A stretch of DNA of 64,000 nucleotides from Centroscyllium fabricii (lineage: Eukaryota): contig JBNRSN020000058.1 of NCBI GenBank assembly GCA_051313645.2, positions 806,001 through 870,000 on the forward strand. The letters are read 5' to 3'. The position numbers and the translations under genes were made by a program. The notes beneath the pieces are model-generated. The model had not been told where the DNA came from and ran no database searches. It saw nothing but the letters and a program-made list of their open reading frames with translations. Of the stretch, positions 1 through 64,000 are shown piece after piece (the stretch's first letter is position 1; every line of letters starts with the position of its first letter).

Positions 1-132
1 CAGCTGATGGCATTTGACTTGAAAAAGAACTGGATTACTTGAGAGGCACTAAGTGTAATAGTGTTAGGACTTTTGCATAGCATTACATAACTGTGGAAGT
101 GCAAGGTTTATATTGTAACAAATTTACATGAA

Positions 133-1030
133 TAACAACTTGCATTTATATAGCACCTTTAACATAGTAAAATGTTCCAAGGCGCTTCGCAGAGGTGGAA
201 GGAAACAAAATGGGCGCTGACCTAAAGACGGACATAATGGCCCAGAAATTGCAGTGGAGCCTTTGTGCGGGAGCAGTACCTGCTTAACGCACTTGAACTG
301 CCCATATTCAGGTTTGCTTTTTTGCACTCAGAAATTGCAGTTAGCCCAGCTTGTCAGAGCTCCGTGCGAGCTTCATGGGCATCTGAAGGGCGTAATTAGT
401 GCGAGATGGCTTTTGAGACCACATGATTGGCAGCGAGCCAATCAGTGGAACCAATTCTCCGTTCAAAACTTCCACTGAGAAATCTGTGCAAGTTCTGAAA
501 GGAGAGATTTCCCAAAAGACATCTAAACACAAAAATAAAATTTTAAAAACACATTTTTTTAAATTACCCCAACTAACACAAATAACCTATTTTAAAGAAA
601 AAATAAAAATTTACTGAAACATTTTTCAACTTCCAACAGGTCTAAAAAAATACTTACCTGTCTTTAAAGTTATCAACAATTAAAAACCTGAAAAAACAAT
701 TAAAATCAATAAAATACACACTTACCAGATAAAAACAGATACTGTACTTACGACTGCTTTTTCCCAGCGTAGAATATCCTGGTCTTGGTCCGTAGAAAAA
801 CTTTTTTTTTTTAAATCAGAATGTCTGGACGCAACCCTAGTTCGCTGCTTCCTGCGCTAGACCTCGCAGGAACTCCAACCCCCCCGCTGGCCGGCATAGG
901 AAAACCCGAAGCAGCGCAACCGGCTGCTTCCTGCGGGTTTAAGCTCTGGTGCGCTCGCACCAGAGCTTAAACCCGATATGGGCAGACTGGAATTTCTGGC
1001 CCATTAGGAGGAATAACCAAGAGCTTGGTC
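133..1030 (-). mobile_element. L2/CR1-type LINE 3' tail, split by the MITE at 239-1002
   Basis: acaacttgcatttatatagcacctttaacatagtaaaa...ggacat [MITE] taggaggaataaccaagagcttggtc. The two halves rejoin to resemble the uninterrupted copy at about 13960-14097. Confidence 0.6.
239..1002. mobile_element. PIF/Harbinger-type MITE
   Basis: TIRs ggcccagaaattgcagt ... actggaatttctggccc, 3-bp flanks aat/att, AT-rich centre and GC-rich subterminal arms, no coding capacity. Confidence 0.7.
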
Positions 1031-1303
1031 ACAAAAACCATATTTATTGTAATATTGTAGCAAATTAATTCTGTCTATTTATATACGTGCTACAAATCAG
1101 AAGGCTCCTTGAATATGCACCTTTGTTTACATTTATCCTGTTAATTGCAAGCAATCAAAAAATGACATGGTTGGGACTTTGCATCAACTCAGTTTGTGGC
1201 TCTAATTTGCAGCGAGTGGCAGCCGATATGTCTCCTCATTTCTCTGCCAAATTGGTTACTGGAGCAAGCTGGCCACTCTAGAGACTAACTGACATGCTCA
1301 TTT

Positions 1304-1620
1304 CATAGAATCATAGAATCCCTATAGTGCAGATAGAGGCCATTTCGGCCCATCGAGCCTGCACCGACACATATCCCACCCTATCGCCGTAACCCCACAT
1401 ATTTAATCCCCCTAACTCTAAGGGTCAATTTATCATGGCCAATCAACCTAACCCGCACATCTTTGGACTGTGGGAGGAAACTGGAGCACCCGGAGGAAAC
1501 CCACGCAGACACGGGGAGAATGTGCAAACTTCACAGAGATAGTCAGCCGAGGCCGGATTTGAACCCGGGTCTCTGGCGCTGTGAGGCAACAGTGCTAACC
1601 ACTATGCCACCGTGCCGCCC
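1304..1620 (-). mobile_element. HE1/V-type tRNA-derived SINE with CR1-derived tail
   Basis: Reverse complement begins gggcggcacggtggcatagtggttagcactgttgcctcacagc (A box) then ggttcaaatcc (B box), core gtttgcacattctccccgtgtctgcgtgggtttcctccggg, and ends in (attctatg)n. Confidence 0.9.
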
Positions 1621-3381
1621 TTGCTCCGTGCTAAGGACTGTCTTCTGTTGGATGAGCCATGAGTTATCTGTAGCGGGATATTTCCACAGCCCTCTTAATT
1701 GAAGGGGGGCTCCAGAATTACGATATGGACATAGTTGCCAATTGTTCACGTTCAGTACGAACAGCTTGCTGTTTCGATCCCGGTTCATTCCATTTGCACA
1801 ATGGCTGGCAAAATAGCGTTTATGGCTGTTGGCTGAATCACTCGCCAAAGTGTGGTAATTTGCTTCCTCTGTGCATCCACGGTTGCGGCATATTGTATGT
1901 CATTTATCTGTAGTTTGACTAAGTTTTGAATCAATTAGCCTGGGAGAATTTATATACAGTGTTATTAACTTTTTACTGAGGTTGTGACTGGTGCAGGTAA
2001 AGAATGAATCAATACACAGTGAGACGCAACAGGTCCATGAACAATATGCCACGCGCTAGTTCAAAGGAGCCGACCTTAGTGAAGCAAAATGCCAAAAATA
2101 AAAGACCAGTATTGCATACAAAGCCCAACTAGAGTATTGGGAACCTTCCTATTATTTCTTCTATTAAAAACTGATTACATTTAGGCCAGTTGCACTGATA
2201 ATGAAGTAATCTGTAACAGCACAGTAAGCTGGCAAATAAAGTAAAGGGTATAGGCCACAACTGTCAATGTAATCAAATAGCCAACTTCTTACCCAAGGTG
2301 GGGAAAAATGAAAGCTTTGGTGAGTGTGGTATTCAACCTCAGTAAAATGGTAATAACACAGTAAATATACTCTCCCAGGCGATTTGATTCCAAACTTAGT
2401 CATACCACAGATTAACTTAACAGTTACAGAATATAGTTTGTTCAATAGTATTTCTTATTTAACCCCTTTTGATTTTGTGTGTTTATTTGTTTCACCTAAA
2501 ACACATCCATTTTGGAAGTCTCTAATTTAACTAGTTCATGTCCAATGGTATTGCTCATATTGGGCAGAATTTCCAGCCCAAAGACATCATATCCTTAAGT
2601 GCTGACTTCTCTCTCTCTCTTACAGAGATGATGTGATGAGTAAACCCTGGCAGCTTCCAACCAAAATACAGAATCAGTTACCTTTGGTCTAGCTAGCTTG
2701 AAAATGAACTTTGGCCGAGAGAGTCAGCAGAGTTGTGTCTTTACTGTTTTCCATGCAACCAGGGGCAGTAGAAATTGATGACTCTCATTATAAAAACTGT
2801 ATTATGCTCATTCATGTCTTTTATATAAAATAAACCAGTTTGTGGTTTGCAATTGTACCTCATCTCGCTACAGTGCTTTTCAGTCTGCCTTCCATAAAGG
2901 CAGGAAAGCATATAGATCAATGTTACAATCCCTGGGTTATATCATCATTGAACTAGATATTGGGCAGTATAAAGAGGTGCTGCACTCTGAATCATAGGTA
3001 ACACAAGATCTACTTACAGAGTTAATGTATTTACATGGGTAATGTTAGATCCAAGAAAATATCGAGTGTAAAACCTGAAAATCTGTAACAGAGTCACCTC
3101 AGCACGTCTCAGCTTCTCATTCCACAACGACATTGGCGTAGGTTTGGAAGCAGGTTGCTTGCTTGTTTACAGATGGTGAATGGCACAGGGCGAAATTATT
3201 TAATAAGGTATTTCTTCATCTAAATAAAATCAAGTATTATAAAGCAGGGGGCCACATATGGAACCGAGCCCATGAAAACTGACCTTCGAAACCCGAGCAA
3301 TTCAGTGTTATTTGCACTTATATTTCTCATTTGTTGGTTTGTGCTGTTTGAATTTTGTAGGTTTGCAAAGGACACTTCTTA

Positions 3382-3649
3382 GGCTCTGATTTTAAACTCC
3401 AGGTGGAATCCCCGCTCAGGAAAGAGTTAAAATTAGAGTCGGGTCTCAATGATGTCATCGGGCCGCAACATGCATATGTAAAGCAGGACCCTGTTGGCTC
3501 CGGGCGTGTGTCCTTGCTGCCTGCACAGAAAAGCAGGTTAAAATTGCAGGTGGTGCAATCATGGCAGCTTTTGGACAGGTAAGAGTTAGGGTGATTTTAA
3601 CTGCCCACCCGCCAGCTTTCTACTGAGCGAGTAGGGTTAAAATCACCCC
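3382..3649. mobile_element. Degenerate Harbinger-type MITE
   Basis: Ends ggctctgattttaa ... ttaaaatcacccc. The right end resembles that of 45648-46107. Confidence 0.5.
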
Positions 3650-4639
3650 GAGTGTTTTTGCCTCATTGATGGACAAAGCCTTACCAGAACACAGAGACCT
3701 GTTAGTATTAGCAAGTTAATGTATATGTAAATTAATGAGAACTTGGATATAGACATACCACAAAGACAAAAGATAGAATATCCTGTTATATACAGTAGAA
3801 CAGTGAGTAGCTGGCAGTGAGTGTTCGAGAGTTATCTGCAATCTCTGGGTTCAGCTGACATTTAGAAACCTTCGCTCCCTTGGGTTATGACGTCAGTAGA
3901 AGAACTCGATTGAATTACTGCCTTGTTACCTCACCGCCAACCATCTACTCTCCTCAGTTTATTACCCATTCTTTTTGTATTACAGAAGCAAGCATTCCCA
4001 ACAGACAGTGGACACAGGAAGCATTAGGCAATCTCTGCAAGTGAATTAGTTCTGACTAAACCCATGAAAGGGAACTTGTAGTTGCAAGTTCAATCTTTTA
4101 ACAAAACACAAAAATAATAGAATTCAGCATTTGTAATGAGCTTTGTACTACAAAGCGCAAAGTTCCCATTTATTTTCCTTATTTGCATCTATCAAATTAG
4201 ATGAAAATTACACCTTTTATTCAGCCAGTGATTAAATGCAACATTTATGTACTGTTAGAATTGCCCTCCTGGGGGGAACTTAATACTGAATGCTGAATAA
4301 ACAGTAAAAATCCCACCTATCTCAATGCACACAGTATCATGATTTTGAGGAAAACACATGCATAAAGCCATTAAACCAAAACTTTCAGGTGTTCAGATAA
4401 GTTCATATTCCACATCTGTTGCTGGAATAACCAAGGTTAAGTTGCAAAAAGGAAGTTTGTTACCTTTAATAGTCACAGACAAAACATTTTTTTTAAAGCC
4501 TCTCTCTTCCTACAATTGCCTCTCTGCTTGTTTCACATTTTCCAATTCTTCCAGTCACTCTGCTGTTTGTCTTTCACTATCCCTTCTGACCTTCTCCTCT
4601 CTGACCCCGAATGATCAGTCCTCAGCAAAGGCCTGAGAT

Positions 4640-5268
4640 TCATCCCCTTATGCCCCCACCTCAATGAATTTCATGCTCAGCACGGTGCCGAGCTCTTTTT
4701 CCGTCGCCTTCGTCTCCGTGCCCACTTCTTTGGCCAGGAGTCTTCCTCCCGCACAGCTGACCCTTTCTCCCACTTTCAGAATTCCCGTTCTACCTGGACC
4801 CCTCCCTCTGGCCTCTTACCCGCTCTAGACCTTCTCATTGCAAACTGCCGCCGTGACATCGGCCGTCTCCATTTCTCTGCTCCCCTCACTCATTTCTCTG
4901 CTCCCCTCACTCACTCCGACCTACCTCCCTCTGAACTTGCAGCACTCCATTCTCTCAGATCCTACCCCGACATTGTCATTAAACCTGCTGACAAGGGTGG
5001 TGCTGTTGTTGTTTGGCGAACCGACCTCTACCTAGCGTAAGCTGCACGCCAACTATCCGACACCTCCTATTTACCTCCACCTGGACCATGATCCCACTAC
5101 CGAATATTAAGCCACCGTTTCCAAGACTGTTACTGACCTTATCTCCTCTGGACATCTTCCCCCCACGGCCACCAACCTCATAGTTCCTCAACCCCGCACA
5201 GCCCGCTTCCACCTCTTTCCCAAGATCCACAAACAGGGCTGCCCTGGTAGACCCATCGTTTCAGCCTG
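4640..5268 (+). mobile_element. Penelope-like element reverse-transcriptase fragment (decayed)
   Basis: Frameshifted translation gives IVIKPADKGGAVVVWRTDLY and PQPRTARFHLFPKIHKQGCPGRPIVSAC, typical Penelope-like RT N-terminal motifs. Confidence 0.8.
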
Positions 5269-5345
5269 TTTCAGCCATTCCAAGGTTTGTAATATTACAA
5301 AGAAACCAAATCAAGATGCAGTTGGTGCTCTAATGGTGTTCTGTA

Positions 5346-5676
5346 CAGGTTGAGCACTGGTAATCTGGCACCCGATGGTCCGGTACGAATCAAAATCGGC
5401 GGTCTTCAGTATGCGGAGCAGCCGCTCGGCGGCGTCACCGTTTCCCGCGATGGGTGGGCGAGCGCCGAGGGCTTCGGGCATTTGGGTTTCTGCTTTTTTA
5501 GGGCTAGTAAGTGTTCTATCACCGGGCTCCCTCCCCGGGAGTGTTCTACCCGCGCGCTCCGGACCCCAGGGAGTGTTCTACCCGCGCGCTCCCCCCGAAC
5601 CTTCAGTGGTTCGGAATTTTCAGTGGTCCGGCACCGAACTGGTCCCGAGGGTGCCGGATTACCTGTGCTCAACCTG
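5346..5676. mobile_element. pogo/Tigger-like MITE
   Basis: TA|caggttgagcactggtaatctggcaccc ... gggtgccggattacctgtgctcaacctg TIRs, with two internal ggggagtgttctacccgcgcgctcc units. Confidence 0.8.
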
Positions 5677-6167
5677 TTTCTACACACCTTTAACAAAATA
5701 TGCTATACAGACATGCTGGTGAGATCTAGTTGCAGAATTTCTACACGCCTCCATTTAAAAGAAAATATTATGTACACACTGACAAACAGTGCAATTTGGA
5801 AAGTTTGCATTTCAGTAACAAGAAAAAGCCGTAAGCACCAACTAGCCTGTGCCTTTTTTACTGATCAATCCGATATATTAGCCTGCTCACCATATTCCTC
5901 AATCCTTTTGCTTTCTGGAAGTTTCTATTGTGTCCAAATGAAATATCAGTTGGACCATATGTAACAATGGCTACTAGTCAAATACATGTTATATAACTTC
6001 CTCAGGATCTGTATTTCTGAACTGTATTGCTTTGCAGCATCGGTGTACAGTTTCAACAGAATCTACCAGGTATTACAAACCTTGGAGTGGCTGAAAACCG
6101 GTTCAGCTAATTACTGAGAGATCAACACAAATCTTAACTCAGTCCATTCATTAACTTAAATGCATAC

Positions 6168-6428
6168 CTTTTACAGTAACTTAGAGTGGACATCGCTACA
6201 TGAACAAGCTGCAGGATCATGGATGGGATCTTTCATGGAGCTGATGGGCAGGTTCAATGCCGGTAACAGATTATCAAAAGAAAACCTCCATCACAGAGAT
6301 GCCATGCTGGCTTTCACAGCAGGCTCAACCTGAAGATGACAATCTGCTACAGTGAATACTTCTTTCAAATATCTATCTTACAAATTTAGTACCAGATAGA
6401 AATCAACAGACAATCTGCATATAAACAT
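6168..6428 (+). repeat. Local direct duplication, copy 1 (copy 2 = 7346-7362 plus 8114-8348)
   Basis: About 250 bp block (cttttacagtaacttagagtggacatc...caatctgcatataaacat) repeated with scattered substitutions and a short indel. Confidence 0.85.
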
Positions 6429-6965
6429 ACTAAGTATGTTAAACACTACGCAAATTCAAAAAGGGGGTTCAGGACAGTTGGGCTTAAAAAAACCTCTTTG
6501 TGCAGACTTTTGCTATGTTTCTTTTTCAACTGACTTTAATCTTAAGTATACTCAGCAAAGCCACACCAATAATGAATATTACTACAGCTGGAAAATTAAT
6601 CTGTGATTGTAGGTCGAACAGCTATATTGAGGTGAGCTTATAATTAATCACTCAAGAGTCTAATGACGATGTGCACAACTGTTACACTGTATGCCTCAGA
6701 GAATTAAACATCCCTCCACCCACCCATTTCCTGTGGGTAACCTTTCAGACTGAACACCAAGAATTCTAATGTCTAAATATAGCTGCCTGGAGCACACATA
6801 TCTGTACGAGCAGCATTTATTTCAACTGTACTGTACTGAATTATTGTATGAATATCTGAAAGTGAAACTGCCTACACAGAATTATATCACAGTCCACTCA
6901 AACCCTTCACCCTCATAGTAATCTTGAAACCATAAGCATAATATTTTAAAATTTAATAACACTTT

Positions 6966-7081
6966 CATAGAAGATAGGAGCAGGAGTAGGCCATTCGGCC
7001 CCTCGAGCCTACTCTGCCATTCAATGAGATCATGGCTGATCATCCAAACTCAGTACCCTGTCCCTGCCTTTTCCCCATATC
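6966..7081 (-). mobile_element. CR1 LINE 3' terminal fragment
   Basis: catagaagataggagcaggagtaggccattcggcccctcgagcct..., the reverse complement of the 3' end of the CR1 at 28805-29225. Confidence 0.8.
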
Positions 7082-7362
7082 ACAACTAACCAGACTGGTA
7101 AATATATTTCTCTGTCTCTGAATGTATAATAAGGTGTGAGCACAATTGTATTTATCATCTTCGGAACTGAAGATTAAATACAAATGAGGTGAACTATATG
7201 AGTATCAGGAAAAATTGACTCCTGTCTCAAGTAAATCTTTATCTACTGTTACCTTCATTACCAGAGTTCATTTGATAAAATTAGATATTGGAAATACTTC
7301 ATTTACCTGAAAAAATTCCAAACTCAATAATGACCAACAACTCTGCCTTTTGCAGTAACTTA

Positions 7363-8113
7363 GGGGGGCAATTTCATGTCCCCGTGAGGTGGGGTTTTCG
7401 GCGGCCTGGCCGGCAAAATAGCAGAACCGGCAGGTCCCGACCGCCCCCGCCATCGCATTTTCCCCCGCCCAGATTCCCCACCCCGAAACCGTCCCGCCGG
7501 CGGGGATGGGTTGTCACCTCGTTAAGGGCCCTTAATTGGCATCTTTAATGGCATTTTAAGGGCCCTCAGCCATTTTACCCTGTTTCCTGCCCTAACCCCA
7601 TCACCTTAAACCCCGCTGGGAGCACAGCGCTGATTATTACTTTCTCCTTCAAGGTGTGAAGGACATGCTGCCAAATGCTTGGCATGCCTCCAGCACCTTA
7701 GAGGAGTAAGTAACTCCGTGCTGGCTGCAGCAGCTGTGAGCAGAAACTGAGAAACCTCAGCTCTGCACATTTCCTGACAGCCGGTGTGAGCTGTCAAGGA
7801 TTCTGAGCCCGCCCGCCCACCTGTCAGTCACCAGCACTTGACCGTTCCCATTGGTTCCACTCGACTGTGATGTCACAGTGGAGTGTTTCCATGGGAACTG
7901 TCAACAACCAGCGCTGGAACTGTCAATCAAACTCCTCGCACCCCGATGCAGCCCGGCTCGATTGAACTAATTACCTCCCTCTGCCGCCGGCATGGATTTA
8001 ACAACCCAATTAAATTAAAATTGCGTGGCCTTCCCAGCTGTTTGGGCGGGCGGGACAGGAAGCCGCCCAGACCAATCCCCGCCAGGTTCCCGCTCTTCCG
8101 GCAAAGTCCCCCC
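7363..8113. mobile_element. PIF/Harbinger-type MITE with TTA target-site duplication
   Basis: tta|gggggg...cccccc|tta. The empty site is visible in the duplicated block near 6175-6190 (agtaacttagagtgg). Confidence 0.85.
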
Positions 8114-9091
8114 CTTAGAGTAGACATCACTACATGAACAAGTTGCAGGGTCATGGATGGGATCTTTTGTGGAGTGTATGGGCAGGTGCAAAGCCGGTAA
8201 CAGATTACCAAAAGAAAACCTCCATCACAGAGATGCCATGCTGGCTCAACCCGAAGATGACAATCTGCTACAGAGAACACTTCTTTCAAGTTTCTATCTT
8301 ACAATTTTAGTACCAGATACAATCAACAGACAATCTGCATATAAACATGTACATCACAAAGCATTCTTCAATGAAGACGCTGCAACTTTAATACAGGGCT
8401 TGGCAGTGATTGCAGACTGGGAATCAGAAGCTTCACTGGAAAATCTCAACTTGCAAATGGCTAAAGTTGTTTAATTGAATTGCTAGAGCTCATTAAAAAT
8501 GATTCCATCAGTTTAACAAAACCTATTCTTTTGTCCGACATCAACTTTGTTGCACGGTGTTAAATACATGTTTGCGCAAAATACAACCCTCACCGATGTC
8601 AGGTGCTCAAGGCAACAATGGTTAATGAAAACTAAGCTAGGTATGTTTTCCTATTCCACAGGTGTAAGATCTTTACATCTCAATGCAATGAGACATCTCA
8701 CAGAGGCAAATAATTCAAATGTATTAAAGAGTCAGATCTACAGCACATCAGGGTTTTTTTTTTAAACTTTGGTTGGCTTTGACACAATATTAAAAGCTAA
8801 TATCACCGAGGGCTTTCACTGAAATTACTGAACATAAAACTGCAATACTCATTATAGCCAACATACCCAATGTCAAAGCCATCAAAAGAAGCTTTACTAA
8901 ATATAGGTATTTTCTTCAGAGCCACTGATGGTATTTAACTCTTCCAACCAATTCCCTACCTGGTTTAAAACCAATTTATTACAACACTCTTAGAAAAACA
9001 CAATCTAGTTTTAAAAGGACAACTGTTCCTTTGCAGAGTTTATAAAGTGAATACTGCTACAGTACATCTTTCATGTCAGATTAATACATAC

Positions 9092-9154
9092 CATTTTCTG
9101 GCTGGTCCTTGATATCCTCACTTTCCTGGCTAGGACTTTCAGACTGACCTGAAT
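9092..9154 (-). CDS. NFIA: Internal coding exon (63 nt, phase 1-1) of nuclear factor I A, equivalent to the short exon just after the DNA-binding-domain exon
   Basis: Minus strand reads tttctgtctttcag|ATTCAGGTCAG...CCAGAAAATG|gtatgta, with canonical AG acceptor and GT donor. Translation (D)[20 protein letters not shown](G) matches my recollection of mammalian NFIA [23 protein letters not shown], one residue shorter. No neighbouring NFIA exon was recognised in the window, consistent with very long flanking introns. Confidence 0.85.
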
Positions 9155-9314
9155 CTGAAAGACAGAAAATATAAGCCAACCTATTAAAATGGATCATAGA
9201 AACTTCATCATAGAAGCAGACCCTGTGTCACAGCTAGTTCCACATTAACGCTATCTACTCTAATCCCTGCTCTTTCCCTGTGGCCTTTAATATTTATCTT
9301 CCCACATCACAAGT

Positions 9315-9412
9315 GGGACTCCACTTCAAAAAGTACTTCATTGGCTGTAAAGCGCTTTAAGACGTCCGGTGGTCGTGAAAGGCGCTATAGAAATGCAAGT
9401 CTTTCTTTTTTC
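9315..9412 (+). mobile_element. Deu-type SINE / L2-like 3' tail fragment
   Basis: cacttcaaaaagtacttcattggctgtaaagcgcttt...gaaaggcgctatagaaatgcaagtctttc matches the tail of the SINE at 50333-50781. Confidence 0.7.
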
Positions 9413-10772
9413 TTTAAATATTTATCTTATTCCCTCTTAAATGTCATGATTGACTCAAGTTCATTAGCTACTTGTGGTAATGTGTTCCGTAATCCATAAT
9501 GTTGGGGAAGGGATTATTTAGAGCCATCTCGGGAAGACAGGAAGTCGAATCAGGCCAACACAGAATGGGATAAAACTGAGATAAATTATCTTCAAAAAAT
9601 GCAATAACATTTCGAAATTTTATTGTTGACAAATGTGATTGGTTGTAAACCATGCGCTGAACAGGTGCCCAGTCGCACATTGTATTGGGGCACTGGTTTG
9701 GTGCAGGACCTGCGATTCAGTACACAGTGAGTTCTTAATCTTAGCCAGGTTGTCCTGATGGACAGCTGAGCTAAAGCCCAATTTCAATCATTCTGGTGAG
9801 TCATGACCTTAAAATAAATATATTTTGCCATGACTGCTTACAGGGAGAATCATTCCTCTGTGGATGGTGGATGATCATTTTGTATCCTACCAAAGCTTCC
9901 TTCAGTCACAATACATGTCAATTCTTCTTCTAACCTAATGAATTGTTGCCCCATTGATGCATCAGCATTCTTTGGTGTTCTGGTGGACACATGGACCAGC
10001 TGCAGTGTTCAGTTATTGGTCTCTGTGAAACTTTGCAAATATCAGAACTGTGATATCAGCCAGTGTCTAAAACACCTGAACATTCAACATCACTGCACCT
10101 TCTCCATCCATATTGCACAAATATCACACTGGAAAAAATGTCATCCTGTGACCATTCTCTCTCAGCACCTGGGAGTCAGAGAAGTTCACTTCTGCAAATG
10201 GCAATGTCTGCAAACACTCAAGCACCTTCTTTATTCAAACCACTCTCTCAACTCACTTTGCCTGCCACAGGGGCTTTGGTAGTCTTCAAGTACACTTCAA
10301 AGAACAAGGCAACTTTGCCTCAAATCATCATGGCATATATGTTCCCATATGGGGGAAGTCTGCATTACACTCCTAGTCCTGTAATATTGTCTTCTCTCCT
10401 TCCATAGTAAAAACAAAACTCAATAAGCACCATAGAGGGAGAATCAGCGTCACTGAAACCCCTCAGTCTGAAGGAAGCAGCAGCATTGGGCTTAATGAAC
10501 AGATTTACATTATGCCATGGAGGGTGGAGAAACGGCCACCCTTGGCTGAGGAGCCTACGAACCCAGATTTCAAAAGCCCAGTCAGCAAGCGATCTATGAT
10601 TCAGGAGCACTGATCTTATGTGACAACAGCGGAGGTAATTTTCACACAGGAGATGATGGATAGCCGAGGAGTCCATGCCGTGCATCTCCAATACAATGCA
10701 GGAAGTTTCTCACGCTCTGTGGAATGCCGAGACTATGATAGCCCGAGTGCACACTGTAGCATCAAGATGCCA

Positions 10773-11077
10773 GGAACATAGGAGCGGCAGTAGGCCATTT
10801 AGCCCCTCGAGCCTGTTCCGCCATTTAATGAGATCATGGCTGATCTGCGACCTAACTCCTTATGCCCGTCTTTGCCACATATCACTTAATTCCTTCAGTT
10901 AACAAAAATCTATCAATCGCAGATTTAAAATTAACAATTGATCTGGCATCAATTGCCATTTACGGAAGAGAGTTACAAACGTCTACCACCGTTTGTGTGT
11001 AGAAGTGTTTCCTAATTTTACTCCAAAAGTCTGGCTCTAATTTTTAGACTATATCCCCTAGTCCAAGTCTCACCAAC
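10773..11077 (-). mobile_element. CR1 LINE 3' fragment
   Basis: CR1-type 3' UTR (ggaacataggagcggcagtaggccattt...) followed by decayed ORF2 C-terminal sequence. Confidence 0.75.
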
Positions 11078-11439
11078 TTCTAAAGACACTGATGGCTTCC
11101 AGAGTGGCATCTAACAGTGCTGCAATAGATGTTCTCACAAGACGTTTTCACAGGGCTTCCAAGGCCCATTTGGAACTATTCAGTCTGGGGTGACACCAAT
11201 CAGTAGCACCTCAAACTATGCCCAGCACCAGTGGGCTGCAAGGTGAAGGTGCAGATGCAATTGTCTCTCGAGTGTGGCAATCAACTTACTGGCTTAACAC
11301 TCTCTCCAATTCCTTCACATGAGGGAACTTTAGACCTGGACTTGGTACCTTAGGTACTGCGAGCACCAAGCAGCCGGAAGCAGGTCCCTTTGGAATAGCA
11401 GCTACCCTGAGGTGCAATTCGCCTCACATCTCTAAGGCT

Positions 11440-11830
11440 CATGGGGAACCACCCCAGCCACTCACCACGCAACCGTATCTCATTTAAGATCAGACTCCAG
11501 AGTATAAATGGAATCAATGAGAACTCTGCTTGAACATTTCTATGGTACAACTTTTCCAGTATGAAAGTGATAAAAGTATTTCCCTAAGAAAACACGGCAT
11601 TAGTCACTTGCCTTATACAGTAATAAATTGCACTCTGGCTTATCTAGAAGATGTTCCTTATGGTGGCCTGAAAGGATCCTGTTGCATAAAAGCTTAATGC
11701 TGTGGTGACCTTGACAGCTATCCAAACAGTTTTTCCAGTCCTTGAGGTTTTACACAAGACAGGCTGTAACAAATGGCACAGCTTTGCAATGCGCCTATAG
11801 TGAAGTTCAGGCAGTAAAAATAGTTTTCCT
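11440..11830 (-). pseudogene. Decayed PIF/Harbinger (HARBI1-like) transposase
   Basis: Minus-strand translation AKLCHLLQPVL...IAVKVTTALSFYATGSFQATIRNIF*ISQSAIYYCIRQVTNAVF matches the Harbinger transposase HTH region (VKV..AL.F.A.GSFQ...ISQS....CIR.VT.A). It contains stops and deletions. Weaker remnants may extend to about 10450 beyond the CR1 insertion. Confidence 0.65.
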
Positions 11831-13316
11831 CTACCGTGCCCAGGTAAGAGTGGTGCGGTTTGTAAACAAGAGTCCTTCAGCATCGATAATACGGCTCGAG
11901 GTGTTTTTCGATCTGAAGATGTGGGCCCTGAAAATCTGAAAGATGCAATCCTGGTGCTTATGCTGGAATTGCACCAGCCATCGCCCTCCAGTACCAGAAT
12001 TTGCAGAGTCAGTGTGTGCATAGAGCAGATAGGAGCAAGTGCCTCTGTAGTGCATCAGACCAGAAAATCCAGCATCTGACTGTCTTTGGGGATGGTGGCC
12101 CAGCACCTACCCCCGCATTCCCCATATCCCATGCAGACCTCAATCAGCCCCATGTGTATGGGGACCAATATTGATTCTTTAAAAAAAATTGGAGCATTCT
12201 TTGAGGGCCAGGTCAGGTGGAGCCCATTGCTGTCCATCTAGAGACTCGTAAGCTTCTTCTCACTTGGCGTACCAGCCTCCTGTGCAACCTTGAGTCCTGA
12301 TTAAGTCAGAAAAAAATGGAATTCCTTTGTAGGAGTTGCCACCCTTATAAGAGATGACCAAAGGTTCTGCCCCTTAAAAGGCGTGTTGGAGAATCTGTTC
12401 ACCAATGAATTCTGCCAGTTTACTCTCCGTGTTACAGTGGAAGACCACCACGGAATTTTGTGGCTGTTGTCTCCACATGCACTGGTCTCCCCTATCCAAA
12501 TCATGCACCACTATAAGAACATCTAAAAAGATTCCTATCCTCCCTGAAGAGGTGCAACTTGTAGTGCAACCTTAATTAGGAAGACTTCAGGAAGGAATGG
12601 CATTGCAAACTGAAGACTTTTGCACAAGCACAGATTCAGGAAGGAAATAGAAGTTTGCAACAAGTTCAGTGCAGAAGCAGAGAAATAGTCCTGGCCAACA
12701 GAGTACACTGCACAGCAACAGAAAAAAAATCAGTACTTCTCAGTTAAGTTGCATTCCAAAGGAGGCCTGGGTTATTTAGCAATCATGCACTCATTACATA
12801 TGGACAAAGTCATGAAATTCAGCAATTTAAATAATATACAAGTTCAATGAAATATCTCCATGTCCATAGCTTGGCCTCATTCTGGCCTCCAAATGCACAC
12901 GTCGCAAAATGCAGCACACAGCAGGTCGAGCATGCAGTCTTTTACCATCACCCCCACCCCTCGTGCCCGCTGCCAGAAACACCCTGTGCTGCTGGCGAGA
13001 CCTCACAAAATTGAGTCTAGATGCGGCACAGAATTAAAAGGTTACCTTGAGCTTACTACAGCTATCAAACTGCAGCCTGCCTTTGAAGTTTTGTAGTAGA
13101 GTTCAAAAGGTCATGACTTCAGGATATAATCAAACTAACACAGCAACATCTTCAATCACAAACAAGTAGAACTGGCCAACCTCTCAACTACCTTACCATT
13201 GTTCAACAGCAGTCAATAACCTGAAGACTCTGCAGGAACCCAGCTTCCTCGTTTGTGAAAGTAAATCCACTGAACTATTATAATCCCGATCGAGTAACAG
13301 TTTCAATAATAAATCA

Positions 13317-13581
13317 TGATGTGGAGGTGCTTACAAAGGTGTTTTAACACATTAATCAGGCATATGTTAATCATTAATATGTTAAAATATGTTAAAACAC
13401 CTTTGTCTGCTCTGTGTCTCTCTGCTGAAGTGTGATGTGGGAGAGATTAGATTGCTCTCTCCCTTGTATATATGCTGTCTTTAAATTAACTTCTCTTTCA
13501 CCTGAGGAAGGAGCAGCACTCCGAAAGCTTGTGATTTCAAATAAAACTGTTGGACTATAACCTGGTGTGTGTGACTTCTTG
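13317..13581 (+). mobile_element. Short Penelope-like element (pseudo-LTR remnant) with 13-bp TSD
   Basis: Direct repeat caataataaatca at 13304-13316 and 13582-13594. The 3' end gcttgtgatttcaaataaaactgttggactataacctggtg is shared with 34358-34549. Confidence 0.8.
13498..13534 (+). ncRNA. Minimal type I hammerhead ribozyme motif
   Basis: tcac-CTGAGGA-A-GGAG-cagca-CTCC-GAAA-GCTT-gtga: stem I tcac/gtga, CUGANGA core, stem II, GAAA, palindromic AAGCTT helix III region, predicted CUU cleavage triplet. Confidence 0.75.
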
Positions 13582-13959
13582 CAATAATAAATCAAATAAG
13601 GGAGTCCATATTGCGGAATCCAAAATCTGCCTTTTGTTCTTTCTTGGTCTCTGTCACTGCTGCTTCAAAAATGGGTCACAGTGGGATACAATCCCGTGGG
13701 CACTTACCACCTTTGGTTACCTTACAATGAACATCAGCTGCTTGACCATGAGAAACATTGCAGCTGTGCAAAGTACTTTCCTCACCCAACGTCTACAATG
13801 TCAGCAGAGGTCACTGGATAATGATCAGCAGTGAGAGAGAACTTTGGCTTATTTCTCCTCTCCCATTTCAAAAGTGCTGAAAATAATCCTGATGCCCCCT
13901 CACTGAGAATTGCCAGTATCAGGGATCAAACCTGGGAACATCCTGGTCTCTATTACACA

Positions 13960-14097
13960 ACAACAACAACTTTATTCATATAGCGCCTTTAACATAGTAA
14001 AACGTCCCACAGTGTTGCACAGGAGTATTGACACCGATCCACATAAGGATAAATTAGGGCAGATGATCAAAAGCTTGGTCAGAGGTAGGTTTTAAGG
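13960..14097 (-). mobile_element. L2/CR1-type LINE 3' tail
   Basis: (caa)n then ctttattcatatagcgcctttaacatagtaaaacgtccc...aaaagcttggtcagaggtaggttttaagga. Same family as 133-1030. Confidence 0.6.
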
Positions 14098-14867
14098 ACC
14101 ACGTGGTGCATTCATCTACTGAGCCATGGAGGCGTTTTTTGGCTTGCTTTCCCCTTTTTTGCTTGGCCTCTGCAATAGGTCAACTAAGATAGGGAGGACA
14201 GGCCAGCGGCAAGTGTAAGCCCATATCCTGACACTGTTCTGTTATTTTTCTAGTTACCTCCCTTGTTATTTTCTCCTTATTTCTCATTTCTGCTTGCTTC
14301 AAACTTTCGTAGCCAAGCTCTTTTCTGATCAGCTGAAATTGACAAATTTTGTTACTTGGCATTTCCTTTGTATTTTTCATATTTTTATACTCCTCCGTGT
14401 CATTTTCATTCTGCATAGAGAATAATCGAGATTGCTACCTCCAGGTGACATATAAGCCCTGATTTTAATGGGGGGTTGGGGGGAGGAGGGAAGGGGATGG
14501 AAACAGTGTGCGCAGCAGGAGGCTGCAGCTGGGAACCGCCCCCAGTAGTCAAGTAAATGAAGTGGGGGGTGTTCTGGATGCAATCGGAGGGAAGAGCAGG
14601 GGGGGGGGGTGTTGGGAGCCCAGGGCAAGCAAGACCCAAGGTTTCATTGTGTGTGGGCTGGTGGAGCACTCTCCTATCTTCTATGTTTCTTGCGGCTTCT
14701 GCAGGTGAGATAAAATCAGGATCACCGCGTCACAGCACCAACACACTGCCATACATTGCCAGGATATTTGTCTTCACACACGAGGGAATGGCTGCACGAT
14801 CATGCGCTTCCAGCAGCGAAGCTACAATGTCATGTCTTAAGTTGGAGCTACAGTAGTATACTGTAAG

Positions 14868-16220
14868 GCTATCTCCAACTCCCTCTTCACCCACGACTGT
14901 GCGGCTGTCCACGGCTCCAACACGATCACAAGTTTGCGGACGACACCACGGTGGTTGGTCAGATCACCAACAACAATGAGTCAGCCTACAGGGATGAGAT
15001 TCAGCGCCTTGTGGGATGGTGTGCCGATAACAACCTGGCACTGAACACCAAGAAAATCAAAGTGGATTTCCGGAAGATTAAAAGCAGAAGACACACCCCC
15101 ATCTTCATCCAAGGGGCTGAGGTGGAAAGGGTGTCCAGCTTCAAGTTTTTTTTTATTCATTGATGGGATGTGGGTGTCGCTGGCTGGCTAGGCCTGCATT
15201 TAGTGCCCATCCCTAATTGCCCTCGAGAAGATGGTGGTGAGCCACCTTCTTGAACCGCTGCAGTCTTATTGTTTTCTGTAGCGATTGTTTACAACTGAGT
15301 GGCTTGCTGGGCCATTTCAGAGGGCATTAAGAGTCAACCACATTGCTGTGGGTCTGGAGTCACATGTAGGCCAGACCAGGTAAGGACGGCAGATTTCCTT
15401 CCCTAAAGGACATTAGTGAACCAGATGGGTTTTTGCAACAATCGACAATGGTATCATGGTCGCCATTGCTAAGACTAACATTTAATTCCAGAATTTAATT
15501 GAATTGAATTTAAATTCCACCAGCTGCCGTGGTGGGATATGAACCCAAATCCTCAGAGCATTTGGCTGAGCCTCTGGCTTACTAGTCTAGTGACATAACC
15601 ACTATGCCACCGCCTCCCCAAGTTCCTCGGGGTCCACATCTCGGAAGACCTCTCTTGGTCACTAAACACCTCCTCTCTGATTAAGAAGGCCCAACAGCGC
15701 CTGTACTTCCTAAGGAAGCTGAAAAAAGCCAAGCTGTCATTCGGGATCCTCACCAATTTCTACCACTGCACAATCGAAAGCATACTGACAAGCTGCATCA
15801 CAGTTTGGTATGGAAACTGCACCATCTCGGGTAGTCAAAACTGCCCAACGAATCACCGGCACCCAGCTACCATCAATCGAATGCACCTACCTCAAACACT
15901 GCCTACGGAGGTCTCTGAACATTATTAAAGACCCCACACACCCCAGCCACAGTCTGTTCGCCCCCCTGCCCTCCGGGAGACGCTACAGATCAATCCGCAC
16001 CCGCACGACCAGATTCAAGAACAGCTTCTTCCCCAGGGCTGTCAGTCTCCTGAACTCTAACAAAAAACTCCAGTATCTGCACACCTGAAATGTACTTTAC
16101 TGTATGCAATTGTATGTAACTTATTTGCACTACTCTCGGGAGTGGCGAGTCTTCGTTTCGTTGTATTGTACTTGCACTCTGCAATGACAATAAAACTTGA
16201 ATTGAATTGAATTGAATTGA
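14868..16220 (+). mobile_element. Rex1/Babar-type LINE, 3' part of ORF2 and tail, interrupted by a SINE
   Basis: KFADDTTVVGQITNNNESAYRDEI...WCADNNLALN...VERVSSFK|FLGVHISEDLSWS...RTRTTRFKNSFFPRAVSLLN, ending caatgacaataaa then (ttgaa)n. Confidence 0.85.
15148..15619 (-). mobile_element. tRNA-derived SINE with CR1-like tail, inserted in the Rex1 RT
   Basis: Head ggggaggcggtggcatagtggttatgtcactagact on the minus strand. The tail matches the LINE end at 24400-24520. caagtt is duplicated at 15142-15147 and 15619-15624, and removing the SINE restores SSFKFLGVHI. Confidence 0.85.
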
Positions 16221-17812
16221 AACTCCTGGTCCCTACAAGTATGGCTTCCCTGTCAGAAGCACAACATCACAGAATCATCTCAAATATCTTGCCAAACTAT
16301 TTCAAGCTCATTGTGTGTGCAGTGGGGCTTCTTCAGCAGCTCCCCTGCCCAGGTTTGTATCCATAACATTTAATGCACTTCAAAAAGAAAGTAATTTATC
16401 ACGCAAAATGCTTTGAGATCATTGGACTTGAAAACCGCAATATCAATGGAAGTAATATTATTTATTGAAATCTCACAGAATACTATCATTGTTCCCCATG
16501 TGCCATCATAACATATACAGACACCGGGAAAAGTTCCACTCATGCTCGTATTGCAAATTTTAGAACAAAAAAATTAAATTTTTGCAAGAACCATTCAAAA
16601 GTTTCCAGCTCAAAATGTAATCAGCTCATCCAGAGCCTTTCCAGGAAGTGACTTCTCCCCAAGCAGGGGTCCTTCACAAGATAGAAGTCTCAAAGCTGGG
16701 CAATAACAAAACTAGCTGAGCTGACAATTAGAGCAAACTGCCCATTTGGAGGTTAAACAAACATATACAAAGGCCGCGATTTTGCCAACGCTCAGAGGGC
16801 GGGTTCGGAGGCGGGTCAACTGTTAAATTTGAAATGATTGACGACAGGTCGGGAACCCACCTCCGTGTGAGTTTCCAAAGTGTCTGGTCTGCGATTTCAG
16901 ACCCAGCACCAAGCAGTGGGTGAGGCACTTAAGATAGTTAACTGCTTGTTAACTCCTATTTTGCCAGCATTTTTCTATTTTCCCACATTTTTAACGGCTT
17001 TCCCGTTGTTCGGAGGTCACGTCAGGTAAGTAGGTCGGGTTCTCTGTATGTCTCCCCATTGCCATGAATAGGTGACGGCTGGAAAAGTGGTATGAAAGCT
17101 ACCATTTCACAGCTGTTCACTTTCCAATGTCAGAAGCTTGAGCCTTCAGGACTTGGAAAACACTGTTGAGCTGTATGCTGTTTGGAAGTGTTTGGAGTAA
17201 ACTCTCTATCCACTGTCACCTCCTTGGAGCAAGCTCTCTCACCATTGACAGATCGCTTCTCTCATCTCAACTTCAGCTGCCATCTATTCCAGCAACATCG
17301 GTGCCCTTGAAAAGTCTCACCTTGCTCTTCTGAATCCCTCCACGATCAGTCCCAACACCAACATCACCAGGCACACCAGCAGCACCACCAACCTTCTCTG
17401 CAATCACCTGATGCTACACAGGACACAGGGCATTAACACCTGACCACATTTCTGCCTGGGAGGCCAGTGATGTCATCACCATGGCCAGATTTACTTCACT
17501 TGACGCTGTACACCCTGGCTGCCACATGATGCGCCAGGTTAACACCATCCCACACCAACACCATAAAGCATTCAGACAATGACCAAGCTATTCCTCACAC
17601 TCATCACCATTGCGGGGGTACTGCTATGTCTCACCATTCACTGCAATACACGAAGACACTTCCAAAGGTGAGCACAGATCTGTACAATAAGGCAAAGTGT
17701 TGAAAATAAAGATTTCAATGTTTCACAACACAGTAACAGAAAATTTACATGAACATTGCAGAAGACACCCAAGTGCCTACTCTTGTGTGTTGTTAGTTGG
17801 AATGATTGGACT

Positions 17813-18243
17813 AGATAAGATAAGATAAGATAAGATAAGATTCAATTTATTGTCATTGTAAAGTGAACATACACAAAACAACGAAATGCAAACATGCAAT
17901 CTCCCAAATTATTAAAATGTCCTTTAGTCCCAGTCTGATCTATTCCATCCCACCAGGACCACCCGGCGCTGCAGCCATGATGCGCCCAGTGCCCGGCCAC
18001 GCAGGCCCTGGCGCTCCGGCCCCACAGCTCCCGGCCCTCGACGGCCTCGCAGCTCCCGGGCCTCGCAGCTCCCGGGCCTCGCAGCTCTCAGCGCCCGACG
18101 GCCTCGCAGCTCCTGGGCCTCGCAGCTCTCAGCGCCCGACGGCCCCACAGCTCCCGGGCCTCGCAGCTCCCGGCCCCCGACGGCCCCACAGCTCCCGGGC
18201 CTCGCAGCTCTCAGCGCCCGACGGCCCCACAGCTCCCGGAAGA
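17813..18243 (-). mobile_element. Non-autonomous retroelement with Rex1-like 3' tail and GC-rich tandem repeat
   Basis: Minus-strand end catttcgttg...caatgacaataaattgaat(cttat)n resembles the Rex1 tail at 16155-16220. The body is a cggcctcgcagctccc-type minisatellite at about 18010-18240. Confidence 0.6.
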
Positions 18244-18307
18244 GAGTGAGTGTGAGGGGTGGCTAGTGAGATGGGGAAGTGATAATGTAGATAGAGAGGG
18301 ATGGGTG

Positions 18308-18813
18308 TAGATAATGTAGATAGAGTGTAACATCCGGAGGCAAGATGGCGGCGCGTGTACACGCAGCGGCTTTGCGTCTCCCGGGGATGCTGTCCGCTGG
18401 TAGTCCTGAGGCTGTTTGCTCGGTGGGGATGTCGGGTTCAGCGTGGAGGTGCACAGAGGTCGGACTTGTTGGAGCACTGGGGAGCCTGTGAGGTCACCGA
18501 GGTCGAAACGCTGGAGGTCAGCAAGTACGGAGCACTGGGGCCAGCAGAGACAGAGTGCCGGTGCCTGTGTGGTCACCGAGTTCGGAGCGCTGGAGGTCGG
18601 CGGGTTCGGGGCGCTGGGGCCAATGGAGTCGGAGTGCCGGTGCCTGCGTGGTCGGAGCTCCATAGAGGGCCAACATAGAGTGAACAGTCTGGGACTTAAA
18701 AGCAATGGACATTTTAAACAACTGCATCGTTCTTGGGAAGGTTGCAAAAAGACATTTCGTTGCACTGTATTTTGCTGTGCAATGACAATAAATTGAATCA
18801 AATTCAAATTCAA
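18308..18813 (+). mobile_element. Non-autonomous LINE-derived retroelement with Rex1-like 3' tail
   Basis: 5' ggaggcaagatggcggcgcgtg, non-coding GC-rich body, 3' catttcgttgcactg...caatgacaataaattgaatc(aaattc)n. atgggtg occurs at 18301-18307 and 18814-18820 as a possible TSD. Confidence 0.6.
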
Positions 18814-20539
18814 ATGGGTGGAGGTGCAAGGTAAGTTGGTGTGAGTGAGGATGTGCAGGAGTAGGGTAGGGAAGGCAGAGTGATGGGGATGTGAGGAGTG
18901 GCACAGCAGGATGAGGTTGAGTGTGGCTTTGCAGTAACGTTTCGTGATCTACTGAGATCATTGAAAGCTTTGCAGCACTGCAGCCTGGTCCTCCTGACGA
19001 CATCACTGCTTTTTCCCTCCTGTGCAATGTGCACCCAGGCTGCATTGGTGTCCTAGGGAGGTCTCTTCCTCCCATGGGAAGGGAAGAGAATCTCCCTGCG
19101 TGCTGTGATTCCCTCTATAAGCATATGGAGGGAGTCATGGGAGAGCCTGGGTGCAGCCCTGTACCTTTGTGCAGTGCTTGTCAGTGTTTACGGCACCTCA
19201 ATGCTGCAGAACACTGACAGCACAACTGTCAAAATCAATGTGGCTGTGGTCCCTTAAAGGAAACCAGCTGATGGCGCTTTATCAAATGACATAATCAGAC
19301 CCACCTCCCTTTAATTGGTCGGGAATCCCGCAGGGCGGGCTTAACGACCCAATCAACGGAAAATCCTTTTGACCTAGCGGCTGCTGACGGGAGCGGGACC
19401 AGAACCTGACAGCCAGCATTCCCGCTGCGAACCCACCTCTGCTGGGAAAATCCAGCCCAAAGAGTGGCCCACCTACAAAACAGCATTGTAGAACACAAGT
19501 CAAATTAAACAGGAAAAATAAGTTAAGCAAATTCCTGGCGGACACCTACTCTATACGAGAAGAAGTCTCACCAATCTAGCTATGGATTCGACACCAAAAT
19601 GCCTTCCTCTTTCTAATGTATCACTTTGTACAAATCAGCATTCATGTTATTCTTTTAAATCTCTAGAATGATGTGCTACAGTTTTTTTAAAGTTAGTTTT
19701 AAATTCCAGTCAAAAATCAAAAAAAGATTGAAATCCAATCTAGGGCTTGATACGTGGCCTGACACATGCTTTGTACTAATGCTTATGTTGTGAACTGGCA
19801 CCCTGTAAAAACTGAATCATTTGTGGTTAGAATTTCAACTTTTGATCATATCTAAATTTATAGTTGTAGCTGGAGGAAGCCTAACCTTTGAGGGAGCTTG
19901 AAACCACTTACAATTAGTTTTGTGGTTTTTGAAAAAAGACTTGTAATGACTAATGATGGAAAACGTGGCTTTACATAGTAGCTCTGCTAGACATAATCCT
20001 AATACCAAATCATCAGAAAGCGCTTCTATGCCAATTCTTTTTTATAGATGTATTTTTTTCAGTGCCTTAGTAGCTGGCATTTTGGACCATGAACTGTAAG
20101 ACCAGAGTTTAAATCCCAATATTATATCATACTCCCGGTTAGCCTATTTCCAGGGAGGTTTTGCTGGGTTCAGCCAGGGTGCTGGGGATCAGGACCTTCC
20201 TAAAAGGCGTGCCAAGTTGGCCAAGAAATAATATTAACAGATTTGGTGCAGCCATCCATAGGCTGGAGAGGATTTTAAAAATGACCCACTTATTAATTTA
20301 AAAAAACTTGCTCTGTTCTAAAAAAAGTAAACCTTGCATAAAATCCAATTCAACACCAAGCTGTATCAAATTTTTACCATAAAACATGTTTAATATTTGA
20401 ATTTTTGTACTAGACATTCTAAATAAACATACCATTGTGAAAAAAAATGTACTAATTGGAAAGTTGTTCCTTATTCCTTTGACAGAAGTTGCTTGACCAA
20501 TAAAAGCACTATTCACGAGAAACAACTATCAAATTTCCC

Positions 20540-20940
20540 GGGCGGCACGGTGGCATAGTGGTTAGCACTGTTGCCTCACAGCGCTCGGGGCCCGGGTTCA
20601 AATCCGGCCTCGGGTGACTATTTGTGTGGAGTTTGCACATTCTCCCCGTGTCAGCGTGGATTTCCACCGGGTGCTCCGGTTTCCTCCCACAGTCCAAGGA
20701 TGTGCGGGTTAGGTTGATTGGCCAGGATAAATTGACCCTTAGTGTTAGGGGGATTAAATATGTGGGGTTACGGGGATAGGGTGGGATATGTGTCGGTGCA
20801 GGCTCGATAGGGATTGAGGGATATGGGGACAAGGCAGGGATGGGGTGCTGAGTTTGGATGATCAGCCATGATCTCATTAAATGGCGGAGCAGGCTCTAAG
20901 GGCTGAATGGCCTACTCCTGTTCCTATCTTCTATGTCTAT
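20540..20940 (+). mobile_element. HE1/V-type SINE with alternative, longer CR1 tail
   Basis: Same head and core as 1304-1620. The tail matches the CR1 3' end at about 29095-29225. Confidence 0.9.
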
Positions 20941-22636
20941 CTAAATGTGGTACAATATTTAGTGAAACTGCTTATTGTTGCAAGACTAATATTTCATGAC
21001 CCTTACTCCAGCATTGTTTTTGCACAACACATAGTTAATGCTGTTTATAAGCCTCTCGCAATCACAATTCAATATGGCAATCCCTTTCAAACTTCTCATT
21101 TTGCCAATCAACAAACTGTTTTTAAAGCAACTGTCTTTTAGTTTCTCGAGAGAAAAATCATGACCGGACCAGCAGACCAGTGGAGTACACGTGAAACATA
21201 CTGCAAATCTTGGAGGGAATGCCTGGGACTTAAGATTTAAAATAGCTTAATGTTTGAGATGTGAAAGAGAAAATAGACAGGCTATTCCTACAATAGTTAT
21301 TTTTTTTTAAGAAGAATTCCTTTTTTTTTCAAACGGGGAAAATATATAGTTTCATTCAAATGCGAATCTAATATTCATTCGCCATCACCATCACGTCCCC
21401 TGTCTCTCATCATGTTGGCTCAGCCTTATTTCCAGACAAAAATAAACACTTTAAGACTTTACTTGTTTGTATTCCCCTCAGCAGTGTGCTACGCATCAGC
21501 AGCTAAAAACAAAGAAACTTTTAGCTGCTCAGACACAGTACAGAAGCGCCTTGAACAACGAACCAGGGGAGAACATTCACAAAGCCTGACAGTCCGTTCA
21601 ATGCGAACTTCAGGGCCATAATGCATTCCAAGTCCCTGCACTAATTAAATATGCATTTGCACAGCCCGATCGATGCGAGTCATGGATCGGGTGACACACC
21701 TGCGCATCTTGGGCCGAAAGCTCCCAGAGAAAACACAGCCGCCTCCTTATCTTTTTTCATAGGCTCTCGATTTCTTCACCCAGATAACTAATTTAATTCT
21801 CTCACCCTTCAGCGAAACTGGATTAGGAAAGTCAATACTTTCTTTGTGCTCTGATGGTGGATACTGTGCTTTTTATTCAGTTTTGACCTTTCGACAAAGA
21901 CAAGACAATGGCACTGGCTCCTACAGAGACCTGATGCTCCAGGTCTCACGGGGAAGTAAAATATAACAGAAAACAGAAACCCCGGCAGGTCTCCCCAGAC
22001 AGGTGCCCCCATCCCTGGGGAAGGTGAATAAAAATAATAAGATGCAAACTGTTTAGATCTATAAGCAATAAAATGGGTCTTAATATACCCCAGATGTAAC
22101 TCTCCGCCGTCAGCAAATATGGTTGGAATGATGTCACCATGAAATGATAACTACAGTACCACACAGTGAAACGATAACCGTCCTTGAATCTGTAATTATA
22201 GCACTGGATATTGCAAGCGATTTTTAAGCAAAAAGAAACCCACGCTAATTTTTAATGTATAGGTTGTTCCCGTGCTTCCTTTCTTGCTCCAGATTAAAAA
22301 CCAAGCCCCTGATACTGTCACAGGAAATGGGGCCTCTGCACGAGGCAGAGAGATGGGTCTTGAAAATAGAGAGATTTTACATGCTGCAGTCAGACCACAA
22401 TAGAAGCAAAAACAGAAACAGAATTCACGTCCAGAAGAGCCATCACACAGTGAGGTGCACAAGCCAAAGCCTGAATGTACATCCCATAAATTTTAAGGGA
22501 GGAGCACTTGTGATTGCGGGATGGGTGCTCTTTGCATTGTTGGCATTTTCGTAGTTCAATCTAAAATCAGGAACATTTTACTCACAGAAACAAAAGTCTA
22601 AAGATCAGCCAGTTTTACAGTAGGCACATAATAATA

Positions 22637-23017
22637 TATGTTGGGCACTGGTAATCCAGCACCCGATGGTCCAGCACCTTCAGTGGTCCTGCACGAAATC
22701 AAAGTGGCGGTCGTCAGTTTGCCAAGCAGCCGCTCGGCGGCGCCAGCATTTCCCCCGGTGCCAGCATTTCCCGCGGTTTGGTTTGCTGCTATTTTAGGTG
22801 TTCTATCCCCGGGCTCCCTCCCGGGGAGTGTTCCACCCGCATGCTCCGGCCCCGTGGAGTGTTCTACCCACGAGCTCCGTCCAGCATCTTCAGTGGTCCT
22901 TGGACTGTTCTACCCGCGCGCTGCGGCCACTTGGACTGTTCCACCCGCGCACTCTCCGAACCTTCAGTAGTTCGGAATTGTCAATGGTTCGGTGCCGGAT
23001 TACCGGTGCTCAACCTG
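22637..23017. mobile_element. pogo/Tigger-like MITE
   Basis: Decayed left TIR tatgttgggcactggtaatccagcaccc, right TIR ggtgccggattaccggtgctcaacctg|TA, internal gtgttctaccc units. Confidence 0.8.
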
Positions 23018-26000
23018 TACATATAAATTCTTCATGTGTCTTTATATAAAATGCATATGACCGTGTGCTGGAAGTAGGTTTTGTCATAATTTATTTTGTT
23101 GAAATTACTTCACAAATAAAAGCATCTGCTTAGATTCCAGCTAGGGCTGCAGTTAGGTGCTACAACTGGCCTCAATGCCCTTGGGCTAGGGCATTCCAGC
23201 TCCTGATTTCTATCCTGGATTCCTGTTGAAAAGAATCAAAGGAGCAAAACTCAGCTGTGATATCTCCCACTGTCAGATAGCCGGCTAATCCTTGCTGTGC
23301 ACATTTGCACATGGGTGACCACGTGGGCGAGGTACTGGATGGCAGTGGGACTGCACTGCAACAGAAGATAGCATCTTCAGAATGACTGGAACACAAATGG
23401 GGGCAAACCCTCCAAAGTAATGGTCTAGCTTTTTCTGACAGCATAGGAATTAGTTTCCACTGTTGCTAGTAAATAGATGATAAAAATAGCAGAGGAAATG
23501 TGCGTACCATGTAAGGTACCCAAAAAAGCCTGCAGTGAAAAGCTTTGAGGGTTGGTCTTCTTAAAAATGACGAGCTGATTTTGTAGTCCACAAGGAGAAG
23601 GCCAATCGGCAGATTAAATCGCTTTACATGGTCAATTGACTGAATAAACTGCACAGCGACTAGGCCACTCAAACACTTATTGCTGACTACCTGAGTCATT
23701 TGATGCCACCAAAATCAAGAACAGGATCTCAATGTCTTTGTTTGTTCAGACAACTAAGAAGCAGCTGAAGATTCAACAAATTTCTCTGCTTAGACTTGAT
23801 CATCTTTGTTACTTAGCTTTTTGTAGTTTCAGATGTGATGTAGAAATTTGGATAAAGATGCCATTCGGTCAATCTCACCTTTGCTGGTTCTCTGAAAGAG
23901 CTATCCACTTAGTCCTAATACCCTACCCTTTCTTCTTAGCATTTTATTAGAAGATAAGATGAAATTATTTTCTTAGACTAATATGGTTAAACCCTAATGT
24001 GCTTTGTTCTGATCACCCTGAATGTTACTTTAACAATAGGAGCAAGTTGCTCATCTTCCCACATATTGTACAGTACTGTGATTTTGTAATTTCAGTCGCA
24101 AGTTTTTTTTTTAAGTAAAACTATTTTAAAATGGTCTCAGGCAATCACCCCCCATTGTAGCTCAGTGGATAAATGGAGACTGCATGGTGCATCACTGTCC
24201 TTAGGTTAGGAATTGGAAAAATGAGGTTGGTCCCTAGCACAGCTCCTGATAATTATCCAGCAACCCTTAAAAGATGTTCAGGTGTGTGGGCACAGGAGAG
24301 AGTTTGGCTCAACTGTGATGATCCAAAAATCAAATAGCTAAACACTTGCTGTCCACTCTGGCCACTAGGGTGCAATATCAGAGAGTACCACCTAGAGTTC
24401 TTTCTTTTATTTTATTCGATCCGGGATGTGGGCATTGCTGGCAAGGCCAGCATTTATTGCCCATCCCCAATTGCCCTCGAGGTGGTGTTGGTGAGCCGCC
24501 TTCTTGAACTGCTGCAGTCAGTGTAGTAAAGGTACTCCCACAGTGCTGTCAGGGAGGGAGTTCCAGGATTTTGACACAGCGACGATGAAGGATTGGCGAT
24601 ATATTTTCAAGTCAGGATGGTGTGTGACTTGGAGGAGAACTTAGAGGTGGTGATGGACCGAATGGTTGACCAGTATCATTTGCAGGTCACATTCCTGTAT
24701 TTGGACAATGTCACGATCTGCGGCCATGACCAGCAAGATCATGATGCCAATTTGGACAGGTTTCTCCGTACGGCCCAGCGTCTGAACCTCATTTACAATG
24801 AGGATAAGTGCGTTTTCAACAATAACCAGTTGGCTATCCTCGGCTACGTGGATGAGAACGGGGTCCTTGGCCCCGATCCCGAACGTATGCGCCCCCTTCA
24901 GGAGTTGCCCCTTCTGCACTCCCCCAAAGCTTTGAGGAGATGCCTGGGGTTTTTCTCTTACTATGCACAATGGGTTCCCCATTATGCTGATAAGGCCCGG
25001 CCTCTCCTCGGGGCTACCTCCTTCCCGCTCCCGTTAGAGGCCCAAATTGCTTTTTCTCATATCAAGCAAGACATCATCAAGGCTACCATGCACGCCATTG
25101 ATGAGTCACTCCCCTTCCAGGTCGAAAGCGATGCCTCCGACTTCGCCCTGGCCGCCACCCTTAACCAGGCAGGCAGGCCCGTCACTTTCTTCTCCCGTAC
25201 CCTGCAGGGCCCTGAAGTCCGTCACTCTTCAGTGGAAAAGGAGGCCCAAGCAATCGTGGAAGCAGTGCGCCACTGGCGCCACTATTTGGCCGGTAAATGT
25301 TTTATCCTTCTTACTGACCAACGGTCAGTAGCGTTTATGTTCCACCATAAACAGAGGGGTAAAATCAAGAATGACAAGATCCTCAGGTGGCGGATCGAAC
25401 TCTCCGCTTTTGAGTACGATATTCTGTACCGGCCAGGGAAGCTTAACGATCCCCCGGACGCCCTGTCTCGAGGAACATCTGCCAGCACCCAGTCGGGTAG
25501 TCTGAACACCCTCCACGCTAATCTCTGCCACCCGGCTCGCTCACTTCGTCAAATCACGCAATCTCCCTTATTCCATTGCGGAGATCAAGGCGATGACGCA
25601 GGAGTGCCCTGTCTGTGCTGAGTGCAAGCCCCAGTTTTACAGGCCTGACAGAGCGCACCTCATCAAGGCCACCCGCCCATTCGAGCGCCTGAGTGTGGAC
25701 TTCAAAGGTCCCCTCCCCTCTACCAACCGTAACTCGTACATTCTCACTGTGGTCGACGAGTTCTCCCGTTTCCCTTTTGCATTCCCATGCCCAGATATGA
25801 CGAGTGCAACAGTGGTAAAGCATTTTATCACGCTATTCGCCATTTTCGGCCTTCCCGGCTTCATACACAGCGACCGGGGGGTCCTCATTTATGAGTGACG
25901 AGCTGCGTCATTTTCTGCTCGCGCGGGGGGGTTGCCTCAAGCAGAACGACCAGTTACAATCCCCGGGGGAACGGTCAGGTAGAACGTTATAATGGGACCA

Positions 26001-26034
26001 TCTGGAAGGCCATCACCCTGGCCCTTCGATCCAA

Positions 26035-26489
26035 TTCAATTCAATTCAAGTTTTATTGTCATTGCAGAGTACTAGTACAATACAACGAGACAAAGCTCGA
26101 CGCTCCAGAGAGTAGTGCAAATAAATTACATGCAAATTGCATACAGTGAAGTACATTTTCAGGTGTGCAGGTACCGGAGTTTATTTTTTAGAGTTCAGGA
26201 GGCTGACAGCCCTGGGGAAGAAGCTGTTCTTAAATCTAGTCGTGCGGGTGCAAAATGATCTGTCGCGTCTCCCGGAGGGCAGGGGGCCGAACAGACTGTG
26301 GCTGGGGTGTGTGGGGTCTTTAATAATGTTCAGAGACCTCCGTAGGCAGCGTTTGAGGTAGATGCTTTCAATTGACGGTAGCTGGGTACCGGTGATTCGT
26401 TGGGCAGTTTTGACTACCCGCTGCAGGGTCTTCCGGTCCGAGATGGTGCAATTTCCATACCAAACTGTGATGCAATTTCCATACCAGAC
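26035..26489 (-). mobile_element. Rex1/Babar LINE 3' fragment inserted in the Gypsy integrase
   Basis: Close match to 15795-16220. tccaa is duplicated at 26030-26034 and 26490-26494. Short tandem duplication (tgcaatttccatacca) at the 5' truncation point and an (aattc)n tail. Confidence 0.9.
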
Positions 26490-27200
26490 TCCAAAGGCCT
26501 TGCAACCTCCCATTGGAAGGACGTCCTCCAGGATGCGCTCCACGCTACCTGCTCCCTCTTGTGCACAGCCACCGGTTGCACACCTCACGAGAAACTCTTC
26601 TCTTTCCCTAGGAAATCGAATTCGGGGACGTCTCTGCCAACGTGGCTTACCAACCCGGGGCCGGTTTTGCTTAGAAGGCATGTCCGTGGACACAAGACTG
26701 ACCCTCTTGTCGAACGTGCGCGCCTGCTGCATGCCAACCCTCAGTATGCCTACGTGGCGTACCCAGATGGGCGTGAGGATACCGTCTCGATCAGAGACCT
26801 TGCACCCGCTGGAGACGTTCACTCTGAGTTGTTGGCGGAGCCCTTGCCCTCCCAGGTCACATTTTCACAACAGGGGCCGTCTTTTCATTCACCTGCGCAC
26901 ACTACATCGGCCCTCGTCCCTTCCAATGCACGACGGAGCTCATCATGTTGCTCAGCCTACTCTTCCGGCGGCTGCTGCACTCCACCAGCTCTTCTTGTGC
27001 CTGAGATACCTCTTCCACCAGTGGAGTCTCTGTTCACGTCGGGAGCCCCGTCAGCGTCTTGCCCGATTACGACTACTCCAGCTTCTTCGCCATAACCGAT
27101 ACTGCCTCGCCGATCTGTTCGGACTGTTAAACCTCCACAGAGACTTACAACACAGTGCTGATATTCGCCCCGCGGGACTTGTTTTTAAGGAAGGGGTGAA

Positions 27201-27468
27201 TGTGATGAACCTTTTTGGTGTGGTTCACACTGTACGGTTATTGTATATAGTTTCGTTTAATGTGTTTGTTATATATCTGTTAATATCTTTACCTTTCTGT
27301 AAGGACCTGTACCGGCTGACCCCGCCTCTGGGTACTAGTATAAAAGGAGAATGCTCCGCCCACTTATCTCTCATTCCAGGCAGGCTCATCGGGGACACGG
27401 TTCAGTTCCTTGTTAATAAAAGCCACTTATTTAAGAACTCGCTGCCGTCTTTGATTTGAGGCATCTCA
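27201..27468 (+). repeat. Gypsy 3' LTR (268 bp)
   Basis: TG...CA ends (tgtgatg...catctca) directly after the PPT, TATA-like tataaaa near 27339, aataaa near 27415. Confidence 0.85.
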
Positions 27469-28804
27469 GTGTTCCCATGCACCTTCTGCCCTTGTCCTTC
27501 TAGGTGGAAGAGGTTGCGGGTTTGGGAGGTGCTGTCGAAGAAGCCTTGGCGAATTGCTGCAGTGCATCTTGTAGATGGCACACACTGCAGCCAGTGAGTT
27601 GGTGGTGGAGGGAGTGAATGATTAAGGTGGTGGATGGGGTGCCAATCAAACGGGTTGCTTTTCCCTGTATCTCAGTATGTAATAACCCTCAGGATCAGAA
27701 ACGCAAGAGGATAAATCAGATGATGTCAGAGCAATCTTGGATATAGAATATTTCTAATGGCTTACCAGTTTGCCACTTTCCATTCATGTACATGACATAT
27801 TCTGATGATTACCAATCTCAACAACACAAACACAGAAACAGACAGTTGCACCATAGTAGAATGAACTGTTTGGAAGTGAATTGTAAATAAGATTGCACCA
27901 TGGGTTTGCACATTTCTTGATTAGGGTTAGAAGGCAGCATGTTTTAAAAGATTAAAAATGCACTGCACAGTACATGTGATATTGTAGGCAACTCCTGTGC
28001 TCAAGAAGCTTTTATATGCTAGGAGACACAACTAAGCCTTAAAAGCATCAGTAGTCGAGACAGAAAAACGGTGTTATGCTGGGATGGGATGAACATTGTT
28101 CCGCCCACTGTAGAAAGCACAGCACTTACAGACTGCAGATGCCAGAAGAAGCAATAATGATAAATAGTCCTACTATAAAGACCACACCAACTATACAAGA
28201 GCTCATCACATGCTTACATTACCGAAATATCAATTATCACTGCAAGCACACTTAAAACAACAATTGTTTGCTCCAATAGTTAAAGAAGGCCACAATTTTA
28301 TGTTATCAGCAGTTCCAAAACAGTGCAATTAATGTTTACCGTTATATATACAGTAAACCATACAAACATTAAAAGGGGTAAGAGTGGCTGGATTTGTACT
28401 GAATTAATTAATGATTGCTGTATTTACATGGTATGTTTGAGAAACTGGTAACGAAAGGTCATCCTACTAGAAACAAATAAAGAGCCTGCCGACATTCACT
28501 AGGCTCATCGGATGGAAAATGGCAATTTTGATGTAGGTGGCTGACACATCTGCAAACGTACCCCAGCATGACTTAGGGCAGAGCGAAGAAGGGAGGGGAG
28601 AGGAGCTGGAAATACACAGGTCTGTCAACATTTGTAAAAAGATGGGCAGAAAGATGTAAAATATGTATTTTTTAATGTTAACCTATCTTTTCTCTTTTCA
28701 ATGCCGACAGATCTGTTATGTATTTTCAGCACTTGCAGTTTCTTTTATTTCTCAGGTTACAGTTTATTAAGGGGAAAGAAAAGTCCAGTGGTTCAGTGCA
28801 ATCT

Positions 28805-29225
28805 TTGGGCTTATACTCACTGGAGTTTAGAAGAATGAGAAGGGATCTCATTGAAACTTATAACATTCTAACAGGACTGGACAGACTAGATGCAGGAAGG
28901 ATGTTCCTGAGGGTGGGGGAGTCCAGAACCAGGGGTCACAGTCCAAGGATAAGGGGTAAGCCATTTTAGGACAGAGATGAGGAGGAATTTCTTCACCCAG
29001 AGAGTGGTGAACCTGTGGAATTCTCTATCACAGAAGGCAGTAGAGGCCAATTCATTAAATATATTCAAGAAGGATTTAGATATATTTCTTAAGGCTAAAG
29101 GGATCAAGTGAGAAGGCAGGTACGAGGTACTGAGTTTGGATGATCAGCCATGATCTCATTGAATGGCGGAGCAGGCTCGAGGGGCCAAATGGCCTACTCC
29201 TGCTCCTATCTTCTATGTTTCTATG
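28805..29225 (+). mobile_element. CR1 LINE 3' end
   Basis: LGLYSLEFRRMRRDLIETYNILTGLD...RTRGHS, followed by a CR1 3' UTR and a ctatgtttctatg tail. Confidence 0.9.
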
Positions 29226-29573
29226 TAATTTCTTTGCACAGAATTCTTTCACTGCAGAGAAAGCAACTCCATTTACTTTTAATGTAATGAACATTATTCT
29301 AAAGATGAAGGGTTAACACGCCAACCAATTTTACTTCAGTTATGTGACAGAACTCTTGTGTCATCATCAGGCAATGTCGGACATTAAGGGGAACTGCAGA
29401 ATCAGCTAGAAAACAGCAGGAGGCAGAGCTGAAAGTGACAGAAAAATTCCAAAAAATGAGTGGGGAGAGCAGGACAACAGTGGAAAGATTGTAAGAAACA
29501 CTATGAAAGAAGTGTGAAAGGAGTTAAAAATTTGTTTGTTTAAAAAAATGAGATAACCAGAATTATTCACTAT

Positions 29574-30328
29574 GGGCTAGAAATTGTGGTCAGAGGCGTA
29601 CCTCCGGAGTACGCCTCTGACCCGCAAAAGAATTACGGAAGTAACTGCCGGCACCCAGGCTGCAAAATCTTGCGGTCTGAGGCTGCGAGGCAGAGGGTCG
29701 CGTAATGGCCCACGGATCCCAGGGACGCAGGTGGTGCGGAAGTGTACCTGGGATCCGTGGGCCTGGTTCTCCAATCAATAAGCAGAATTTATTTTAACCA
29801 TTTACGAAGGGAATCCCCGAATAAGATGCAATGAAATCGCAAAATCTAATAATTATACAATTTACAGAAATTGAATTTTATTTGTAATTGCCTTCATTCC
29901 ACCTACCTCACTAAAAATTTAATGTTTTGGTAATTTTATACAGTAAAACTGTAATCTGGGTCAATATTTGCATAAACTAATTTCATAGAGTGTATATGCA
30001 TAATTTAGGGTATGAAAATGTTTAATTAATGGTTTAGCTATCCCCTTACGCTGATGCATACAGGCCCTGAGCCTGCTTGCACCAACCGTAAGACGTCAGT
30101 GTGCAATCACTGGCCAGTCGGTGGGCAAATAGCCCAACTCTGCACCAGCAATTGCTTTTACATGGCCCCCGCAGATGGCCTGTCAGTGCGTACGTTGACA
30201 AGCCGCTAGTTCCGGATTTCACGCATGTGCAAGTACATGCGGAAATCCCAAGCATGTAATGGATTTCAAAGGGAACACGACAGCGTACTCTGAGGGTACA
30301 CCATCATACACACCGCAATTTTAGGGCC
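29574..30328. mobile_element. Harbinger-type MITE
   Basis: Ends gggctagaaattgtggt ... accgcaattttagggcc, flanks tat/aat. Architecture resembles 53326-54049. Confidence 0.65.
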
Positions 30329-31157
30329 AATGTATTGACAGACTAATGAGAAGATAATTGACAGAGAGGTGTGAAAATGCTATCAAACTCAGGTCACTCA
30401 AGCATCCGGGATTGCCAAAATTATCAAATGATTCCAGGACATCCAGTTTTTCAGGACTTTCAAGAAATCTTTCTCATCAGTACACTTGAGGCAGCATTTT
30501 CACAAGTTCGGACTAGACTAGTTAGATAGAGAAGTCCTATAATTAAGTCCTTCAGCCAAAATGCATTCTAATAAATCATGTCCAACATGGATTATTTAAT
30601 AAAAAATCACATCTGCAATTACGTGGACTTTAAGCTATGGGACTGGTGTTAACCATGATTTGTTAGGAAAGAAATAATCTCTGCAATTCATAACCACAAG
30701 TGTATTTTTTATATACGTTAATAAACTATTTCAAGAAAACTTAGACCATTTTGAATGACAAAATTTCTTTTTGCCTTGTGCTGCTCCACTAGTTTGTCCT
30801 ATGAGAGTAGAGAGGTCCTTCTCTGGGACATTCTCTGACATATGGCAACGCTATTAAAGAGTCCATCTAAAACACCTGCTCTGTGATATGTTCTTGAACA
30901 CAATGTTAAGCCCCATTCACACAGTAACTTAATTACTGAAGTAAAAACCAAATTTAAAATTCTGACAATCAGGGTATTGCAACTATCTGGGAGCGATGTT
31001 AACCCTTTAAAGGTGTTATGTCACTTTGTTGATTTTTACTCAAGTCCATGGTAATATTTCTGTTTTGTTTTACCAATTTCCTGCAGTAATTGTAGTAAAT
31101 GGCCCACGATGTTAATAGTTTAAACAGTGATGAAATATTTGCATTTGTGGTGAAATG

Positions 31158-32025
31158 CAGGTTGCGCACCGGAAATCCGGCACGGGTGGGACCAGGCCCG
31201 TGCCGGGAAAGTGAAAAAACCGGCAGAATGAAGTCGGTCAGTGCGCATGCGCGCACCATGCAAAATGGCCGAGCGCATACGCACAACATTGAAAGTGGCC
31301 ACCGAACGATGCAGGAAAAGTCCACAACTAGTCGTCCTCTGAAAGTGCACGGCACCCAATTTAAAAAGCGCCAGCCAGGTTTCTGGATGCCCATTGCCCC
31401 GAGAGAGCCGGGACCCCGGGAGCCGGGGGTGCAGAGGGGAGGCTGGCTTTGGGAGTTCACAGCAAAGGAGTAATTGATGTTGAGGGGGGCTGAGTGGGGC
31501 CATGTGTATGTGTGGATTGGTGCAGGGGGAGGGGGTGGGAGGGGAGCTATTTCTAGAGTGAGTGCTCACTGGATGTGTTAGTACTGCCGACACACGAGCC
31601 GGAGCTGTTCACTCACTCTGCCAGCCGCTCATCCACTGACTCCAGCAGCAGCAAAGCCGGGTAAGGAACTCCGCTCAACATTCCCATTCCCGGCTCCCGC
31701 ACAGGGCCAGCCTGCTCACCGGGAACCGTGCGCTTCCAGTTGTTTTATTTTCGCCCTGACGCCACGGAAGGCCCGGCGGCCGTTTTGAATGATCTGCGCA
31801 AGTGCTAGCCGTCCGGCGTCGCATGCGCAGATCATTCAAAACACCCGGCAGTCGTTTTGAATGATCTGCGCATGCGCTCGCCGTTCGGCGGCGCATGCGC
31901 AGATCATTCGTTGAAGCCGCGATCGCGGCTGCCATCTTGCGCATGCGCAGTGCAGTCGGGACAATTTGTTCCGGCAGACTGAAGCTGCCGGCGTTTCGGG
32001 TCACGGATATTCGGTGCACAACCTG
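31158..32025. mobile_element. pogo/Tigger-like MITE with GCGCATGCGC-rich body
   Basis: TIRs caggttgcgcaccggaaatccggcac ... cacggatattcggtgcacaacctg|TA. Confidence 0.75.
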
Positions 32026-33474
32026 TATATGTATTACTTTCACTCTGTGAAAGCAGAAATAATACAGGATATTGAATTGATATGGTAGGTAGGGTGCTAC
32101 CACATACCGCCACACAGTGATGGGATACAGAGCATTTGACTCCCTAAATGCCAAGTTTCAATCTTGAAAGGACATATTGGTGTATAAATTTGTCTTGGGT
32201 TGTAGCACAATGACGTCAATCGACAGAGTGTAAATCACTCATTTTGCGCTATCACCCAAGACACATTTATGCCCCCATGATCTGAAGCTGGCCACCTCCC
32301 ACAAGAGGGAAAAGGAACAAAATGGTGGCCGAGTCATCCCGGGTCACTCTTGCACTTCTCTCTTTGTTGTTTGAAAAAGACCAGCATTGGCAGAAGCCAT
32401 ACTTCTAGTTTTTCTTTTAACTTAGGAATGGCACGTGGCCTTGGAGACATATAGAGTGAGAAAACAAAATATGTGAGGAAGCTTTCAGATGATGAAAGGT
32501 ACCTGCTAATTACTCCATAACAACATCCTTCAGCTGCATGTAATTTTCTCTGTAAAGTGCTCACAGTTGTCTTTCTGTGAAGTTTAGCTCTTCAACTCAA
32601 ACACCAGTTACACTCCTATACAAATTGGACTCATTTATCAGGGATCAGGTTGGAAGAATGCATTTAACCTAGGGCTGTCCTCGGTGCAATATAATAGGAA
32701 CTCTTGTACAGTTTGGGAGAAAGGAGTTAGGTTGATGATGCTCCTTTACATTAGCCACACAAATATATGTAATAATTCACAGCCATCCAAATAGATATGC
32801 CAGGGAATAACTAATAAACACACGCTGAGGGGAAAAAAATTCATTCCGCTACGGGCTTTTCCAGCCTCTGGATCCTGTGCAACATGCACATATTCCATGT
32901 TCTCTATGCTAGCTTCAACTGATTACAGTGGTCATTTATGGACCATGTGGGAAATTAGGGAACTTTGAGAGCCTCTCAGCGTCATTAAAAGAATTCATTA
33001 TGCATGCAAGAACCATCTGTAGGGTGCAAGGGTCTACTCAGATGGCACGAGATTGTCTCAAAATAGAGATCTGTAATTCCATTTTATATTGTTTGATTTT
33101 CATAAGGAATTTTCTTTCTACATTTCACAGAATGTAAAAGAATTATATTTAGAGCTTAGCTACACAGCCAAGCAGCTTCTGAAAAACAGCGCAATGTTCA
33201 AAAAAAATTAAATTTTACATTATTAGCCTACTTTCAGCACGTAGACACAATCTGCTTATCAGCAGAGCATGACGGATTAGTCAAATCGAGACAACTGTTG
33301 AGAAGTTAAAAAAAAAATGAAACCAGTTATTTATAACAATTTTGTAAACTGCACTTTTCAAATTCACAGCTGCTGTGATCGCAGACTGTGCATGTTCCAG
33401 ACTCATTTCAGAAGAGACTAAGTAGGAGGTACAGAGCATTTGCCAGAACTGGAAAAAATTAAATCTTTGTTTAC

Positions 33475-33570
33475 TGCCCAACCAGATGGCAGCAAGTTCA
33501 AATCCCAAGGCGGCTTGTTGTGAAAATAGGTGAGTTTGTTCAGTTCTTTGTCTGCCCGCTAGATGGAGCA
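33475..33570 (+). promoter_or_regulatory. Two same-orientation CTCF-like motifs
   Basis: caaccagatggcag near 33479 and ccgctagatggagc near 33556 are close matches to CCASYAGRKGGCRS and lie in a tract with no recognised repeat. Motif match only. Confidence 0.35.
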
Positions 33571-34357
33571 GTGCACAAAAGTGCACACTGGGGGGGGAGG
33601 GGGGATTAGAGTTTATAATTTCCTCTAATTACAGATATAAAATAATACAAAAGCTCATCCTATCTATCTGACTTCAGAGCAGTCAGTCAAAGAGTACGAC
33701 ACTGGGCGAGGAGCTTGGGCTGCTGTCAGACTGATGCTCCAATGTCAATCAGGGCCCGCGGTCAATTATATAAAACTAAACAAAGAAAAGTTCATATTAC
33801 TTTATCTCAGTAATTACACTGAATGAGAAGAGATACGTTCTTTTTAAATTGAAGGTTATTGTGCAAAGTACTTTAAAATTAATAAAGAAAGTTATGGCCT
33901 TGGCGCTTTCACAATAAGCCATAAGGTTTCCAGTTGAAATTATTCTAGATTCAATGAAACAATCCCTTAAATGGCTTTCTAAAGCAGTTACTCATCATGT
34001 AATGGGACAGGTATGTGTTCCACAGCTGCTTTTCTCATTTCTAAATGCACGAAAACCCTTGTGCCTAATTCCTAGAGCTGGGTTATACTATTCTCAGACG
34101 GGATTTCCTACATTTGAAGAAAACACATGCATGAGCTTCATCAGAACTATCTCAGATCAATCAAAGAAAAACAAGAAAGGGACTATGATTGTCTAAGTAG
34201 AAATACAGGTAAATATACAGAGAACATCAATATGCAGGTCACCAGGAACTGCTTTGTAGCAGCAGCCAATATAGTTTTGTCCAAAGATATTTACAGAGTA
34301 GGAAAGAGAAAAGCAAAGGGGAATGCTTCATAGTGGAGTGCTGCTAGCATAAATCTT

Positions 34358-34549
34358 TAATGTGGAGGTGCCGGTGTTGGACTGGGGTGGACAAATGCAA
34401 GAAGTCACACAACACCAGATTATAGTCCAACGGTTTTATTTTAAATCACAAGCTTTCGGAGCGCTGCTCCTTCGACGAAGGAGCAGCGCTCCGAAAGCTT
34501 GTGATTTAAAATAAAACCGTTGGACTATAAATCTGGTGTTGTGTGACTT
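34358..34549. mobile_element. Palindromic miniature Penelope-like insertion with 14-bp TSD
   Basis: ctagcataaatctt at 34344-34357 and 34550-34563. Inverted arms of about 75 bp (34400-34474 and 34476-34551, one indel) are made of the same pseudo-LTR end as 13500-13581. Confidence 0.85.
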
Positions 34550-36399
34550 CTAGCATAAATCTTGGCCTCTGCCTTTTGGAAATATTTCCCACCTCCCATT
34601 TTAGGAATCCACTGCTACTTCTCACTGCCGCCACTTCTCACTGCCACTCTCCCTCTACCAACCAAGACGGAGAGACAGGTTAGACTACAGACCTGTCCAC
34701 ACTGCTGCCAAAGCCAATTTGACTGACAGCACAGTTGTGCATTGCTATGTTTCCTGTGCAGTTCTCGAAAGGCCATCATTACTGCATACATTTATAAAGA
34801 GACACAGAAATTGCAAAAGGATGCCACAGTAATCTATATCAATAGAATAAGGTTACACCCACACCAGATACAATTATTTCTGGTTTCGTGAATTGCATCA
34901 GAAGTAAAAAAATAACATGAATCTACCTGCCGCTTTTCATCATACAGTCACCCTATGCAGCTTTTTGTCTCCTATGTCTCCTCTCAATGACTAAAATGAC
35001 TTGAGGCGTGTTCCTCATTTATTCCCAATTTATTTTCAAACCCTTCCTCTTCTGTGCAGCACTCTGCTAGTTAGAGGATGGGAGAACAGTTGACAAACTC
35101 CACTGGGGTTGCTGATGCCAGACCTGTTTCAAGAAAAATCCAATGGGAGGTGCATTGCCCCAAATAAAATTGAGTTTTCCCCCAACGAGGCATATTTCAA
35201 GCCAATGAAACTGGAAATTGAAGTCAACAAGAATGTTACAGTTAGATATTGAAATGAATAACTTAAAGTATATCACATGTATAATCTCCCAAGTACTGCA
35301 GTACTTTTAAACTGGATCATGGTGCTGATGAGATCAGATAATTTGGGGTTGCAAACTTTGCCAGAGCAGAGTTTGAAATTTGTGCACATTACAGTGCAGG
35401 TGTCAGTGCCGAGGAGTGGAATGTTTTCCTATATTGTTAACTATATGCATCAAGCAGTGTCAGCAGGCAAAGTCTCCTCTAATTCGCCTCAATAAGGTGC
35501 CTCAACCCCAACATTAAGAAAATATCCCTGATGCACTTTAATTTTGCATATGAGCCATTCTTCCAATCTCAGTGATACTGGCAGTCTAAGGCCAAATCAT
35601 GTGCAGCTTTGTAGGCTTGTAACAGTATGAATTGGGTTGAGTGCCGAAATTCATTTCACTTGGAGCGGAGTGGAGAGAGAGAGAAATCATTGACATCTGT
35701 TATAAACCAAATAAGATCCTTCGGAGCAGTAGGATCTCACCAAACAGTTAAACTTGTGACTTTGGGAAACCAGTTATTTACTCACCCACTCTGTCCACTT
35801 CACATCATTGCTCACTGTCAATTATTCTATTTAAATAAAATAGTAATGTAAATAATGTGACATTATGAGGACTGTATTCTGTCCCACTGTTGAGAGCATA
35901 GCAGTTCTGTACTGAAATCAGATTTTGATTTCTTAAATGGTAAAAATGATCTGTCAGGTTTTTTTGAAGGTTAATGTAGTGCTATTTAATAAACAATTGT
36001 ATTCAGTGCAGTAAATTTATTGTAATTACCTACAGTGCTTGTAACTATAGATAGACGTTGAGACATTTTCCCACAGAAACTAAAGATATTTACCTGTGAC
36101 AGAATAGACTCTAAATCAGTCCAATAGAACAATCTCCAACAACAAACAATGGCGCTAGTTCACCAGACATGTACCAATAACCCTCACTGAATTAAATCAG
36201 CATTCTGGTGTTGTCATTATATGTACTATGGTTTTAGACATGTTTTCATCATTACTGCTAATGCATAATTCTTATCCCATCACTCTCGACTAAGTAGCCA
36301 CCAATGTTAAAAGCATAACATGTAGTGTTGCACGTGGGGACTTAAGACAAAGTCCAGTATTCAGGTCAAGCCGGTTAGAAGGTAGTGGGGTAACTGGAT

Positions 36400-36770
36400 C
36401 CAGGTGGGTGCCAGCTGTGGGGGTGGAGAGAGAGATGGGAAAGAAGAGGCAGCAGGGGAGAGAGATAGACAGACAGGAAGAGTGGGATTGGAGTGGGGGA
36501 CAGCAAGGGGTGAAGAGAAGGGGACATGGGCAGGTGGAGGAAGGGGGAAACAGGGGACTATGAAGGGGTGCCAAGGCCTATTTCTTCACAGTGGGAGGGG
36601 AGTGACATGGAGGAAGTGATTGATGGGGAGGGGAGAGACGGGAGGTAAGCAGAGGAGAGGAAGAGGATGGGGAGAAGGGAGGAGGAGAAGGGGCTATGGT
36701 GTATGGGGAAGGGTGGGTTGCAGTGGACAAGGATCAATTCTCCCTCAGTGGGAGAGGGGAGAAGCACCAA
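36400..36770 (+). repeat. G/A-rich low-complexity tract
   Basis: Strong purine and G-run bias on the plus strand with no fixed period. Confidence 0.6.
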
Positions 36771-37186
36771 ACTAAGGCCCGATTCCATCTCCCTTGGGTG
36801 AGGGTTGCTTGTTGTCTCGCATGGGGGTAGCAAGTTACAAAGTATAGACTTTCAGTTCAGGGTGGGGGATGATGCCAAGTTACTTCTGGGTGAGGAGCTG
36901 GAAGAGGCACAAGCATGTAGGCGAGGGGAATTTGGGTCCTGTTGGATGGAGTATCAGTTACTGCTCACAAGGGGCAGGAATCAACCTGAATCTCTTCTCA
37001 GCCAGGATAGAGGGGGCAAGCTTCAGTTCTGCAGGGGTCTGGGAGGGGATGAGATCATGTTTTCTGCTTAAAGGTCGGGGGGGTGGGGGGATCCCTAATC
37101 TGCGAACTGAACTATGCTTAGTGGGTTAGGGGGAGGTTTGCAATTTCTACTCATTGGAAAGGGTGTTTGTCCCAAGATTTACTCAT

Positions 37187-38250
37187 AGAACATAGAACAT
37201 ACAGCACTGTACAGGCCCTTGGGCCCTCAATGTAGTGCCGCCCTTAGTCCGTCTCTGATTTTTCCTGTCCCCCCTACTGTTCCTTCCCCTCCATGTACCT
37301 GTCTATCATCCTTTTAAAAGCACCCAGACTGTCCGCATCCACTATTTCAGATGGTAGCCTATTCCATTCCCCGACCACTCTCTGTGTAAAGAACTTGCCC
37401 CTGCCATCCCTTCTGAATCTTCCTCCTTGAATCTTGTGCTCGTGTCCTCTTGTTGACGTTCTTCCCGCCCGGGGAAACAGTCTTTGCACGTTTACTCTAT
37501 CGATCCCCTTCATCATTTTAAACATCTCTATCAAGTCCCCCCTCTTCCTTCTCCGTTCCAGGGAGAAGAGTCCCAGCTCCCTCAACCTCTCCTCGTATGA
37601 CTTTCCTCCCATTCCCGGCAGCATCCTGGTGAATCTCCTCTGCACCCTCTCCAGCGCCTCCACATCTCTCCTGTAGTACGGTGCCCAGAACTGCACACAG
37701 TACTCCACGTGTGGCCTCACCAGTGACCTGTACAGCTGCAGCATGACCTCCCGGTTCTTAAACTCTATTCCCCTGTTGATGAAGGCCAATACACCATAGG
37801 CCTTTTTCACTGCTTTGTCCACCTGGGTGGCAGCCTTCAGTGATCTGTGTACATATACTCCCAGATCCCTTTGCTCCTCTGCTTCACTCAGGATCCTGCC
37901 ATTGACCCTATATTCCCTCTTCCTATTTGCCCTGCCGAAGTGCATCACCTCGCATTTCCCCGTGTTGAACTCCATTTGCCATTCTTCAGCCCAGCTCTGC
38001 ATCCTGTCTATATCCCTCTGAATCTTTCTACTTCCTTCCTCCTCATCCACTTCTCCCCCTATCTTTGTGTCATCCGCAAACTTGCTGACCCACCCCTCAG
38101 TCCCCTCCTCCAAGTCATTGATGAAGATTACAAACAGCAGTGGCCCCAACACCGACCCCTGTGGTACCCCACTGGTGACCGGTCTCCAGCCCGAGTATTG
38201 GCCCTCTACCACTACCCTCTGCTTCCTTTGAGCCAGCCAGTTCTCAATCC
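37187..38250 (-). mobile_element. 5'-truncated CR1 LINE with uninterrupted ORF2 C-terminus (312 aa)
   Basis: ORF 37274-38212 has SGVPQGSVLGPLLFVIFINDL, KFADDTK, WQMEFN, VRPHVEYCVQFW and FFTQRVV motifs, then a 3' UTR and (ttctatg)n tail. Confidence 0.95.
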
Positions 38251-38630
38251 ATCCTGTTGTTGGGAGTTTCTCCCAAACTCTACTGAGTATGGGGAGGGGT
38301 TCTCAAACTTAAATCTTTAGTATTGGGGGAGTCTTTGTCCCAATCGCCACTCGATGGAACCAAGGAAGGGATATATTTCATGCGGGGGGGTTGAGCTGCC
38401 CTTTGTATTAATGGATTTATACTTGCATTCTTTAGCTCTGTAGCGATAGTTTTTCTCAACGAGCTTTGCTCGGGGGGAGCTTAACTCACTGGGGGTTCTC
38501 CATTCTCTACTCACGGCATTGAACTTTGGATCCGATAGCAAAATACTGCAGATGCTGGAAATTGGAAATAACAACAGAAAATGCTGGAGAAACTCAGCAG
38601 GCCAGGCAGCATCGGTGGAGAGAGAAACAG

Positions 38631-38667
38631 AGTTGACGTTTCAGATCGATGACCTTTCTTCAGAACT
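38631..38667 (-). ncRNA. Minimal type I hammerhead ribozyme motif, sense to the NFIA transcript
   Basis: Minus strand: agtt-CTGAAGA-A-AGGTC-atc-GATCT-GAAA-CGTC-aact. Stem I agtt/aact, stem II with one G-U pair, GUC cleavage triplet. Confidence 0.75.
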
Positions 38668-39108
38668 GGAGAAGTCAGGAGAGGGGGGTAGATTTTAAAG
38701 CTTGTCGGAGCTGGGGAAAGGGGGAGGGGGCTGAAAGAATAAAGGAAAGCCACGGAAGCCCAGCATAAACTCGAGGAACAGCACCTCATCTTTCGCTTAG
38801 GCACTCTACAGCCCTCTGGACTAAACATAGAGTTCAACAATTTTAGATCATAACCTCAGCCCCTACCACACTTTTATATATATATTCATATATTCTCTCT
38901 TTTTTCAATCTACACTTCCGTCTGGGCTTCTTTATTCTCTACCAGAGCCGTTCACACCTATTCAGAGCCATCATGTGTTCCTTGAATTTCTCCTAATATC
39001 TCTTACCTTCCCCGCCTTCCAGCCTGTTGCTGATCTTTCCTTTATTCTTTTAGCGCCCCCCCACCCTTCTACAAGCTTTAAAATCTATCCCCCTCTCCTG
39101 GCTTCTTC

Positions 39109-39145
39109 AGTTCTGAAGAAAGGTCTTCGACCTGAAACGTTAACT
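39109..39145 (+). ncRNA. Minimal type I hammerhead ribozyme motif
   Basis: agtt-CTGAAGA-A-AGGTC-ttc-GACCT-GAAA-CGTT-aact. Palindromic AACGTT, GUU triplet. Confidence 0.75.
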
Positions 39146-42000
39146 CTGTTTCTCTCTCCACCGATGCTGCCTGGCCTGCTGAGTTTCTCCAGCGTTTTCT
39201 GTTGTTATATTGAACTTTGGATGTTTTCCTGTTCCCTGGTACCATCTCCCATCTTCCTATGTATTGTGCTGGCAGAAGTTTCATAGGATGTCTGGGACAG
39301 GTTTTGGTGCTGAGCTGCTGAGTCAGTGTTCTGGCTTTCTTGCCTATGATTTTCCTTTCCAACAGGGAATTTAGGTTCAATTGAATACCTGGAAACTACT
39401 GAGGCTGTTATAATGGGCCACCTGTAGGTGTAGTACCTTTGGAGTGATGAGAAGACTCGAGGGTTGGCGGGGGGGGGGGGGATATAACTGTACCTAGCTG
39501 CTCCTGTTTATGCTTTATCAAATTTAAATAAAATATAAAAAGTAAATTTAAAATACTTTATTACAGTTAATTTTTTGTGTCTTCTTTAAATTCTAGCCGG
39601 ACTGCAAAATACTCTCTCCAGCAGTCTTCCGGTGAAGAGCTTTGGAACTTCAACCATGGAGAGAAGCAGCATTTGAATAACAGTTGTGACAATGCGGGCT
39701 TACATTGGCACAGCATGACTTTCGCACTAACCAATGGATTCATGCAGACATTAAGCAGTAAATCCCAACTGCTATTAAAATAGGATTTTAATTTGTTTTT
39801 TAATACCTGGAATGTAATTAAGTATTGCTATCTGTTTAACATCTAGGCATTACAGCAATGTAAACTTTAATAAACACAGAAAACAAATCAGCCCTACCCT
39901 AACAGAAACACAAGTACGTCATCGCTAGGAGGCACAGAAGACTGAACACGTAAAGGAGTAGTTTTAACAATTTCAGAAAGGACAACATCAACAAGATGCT
40001 TCACAAAATATTCTCCTGGGTCAGTAAACTCATCAAAAGTACTACATAAAATATTTACATTTCCTTTCAAAACTTTTGAAAATAAAACTATTTAAAGATT
40101 ACAAAAACACACTGGAAAACTTTGAATTTTCCCCAGTGGGCAATATGGGGCCCGCTGAGTTCAGTTTCTGGAGCAGGCTGTTCTGCGAGCTGTGGCAGTT
40201 TGAAAACTCTCAAATGAGGCACCATCACCCTTTTAATACTTCACTTATAAATGGTTACATCTACAGTCACATGCTTCAATCTAAGCAGAGAGATAAACAC
40301 CTGAGCCTTGTCTACCTAATAATAAGTTACATGTACATACAATTGAGGGAAGTAAGTCAATACACATTGTAGCAAACATTATTAAATAAATCAAATATCC
40401 TTCAAGTGGAAAGAATAAACAACTTTAAAATAGTATTCCCAGGTAGTTTCCCATTATATATAACATAAGTGCCTGTATCTAGATATACACAAATAATCTT
40501 CATATAAACAAATATATAATATGCACAAACTAATCTGATTGATTCAAATCTCCGAGTATGTACAGTGATACACTCAGGGTACAGGAGTCTTATTTTTTCT
40601 ATGTAGGATCATCTGTCAGCTGTAGGTCAAAGTCATGACTGCAGACTGACTGTGCTCTGAGCCCTGTTGTGCTCCCAGCTGGGGGAGGAGAGAAGGGAAG
40701 GGGAGAGGCAATGGTAACCTCTAATTAACCCCATGGTCTGTGGGACAAACAATCCTGCCATAAACCACTTTACTCAGCCTTTTCAGCCACAACATGTTGA
40801 AAGATTCATTCTTCATTATGACAAGTGCCACTGGTGTCTTTAACACATTGTAACCTAAATACATGCTCTTAAACAGCTGTGAAACCATCATTACCATACT
40901 AAGGCTAACATTAATACAACGATGCATTGTGCCCCTCCTAACAGGCAGTGGGACATTAAGGAATAAATAAGGTTACTTCAAGCAGAGAATTAAAACAATA
41001 GATGTGAATAGAACAGTGTCAAAGTTTCATAAACTTTAGATGTAATGAAAACAATATTGCTTCTTAATTATTCGGGAGAAATAAACAGTAAGGATATGCC
41101 CAAAAGCATTCTTGGTTTATCTCACAAGTAGAAAAATACTTGTTTCTATCTCCAACACCCAAAATTGTATATAAACAATCGAGACATTTTTGGATGCCAT
41201 CAAATTTGCATGGCTAACTGGCATGCACATGTAACCAAGGCAGCATCAAAAAATATGTTCTTGAATATTAGCAACACTGACCAGGATGACCGTAACATTT
41301 TAATATCAGATTACATTGGCCAGTGACACTTATTATGCTCTTTATAAACTGACATATAGAGATGAAAAATATAGTCACTTCCCAATCTGCTTTTAAGACG
41401 AGACAACTCCCCTTCTTTTCCCTCAAAGATTTAAATTTCAGCTTCACCGTGAACTAATGCTGGAAGCTTGAAAAAATCCAAATGTTTTATTAATCTCCTT
41501 CTGTTCCCTTTCATTGAATTCTGAAATGTTTAAAGGATTACTGCAATAATACTAAAGTTTGCTTCTCACCAAACAAACAATTGTGGAATAATTTTAACTG
41601 CTAAAAAATGTATTAGTTCTACTGCACAAGAGCATCATTTTCAAAGGTAATAATACCACAGATAGCACTTCGGCACCTATCATTCCCCAATTTTTTTCAA
41701 CAATGGCATTCACTTTAGATCAAAAAGGAACAAAATAAACTTCAAGTGCCTGGAGTAGAAGGGCTGATCTATTTGCAGAAAACAGCAGCAACCATATACT
41801 GATACATCGTCTCCTTCAACTGAAGGTCCTGACCATTAAAAGAAGAGTTCAGGAGACTATCTTGCGATGCATGTCTAAACTTAACATACTATTTTAAGAA
41901 CTGAGAGTTCAGGTTGAAAAATAAAACCAAGGAATCTCACTTCCACATTCTGCATATGTTCTGTGGTTTTACACCAGCTGAACTGGAAACAATTAAAGAA

Positions 42001-42400
42001 GGGCGGCACGGTGGCACAGTGGTTAGCACTGTTGCCTCACAGCACTGGAGACCCGGGTTCAAATCCAGCCTCGGGTACTATCTATGTGGAGTTTGCACAT
42101 TCTCCCCGTGTCTGCGTGGGTTTCCTCCGGGTGCTCCGGTTTCCTCCCACAGTCCAAAGATGTGCGGGTTAGGTTGATTGGCCAGGATAAATTGACCCTT
42201 AGTGTTAGGGTGATTAAAGATGTGGGGTTACGGGGATAGGGTGGGATATGTGTCGGTGCAGGCTCGATAGGGATCGAGGGATATGGGGACAAGGCAGGGA
42301 CGGGGTGCTGGGTTTGGATGATCAGCCATGATCTCATTGAATGGCGGAGCAGGCTCGAAGGGCCGAATGGCCTACTCCTGCTCCTATCTTCGATGTTTCT
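42001..42400 (+). mobile_element. HE1/V-type SINE with longer CR1 tail
   Basis: Near-identical to 20540-20940. Confidence 0.9.
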
Positions 42401-43860
42401 AAGGGGGAAACATAGTTATTGCTCACTTTAGCCAGCCAGACTCCATTTCTGGCATCAGGCGATAAGGAGTAAAATACATTTTTAAAAAGCACGAGTACAG
42501 CTACATTCCACACGTGTTAGCACCACTGATCGAGAATTGAGTCATTCTACTGCTGAAGAACAAACCAGAGTTACTGCATTATTTGGTTTCATTTAATTTT
42601 TAAAAAAAATGATGGAGCATTTATCAGGCCCTTCATCTCACCTCAGTTGGTGAAAGGTTTAGGGCTTTGGGGTTATGTTCGTGCACCTTCTTATCTCAGT
42701 TATCTGGGTCAACTCTGGGATAGTGCGCAGTCATTGTCAAACACAACAGCTTCACGAATGACTACTACACCTTTAAAGACCTGTGGACACCTGAGATTTA
42801 TGTGAATTGAGAAAGCGTAAACATATCTGAGCACAGTTTCTGCTAGGTAATGCACCCGAAATCAGCATAAAAGATCAAGGAATTTCAAGGCCAAATAATG
42901 TCCAGTGCAAATTGAGCTTGCACGATCTGTTACGCTGGTTTGAATAACATCGTGCTGGAGATCTGCCCTGCACACAAGACTCTCCATGCCCCCAGATCAA
43001 ATTAATGAGCATGGTGAGTTTGTGCCAATTGCGTCCGTTGTGACTGTTCGAGGAGGCTCTTCAAATTGAGTTGGGTTTTTATTTTAGGTGCAAAGGCACT
43101 AATAGGGACCTATCAAAAGTATTTAAAAATATGTAATTCTGTATAGTTTTTTAAGTTATTTGAAATCAGGTTACTCACAGGTGCTGGACTAGACACTCTC
43201 ACTAAAATGTTTATTATTTGTGATAAACTCATTTTCAGTGTTATTAGTAAAATTGCGCCAGGTTACCACTCTTGAGTACATAAAGGAATAGTTTTTAATG
43301 CAAGGGAAAAGATATAAACAATAATGTCCTAAAATGCTGCCCGATTGCACTGGTTCATGGAAAGATTTTGCGTTTTTGATTATACAAATGTGTTTTAGTA
43401 GAAACTTGAACCATAACTTCACTTTGGAAAAACCAGCACAAATTGCATCCAGATTATCGATTGCACTGAAAGCGGAAACTCTATGCAACTACATTTAAAA
43501 TACTCTCCATTAAAAGGTTAAAACATTATTTGTGTTGCCAAACCTGATGTTACAATACTGGGGATGTGAATACTTGGGCCAGTAAATAATATTGGTAGAA
43601 TTGCCCAATGTCTACATAGGTACAAGGTAGTAGGATCTAGGCACTTGAAACTGGACCATTTTCAAGAATCCAGTACTGGTTTCAAGGAGCCACAGTGGAA
43701 ACAAAGTTGGTGCAATTATTATGTACTGCTCCTAAGTGTCTTTCACAACTTTTGATCGAGTGTTTATGAAATGCACTAGTAACATCTAGTGGCAGAATAT
43801 CAATACTAATCTGGACACCCATGCATTCAACTGATGCAACATCTCTACATTGGACACTTG

Positions 43861-44257
43861 AAACATAGAAGATAGGAGTAGGAGTAGGCCATTCGGCCCT
43901 TCGAGCCTGCTCCACCATTCAATGAGATCATGGCTGATCATCCAAACCTAGTACCCCGTACCTGCCTTCTCCCCATATCCCTCGATCCCTAGCGAGCCTG
44001 CACCGACACATATCCCACCCTATCCCCGTAACCCCACACATTCAATCCCCCTAACACTAAGGGTCAATTTATCATGGCCAATCAACCTAACCCGCACATC
44101 TTTGGACTGTGGGAGGAAACCGGAGCACCCGGAGGAAACCCACGCAGACACGGGGAGAATGTGCAAACTCCACACAGATAGTACCCGAGGCTGGATTTGA
44201 ACCCGGGTCTCCAGTGCTGTGAGGCAACAGTGCTAACCACTTTGCCACCGTGCCGCC
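43861..44257 (-). mobile_element. HE1/V-type SINE with longer CR1 tail
   Basis: Reverse complement of the 42001-42400 type. Confidence 0.9.
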
Positions 44258-45647
44258 ATGAAGCATATGTCTAAACCTAAAATTGCTCCAAACCACTTGC
44301 CAGTGTGTTTGTGGGATGAGTTCCATTACTTCACAGCCTGGACCAGCAAGCAGGGTGTCCCAGGCTCAATAGGATGTAATTCCTTCCAGAAAATCTCTTC
44401 ATGGTTCTACAGCAAGTGCCAAAACCACAAAAAGCCCATTGTCTCCCCGCAGCAACAAAAGTGAGTTGGTTTCATAGAAGAGCAAGGGTTAATGTTTAAA
44501 AAAAAGAAAAAAGCACAATAAATCTCTGGACACATTAATATTTGTTTACATTTTCACTAAAAAGGATTTACTGTTTGTTTATTTGTTGTCACAGGGAAAG
44601 AGGTTCAAAACTAGCAAATGGCGCTGCTGTTTTTCACATCTTCAGTGTTGAAAGCTTAAGACAGTGAGAGAAAGCACTTGGTTTTCCTAAAGTCTCAACT
44701 GTTCTCTGTTAAACAATAGAGAACACATGATCATGTGCATATTGCTGACACAGCAACACGACTGCCTTAAAGGATCTGTGGGAAATGTCAAATTTATAGC
44801 CCTTCGGGTGATTGGTAGAAGTTTTTTTTTTAAGGCAGGTCTGTTGTAGAAACTGGGCCTGGAGAATGTTCTTGGCTAAATCCCAGCTAAGCAGAAGGAA
44901 GCCGTGTCCCACACTTCCCCTGGGATCTAATGAAATATATAGCCTGTGGGGCTCCATTCAATTTAGTTATGTAGAATACTTCTTGCATTTGAAAGGCCAG
45001 TTCTAGCTGACACAACCATCATGCGTCTGCGTCTGGGGCTGCCTACTGCTAGGGTGCTCCTGTCTACCCGAGTTATAGTGAAAGGCTTTTTTAACTCTGA
45101 CTCCTACGACATAGCTCTGAAGCAAAATACCTGAGTCAGTGGGTAACAACAGTCCAGACATGAGTTCCTAAGCAATCCTTCCTTGCATGTCGGGGCTGTT
45201 TGAAAACTGGCTTCCTGCTATTGTCAGAGCCGTGGGCAAAAACAGAAACTTGAAACAGTGTAGTTTCAGGAAAAGGAAAAACTTCCAAATTGAGAGGCAC
45301 CAGTAATTCAGTAACTGAGCTCCAGCACTGCCCAGGATCAGCTCAATTTTTGCAAAATTTCTCTTAATTAAAAATAATGTAGTTAAAATTAATGCTCACA
45401 AATGTACCAGTTCAACATCATATTATTTGAACTCTCTTTTAGAGTATTCTTATTTGATATTACAGTGGGAACTGGGTTGAAATATTGATTAAATAATGAC
45501 ATAATTTAATGATCTGGAATGTAAGAATACACACAGGGTAAATGTTCAGAGTCCAGGTCAGCAGTGATTGTCCAATACACACTGGCCATGGGTGAGGTAT
45601 CGTGCACAGAATTAGAAATTTTAAGGTAGAGTTTCTAAAAAGATATT

Positions 45648-46107
45648 GGGATGGATTTTAACTCAGACTGGATTCCCAGTCTGGGTGGGAAGAGGACACA
45701 GAGCAGCTGCCAGCAGGGGAAGATCAGGCGGTCCTTTGCCGTTTGTCAGCTTCCAGGTAAGTGGCGGGAGGGAAGCTTCGAGAGGGTCTCACAGGGTAGA
45801 GGGGGCGCAGGGAAGAGCCCAGCGCAGCGGAAGGCTGTGATTTTCCTTGCGAATCCTGGAGGAGCACCCCTTTGTCCCTCCCATTCCTACCAGCTGCTGA
45901 TCTGCTTCAGCCTGGCGAGAAAGCCGGGGGCCCCGGTTAAAAGGTTATCGGGGTCCTATTGATGAGGTTCTCCACCGCTTGCAGAACTCTGCAGGTTAAG
46001 ACCAGAGATGGCTGCAAGGGGTCAGGTTCCGAGTGGATAAGTAACCTGCTCGTTTTTAACTGCCTACCGTCCAGTTTCTACCAGGCAGGTAGGGTTAAAA
46101 TTGGCCC
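45648..46107. mobile_element. Harbinger-type MITE
   Basis: Ends gggatggattttaac ... gttaaaattggccc, flanks att/act. Confidence 0.6.
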
Positions 46108-46609
46108 ACTGAATGCCGTCATGCCTGAGTAAGTTGATAAGACAGTGTAGTGTGCACCTGAACCAAACAGTCGGGGAAGTCCCAGGATTCTGCTCGATGC
46201 TGAACTACACAACACCTGGGCAGCAGTGGGTAGACACAACCATTGACTTGAGTCCTAAGGCTAAGGACAGAAATCCACAATCTCCTGCTGGAAGTCTTTG
46301 TAAAAACTATAATGGGCATCAGAAATCTACATTATGAGGAAAAGGAAATTCAGTTTGTTCCTTTTGGAAAGAAGATGATGTTGGAGTTTTCAAGATTATG
46401 AAAGGGATTGGAAAAGTGATCCAGACTAATTGTTCACCATTGCAAAAGGTTTCAAATATCACAGGGCATAAATGATAATGTTAACAGTAAGGAGAGAAGC
46501 CTTTACCCAAAGGGAAATCCACGCTAGGCAATAAGTTACCAGGGAAAACAAATTTAGCAGTCACTTTGATGTGCTGATTGTATTCTCACCTCTTCATGAC
46601 TTAAATACA

Positions 46610-46965
46610 TAATCTAGGCTTCAGCGCAGTACTGAGGGAATGTTGTACTGCCAGAGGTGCCATCATCTGTCAGATGAGATTTTAACTGGGGCCCTGCCTA
46701 CCTGTTCAGATGAATGCAAAAGATTCCATGGCACTACTCAAAGAAAACCAGGAGCTCGTCACATATCTTGTGCCTATTCGTCACTCAACCAACACCACCA
46801 AAAAACAGATTAACCAGTCATTTGCCTCATTTGCTACTTTCTTGCTGCATGTCATGTTTGCTTAGGTAAGAACAGTGACTGCAGTTCAAAAGTGATTCAT
46901 TGGTTGTGAAGCACTTTGGGACAACCGGAGCTTGTGAAAGACACTATATAAATGTAAGTTCTTTT
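46610..46965 (+). mobile_element. Decayed Deu-type SINE
   Basis: Divergent but colinear with 50400-50781 (gcagtactgagggaatg...gaggtgccatc...cagatgaga...gattcattggttgtgaagcactttggga). Confidence 0.6.
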
Positions 46966-48669
46966 TCTCTCTTTCTCAAGCAATAGAATAATTTGGTTTA
47001 AGAGGCAACTCAGTGTGTTTCTGGAAAGTGAAGGGAAAGGGGTATGGTGCGAAGGTAATAGATGGAACAGACTCATTGTCCCTAATAGGCTTCACTTATT
47101 CTAACAATTATAATTTTCTTATACGCCTCAGACTGGCTATAGCTCTTCCTCCCAATCTACATCTTGAATATATTGTAGCCCGTGGATCTGCTGAAGAGTA
47201 ACTCCTTCCAGTCCCATCCATGTCCTGTGTCACTCATGGCTGCATTACTTTTGTAATGTCTTGATTTAATGTTCCATTCATCAAAAACTGTATCTTGAAC
47301 TTAGTTGAACATTAATTCTAGATGGGATTAAATGCACTTTGGTATAAAGAAGTAGTTCGTCAGCAGATGACAAAAGGACATGTGAAGAATGAAAGCTCAG
47401 GGTGAAAATTGAAGGATTGAATGGACCAATAAACACAGGTTATTTTCAGGCTGGCATGTTCCATTATACATATATGGTAACCCAAGAAATGAGGCAAAGT
47501 TAGCCAACAGCTTCAAGAAAGCTGTAAAATAGTTATCAACTCAAAAGTGGCCCTAGACATGGCGAATGACATGTGAAATGGAGTAATTACACTGAAACTA
47601 CAGTGAGGACACAGACTTGTAATTTAAGCTGTAACTATGCCCAACATTCATCCACTCATAGCAGAGAAAATAAATGATAAGTAGGCACCATAAGCCTGAT
47701 GGAGAATATAATTGCTCAAGGCACACGATTTAATTTCCAGAAAGGTCTGGGGTATCCTCCACCACCAGGAATTTTTTTAACCCTTTATTTGGTGAATTTT
47801 CAAGTATTCGAGTCTACAGTGAACATGGACATTGCAGTTTTATCAAAAAAGGTCATTTCCACAAGTTAAAAACTATTCTTTTATTAGCTAACTGTAACTG
47901 AATGATTCTCTGTATAAGTTAACACTTTTCCCAGTAACAGCAGATAATCTAACAGTGGGAGATGAACATTTTTAATGAATTTTCATTTCTGAAAAAACTG
48001 CCTATCAGCAAAGAGAGTTTTCCAACCTGATCTTTCTGACCACAGGATTATTCTAATCAAGACTGAGGCACCAGATTTAGAAATGCAGACACCCTTCCCC
48101 ATCCACCCATGTCTGGGGATTTATTCTGGTGAATGTTAAGCACTTTTATATACACTGTATTACAATTTATATAGATTAAATGTAAACAAAAAAGAAAAAA
48201 TAAGTGGCATTTTAGTTTTTAAACAGTTCAACTTCCTCAAAAACAACCCAACAGTCACTCTTCACTTTCCACCAGCACCCCCTCCACGCCCCCCATACAG
48301 TTCACAAACATTCACAGAATCATAGAAATTTACAGCACAGTAGGAGGCCATTCGACCCATTAGGGTAAATTTTCCCAAAAGTGCAGGGAATTGGCGGGTT
48401 TCCGGCAGGTCAGGTTTCTGACACGAATCCTAAAGGGCCTGGGAGCTCCACGCAATTTTGGCTCAATTGGCCAATTGATTTCCAGCATGTGGGAACCCCT
48501 GGCAAGTGAGTATTTCCAGTCAGAAAGTCACACAATATGATGTCATCATTGCTGGTGCATTTCAGGTCCACAGCAAGCCTTGCTTCTGCTGCGGACTGCC
48601 AACCTTGTGCCCTTTCATGCCAGAGGGACCTGGAGGCAGAATGACCATCGAGAGACCTAGGTCTGCTTC

Positions 48670-49100
48670 CAGGTTTGATGATCCGGCCAGGCTCGGGGAA
48701 GCTCGCAGTGGCCAGGCTCCGTGAAGCTCGCAGCGGCCAGGCTCGGGGAAGCTCGCAGTGGCCAGGCTCGGGGAAGCTCGCAGCGGCCAGGCTCGGGGAA
48801 GCTCGCAGCGGCCAGGCTCGGGGAAGATCGCAGCGGCCAGGCTCCGCGAAGCTCGCAGCGGCCAGGCTCGGGGAAGCTCTCAGCGGCCAGGCTCAGGGAA
48901 GATCGCAGCGGCCAGGCTCGGCTCGGCCATTGTGAATGATCTGCGCATGCGCTCGCCGTTCGGCGGCGCTTGCGCAGATCATTTGCCGAAGCATCAATCG
49001 CGGTGGCCATTTTGCGCATGCGCGGGGCAGTCGGGCAAATTATTGCTGGACGTTCGAAGTTGCCGGTTTTTTGGGTGCCGGATTAACGAACTTCAACCTG
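48670..49100. mobile_element. pogo/Tigger-like MITE (right TIR clear, left end uncertain)
   Basis: Right end gggtgccggattaacgaacttcaacctg|TA. 48925-49040 is closely related to 56570-56770. CR1 remnants lie at 48318-48360 and 49103-49205. Confidence 0.6.
48684..48921 (+). repeat. 25-bp minisatellite, about 9.5 copies
   Basis: Unit cggccaggctcggggaagctcgcag with point variants. Confidence 0.95.
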
Positions 49101-50332
49101 TACTTAAAATCTATGCCCCCTGGTAATTGACCCCTCTGCTACGGGAAATAGGTCCTTCTGATCCACGCTATCTAGGCCCCTCATAATATTTTACACCTCA
49201 ATTAACTCCCTCCGACCAGCCCCCTAATTCAGAGGCACTCCAGCTCCTCATTACTCAGTCCAATCGCCATCCAATTCACAGAAGCATTCTCTCCCGTTCC
49301 AAGCCTCTTTGTTTATGCTGGCACTGACTCCTCCTCTTCCACAGTTAAAGCTAGCTCTCTTCTCTGCCATCAACTCCCCCACCCCTGAGTTCATACTGGC
49401 TCTACTCCTCCTTGACACCTACTCCCAAATTCAACCTTGCAATCTTGTTCTCACCCCCCCCCCCCCCCACTCCCTCAATTCAAGTGAAGGCTCTCCTGAT
49501 GTTCCAACTCCCCTGGGTCATTCTGGTACTCTTCTTCCTACCACCCCCCCTTCACCAGTTCAACCACTCACTCTTCATCCCTTTGCCTAACTTCATGCTG
49601 GCATTATTTCCTGCTCAGCTCTCAATCTACCTTTGTCATTCTGACACTCTCCGTCCCACAACCCTCGTTTAAGTGGATATTGCAAGACTCTGTGATAGCC
49701 AGACCTGAAGAAAGTCTGAGAAAATTCCACATGAACGACTGCCTCAGAAGCGAAGGGTGTTGCCTGTTTTAGGTAAAATTTGGAGTTCAATGAGGAATTG
49801 GCTAAAAGAGAGGAGCAGGGGGTACTGGTCAGGAGATAGATACTAGGCTGGGGAGATATACTGAGTGGAGTGTGTCCAAAGGATTGGTTCTGGGAAATGT
49901 ACTGAGTGGAATGTTTTGGGGATCGGTGCTGGGGAGATGTTCTGAGGGGGCGTCCAGTGTTAGGGAACTATACAGACAAGAGTGCCCTAGGGATCGGTGA
50001 TGGAGAGATGTATAAAGTGGAGCGCCATCTATGTATTCAGCAAGAAGGATTTAGTCCAGCAAGGGTTAACAATACATGTTAAGAGTTTCTCAGAATGGAG
50101 CTGGAATTTACAGACAGCTGTGTGAAATTTTACCTTATTGTATCAATGGAAACAAAAAGGAAGTTGGTCAGATATTTTCTCCGAAAAAGCTTCTTTCTGC
50201 TTACAAAATTTTTGTTTCTTCATGACTGTAATAAGAATAATTTAACTCAACATTTGGATTCTTGGAGTGTTTCTGATTCTTCTTCTTGAACACTGAATGG
50301 AGAATATTTTGGCCTGTCTGACATTGTATTAA

Positions 50333-50781
50333 CAGTTGGTAGCACCCTCGCCTCCGAGTCAGAAGGTTGAGGGTTCAAGTCCCATGCCAGAGACTTGAGC
50401 ACAAACATCCAGGCCGACACTCCAGTGCAGTACCGAGGGAGCGCTGCACTGTCGGAGGTGCCATCTTTCGGATGAGACATTAAACCGAGGCCACGTCTGC
50501 TCCCTCAGGTGGACGTAAAAGATTGCAAAGCACAATTTAAAAGAACAGCGAGGTACTTATCCCTGGTCTCCTGGCCAATATTTAGCCCTCATCAACATCA
50601 CAAAAAAATGATCTGGTCATTATCACATTGCTGTTTGTGGGAGCTTGCTGTGTACAAATTGGCTGCCGTGTTTCCTACATTACAACAGTGACTACATTTC
50701 AAAAAGTACTTCATTGGCTGTAGAGCGCTTTGGGGCGTCCTGAGGTCATGAAAGGCGCTATATAAAATCAAAGTCTTTCTT
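50333..50781 (+). mobile_element. Deu-domain SINE (SacSINE1/AmnSINE1-like), nearly full length
   Basis: tRNA-like head (ggtagcaccctcgcctccgagtcagaaggttgagggttcaagtccc), core gcactgtcggaggtgccatctttcggatgagacattaaaccgagg, L2-like tail gaaaggcgctatataaa. Confidence 0.8.
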
Positions 50782-51631
50782 CATTAAACTATGGGAATTT
50801 GCAATGGTTTAGCAACAGTGTTGTGAAATGTATTCTGTGCTTTAAAATATATGTTTTTCAACGTCTTTCAGAAGCACTTGGGAACTTCCTTTTGGACATT
50901 TACTGTAAGGCTGCAAATATCATAGGGAATATACTTCATTCCCCCCAGGGTGTCCCATTTCCTGGTAAATCCAACACAAAAGGAAACTTCTGGAAGCATA
51001 AACAACCGCAAGATTAACCAAAGATAGTGGCGATGACCCTTGTGCCAGGACAAAGCGCAACGGATTTTGTGTTTAATCTTTTTTTTTAAAAATAATTTCT
51101 GATTTGTTAAGTAACGTGACTTTCAGTATAGGCGGAGTGTGGAAGGCGTTCCTCGAGGGAGAAATGACACCTAGCATGAAATAAACATTCAGCTGGCTAA
51201 AGCAAAACCACACTGTTGTGGGAAGGAAAGCCCACAAAGAATGAAAATAGAAAGGGTCCAAGGCCTTGGCAGAGTGACATTATGAAAAAAACTCAGCAGT
51301 GACTCATTTTGGCAGTCTACCTCAAACCCTGCATAGCCTCTGGCAAAAAGCCTCAAAGGAGACCCATGGCCACTGCCAAGCCATGAAACATCACAAGTAT
51401 TATCTGAGAAAGCATCTAGACCTTTTTTTAAACTGTTTTGTTGACATTTCTTTAGTTGCCAAAGAAATATTGTTATATATGCCTCATGAATGCCAATAGT
51501 ATCTGCAATATTATATGCAGCAATTCAGAACACATTTCAGGTTTTTTAAATTACAAATTAAAGGTTGTTTGTTTTATGAGAGGACTGTATTGTAACATTG
51601 CCTGAATCATCAGAATTACTCTTAAAGTCTA

Positions 51632-52395
51632 GGGCCTAGAAATTCGGTGGCTTGCACCTGCCGTTAGCACCCAAAAAGGCCGCTAATGGGGCGCAAGACA
51701 CTTAGTGCCTGCGCTGCCGCCTCCCGCGCTATTCAGTGGGGCGCTGATGTGGGCGGTAGCGCCCCATTGAATATTACACGCTGTTCGCCGCTAGGGATGA
51801 TGTCATAAGTGCGCGCAGCGCCACTCTGGCGCCAGCAATTGAAATTGGGTAGCGCCCGCTGAGTTTTCGGCAGGCGCCGCCCGTGACAGCTTTTTCCTGT
51901 CGTAACTGTAGCGGGGGAGTGCTGCTTAAAGGGGAGGGTGCCGGGCAGCCATTTTTATTGCTGGCTGACTGCCATCACCTTCCCCCTCTGCCGCCCCCGC
52001 TGTCCCCCCCCCTCCACCCCCACGGTGTCCTACCTCAACTCACTGAGCCCGGCACATCCCTCGAGTGCCGGGCTCCTTCGGCATCCTGGCGTCCCACGGC
52101 GGTCCCGCGGGGCTCCGGCCACAACCGCGCTAGGCCCCTCCCCTTTAATCGGGGCGGAAGGCCTGCAGTACCGCGGCGCGCCACTCTTGCTGCGTGTCGC
52201 AGCGACCCCCAGCGCCCGGAATCTCGGCTGCAGCACCTAAAGAACGAGGTCGGGCGCCTGTATTAGCACCCGACCTCCTACTATGGGCGCTACAACCGAA
52301 TGTCAGCGCTAACGGCGCCAGCGTTAGGCAGGCGCTAAAAGTAGCGCACCGCCGAGGTTAGCGCCAGAAAACGTGCGCCACCGAATTTCTAGCCC
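51632..52395. mobile_element. Harbinger-type MITE, CpG-rich
   Basis: TIRs ctagaaattcggtggc / gccaccgaatttctag with GGG/CCC termini. Subterminal regions are dense in agcgcc/ggcgct units. No matching TSD seen. Confidence 0.7.
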
Positions 52396-52459
52396 AACGA
52401 TTTACAATTAGCATTATTTTGATGTCAAGGTTAACACTTTTAAGATAACAAGGTCAATA

Positions 52460-53209
52460 CAGGTTGAGCACCGGTAATCCGGCACCCGATGGTCTGGCAG
52501 CTTCAGTGGTTTGGCACGAATCGAAACCGGCGGTGCCAGCATTTCCCAGGCAGGGTGAGCGAGCGCCGAAGGCGTCGGGCGTTTTGGTTTCTGCTTTTTA
52601 GTGTTCTATCCCCATGCTCCCTCCGGGGAGTTTTCTACCACACGCCCCGGGGAGTGTTCTACTGCGCGCTCCGGGGAGTTTTCTACCACGCGCCCCGGGG
52701 AGTGTTCTACCGCACGCTCCGGGCCCCGGGGAGTTTTCTACCGCACGCTCCGGGGAGTGTTCTACCACACGCTCCGGGCCCCGGGGAGTGTTCTACCGCA
52801 CGCTCCGGGCCCCGGGGAATGTTCTACCGCACGCTCCGGGCCACGGGGAATTTTCTACCGCGGGCCCCGGGGAGTGTTCTACCGCATGCTCCGGGCCCCG
52901 GGGAGTGTTCTACCGCACGCTCCGGGCCCCGGGGAATGTTCTACCGTGGGCCCCGGGGAGTGTTCTACTGCACGCTCCGGGGAATGTTCTACTGCGCGCT
53001 CCGGGCCCCAGGGAGTGTTCGACCGCACCCTCCGGGGCCCGGGGAATGTTCTACCATGCGCTCCAGGCCCGGGGAGTGTTCTACTGCGCGCTCCGGGCCC
53101 CGGGGAGTTTTCTACTGCGCGTTCCCCCCGAACTTTCAGTGGTTCCGAATTTTCAGTAGTCCGGCACTGGCCTGGTCCCGAGGGTGCCGGATTAATGGTG
53201 CGTAACCTG
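52460..53209. mobile_element. pogo/Tigger-like MITE with expanded internal minisatellite
   Basis: TA|caggttgagcaccggtaatccggcaccc ... gggtgccggattaatggtgcgtaacctg|TA. 52601-53125 is an array of ggggagtgttctaccgcacgctcc(gggcccc) units of about 24 and 31 bp. Confidence 0.9.
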
Positions 53210-53325
53210 TATTGCATTAGAATAACGCTAATCTGGGAATCTATGCATTAGTATGTAAATTAGTTTACTTTTTTTTATGTATCAAAATTCTTTTTAGTTA
53301 CATTTCTTGCCACATCTGCTGCATT

Positions 53326-54049
53326 GGGCCAACATTTTGCGATCGGAGGTTTCCCGCGGGCGGATGCCTCCGACCTGCAAAAATTCTACAAATGTACCTG
53401 GTGTCCTGGGAGATACGGAGGTTTGCAATCCTGGGCCTGTCCGGGTCCGTGCCGGTAGAGGCCCAAGTATCCCAGGGGCACAGGTGGTTCGTAGGCGCCC
53501 CTAGGATCACATGGGCCAGCCCAACCAATAAAAGAACTCCAATAAGTGTGAATGGGGATCACGTAAAAAATACACCAACACATGAAATACATTTTTTTTA
53601 AATTTCATATTTAAAATTAATTAAAATGCTATTTAATTAAATATTTTAAACAAAAACTTCTTTTGGAAAAACAAATAATATGTTTTTATGGAGCAAAAAA
53701 TAAACTTACCTTATTGAAGAGTATTTTTAATTTATAAATGAGCGATAACATTTTATTTTTCTATATTTTAAAATTCTTACACCTGGTAAAACTGGCTTAA
53801 GGCCTGCTTTTACCAGGCGTAAAAATTTGACAGGCATTCAGCGGGCGGAGGTTGTGCAAACAGTGCAACTGTCCACCTGCGGAGGCCCTTCTCTCGGGGA
53901 TGCGGAGGATCTGTCAAGACGATTCTTGGCAGATCACAAGTGCCGGGTTTTCGCGCATGCGTTTTGCATGCCTAAACCCAGAACTTGCACAGCCCCTACG
54001 GGCGCGCACACACCTCGTACGCAACCGTAATGATCGCAAAATATGGCCC
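53326..54049. mobile_element. Harbinger-type MITE with ATT TSD
   Basis: att|gggccaacattttgcgatc ... gatcgcaaaatatggccc|att. Confidence 0.8.
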
Positions 54050-55024
54050 ATTAAGTGCTGTGATGATGGGGCAGGGGTTTTGTTTCTGATATCATACACA
54101 TAAGATTTGTTTTTTTAAATGATCACATCCCAGGTTCGTGATACCGGTCCTGCAGCTGTATGATTTTCAGCAGGAAGGCCAATCAAACCAAGTTATGAAC
54201 AGAAATTATTTATGTGTGCACTAAAAAATATTTTAAAAATAATATTTAAAATTAAATACGATTCTTCTGTCAACTTAGATGTCTCTAGGGAAACAGGCAA
54301 ATATTGATTCTAAAACATAATTTAATGTCTCTCCCTTTCCTCAACATTAAAAAGTTAATTATTTTTAAGCACTGCAGTGGCTTAGTGCATTTAATCTATC
54401 AGGAGTGTACAGAAGGCACTAAGACGAGCATTGAGGCCAAGTCAGCCCCTATGTGAAACCGGGACAGGTTGAAAGATGTCACTGTTGTGAATCTCCTGGT
54501 GGCCAGTTTAAAGCAGCATTGGTAAGGGACTGGGATGTGGTAAGCTGCTATCTGTATGAGACATAGGGAGACCATGCAAACTTTGCAAGGGCATTATTTT
54601 CTCCTTCTTTAGTTTCCCCTCCCCATGCATTATGTCATTCTCCAACTGACCAGACTGATAAGTAACCCATTCACTGCTCTTGTTTCACGCAAAGGAACAA
54701 CAGAAGAAACCATTTTGTCGAACTCAAATTGAGCGAGACTATTACAATAAGCCACCATCCACATTTTTTATTTCTTGTATTACACTGATAGACAACTTGT
54801 GTCTGGTAGCACTTGTGTGCTGTTGTATTGGTGGTAAGCACGATGGAGGCGAGACGAGTCTTTGCCGGTAGCGCAAAATGGGTGATCGCGAATTGGCAGC
54901 CAGCTTTATACCCCCGCTTGACTTTCTTTTCCATGTTGAAAGTACATAATTCATTTTGGAATTTTTGATAATCCCTGAATAAAACTTAGTTTTCAATTTT
55001 TATAAAAATATAGTAAAAGAAAAA

Positions 55025-55298
55025 TAAAGAACTTGCATTTATGTAGCACCTTCCACAACCTCAAGATGTCTCAAAGTGTTTTGCAGCCAAGTAAGTATTT
55101 TCTGAAGTGTAGGCACTGTTGTAGTGTAGGAAACACAGCAGCCAATTTGCACACAGCAAGGTCCCACAAACAGCAATGTGATAATGACTAGATCATTTGT
55201 TTTAGTGATGTTGGTTAAGGGATAAATAATAGCCAAGACACCGGGGAGAACTCCCCTGCTCTTCGAATAGTGCCATGAGACCTTTTACATCCACCTGG
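55025..55298 (-). mobile_element. Deu-type SINE, 3' half
   Basis: Reverse complement of the 50505-50781 type. A more decayed copy lies at about 55885-56200. Confidence 0.7.
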
Positions 55299-56508
55299 TG
55301 TACTGTCCCTTTAAAAATTGGCAGGCAGAAATTGTACATGTGTGTGTTTAGGGAGGGAGGATCTGTGTCCTTCCCTCTCTGCTCCCCTCCAGTGGGCTGC
55401 AGGCCGCAGAGTCAAAACAGTAGAAAGCAGCCTGCCAAGTCATCGAATCTTGAAATAATTAGCAGCATATGTAAGAGAACCTCAGGGTGACAGGGTAAGG
55501 AAACAGCCAAGAAAAACAAAGTGGACAATTCATTTTCTGCAAGCAAATTAAAAAATGTCATGCCTTGGGGCCCTCTGCCTACTCTGATTTAAAATAAGAT
55601 GGAAATAAATGAAAAGACTCTGAAATCTTACTCTATCTATATGGTGCTCACATAGCAGAGCGGCAGCTAGAGGAAAGGCTCATTGTGCAGCCATTATTGA
55701 AGCTGCAATCTCCACTTTAAATACACTGGATGGTTATCCAACTTAAGGTAACAGCAAAATTTTAAAGGTTTTAAATGAGAGAAGTTGACGGCAAAGACTA
55801 TTGAAGCAGCAGAGAGAAGGGGCTGATCTCTGTAAAACCAATATACAGAAGAACAAGGAAACCAGGGGATAAATGTTAGCAAAGCAAGAACCTCCATTTA
55901 TATGTTGCCTTATCACATCACTCAGAAACAACCCAAAACACTTCATACAGAATGAATTGGAGCCACTGTTGTAGGTAGGTGAACATGCCACAACTTTGCA
56001 CACAGCAGTGTCCACAAACAGCAAAAAGATTGTTGGTGATGTGGTTTAGGAAAGAATGCTGCTAGGACATGAGGAAGAATCACTGTTCTTTTTCAAATAG
56101 TGTCATGGAATCTGTAAAGTTCACTTGAACCATGTGCACAGACAAGTTTAACATTGCAATAGAAGGATGGAACATCTGACAATGCAGCACTCCCTCAGTA
56201 TGGCAGAAAGTGAGAATTGGGAGGCCCAAGGCCGGTCCAAAATTGGGCCATGGGCCTCATTAGTATTAAGTGGGCGAGCTTCCGGTGTCTGTTGTGCCTC
56301 CACAGGCAGCTCATCCATTTGCAGGAATGTCCCAGGAGGTGTGGGGAGGGGGGGTGGCAATGGGGCAGGGGGTGGCAATGGGGCAGGGGGTGTGGATGGA
56401 ATAGGGTGGAGTTAAGGGATCTAACCTTTGGGCACCTGTAAAATGGGGGCAACAAGGTCCAATTTCTACCACAACATCTTGAGTGAGAGCACTTTCTTCT
56501 TTCCAGTA

Positions 56509-56839
56509 CAGGTTGAAGACCGTTAATCCAGTAACCATTAAGCCGGCAGCTTCAGTCGTACCGGCATAAATTGCCCCGCCTGCACAAAATGGCCGCCACG
56601 ATTGATGCTTCGGCAAATGATCTGCGCATGCGCCACCGAATGGTGAGCGCATGCGCACAGCATTCAAAATGGCCGCCGGAACTTTTGAATGATCTGCACA
56701 TGCGCCGCCGAACGCATGTGCAGACCATTCAAAAGTTCCGGTGGCCATTTTGAATGCTGTGCGCATGCGCCACCGTGGCTTCAATCAGTCAGCGTAGGGT
56801 GCTGGTCCCGACCCTGCCGGATTAATGGTGTTCAACCTG
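56509..56839. mobile_element. pogo/Tigger-like MITE with GCGCATGCGC-rich body
   Basis: TA|caggttgaagaccgttaatcc ... ggattaatggtgttcaacctg. Confidence 0.8.
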
Positions 56840-57894
56840 CAATGTCAAAATATATATGAAATGTATTGAAATTATTTGCATATACTAGATTACTGATAAC
56901 TTGATTGCATTCTAATAAACCATTAGAAAATATGGATGAATACAACTATCAAAAATAACTGATATAATGTGAACTTATGAAATCCTATTGCTAGTTCACA
57001 CTGTATATATCGCTGATCTATTATTGTTCTGCAAGTGTCTTTAACATTCTTGCAACTGTCTCCTTGATTAGATTTTATGATTATTTTTCCTGTCAAATTC
57101 TGAGGCGTTGGATGAATTTAGGGAATGCTGACTTCATATTTTGAAATAAGCTGCAACGGTTCACACAAAGGATAGAAGGATAATGTATCTCCACAGAGAC
57201 ATGATCCCTTTACAAGGCCTCAACGTTCAGGATACAGTAAAGCTATGAAAATTCACCTCCAAATTTTGTTATAGATATCCAGCCTGTACATAAATGTAGG
57301 TGCTTGAAATGAACTGAATTAAAACGATAAATAACTGTGGAGAATGTAATTATTTATTTTAACACCAAGATAAGAAGGGACATAAATTTATCCCTGCTAG
57401 CAATGAGTAAATGCTGTGGTTTGTGTGTTTGTCCATTCAAACCCTTCCCTCCCCCACTCTGCAAAAATAATTTGGCTTCCTACATCTACCCTCATCCAGC
57501 CTGGAAACCTCCACGGACACAAATGTCTCATTTCACTTTAGCAGTGCAGTAAGTCTCCATTTCATGGTCACTTCCATCTACAAGCATGCACAATGATCTG
57601 GACAAGCTGGAAAAACCTCACCCTTTACTGAAAGCCTGCGTGGAACTTAGATCTTCTCATCAGAGGTACAACACTCACACAGCAACCACCATACTGTCAT
57701 TTATTTTAATCATTACAAATCATGTAAAACATGATTTTGAAAGTGGAAAACACAGATTTTGAAAGCAGAATGTAAAGTTCATCATGCAAGAATAAGAGAT
57801 TGTTTTGTGATGGATAGCAGATGACAGGTGTAAGGACCAAAATTATATGTGTCAATATTTCCTTCAAATAAATACAGATTTTGGCCATCCCCAT

Positions 57895-58255
57895 TTTACA
57901 TGTTTAATTAAATTGTATTTTAATTAATTTTAAATATATAAAAAAAATACTCGTTATGTAAATGAGTTTTTTAATGTGCTCCCCATTCATGCTTATGGGG
58001 ATTCCATACGTACAGAATCCCCATAAGCATAAATGGGGATCCCCCTTCTGTCATTCGTTGGGCCAGCCCACGTGACCCCAGGGGCGCTTGCGAACCGCCT
58101 GCACCCCTGGGATAAGTGAGTCTCTACGCATGTCTACGCAGAGAGGCCCAGGAGCGCGAGTCTCCGTGGATCCAGGACCATCAGGTAGGTTCGTAGAGTT
58201 TTTGCCGTTCGGAGGCATCCACCCCCGGGAAACTTCCGATTGCAAATTCAGGCCC
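57895..58255. mobile_element. Half copy of the 53326-54049 MITE family, opposite orientation
   Basis: cggaggcatccacccccgggaaacttccgattgcaaattcaggccc is the reverse complement of about 53326-53375. Confidence 0.7.
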
Positions 58256-58265
58256 AATAAAAATA

Positions 58266-58393
58266 GCAAAAGCAAAATACTGCGGATGCGGGAAATCGGA
58301 AATAAAAACAGAAAATGCTGGAAATACTCAGCCAGTCAGGCAGCATCTGTGGAAAGAGAAACAGAGTTAACATCTCAGGTCGATGACCTTTCA
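58266..58393 (-). mobile_element. Penelope-like pseudo-LTR fragment, hammerhead core truncated
   Basis: Matches 38537-38658 and stops inside the CUGANGA core. Confidence 0.75.
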
Positions 58394-58451
58394 AGCAACG
58401 CTTTTTTTATAAACTCAATCTTTGAACCCAAGGAAGAGGTTGGCATTATGT

Positions 58452-58582
58452 ACATAGAACATAGAACATACAGCACTGTACAGGCCCTTGGGCCCTCAAT
58501 GTAGTGCCGCGCTTAGTCCGTCTCTGATTTTTCCTGTCCCCCCTACTCTTCCTTCCCCTCCATGTACCTATCTATCATCCTT
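58452..58582 (-). mobile_element. Very short CR1 3' end
   Basis: Almost identical to 37184-37312. Confidence 0.9.
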
Positions 58583-59298
58583 CATCCTTGTAGAACTTTA
58601 TTAGTAGACTTGCGTTGTTAGTGGCATTTCTTTGCATTGGTGGACTAAAAATATCAATATAGACAATTAGAGAAGACAGCAGATCCCAGTAATTTTAGTA
58701 CAAACTGATGTTATACGTCACACTTTGAAGAAGCTTTGATATACCAAAGTCAGCATGTGTTTTTATTGCATTTCAGAATGCATCAATTAAAAGGACTGTG
58801 CATACCATTCTCATGTATGTGACAATATCACACACGAATACTGATAAACTGTACCCAACTGATGCTTACCATGTAATTACCACAAACCTTTTCTATTTTG
58901 CACTATATCGATACTTCTTCCAACAGATACATACATGTACAATATTTACATGGAGAAAATAACATCAGTTACAAATGTAACGAGTTAATGCACTTTCTAC
59001 ATGAAAGTATTAATGCCACTATGACTGTAGACTGAAACATCACTACATATGACTAAATATTCCAGAAACTGTTACAATCAGCAAGTTGAGCAGGTAAAAT
59101 GTTGAAGGCTTCCTTTCTATGTGAAAGATGGAACTGAATAATTGACATAGAAAGAGGAAAGTTGATACTGGGGACAGAATTGAGCAATATAAACATGTTT
59201 TACCTCAAGAAATAAGGTAAATTAAATATCCTCTTATATTGTAAAGTTAATATATACATATCACTGTGATCTGAGGTAATGACTGTGAGGGAATAGAT

Positions 59299-59517
59299 CA
59301 GCGGTCCCCAACCGCCGGTCCGCGACCCGGTTCCGGTCCGCGGGACATTCTTACCGGGCCGCGGAACGGTCCGAACCTCGGCGCATGCGCAAATCATTCG
59401 CCAACGTCTAGCGAGGCACAGACAGAAGACACCCCGTCCCCGGTCAGTCAAAAAAACTCCGCCAGCACCGCCCCCCCCCCCACCCCCGGTCAGACAAAAA
59501 AATCTGCCAGCACTTCC
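59299..59517. mobile_element. hAT (Charlie/Buster-type) MITE left end, interrupted by the Gypsy element
   Basis: Begins cagcggtccccaacc, a typical hAT TIR start, and is preceded by gaatagat (nnnTAnnn pattern). The other end is outside the window. Confidence 0.6.
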
Positions 59518-59808
59518 TGTGGTAACCCTTTTATGTAACTGTTTTACCACTGTATTATTGTGCCAATAATGGGCTGTGCAGATGTAAGGCACAGCCCTGT
59601 AACCTGTGTAATACTGTTGGGAGCCAGGTCAGCCACACCTCTAACTCCTCCCCCAGGTGAGGCCCTTTATAGGTGGAAACTGACCGAGGCTCCTCATTCC
59701 TGTACAGAAGTTCGTTCCGGAGGGTAGCTCCGTTCTTAGCTATTAAAAGCCTTTAGTTTCGGTAACTACTCGTCGACTCTTTTAATCTGAGATATTGACG
59801 ATACGTCA
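59518..59808 (+). repeat. Gypsy 5' LTR (about 291 bp)
   Basis: The start is fixed by identity to the 3' LTR start. The end at ...gatacgtca is inferred from the TG...CA rule and analogy with 27201-27468. TATA-like tttatag near 59666, attaaa at 59742. Confidence 0.75.
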
Positions 59809-59832
59809 ATTTTAATCGCTAAGTATTTCCAA

Positions 59833-60747
59833 ATGGAGAGCAGCGCAGTTAAACCTGAGAAGCTGGACATCAGTCCCCAGGACCTGGCCGCTGCTACCAC
59901 GTTCGAACACTGGTTCGGCCTCCTGGAGGCCTACATGGACGCCGCCAAGGCTACATCGGACAGGAACAAACTGCAGGTCCTCCAGTCGAGGATCTCCAGC
60001 AGGGTATTCTCCCTCATCAGAAACGCCTCAACCTACACAGCGGCTGTACTACAACTACGAAAATGCTACGAGCGCCCGGTCCATTCGGTCTACGCCCGAC
60101 ATGTGCTTGCGACCAGATCTCAGCTACCGGGTGAGTCCAATGAGCAGTTCGAGCAAGCGCTCCAGGCCCTGGTACGGGTCTGTGGCTGCCAAGCCAGAAC
60201 AGCTGAAGAGGCGGCGAATCTCCTCGTTCGGGACGCTTACGTTACGGGACTAAGGTGTGTGGAAACCCGCCAGCGGCGACTGGAGAAAGACAATCTATCC
60301 CTCGAGGAGGCGATTAAGATAGCCAACTCAGTAGAGGGGGGCCGAAACAAGTTACAGGCGTACAGCGGCACTAACCCGCAAGCCTACGACATATGGGCCG
60401 CGTCACAACGGGCCCAGGCCTGGGCAGCACCACAACGGGCCGAGACCCCCACGATGGCTGCGACAGCCACAAAAGATAAGCGCTGCTACTTCTGCAGCCA
60501 GGGACTGTACCCAAGAGCGAGATGCCCAGCCAGGATAGCGACCTGTGAGAGATGCGCTAAGAAAGGTCATTACGCTAAAGCCTGCAGATCAGCTCCAGCA
60601 GCGCCTAACCCAAGGTACAACAGTGCAGCCTGTGAGAGCACCGACAGACACCAGGTAAGCTGCAATAGCAGCGCGATCCAGCGACGGTCCGGGGGTAGAC
60701 AACAAGCGCCCCCATCTCCCACCCCCAACGCGGCCGGCTGTGTGTGA
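59833..60747 (+). CDS. Gypsy Gag (probably frameshifted near its end from an originally longer gag-pol)
   Basis: 304-aa ORF with zinc knuckles CYFC...RARCP and CERCAKKGHYAKAC. Confidence 0.85.
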   Translation: MESSAVKPEKLDISPQDLAAATTFEHWFGLLEAYMDAAKATSDRNKLQVLQSRISSRVFSLIRNASTYTAAVLQLRKCYERPVHSVYARHVLATRSQLPGESNEQFEQALQALVRVCGCQARTAEEAANLLVRDAYVTGLRCVETRQRRLEKDNLSLEEAIKIANSVEGGRNKLQAYSGTNPQAYDIWAASQRAQAWAAPQRAETPTMAATATKDKRCYFCSQGLYPRARCPARIATCERCAKKGHYAKACRSAPAAPNPRYNSAACESTDRHQVSCNSSAIQRRSGGRQQAPPSPTPNAAGCV

Positions 60748-61045
60748 ATCACGGGCACCGCCAACCCGACCACCGCGGCCCGCTGCGTGCGAATCACGGG
60801 CACTGCCAACCCGATCACCGCGGTCCGCTGCGTGCGAATCACGGGTGCCGCCAGCGCGCTCACAGCGGCCCACCATGTGCGACCCCCCGGCGACGCCATT
60901 TTGTATCCAGGGCCCCTCCATGTGCGAGCCAGGGGCGCCGCCATTTTGTATCCAGAGCCCCGCCATGTGCGGGCCAGGGGCGCCGCCATCTTGTATCCAG
61001 GGCCCCACCAGTGTGAGCCAGGGGCGCCGCCATCTTGTGTACAGC
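60730..61045 (+). repeat. 45-bp (15-codon) tandem repeats between Gag and protease, 7 units of two types
   Basis: gaatcacggg at 60746, 60791, 60836. gccatyttgt at 60895, 60940, 60985, 61029. The last spacing is 44 bp, i.e. a 1-bp deletion. Confidence 0.9.
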
Positions 61046-63249
61046 CCCGACCAGCAAGGGCTCCACGCACACGGAAACGCACGGCTGCGGCAGCCAGAAT
61101 CAGAGTGAACCAGGACAGGCCACATACCCTGTCTAACTCTATAATGCCAATTAAGATTAACGACTATACTGTTAACTGCCTTTTTGACACAGGAAGCACT
61201 GAGAGTTTCGTACACCCCGATACAGTGCAGCGCTGTGGACTGCAGGTCCGGCCCACTAACTACCAAGTCTCCCTAGCTTCACAGTCCCACACCGCGGACG
61301 TCACCGGCTACTGCTCCGTCACGCTCACCGTCAAGGGGCGCGTGTACCATAATTTTAAATTGTATACCCTCCAGCAGTTGTGTGCCCCAGCCTTACTAGG
61401 TTTGGATTTCCAGTGCCACCTCAAGAGCGTGACAATGGAGTTCGGCGGGACCTTGCCCCCCCTCACCGTCAGTAGCCGGGACAATCTCTTCCCAAAGCGG
61501 AGCCCGGCCTGCGGCCTCTCCACCCTGAAAATCGACACCCCCTCGCTGTTCGCCAACCTCGATCCGAAGTGCAAACCCATTGCTACAAAGAGTCGGCGGT
61601 ACAGTGAGGGGGATCGCACGTTTATCAGGTCGGAGGTCGGGCGGATGCTGAAGGAGGGGATAATTGAAGCCAGCACCAGCCCCTGGCGTGCCCAAGTTGT
61701 AGTGGTGAAGTCTGGCGAGAAACAGCGGCTGGTTATCGATTACAGCCAGACTATCAACCGCTACACCGGGCTCGATGCCTACCCCCTTCCCCGCATCTCA
61801 GACATGGTCAACCAGATCGCCCAGTACAAGGTGTTCTCCACGATCGACCTTAAATCGGCGTATCATCAGCTCCCGATTCGGAAAGCCGACCGCCCCTACA
61901 CCGCCTTCGAGGCGAACGGTCGGCTCTACCACTTCCTCCGGGTCCCCTTTGGTGTGACCAACGGAGTGTCAGTGTTCCAACGGGAGATGGACCGTATGGT
62001 TGACCAAAATGACTTGCAGGCCACTTTCCCTTACCTGGACAACGTGACCATCTGCGGCCACGACCAGCAGGACCACGATGCCAATCTGGCCAAATTCCTC
62101 GACACGGCGGACAAGCTGGACCTTACGTATAACAAGGACAAATGTGTCTTTAATACAGACCGGCTCGCCATCCTCGGATACGTGGTGGAGAACGGGGTCC
62201 TCGGCCCCGACCCACAGCGTATGCGACCCCTGCAAGAACTGCCCCTACCTCACAACCCCAAAGCCTTGAGGAGATGCCTAGGATTTTTCTCCTCTTATGC
62301 ACAATGGGTCCCACAGTTCGCAGATAAGGCTAGTAGACCACTCCTCAAGGCTGCCGTCTTCCCCCTTTCTGTAGAAGCCCAAACGGCATTTGCAAGGATA
62401 AAGGAAGATATTATCAAGGCGACCATGCTCGCTGTTGATGAATCCATCCCTTTCCAGGTGGAGAGTGACGCTTCGGACTTTGCCCTTGCTGCCACCCTGA
62501 ATCAGGCAGGCAGGCCCGTGGCGTTTTTCTCCCGCACCTTACAGGGACCCGAAACTCGCCACTCCACAGTGGAAAAGGAGGCCCAGGCCATCGTGGAGGC
62601 CGTGCGCTACTGGCGTCATTACCTGGCCGGTAAGCGTTTTACCTTGCTCACCGACCAACGGTCAGTGGCGTTTATGTTTAATAATAAACAACGGGGTAAA
62701 ATCAAGAATGATAAGATCCTGCGGTGGCGGATCGAACTCTCGACTTACGAGTACGACATTCTTTACCGCCCAGGTAAACTCAATGAACCCCCGGACGCAC
62801 TGTCCAGGGGAACGTGCGCCAGTGCCCAGCTAGACCGGCTGAAGGACCTCCACGACCGCCTTTGCCACCCGGGTGTCACCAGACTCGCCCACTTCGTCAA
62901 GTCCCGTAGCCTCCCCTACTCCATCACGGAGATCAAGGCTATGACCCGAGAGTGCCCTGTCTGCGCCGAGTGCAAACCCCACTTTTTCCGGCCAGACACG
63001 GCGCACCTCATTAAGGCCACCCGCCCCTTTGAACGTCTCAGCGTAGACTTCAAAGGCCCCCTCCCGTCCACCGACCGCAACTCATACTTCCTCACGGTAG
63101 TGGATGAGTTCTCCCGCTTCCCCTTCGCCTTCCCCTGCCCAGACATGACGAGCGCAACGGTGATCAAACACTTCACCACGCTGTTCGCCATCTTCGGTCT
63201 CCCCAGCTACATCCATAGCGACCGGGGGGTCATCGTTCATGAGCGATGA
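60787..63249 (+). CDS. Gypsy Pol (protease, RT, RNase H, integrase N-terminal part)
   Basis: LFDTGS protease, IDLKSAYHQ/VPFG/YLDN RT, ESDASD RNase H, H..LCHPG...CPVC zinc finger, DFKGP...HSDRG. The true start is uncertain. Confidence 0.9.
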   Translation: MRITGTANPITAVRCVRITGAASALTAAHHVRPPGDAILYPGPLHVRARGAAILYPEPRHVRARGAAILYPGPHQCEPGAPPSCVQPRPARAPRTRKRTAAAARIRVNQDRPHTLSNSIMPIKINDYTVNCLFDTGSTESFVHPDTVQRCGLQVRPTNYQVSLASQSHTADVTGYCSVTLTVKGRVYHNFKLYTLQQLCAPALLGLDFQCHLKSVTMEFGGTLPPLTVSSRDNLFPKRSPACGLSTLKIDTPSLFANLDPKCKPIATKSRRYSEGDRTFIRSEVGRMLKEGIIEASTSPWRAQVVVVKSGEKQRLVIDYSQTINRYTGLDAYPLPRISDMVNQIAQYKVFSTIDLKSAYHQLPIRKADRPYTAFEANGRLYHFLRVPFGVTNGVSVFQREMDRMVDQNDLQATFPYLDNVTICGHDQQDHDANLAKFLDTADKLDLTYNKDKCVFNTDRLAILGYVVENGVLGPDPQRMRPLQELPLPHNPKALRRCLGFFSSYAQWVPQFADKASRPLLKAAVFPLSVEAQTAFARIKEDIIKATMLAVDESIPFQVESDASDFALAATLNQAGRPVAFFSRTLQGPETRHSTVEKEAQAIVEAVRYWRHYLAGKRFTLLTDQRSVAFMFNNKQRGKIKNDKILRWRIELSTYEYDILYRPGKLNEPPDALSRGTCASAQLDRLKDLHDRLCHPGVTRLAHFVKSRSLPYSITEIKAMTRECPVCAECKPHFFRPDTAHLIKATRPFERLSVDFKGPLPSTDRNSYFLTVVDEFSRFPFAFPCPDMTSATVIKHFTTLFAIFGLPSYIHSDRGVIVHER

Positions 63250-63940
63250 ACTGCGCCAGTTTCTGCTCCAGAGAGGGGTTGCCACGAGCAGAACGACCAG
63301 TTATAACCCCCGGGGGAACGGCCAGGTAGAAAGGGAGAATGGGATCATTTGGAAGGCGGTCACCCTGGCTCTCAAGTCCAGGGGCCTTCCAGTGTCCCAT
63401 TGGCAGGCAGTCCTCCCAGACGCGCTGCACTCTATACGCTCTCTATTATGTACTGCTACTAACGCCACCCCGCACGATCTGATTTTCTCTTTCAACAGGA
63501 GGTCGACTTCGGGGACAGCTCTTCCTCCATGGCTGACGACTCCGGGGCCGGTTTTGCTTAGAAGGCATGTCCGGAGCCACAAGACAGACCCCCTGGTGGA
63601 CAAGGTACAGCTCCTACACGTGAACCCCCACTATGCATTCGTGCAGTTCCCGGACGGGCGTGAGGACACCGTGTCCATCAGGGACCTGGCTCCCGCAGGA
63701 AGCACCACCGCAGAGCCCCCGGCCGGCCAGCAGGCCGTTCAACCACCAGACACACGATGGCCCCTGCAGTGGCCTGCACTGAACTACGACCCGGACGGCG
63801 GGGACCAGCCAAGTCCATCGCCACCTGAAGCCACAGCACCGGCAGATGCGGGCGATTCGAACCAGGAGGCACCACCACCAACACCGGAACGGCGGCGGTC
63901 CTCCAGGCAGACACGACCGCCGGACAGACTTATCATGAAC
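63239..63940 (+). pseudogene. Integrase C-terminal part in the +1 frame
   Basis: MSDELRQFLLQRGVATSRTTSYNPRGNGQVERENG...DGREDTVSIRDLAP continues after a G6 run at 63224-63229. Confidence 0.8.
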
Positions 63941-64000
63941 TGTTCGACCCATTCACCCCCCCAGGACTTAAAATTTTCAAGAAGGGGTGAATGTGGTAAC

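Follow-up and report, generated by a model that had tools for sequence, protein, structure and literature searches.

Minimal hammerhead ribozymes have been described from the Penelope-like elements (PLEs) of metazoans as motifs with a short helix I, an extra base 5' of stem II and a palindromic helix III (15.2-16.2) that lacks loop 3, dispersed in thousands of copies (Cervera and De la Pena, 2014; PMC4209133). The accessible parts of that study report dual motifs on opposite strands about 100-700 bp apart and describe cleavage by a single minimal motif as undetectable and that by multimers as slight. The complex insertions of Pen2a_Av comprise an inverted 5'-truncated copy, a tail of 30-40 bp at one end and a target site duplication (TSD), with palindromes at some junctions (PMC3846280; PMC8557442). 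Opposed hammerheads at a spacing of 100-700 bp, inverted pseudo-LTRs (pLTRs) and the combination of a one-sided tail with a TSD are thus already published (PMC4209133; PMC3846280). With PAc, the Poseidon element of Anolis, the PLE protein, a predicted dimer, was observed to nick and extend both strands of AT-rich targets and to use two internal reverse transcriptase (RT) start sites between which the tail lies (Frangieh et al., 2024; PMC11167929). A hammerhead resides in its pLTR, and cutting by this ribozyme was seen only alongside the element's protein; RNA-seq ends at its site were absent in the portion of the report available, which mentions neither a nick spacing nor paired priming (PMC11167929).

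The window analysed here is a stretch of 64,000 nucleotides from Centroscyllium fabricii (G000:C1133:806001-870000, part of a 7.2-Gb genome), and unless a contig is named, positions are those of the window. A DNA-binding exon on the minus strand of the same contig (G000:C1133:1130271-1130387) scored best against NFIA chains (383 bits, followed by NFIX at 362, NFIC at 359 and NFIB at 332), the later CTF_NFI exons map to G000:C1133 699153-494631, also minus, and a 63-nt NFIA exon bordered by AG and GT at 9154-9092 (minus), which we take to be exon 3, closes a host intron of ~315 kb. From the positions of these flanking minus-strand exons it follows that the insert studied here sits in NFIA intron 2 (about 315 kb), with NFIA on the minus strand, and that the ribozyme of its left arm is sense to NFIA pre-mRNA. 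The orientation given in the preliminary description was therefore correct, the NFIA exons mapping to the minus strand on both sides. In the direction of transcription, the next NFIA exon lies 29.5 kb downstream of this ribozyme.

The insert spans 677 bp (38532-39208) between two exact copies of a 14-bp TSD, ATTGAACTTTGGAT, located at 38518-38531 (left) and 39209-39222 (right), in agreement with what had first been claimed for it. DNA contigs span both insert junctions, which are present in two samples, and no empty allele was found among the joints listed for four DNA runs from these two samples. Two unequal, 5'-truncated element 3' ends compose the insert, joined head-to-head and bluntly (gap 0) at 38749/38750. 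The left arm (38532-38749, minus; 218 bp) is sense to NFIA pre-mRNA and finishes at the distal end of the element with a tail of ~36 nt (38532-38567, minus) that is unique to it, while the right arm (38750-39208, plus; 459 bp) is antisense to NFIA, has no tail and holds about 285 nt missing from its partner. Over an overlap of 174-182 nt, the arms differ by 13 substitutions and a single gap of 8 nt, and the inverted stretches 38559-38710 and 39066-39217 are 91% complementary. Two of the differences, A/T in loop II and C/U at position 17, are variants found throughout the family. The earlier view of the arms as inverted pseudo-LTRs thus stood with regard to their inversion but not their symmetry, given 218 bp with a tail on one side and 459 bp without on the other.

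Between the arms, a GIY-YIG C-terminus had been proposed. The right arm does carry the end of an RT-endonuclease open reading frame (38752-38853, plus; the last 33 codons and stop), with 29 of 33 residues identical to the ORF end of a longer copy, L011; the 33 codons alone gave no Pfam match and are identified through this resemblance to L011. In L011, weak matches to RVT_1 (E=0.17) and GIY-YIG (E=0.24) follow one another in that order, both below the Pfam cut-offs. In longer copies, motifs in which two cysteines lie between a VY and a YIG box were recognized by eye, and a C-x3-C-x2-C motif precedes the endonuclease in both L011 and L016. A CX2-5CxxC linker between RT and endonuclease marks elements of the Neptune/Nematis type (PMC8557442), so that L011 and L016 show the linker of Neptune (or Nematis), unlike PAc, such a linker being absent from Penelope/Poseidon as far as these are described in the text consulted. 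The 5' truncation, the inverted copy, the one-sided tail of 30-40 nt, the TSD and the hammerhead in a pLTR are all as expected of PLEs, and the insert is a genuine, correctly described and ordinary Penelope-type remnant. Assignment to the non-LTR retrozymes, characterized in the available part of a preprint as hammerhead-bearing units in direct tandem array (bioRxiv 10.64898/2026.07.22.740005), was rejected, the two motifs being on opposite strands.

An intact hammerhead had been noted in each arm, with GUC on the minus and GUU on the plus strand, and both were recovered by a descriptor scan. The minus-strand motif (read 38667-38631), which was also folded, has a predicted cut at 38635/38634 and no loop on helix III; the plus-strand motif (39109-39145) is antisense to NFIA. 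Each possesses the core boxes CUGAAGA and GAAA, a 5-bp stem II, a 4-bp stem I and a palindromic helix III, and hence all the parts of a minimal type I hammerhead with the general features of the metazoan PLE motifs. Stem II measures 7-8 bp in the Schistosoma families (PMC4209133) against the 5 bp of the insert's family. The descriptor gave 0 matches on 1.464 Mb of reversed sequence, and an Rfam scan matched no hammerhead family at either motif. That the arms had diverged and yet kept their core residues was confirmed with the 13 substitutions of the overlap; however, the chance that 26 core bases stay unchanged at the observed divergence is about 0.53, and their retention consequently needs no selection. 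At the 5' edge of each hammerhead lies an imperfect palindrome (38656-38673 and 39103-39120), around which many short mirror-image copies of the family are centred.

These motifs are abundant. Three 36-nt variants have 4,243, 915 and 405 exact matches in the genome, the second being the GUC variant and the third the 36-mer of the plus arm; the plus-arm motif has 6,316 matches within one mismatch, and for the minus-arm motif the counts are 24 exact and 1,010 with one mismatch. Besides the sense motif of the insert, singled out at first, the NFIA intron itself contains four others that are intact, two of which belong to inverted pairs of the insert's family, so that the insert's motif is one of five. 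At G000:C1133:1115041-1115883 and 1090071-1090297, the intron contains two more inverted insertions of this family in which the sense hammerhead is intact; one of the two has a duplicated stem II loop. Across 1.464 Mb of introns from four NFI genes (634 kb of NFIA and 430, 200 and 200 kb of its paralogues), intact motifs number 19 sense and 19 antisense, a test that, with 38 motifs from four genes and two or more families pooled, is blind to depletion under about twofold. In the same introns, element ends are divided 32 sense to 31 antisense, and motifs lacking a complementary arm within 3 kb, and hence unmasked, 9 to 10. From the even split, it would seem that host introns tolerate such motifs at a density of tens per megabase without harm. 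Retrozyme copies in Xenopus were reported to be fewer in introns than between genes, with no strand split mentioned in the part of the preprint available (bioRxiv 10.64898/2026.07.22.740005).

The HDV-like ribozyme of CPEB3 is, like the motif predicted here, a sense self-cleaving motif in a long second intron (PMC10919898). It is single-copy, unmasked and active as a monomer with a half-life of 2-3 min, whereas the NFIA motif is a repeat copy that is predicted to be masked. According to the accessible text of the same paper, which cites Fong (2009), slow intronic ribozymes leave splicing unaffected and fast ones reduce it. By analogy with CPEB3, the sense hammerhead might cut NFIA pre-mRNA under some condition and so tune NFIA output, be it after the duplex is opened by editing or a helicase, with a partner sense copy, or with the element's protein. 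Such cutting would accord with the sense orientation, the intact core and the GUC triplet, with the four other sense motifs of the intron as possible partners, with an intron that stays open over another 29.5 kb of transcription, with the effect of fast ribozymes on splicing, and with the presence of both junctions in two DNA samples.

Folding of the sense RNA speaks against it. As had been anticipated, the opposite arm is predicted to mask the motif, 35 of whose 37 bases are paired with that arm in the predicted fold (33 with P about 1.0 and the others 0.81-0.98). The hammerhead fold would cost 52 kcal/mol in context, compared to 7.5 in the left arm alone, these values referring to equilibrium secondary structure at 37 C with no tertiary contacts, editing or helicases modelled. 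Because NFIA is read from right to left, the antisense arm would be made first, and the duplex between the arms was the predicted best fold at all six nascent lengths tried, consistent with masking from synthesis onward. With this penalty and a loopless helix III, the motif is not predicted to fold as a monomer in nascent pre-mRNA as that of CPEB3 does. Since helix III has no loop, a partner motif is required, and the insert holds no second sense motif; stem I has just 4 bp, and the activity of the class is weak in the portions of the studies consulted (PMC4209133; PMC11167929). GUC, with its 915 exact copies, is a common family variant and not a local improvement, the retained core is what chance would leave, and there is no strand bias among the NFI introns. 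Three contig sets presumed to be RNA extend over the repeat alone, leaving the unique flanks uncovered, and are uninformative on this copy. As a possible footprint of cleavage in the life cycle of the element, 5' ends at the ribozyme cut site were sought, and 3 of 63 alignment starts fell at 116-117. On inspection, many starts near that site proved to be points where the alignment breaks in diverged subfamilies, or to come from co-amplified copies, and they give no evidence on cleavage.

The sense hammerhead is thus predicted to be held closed by pairing with its partner arm, and the suggestion that it could cut the pre-mRNA was not supported: the motif is predicted to be masked during synthesis, its class depends on dimers and the introns sampled show no depletion of sense motifs. 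On these models, cutting of NFIA pre-mRNA is unlikely, and regulation of NFIA through it under a special condition very improbable indeed. The consequence for NFIA is probably nothing.

The relationship between TSDs and tails was followed in 41 inverted pairs, 28 from similarity and pattern searches and 13 from the NFI introns, which were chosen regardless of content and held these 13 among 64 element 3' ends. Left out of the counts were the insert itself (L085), the duplicates L020 and L024-L027 of L019, the exon loci L031, L032 and L034, L175 (at the same place as L011, which replaced it) and L196 (the reference for the pair analysis). An exact TSD of 12-16 bp was present in 28 of the 41 (four of 12 bp, four of 13, 13 of 14, five of 15 and two of 16; mode 14). 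The remaining 13 had 8 bp or less, with none at 9-11, and six of them were still at 8 or less when one mismatch was allowed; some of these 13 are probably not single events. Mismatched flanks yielded at most 8 bp in 300 trials. In a separate search with an 11-bp floor, 45 insertions (67 of 171 ends) had TSDs of 11-17 bp, again with a mode of 14 and with a mean of 65% A+T versus 55% in the window, against 6 chance matches in 395 control trials. The TSDs of non-inverted copies have the same range as those of inverted ones. The consistent TSD length from which a regular stagger was first surmised, in three bounded insertions of the window (13 bp at 13304/13582, and 14 bp at both 34344/34550 and 38518/39209, all re-located), is accordingly borne out by a narrow distribution, distinct from the 8-10 bp of the rotifer examples (PMC3846280). 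As TSD length has been described, in the text consulted (PMC8557442), as variable and as determined once reverse transcription is over, when the second strand is cleaved, the narrow distribution is a modest addition.

Family 3' ends fall into two classes about 33 nt apart, and the outer ends of the two arms of the insert coincide with these two classes, adjoining the TSD. The tail was present on exactly one arm in all 41 inverted insertions. Were the pairs formed by two separate insertions, tail-tail and short-short combinations would be expected, and 0 of 41 were observed. Two insertions, or later recombination between copies, would fit the differences of the arms at family-wide variants, but a single exact TSD encloses both arms, and this origin has almost negligible probability. 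A further rule, that the tail-less arm is the longer, was rejected, this arm being longer in 13, shorter in 10 and equal in 7 of 30 abutting pairs.

Snap-back self-priming at a palindrome, by which the second arm would be copied from the first, is a hypothesis in print for rotifer PLEs (PMC3846280, as far as its accessible text goes). Several pairs of the family are centred on the palindrome, and 7 of the 30 abutting pairs share a start point. The arms of 25 pairs also share minority alleles more often than shuffled pairs (22 vs 10.1 +/- 2.8). The signals on whether one template or two supplied the arms are mixed: of the 21 pairs whose motifs could both be read, nine contain the loop variant and one of these has it on both arms; 13 contain the GUC variant and seven of these have it on both. 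The two variants have genome shares of about 7% and about 16%, respectively, and mutation hotspots are possible; the arms of the 677-bp insert disagree at both sites. Snap-back cannot yield this insert, however, because each arm holds sequence missing from the other (about 285 nt extra in the right arm and the tail in the left, at gap 0). Each arm has unique sequence in 13 of the 30 abutting pairs, for which alone snap-back is excluded, and the outer ends lie at the two fixed 3' end classes beside the TSD. Snap-back is possible for palindrome-centred pairs, and as the source of the inversion it is judged improbable.

In the twin priming of L1, both target strands prime, and an inverted, truncated insert arises inside one TSD. 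By analogy, the insert resembles such products in its inverted, truncated structure enclosed by one TSD, for which double priming may account; with L1, the arms are different parts of one RNA, whereas both arms of the insert start at the element 3' end and overlap. No application of twin priming to PLEs was found in titles and abstract openings, a search with subscription journals outside its coverage. In a scheme of this kind, the element's protein would nick the two target strands at a distance of about 14 nt; priming from one 3' end would begin at the distal RT start site and give the tail arm, and priming from the other would begin about 33 nt further upstream and give the tail-less arm. 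Both cDNAs would then stop early and be joined head-to-head, and opposed hammerheads would be a by-product once both arms exceed ~130 nt. A fixed double nick with both strands priming is what we infer, from end products only.

Taken together, the insert is with high confidence a truncated head-to-head PLE insertion in NFIA intron 2, with a hammerhead that is predicted to be masked and likely inert and a likely origin by double priming at a stagger of ~14 nt. A more general proposal, that PLE integration is concerted, with a dimer, a fixed ~14-nt double nick and simultaneous priming at two RT starts, often on two non-identical templates, has about even chances of being correct. If true, it would account at once for the tail, for the inversions and for the presence of opposed hammerheads, and would replace the sequential model with variable TSDs. 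The narrow TSDs and the rule of one tail lead to exact predictions for the existing in vitro PLE system, namely a nick spacing of 12-16 nt and pairs of long and short starts.

The window contains two insertions of a second Penelope family, one at 13304-13594 (plus) with a TSD of 13 bp and a single hammerhead, which is antisense to NFIA, and an inverted one at 34344-34563 with a 14-bp TSD. The insertion at 13304, which looks single, starts directly after its TSD with about 12 nt (within 13304-13340) that match the end of the tail in the inverted copy at 34358; judging from this similarity, it may be two-armed, with one very short arm. TSD searches at 58271-58392 and 4580-5270 found none; the latter segment (plus) resembles the 5' part of a PLE ORF and has no Pfam match. 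A palindrome-centred inverted copy of the insert's family with a 14-bp TSD and GUC in both arms (L033:882-1108, on G000:C734) is situated about 400 bp upstream of the DNA-binding exon of an NFI paralogue. At least four short copies, near 987257 of G000:C1133 and on C734 and C1111, share the same flanking sequence and thus multiplied as part of another repeat, not as insertions of their own. Six near-identical loci (L019, L020 and L024-L027; G000:C967:7.2-9.5 Mb) represent a large tandem or segmental duplication. By eye, a 342-codon ORF resembling the C-terminal part of a LINE RT (37274-38302, minus) adjoins the insert on its left, and long gag/pol-like ORFs of the LTR-retrotransposon type were seen at 59791-63249 and 24575-27095. 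Hairpins at 31775-31849 and 56675-56740 belong to a repeated palindromic element and gave sub-threshold Rfam matches to mir-3047.

Follow-up and report, generated by a model that had tools for sequence, protein, structure and literature searches.

Organization of the element

The DNA analysed here is a 64,000-nucleotide stretch of the shark Centroscyllium fabricii (the window), whose right end contains most of a Ty3/Gypsy retrotransposon with TG...CA LTRs, a polypurine tract and the gene order gag then PR-RT-RH-IN (Table 1). The window copy is defective, with a stop near 60745 and frame changes in IN; other copies have single frames of about 1,420–1,450 codons. Among named proteins, those of sharks and rays are closest; others, more distant, come from sea anemone, mussel and nematode, and a Mytilus protein is among the matches. 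The two LTRs of the window copy (59518–59700 in the 5′ LTR; L031:192-380 in the 3′ LTR) are of different U3 types, which suggests recombination of two elements, and the 3′ LTR is cut short by unrelated DNA.

Table 1. Features of the Gypsy element and of its sister family in the window.
Feature	Coordinates	Strand	Remarks
5′ LTR, TG...CA, 291 nt	59518..59808	+	copies diverge just beyond both ends
TATA-like box	59668..59673	+	28 nt upstream of initiator A
Initiator motif	59694..59699	+	A59696 is the putative transcription start and primer 5′ end
Putative self-primer (53-nt RNA 5′ leader)	59696..59748	+	covalent primer role putative
LTR arm of the stem	59735..59748	+	3′ end of the putative primer; includes ATTAAA
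Conserved G/A-C-C 3′ of the arm	59749..59751	+	putative cut site immediately upstream
Unpaired spacer base A	59809..59809	+	3′ of the LTR-terminal CA
Primer-binding site	59810..59823	+	complementary to the element's own LTR
gag-PR-RT-RH-IN region	59833..63940	+	two zinc knuckles, no chromodomain; broken copy
Polypurine tract	63980..63991	+	
3′ LTR start	63992..64000	+	runs beyond the window; truncated at about 190 nt
Sister-family 3′ LTR	27201..27468	+	initiator A 27373; stem arm end 27421

The RT active site (62032–62043) reads YLDN in place of YxDD in the translation of the window copy, and, in the gag–protease interval (60750–61050), tandem repeats of 33 and 45 nt vary among copies. Elsewhere in the window there are dispersed repeats with inverted termini and GC-rich internal tandem arrays (52455–53214, 5341–5681, 22632–23022, 31153–32030, 48924–49109 and 56500–56844), which are probably non-autonomous DNA transposons. 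No tRNA gene was found within the 64-kb window.

LTR boundaries and the primer-binding site

Because the 3′ LTR of the window copy is truncated, the end of the LTR was fixed from other copies (e.g. L093–L095, L099–L102, L104–L107). Their 3′ and solo LTRs diverge straight after the CA at 59807–59808, which fixes the boundary at 59808, the point from which an earlier sequence-only reading had started. That reading had remarked that no tRNA primer site begins here, and this is borne out: there is no TGG 3′ of the LTR end in the window copy, and none within 5 bases 3′ of the LTR in any of the 29 families compared below. Past the spacer base comes a stretch that had been described as complementary to the LTR itself, and the two segments (59735–59748 and 59810–59823) indeed match as reverse complements, with 13 of 14 positions pairing. 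None of 3,000 dinucleotide-shuffled LTRs gave 13 pairs; the best result was 12, three times. Most copies pair at 13–14 positions. The T at 59741 in the window copy is rare and uncompensated (19 genome matches, with a primer-binding site base of C in 15, T in 3 and A in one that belongs to another family), and the window copy's mismatch is a sporadic mutation.

The same reading predicted a matching site in full-length relatives of the sister LTR. Among 30 sister loci there are two in which a 5′ LTR is followed by gag, and both carry the site, one exact over 13 bases and the other at 12 of 13.

In the predicted minimum-energy fold the stem is present with pair probabilities of 0.59–1.0, and the fold of the entire leader is no more stable than those of shuffled sequences (z −0.84). 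The LTR terminus (59797–59808) contains a small self-complementary stretch, similar in several relatives, which may be a U5 stem; the predicted leader fold lacks it. A second partial complement of the stem arm lies in U5 (59779–59788; 10–11 bases in several copies), and the two could form an alternative hairpin that is present in the 3′ LTR too.

Covariation of the two arms

Compensatory changes between the two segments, which the sequence-only reading had made the test of its proposal, are present at three depths: among subfamilies, among families and among distant animals. In the genome-wide count for the window family 12,635 junctions have C in the primer site, and a second subfamily, in which an LTR A is matched by a site T, has 9,849 copies versus 286 with the mismatch of LTR A and site C; more than 22,000 junction-bearing copies of the family are in the genome. 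Single-copy changes on one arm are mostly without a mirror change on the other, which would be expected of post-insertion mutations and is uninformative.

Across the 29 families, of which 8 are own-genome and the other 21 were drawn from contigs of metagenomes and MAGs, pairing at positions 1–11 of the stem holds in 317 of 319 cells, compared with a mean of 214 and a maximum of 244 in 20,000 permutations of partners; this set was picked for stems of at least 10, with four added by eye, and informs covariation, not prevalence. For prevalence, a set assembled without stem selection was used: 76 non-own loci gave 29 strand rows with a flanking repeat, from which 10 with an undefinable end and one that was the wrong orientation of an element already represented were removed. 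All 18 remaining elements (about 9 families, with two rows identical and LTR ends defined by the repeats) pair at 11–13 of 13 positions, and a control segment 3′ of the 3′ LTR pairs at 8–9 in 17 and at 11 in one. With the LTR end thus fixed independently, none of the 18 has TGG at the start of the site.

The register of the stem is constant: the terminal CA is followed by one unpaired base and TTT:AAA pairing from +2, and the arm in the LTR is followed by G/A-C-C. The spacer base is A in 25 of 29 families and paired in none. The first post-arm base is G or A in 27 of 29 families, the next two are C in 25 and 26 of 29, and this trinucleotide never pairs with the spacer.

If the stem served solely to mask the 5′ poly(A) signal or in packaging, the primer could be an unrecognised host RNA or tRNA fragment, a reading that we regard as very unlikely. 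It draws on the presence of AATAAA or ATTAAA in the arm of all eight own-genome families and on the predicted unpaired probability of the hexamer, which is 0–0.16 in the 5′ context and mostly 0.2–0.34 for R-U5 alone. However, a canonical hexamer is in the arm of 17 of 29 families (9 of 21 non-own), and two of the other 12 have one elsewhere. Furthermore, the primer site has 24 different 11-mers in the 29 families and in each follows the LTR of its own element, behaviour that one set of host RNAs would not show and that argues against an internal tRNA half-molecule as the partner; no site starts with TGG; and masking needs no register fixed to the LTR end. The sequence-only reading had offered the stem as source of the primer, as a means of hiding the 5′ LTR poly(A) signal, or both; the first part is supported, but the second is not a clade-wide reason for the stem, with 12 of 29 families having no canonical hexamer in it. 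Cover of the 5′ LTR poly(A) signal is nonetheless plausible as a second use in the own-genome families.

It is scarcely credible that the inverted repeat is a neutral by-product of template switching by fold-back, occasionally regenerated, even though capture by fold-back lengthens the pairing in some copies (L234, L239) and may account for stems of 15–19 bases. Compensated variants dominate whole subfamilies, as the 9,849 to 286 ratio illustrates, the design is retained in relatives with 51–66% identity in RH-IN, and the element would still need a primer. No high-copy active subfamily whose stem is broken was seen.

Position of the transcription start

A TATA-like motif is located 80–94 nt upstream of the end of the stem in six of the eight own-genome families, and an initiator motif 49–56 nt upstream in seven. 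From this spacing the transcript is predicted to start at A59696 (A27373 in the sister family), about 40 nt before the pairing segment. Contigs from two sequencing runs revealed neither transcript starts nor transcript ends.

This would differ from the arrangement in Tf1, in which, in the available text of PMC7175516, the RNA's first 11 bases pair and the cut falls between bases 11 and 12. An equivalent arrangement in the shark element would need a second start at the 5′ edge of the stem that yields a primer of 11–14 nt, with the longer leader belonging to other transcripts. In 27 of 29 families an A or T at −11 is followed by G at −10, which is initiator-like; pairing fades past 13–16 bases; and the 11-base core of one non-own LTR is preceded by only 39 nt of LTR sequence. 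Such a short primer may hold for the invertebrate relatives. It is improbable for the shark families, in which the promoter motifs are located well upstream of the stem and fold-back tails (see below) read through to the upstream initiator.

Several invertebrate LTRs (L138, L154, L166, L170, L182) have a pyrimidine tract and CAG resembling a splice acceptor 15–35 nt upstream of the stem, and weaker look-alikes are present in the window at 59640–59660 and 59690–59708.

Fold-back junctions

In a small number of copies the primer site continues past the stem as inverted LTR sequence. There are 84 such fold-back junctions in the window family (family 1) and 38 in the sister family, all of which were retrieved and their end points measured; the search patterns detect tails of at least about 19–24 nt. 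The 84 family 1 tails include 25 ending at 59699–59725, 30 at 59694–59698 and 6 in the following 75 bases, and the remainder end deeper in U3, including 16 at the LTR start. With shared events collapsed, distinct ends per base in family 1 are 0.70 before the initiator, 1.6 at it and 0.08 and 0.06 beyond, and in the sister family 0.15, 0.8, and 0.04 and 0, respectively; these rates were relied on over a binomial test (21 vs 3, uniform null). Tail ends thus fall about tenfold past the initiator A in both families. Availability of microhomology does not explain the drop, since it is about equal in U3 (7-mers at 38 of 175 positions) and before the start (9 of 27).

The tails ending at the initiator represent eight distinct events in family 1 and four in the sister family. 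In family 1, 23 of the 30 land at one site in gag, where microhomology extends over 7–8 bases. These 23 may go back to few events, although they carry at least four LTR haplotypes; two further landing sites use identical terminal bases. Most of the stopped tails pick up again in plus-strand gag or pol sequence. Since the RNA is the only plus-sense molecule that would begin at the initiator, these tails were most likely copied from the RNA 5′ end, continuous with the junction of U5 and primer.

For tails reaching the LTR start the preferred interpretation is a snap-back of plus-strand strong-stop DNA, and such tails do not by themselves diagnose self-priming. Exact 5-bp target duplications accompany them in 5 of 5 and in 9 of 14 cases (flanks are shared by three sister rows), so these fold-back events arose before integration. 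Divergence between a tail and its own LTR is 1.2%, 1.4% and 2.6% by tail class, and haplotypes match equally throughout, which does not separate models with an attached primer from those with a second RNA.

Two other groups of copies have unusual junctions. In L233, L236, L237, L244 and 19 more loci the full inverted leader is joined to gag at about 59960, and this group may represent a non-autonomous lineage whose stem is 53 bp long. In L242, L250, L293, L333 and L334 the tails turn at a short palindrome at 59700 and repeat R-U5, generating tandem fold-backs.

Polymorphism along the LTR is also informative. In 94 LTRs the U3 sites, 59733 and 59759 are linked (r2 0.74–0.96), and linkage of U3 to 59788 and 59792 drops to r2 0.33 and 0.11; the sample is biased by the choice of query and the U5 sites touch CpGs, such that this is supporting evidence only. 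The drop is consistent with a jump between strands on the downstream side of the stem and a short overlap containing 59759.

These data bear on whether the 3′ copy of R could be the primer, with the far end of the RNA cut between AAAA and GCC and paired with the primer-binding site so as to circularise the RNA. Such a primer requires identical pairing and covariation, and it is the better fit for the 3 of 38 sister tails that do not end at the LTR start but go on into polypurine-tract or internal sequence. We nevertheless consider it unlikely. The 3′ copy is continuous with U3 and its tails should pass the initiator, where the ends instead fall about tenfold in both families, and most of the long tails terminate where the LTR begins and carry target duplications, as in plus-strand strong-stop snap-back. 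It also predicts that 59733 and 59759 travel with U5, whereas they are observed to travel with U3 (r2 0.74–0.77 vs 0.11–0.33).

A proposed model for self-priming

The element's own RNA is the likely primer of minus-strand DNA synthesis, through a 5′ leader of 49–56 nt. Self-priming had been put forward as a candidate in the sequence-only reading, and it gains support from the covariation of the arms and from fold-back tails that end at the predicted transcription start. The primer is probably the whole leader with its last 13–14 bases paired, and not the first 11 bases as in Tf1.

In the proposed sequence of events the RNA would start at the initiator A59696 and its bases 40–53 would pair with the primer-binding site. 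A cut between AAAA and GCC, presumably by the element's RNase H, would then free a 5′ fragment of ~53 nt as primer; an RNase H domain is present, and both the cut and the choice of enzyme are borrowed by analogy from Tf1. Second-strand transfer would normally keep only the paired 13–14 bases, and in rare cases more of the leader would be copied and captured, corresponding to the 84 fold-back junctions versus 12,635 normal ones. In this model the tails would have been templated by the attached primer, although nascent plus strands that switched onto a second RNA's 5′ end would leave the same footprint.

Taken further, the proposal is that a widespread clade of non-chromovirus animal Gypsy elements evolved self-priming separately from Tf1, with a capped leader of ~50 nt, cut behind the poly(A) signal, as the primer. 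One stem would then prime, mask the 5′ poly(A) signal, set the overlap for strand transfer and free the element from host tRNA (and from silencing by tRNA fragments). We lean towards this broader proposal, with confidence a little above even.

Comparison with known and predicted self-primed elements

The Ty3/Gypsy elements described as self-primed in the available texts of PMC7175516, PMC5341516 and PMC4600332 are Tf1 and Tf2 of Schizosaccharomyces pombe and Tj1 of S. japonicus. These share with the shark element the absence of a tRNA site, complementarity to their own LTR and the need for a cut to free the primer. As in Tf1-type elements, a complement of at least 10 bases to the clade's own LTR lies 0–5 bp 3′ of the LTR. 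The shark element differs in that its pairing segment lies about 40 nt into the predicted transcript and the duplex is 13–14 bp or more; to judge from the promoter motifs and tail ends, the segment would not be the transcript's first 11 bases. Its stem often covers a poly(A) signal and its putative primer is 49–56 nt, unlike that of Tf1. Self-priming of Tf1 is proven by experiment, whereas that of the shark element is read from sequence alone.

Self-priming is also predicted, in the available text of PMC6317226, for Tf1/sushi chromoviruses of fungi and vertebrates, for plant Tcn1 and for plant TAR copia elements. Like the shark clade, these have LTR complementarity within 0–5 bp of the LTR end, and vertebrates are among their hosts (PMC6317226). 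By domain content, however, the shark element is not a chromovirus. No chromodomain or SH3_Tf2-1 domain was found in seven of seven full-length relatives or in the IN tail of the window copy at E up to 0.5, and none is among the precomputed domains of 120 of 120 proteins among the matches listed. In RH-IN it has 23–35% identity to 10 of 12 same-genome SH3_Tf2-1 loci (two gave no match) versus 51–66% to stem-bearing relatives. Without a chromodomain, the clade looks like an independent origin of self-priming. The sequence-only reading had mentioned self-primed Gypsy families in animals, which matches the Tf1/sushi chromoviruses but no described family of the non-chromovirus clade: the literature searched, which excluded subscription journals and Repbase reports, has no account of self-priming there.

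In that literature, as far as the available texts extend, self-priming is proven only for Tf1 and is tied to chromovirus relatives and one plant copia lineage. The shark case points to a further origin, in a very abundant clade of vertebrates and invertebrates, and what would be new relative to Tf1 is a long leader that pairs internally as the primer. In both families the counted tail ends drop steeply at the initiator. Fold-back fossils of this kind predict exact RNA ends, and with them primer and start site could be mapped using nothing but the genome sequence. LTR finders that require a tRNA site will misjudge the clade.

Animal Gypsy contigs of the stem-bearing clade are present in bacterial MAG assemblies (L175–L183), probably as host contamination; no relative of the element was found in the viral contigs searched.

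Other animal Gypsy elements provide further comparisons. The Cigr-1 clade of Ty3/Gypsy elements from a tunicate and molluscs resembles the shark element, by description only, in being animal and non-chromovirus, and the available text of PMC6238403 makes no mention of a primer-binding site or primer. Saci-2/lennie of flatworms are animal Gypsy elements with a single gag-pol frame like the shark clade, but in the available texts they have tRNA-complementary sites and mostly 4-bp target duplications (PMC12471100, PMC4558846), neither of which applies to the shark clade, with its 5-bp duplications. Those of the sister solo LTRs (L033–L059) start with GT in 9 of 11 cases, a possible target preference.
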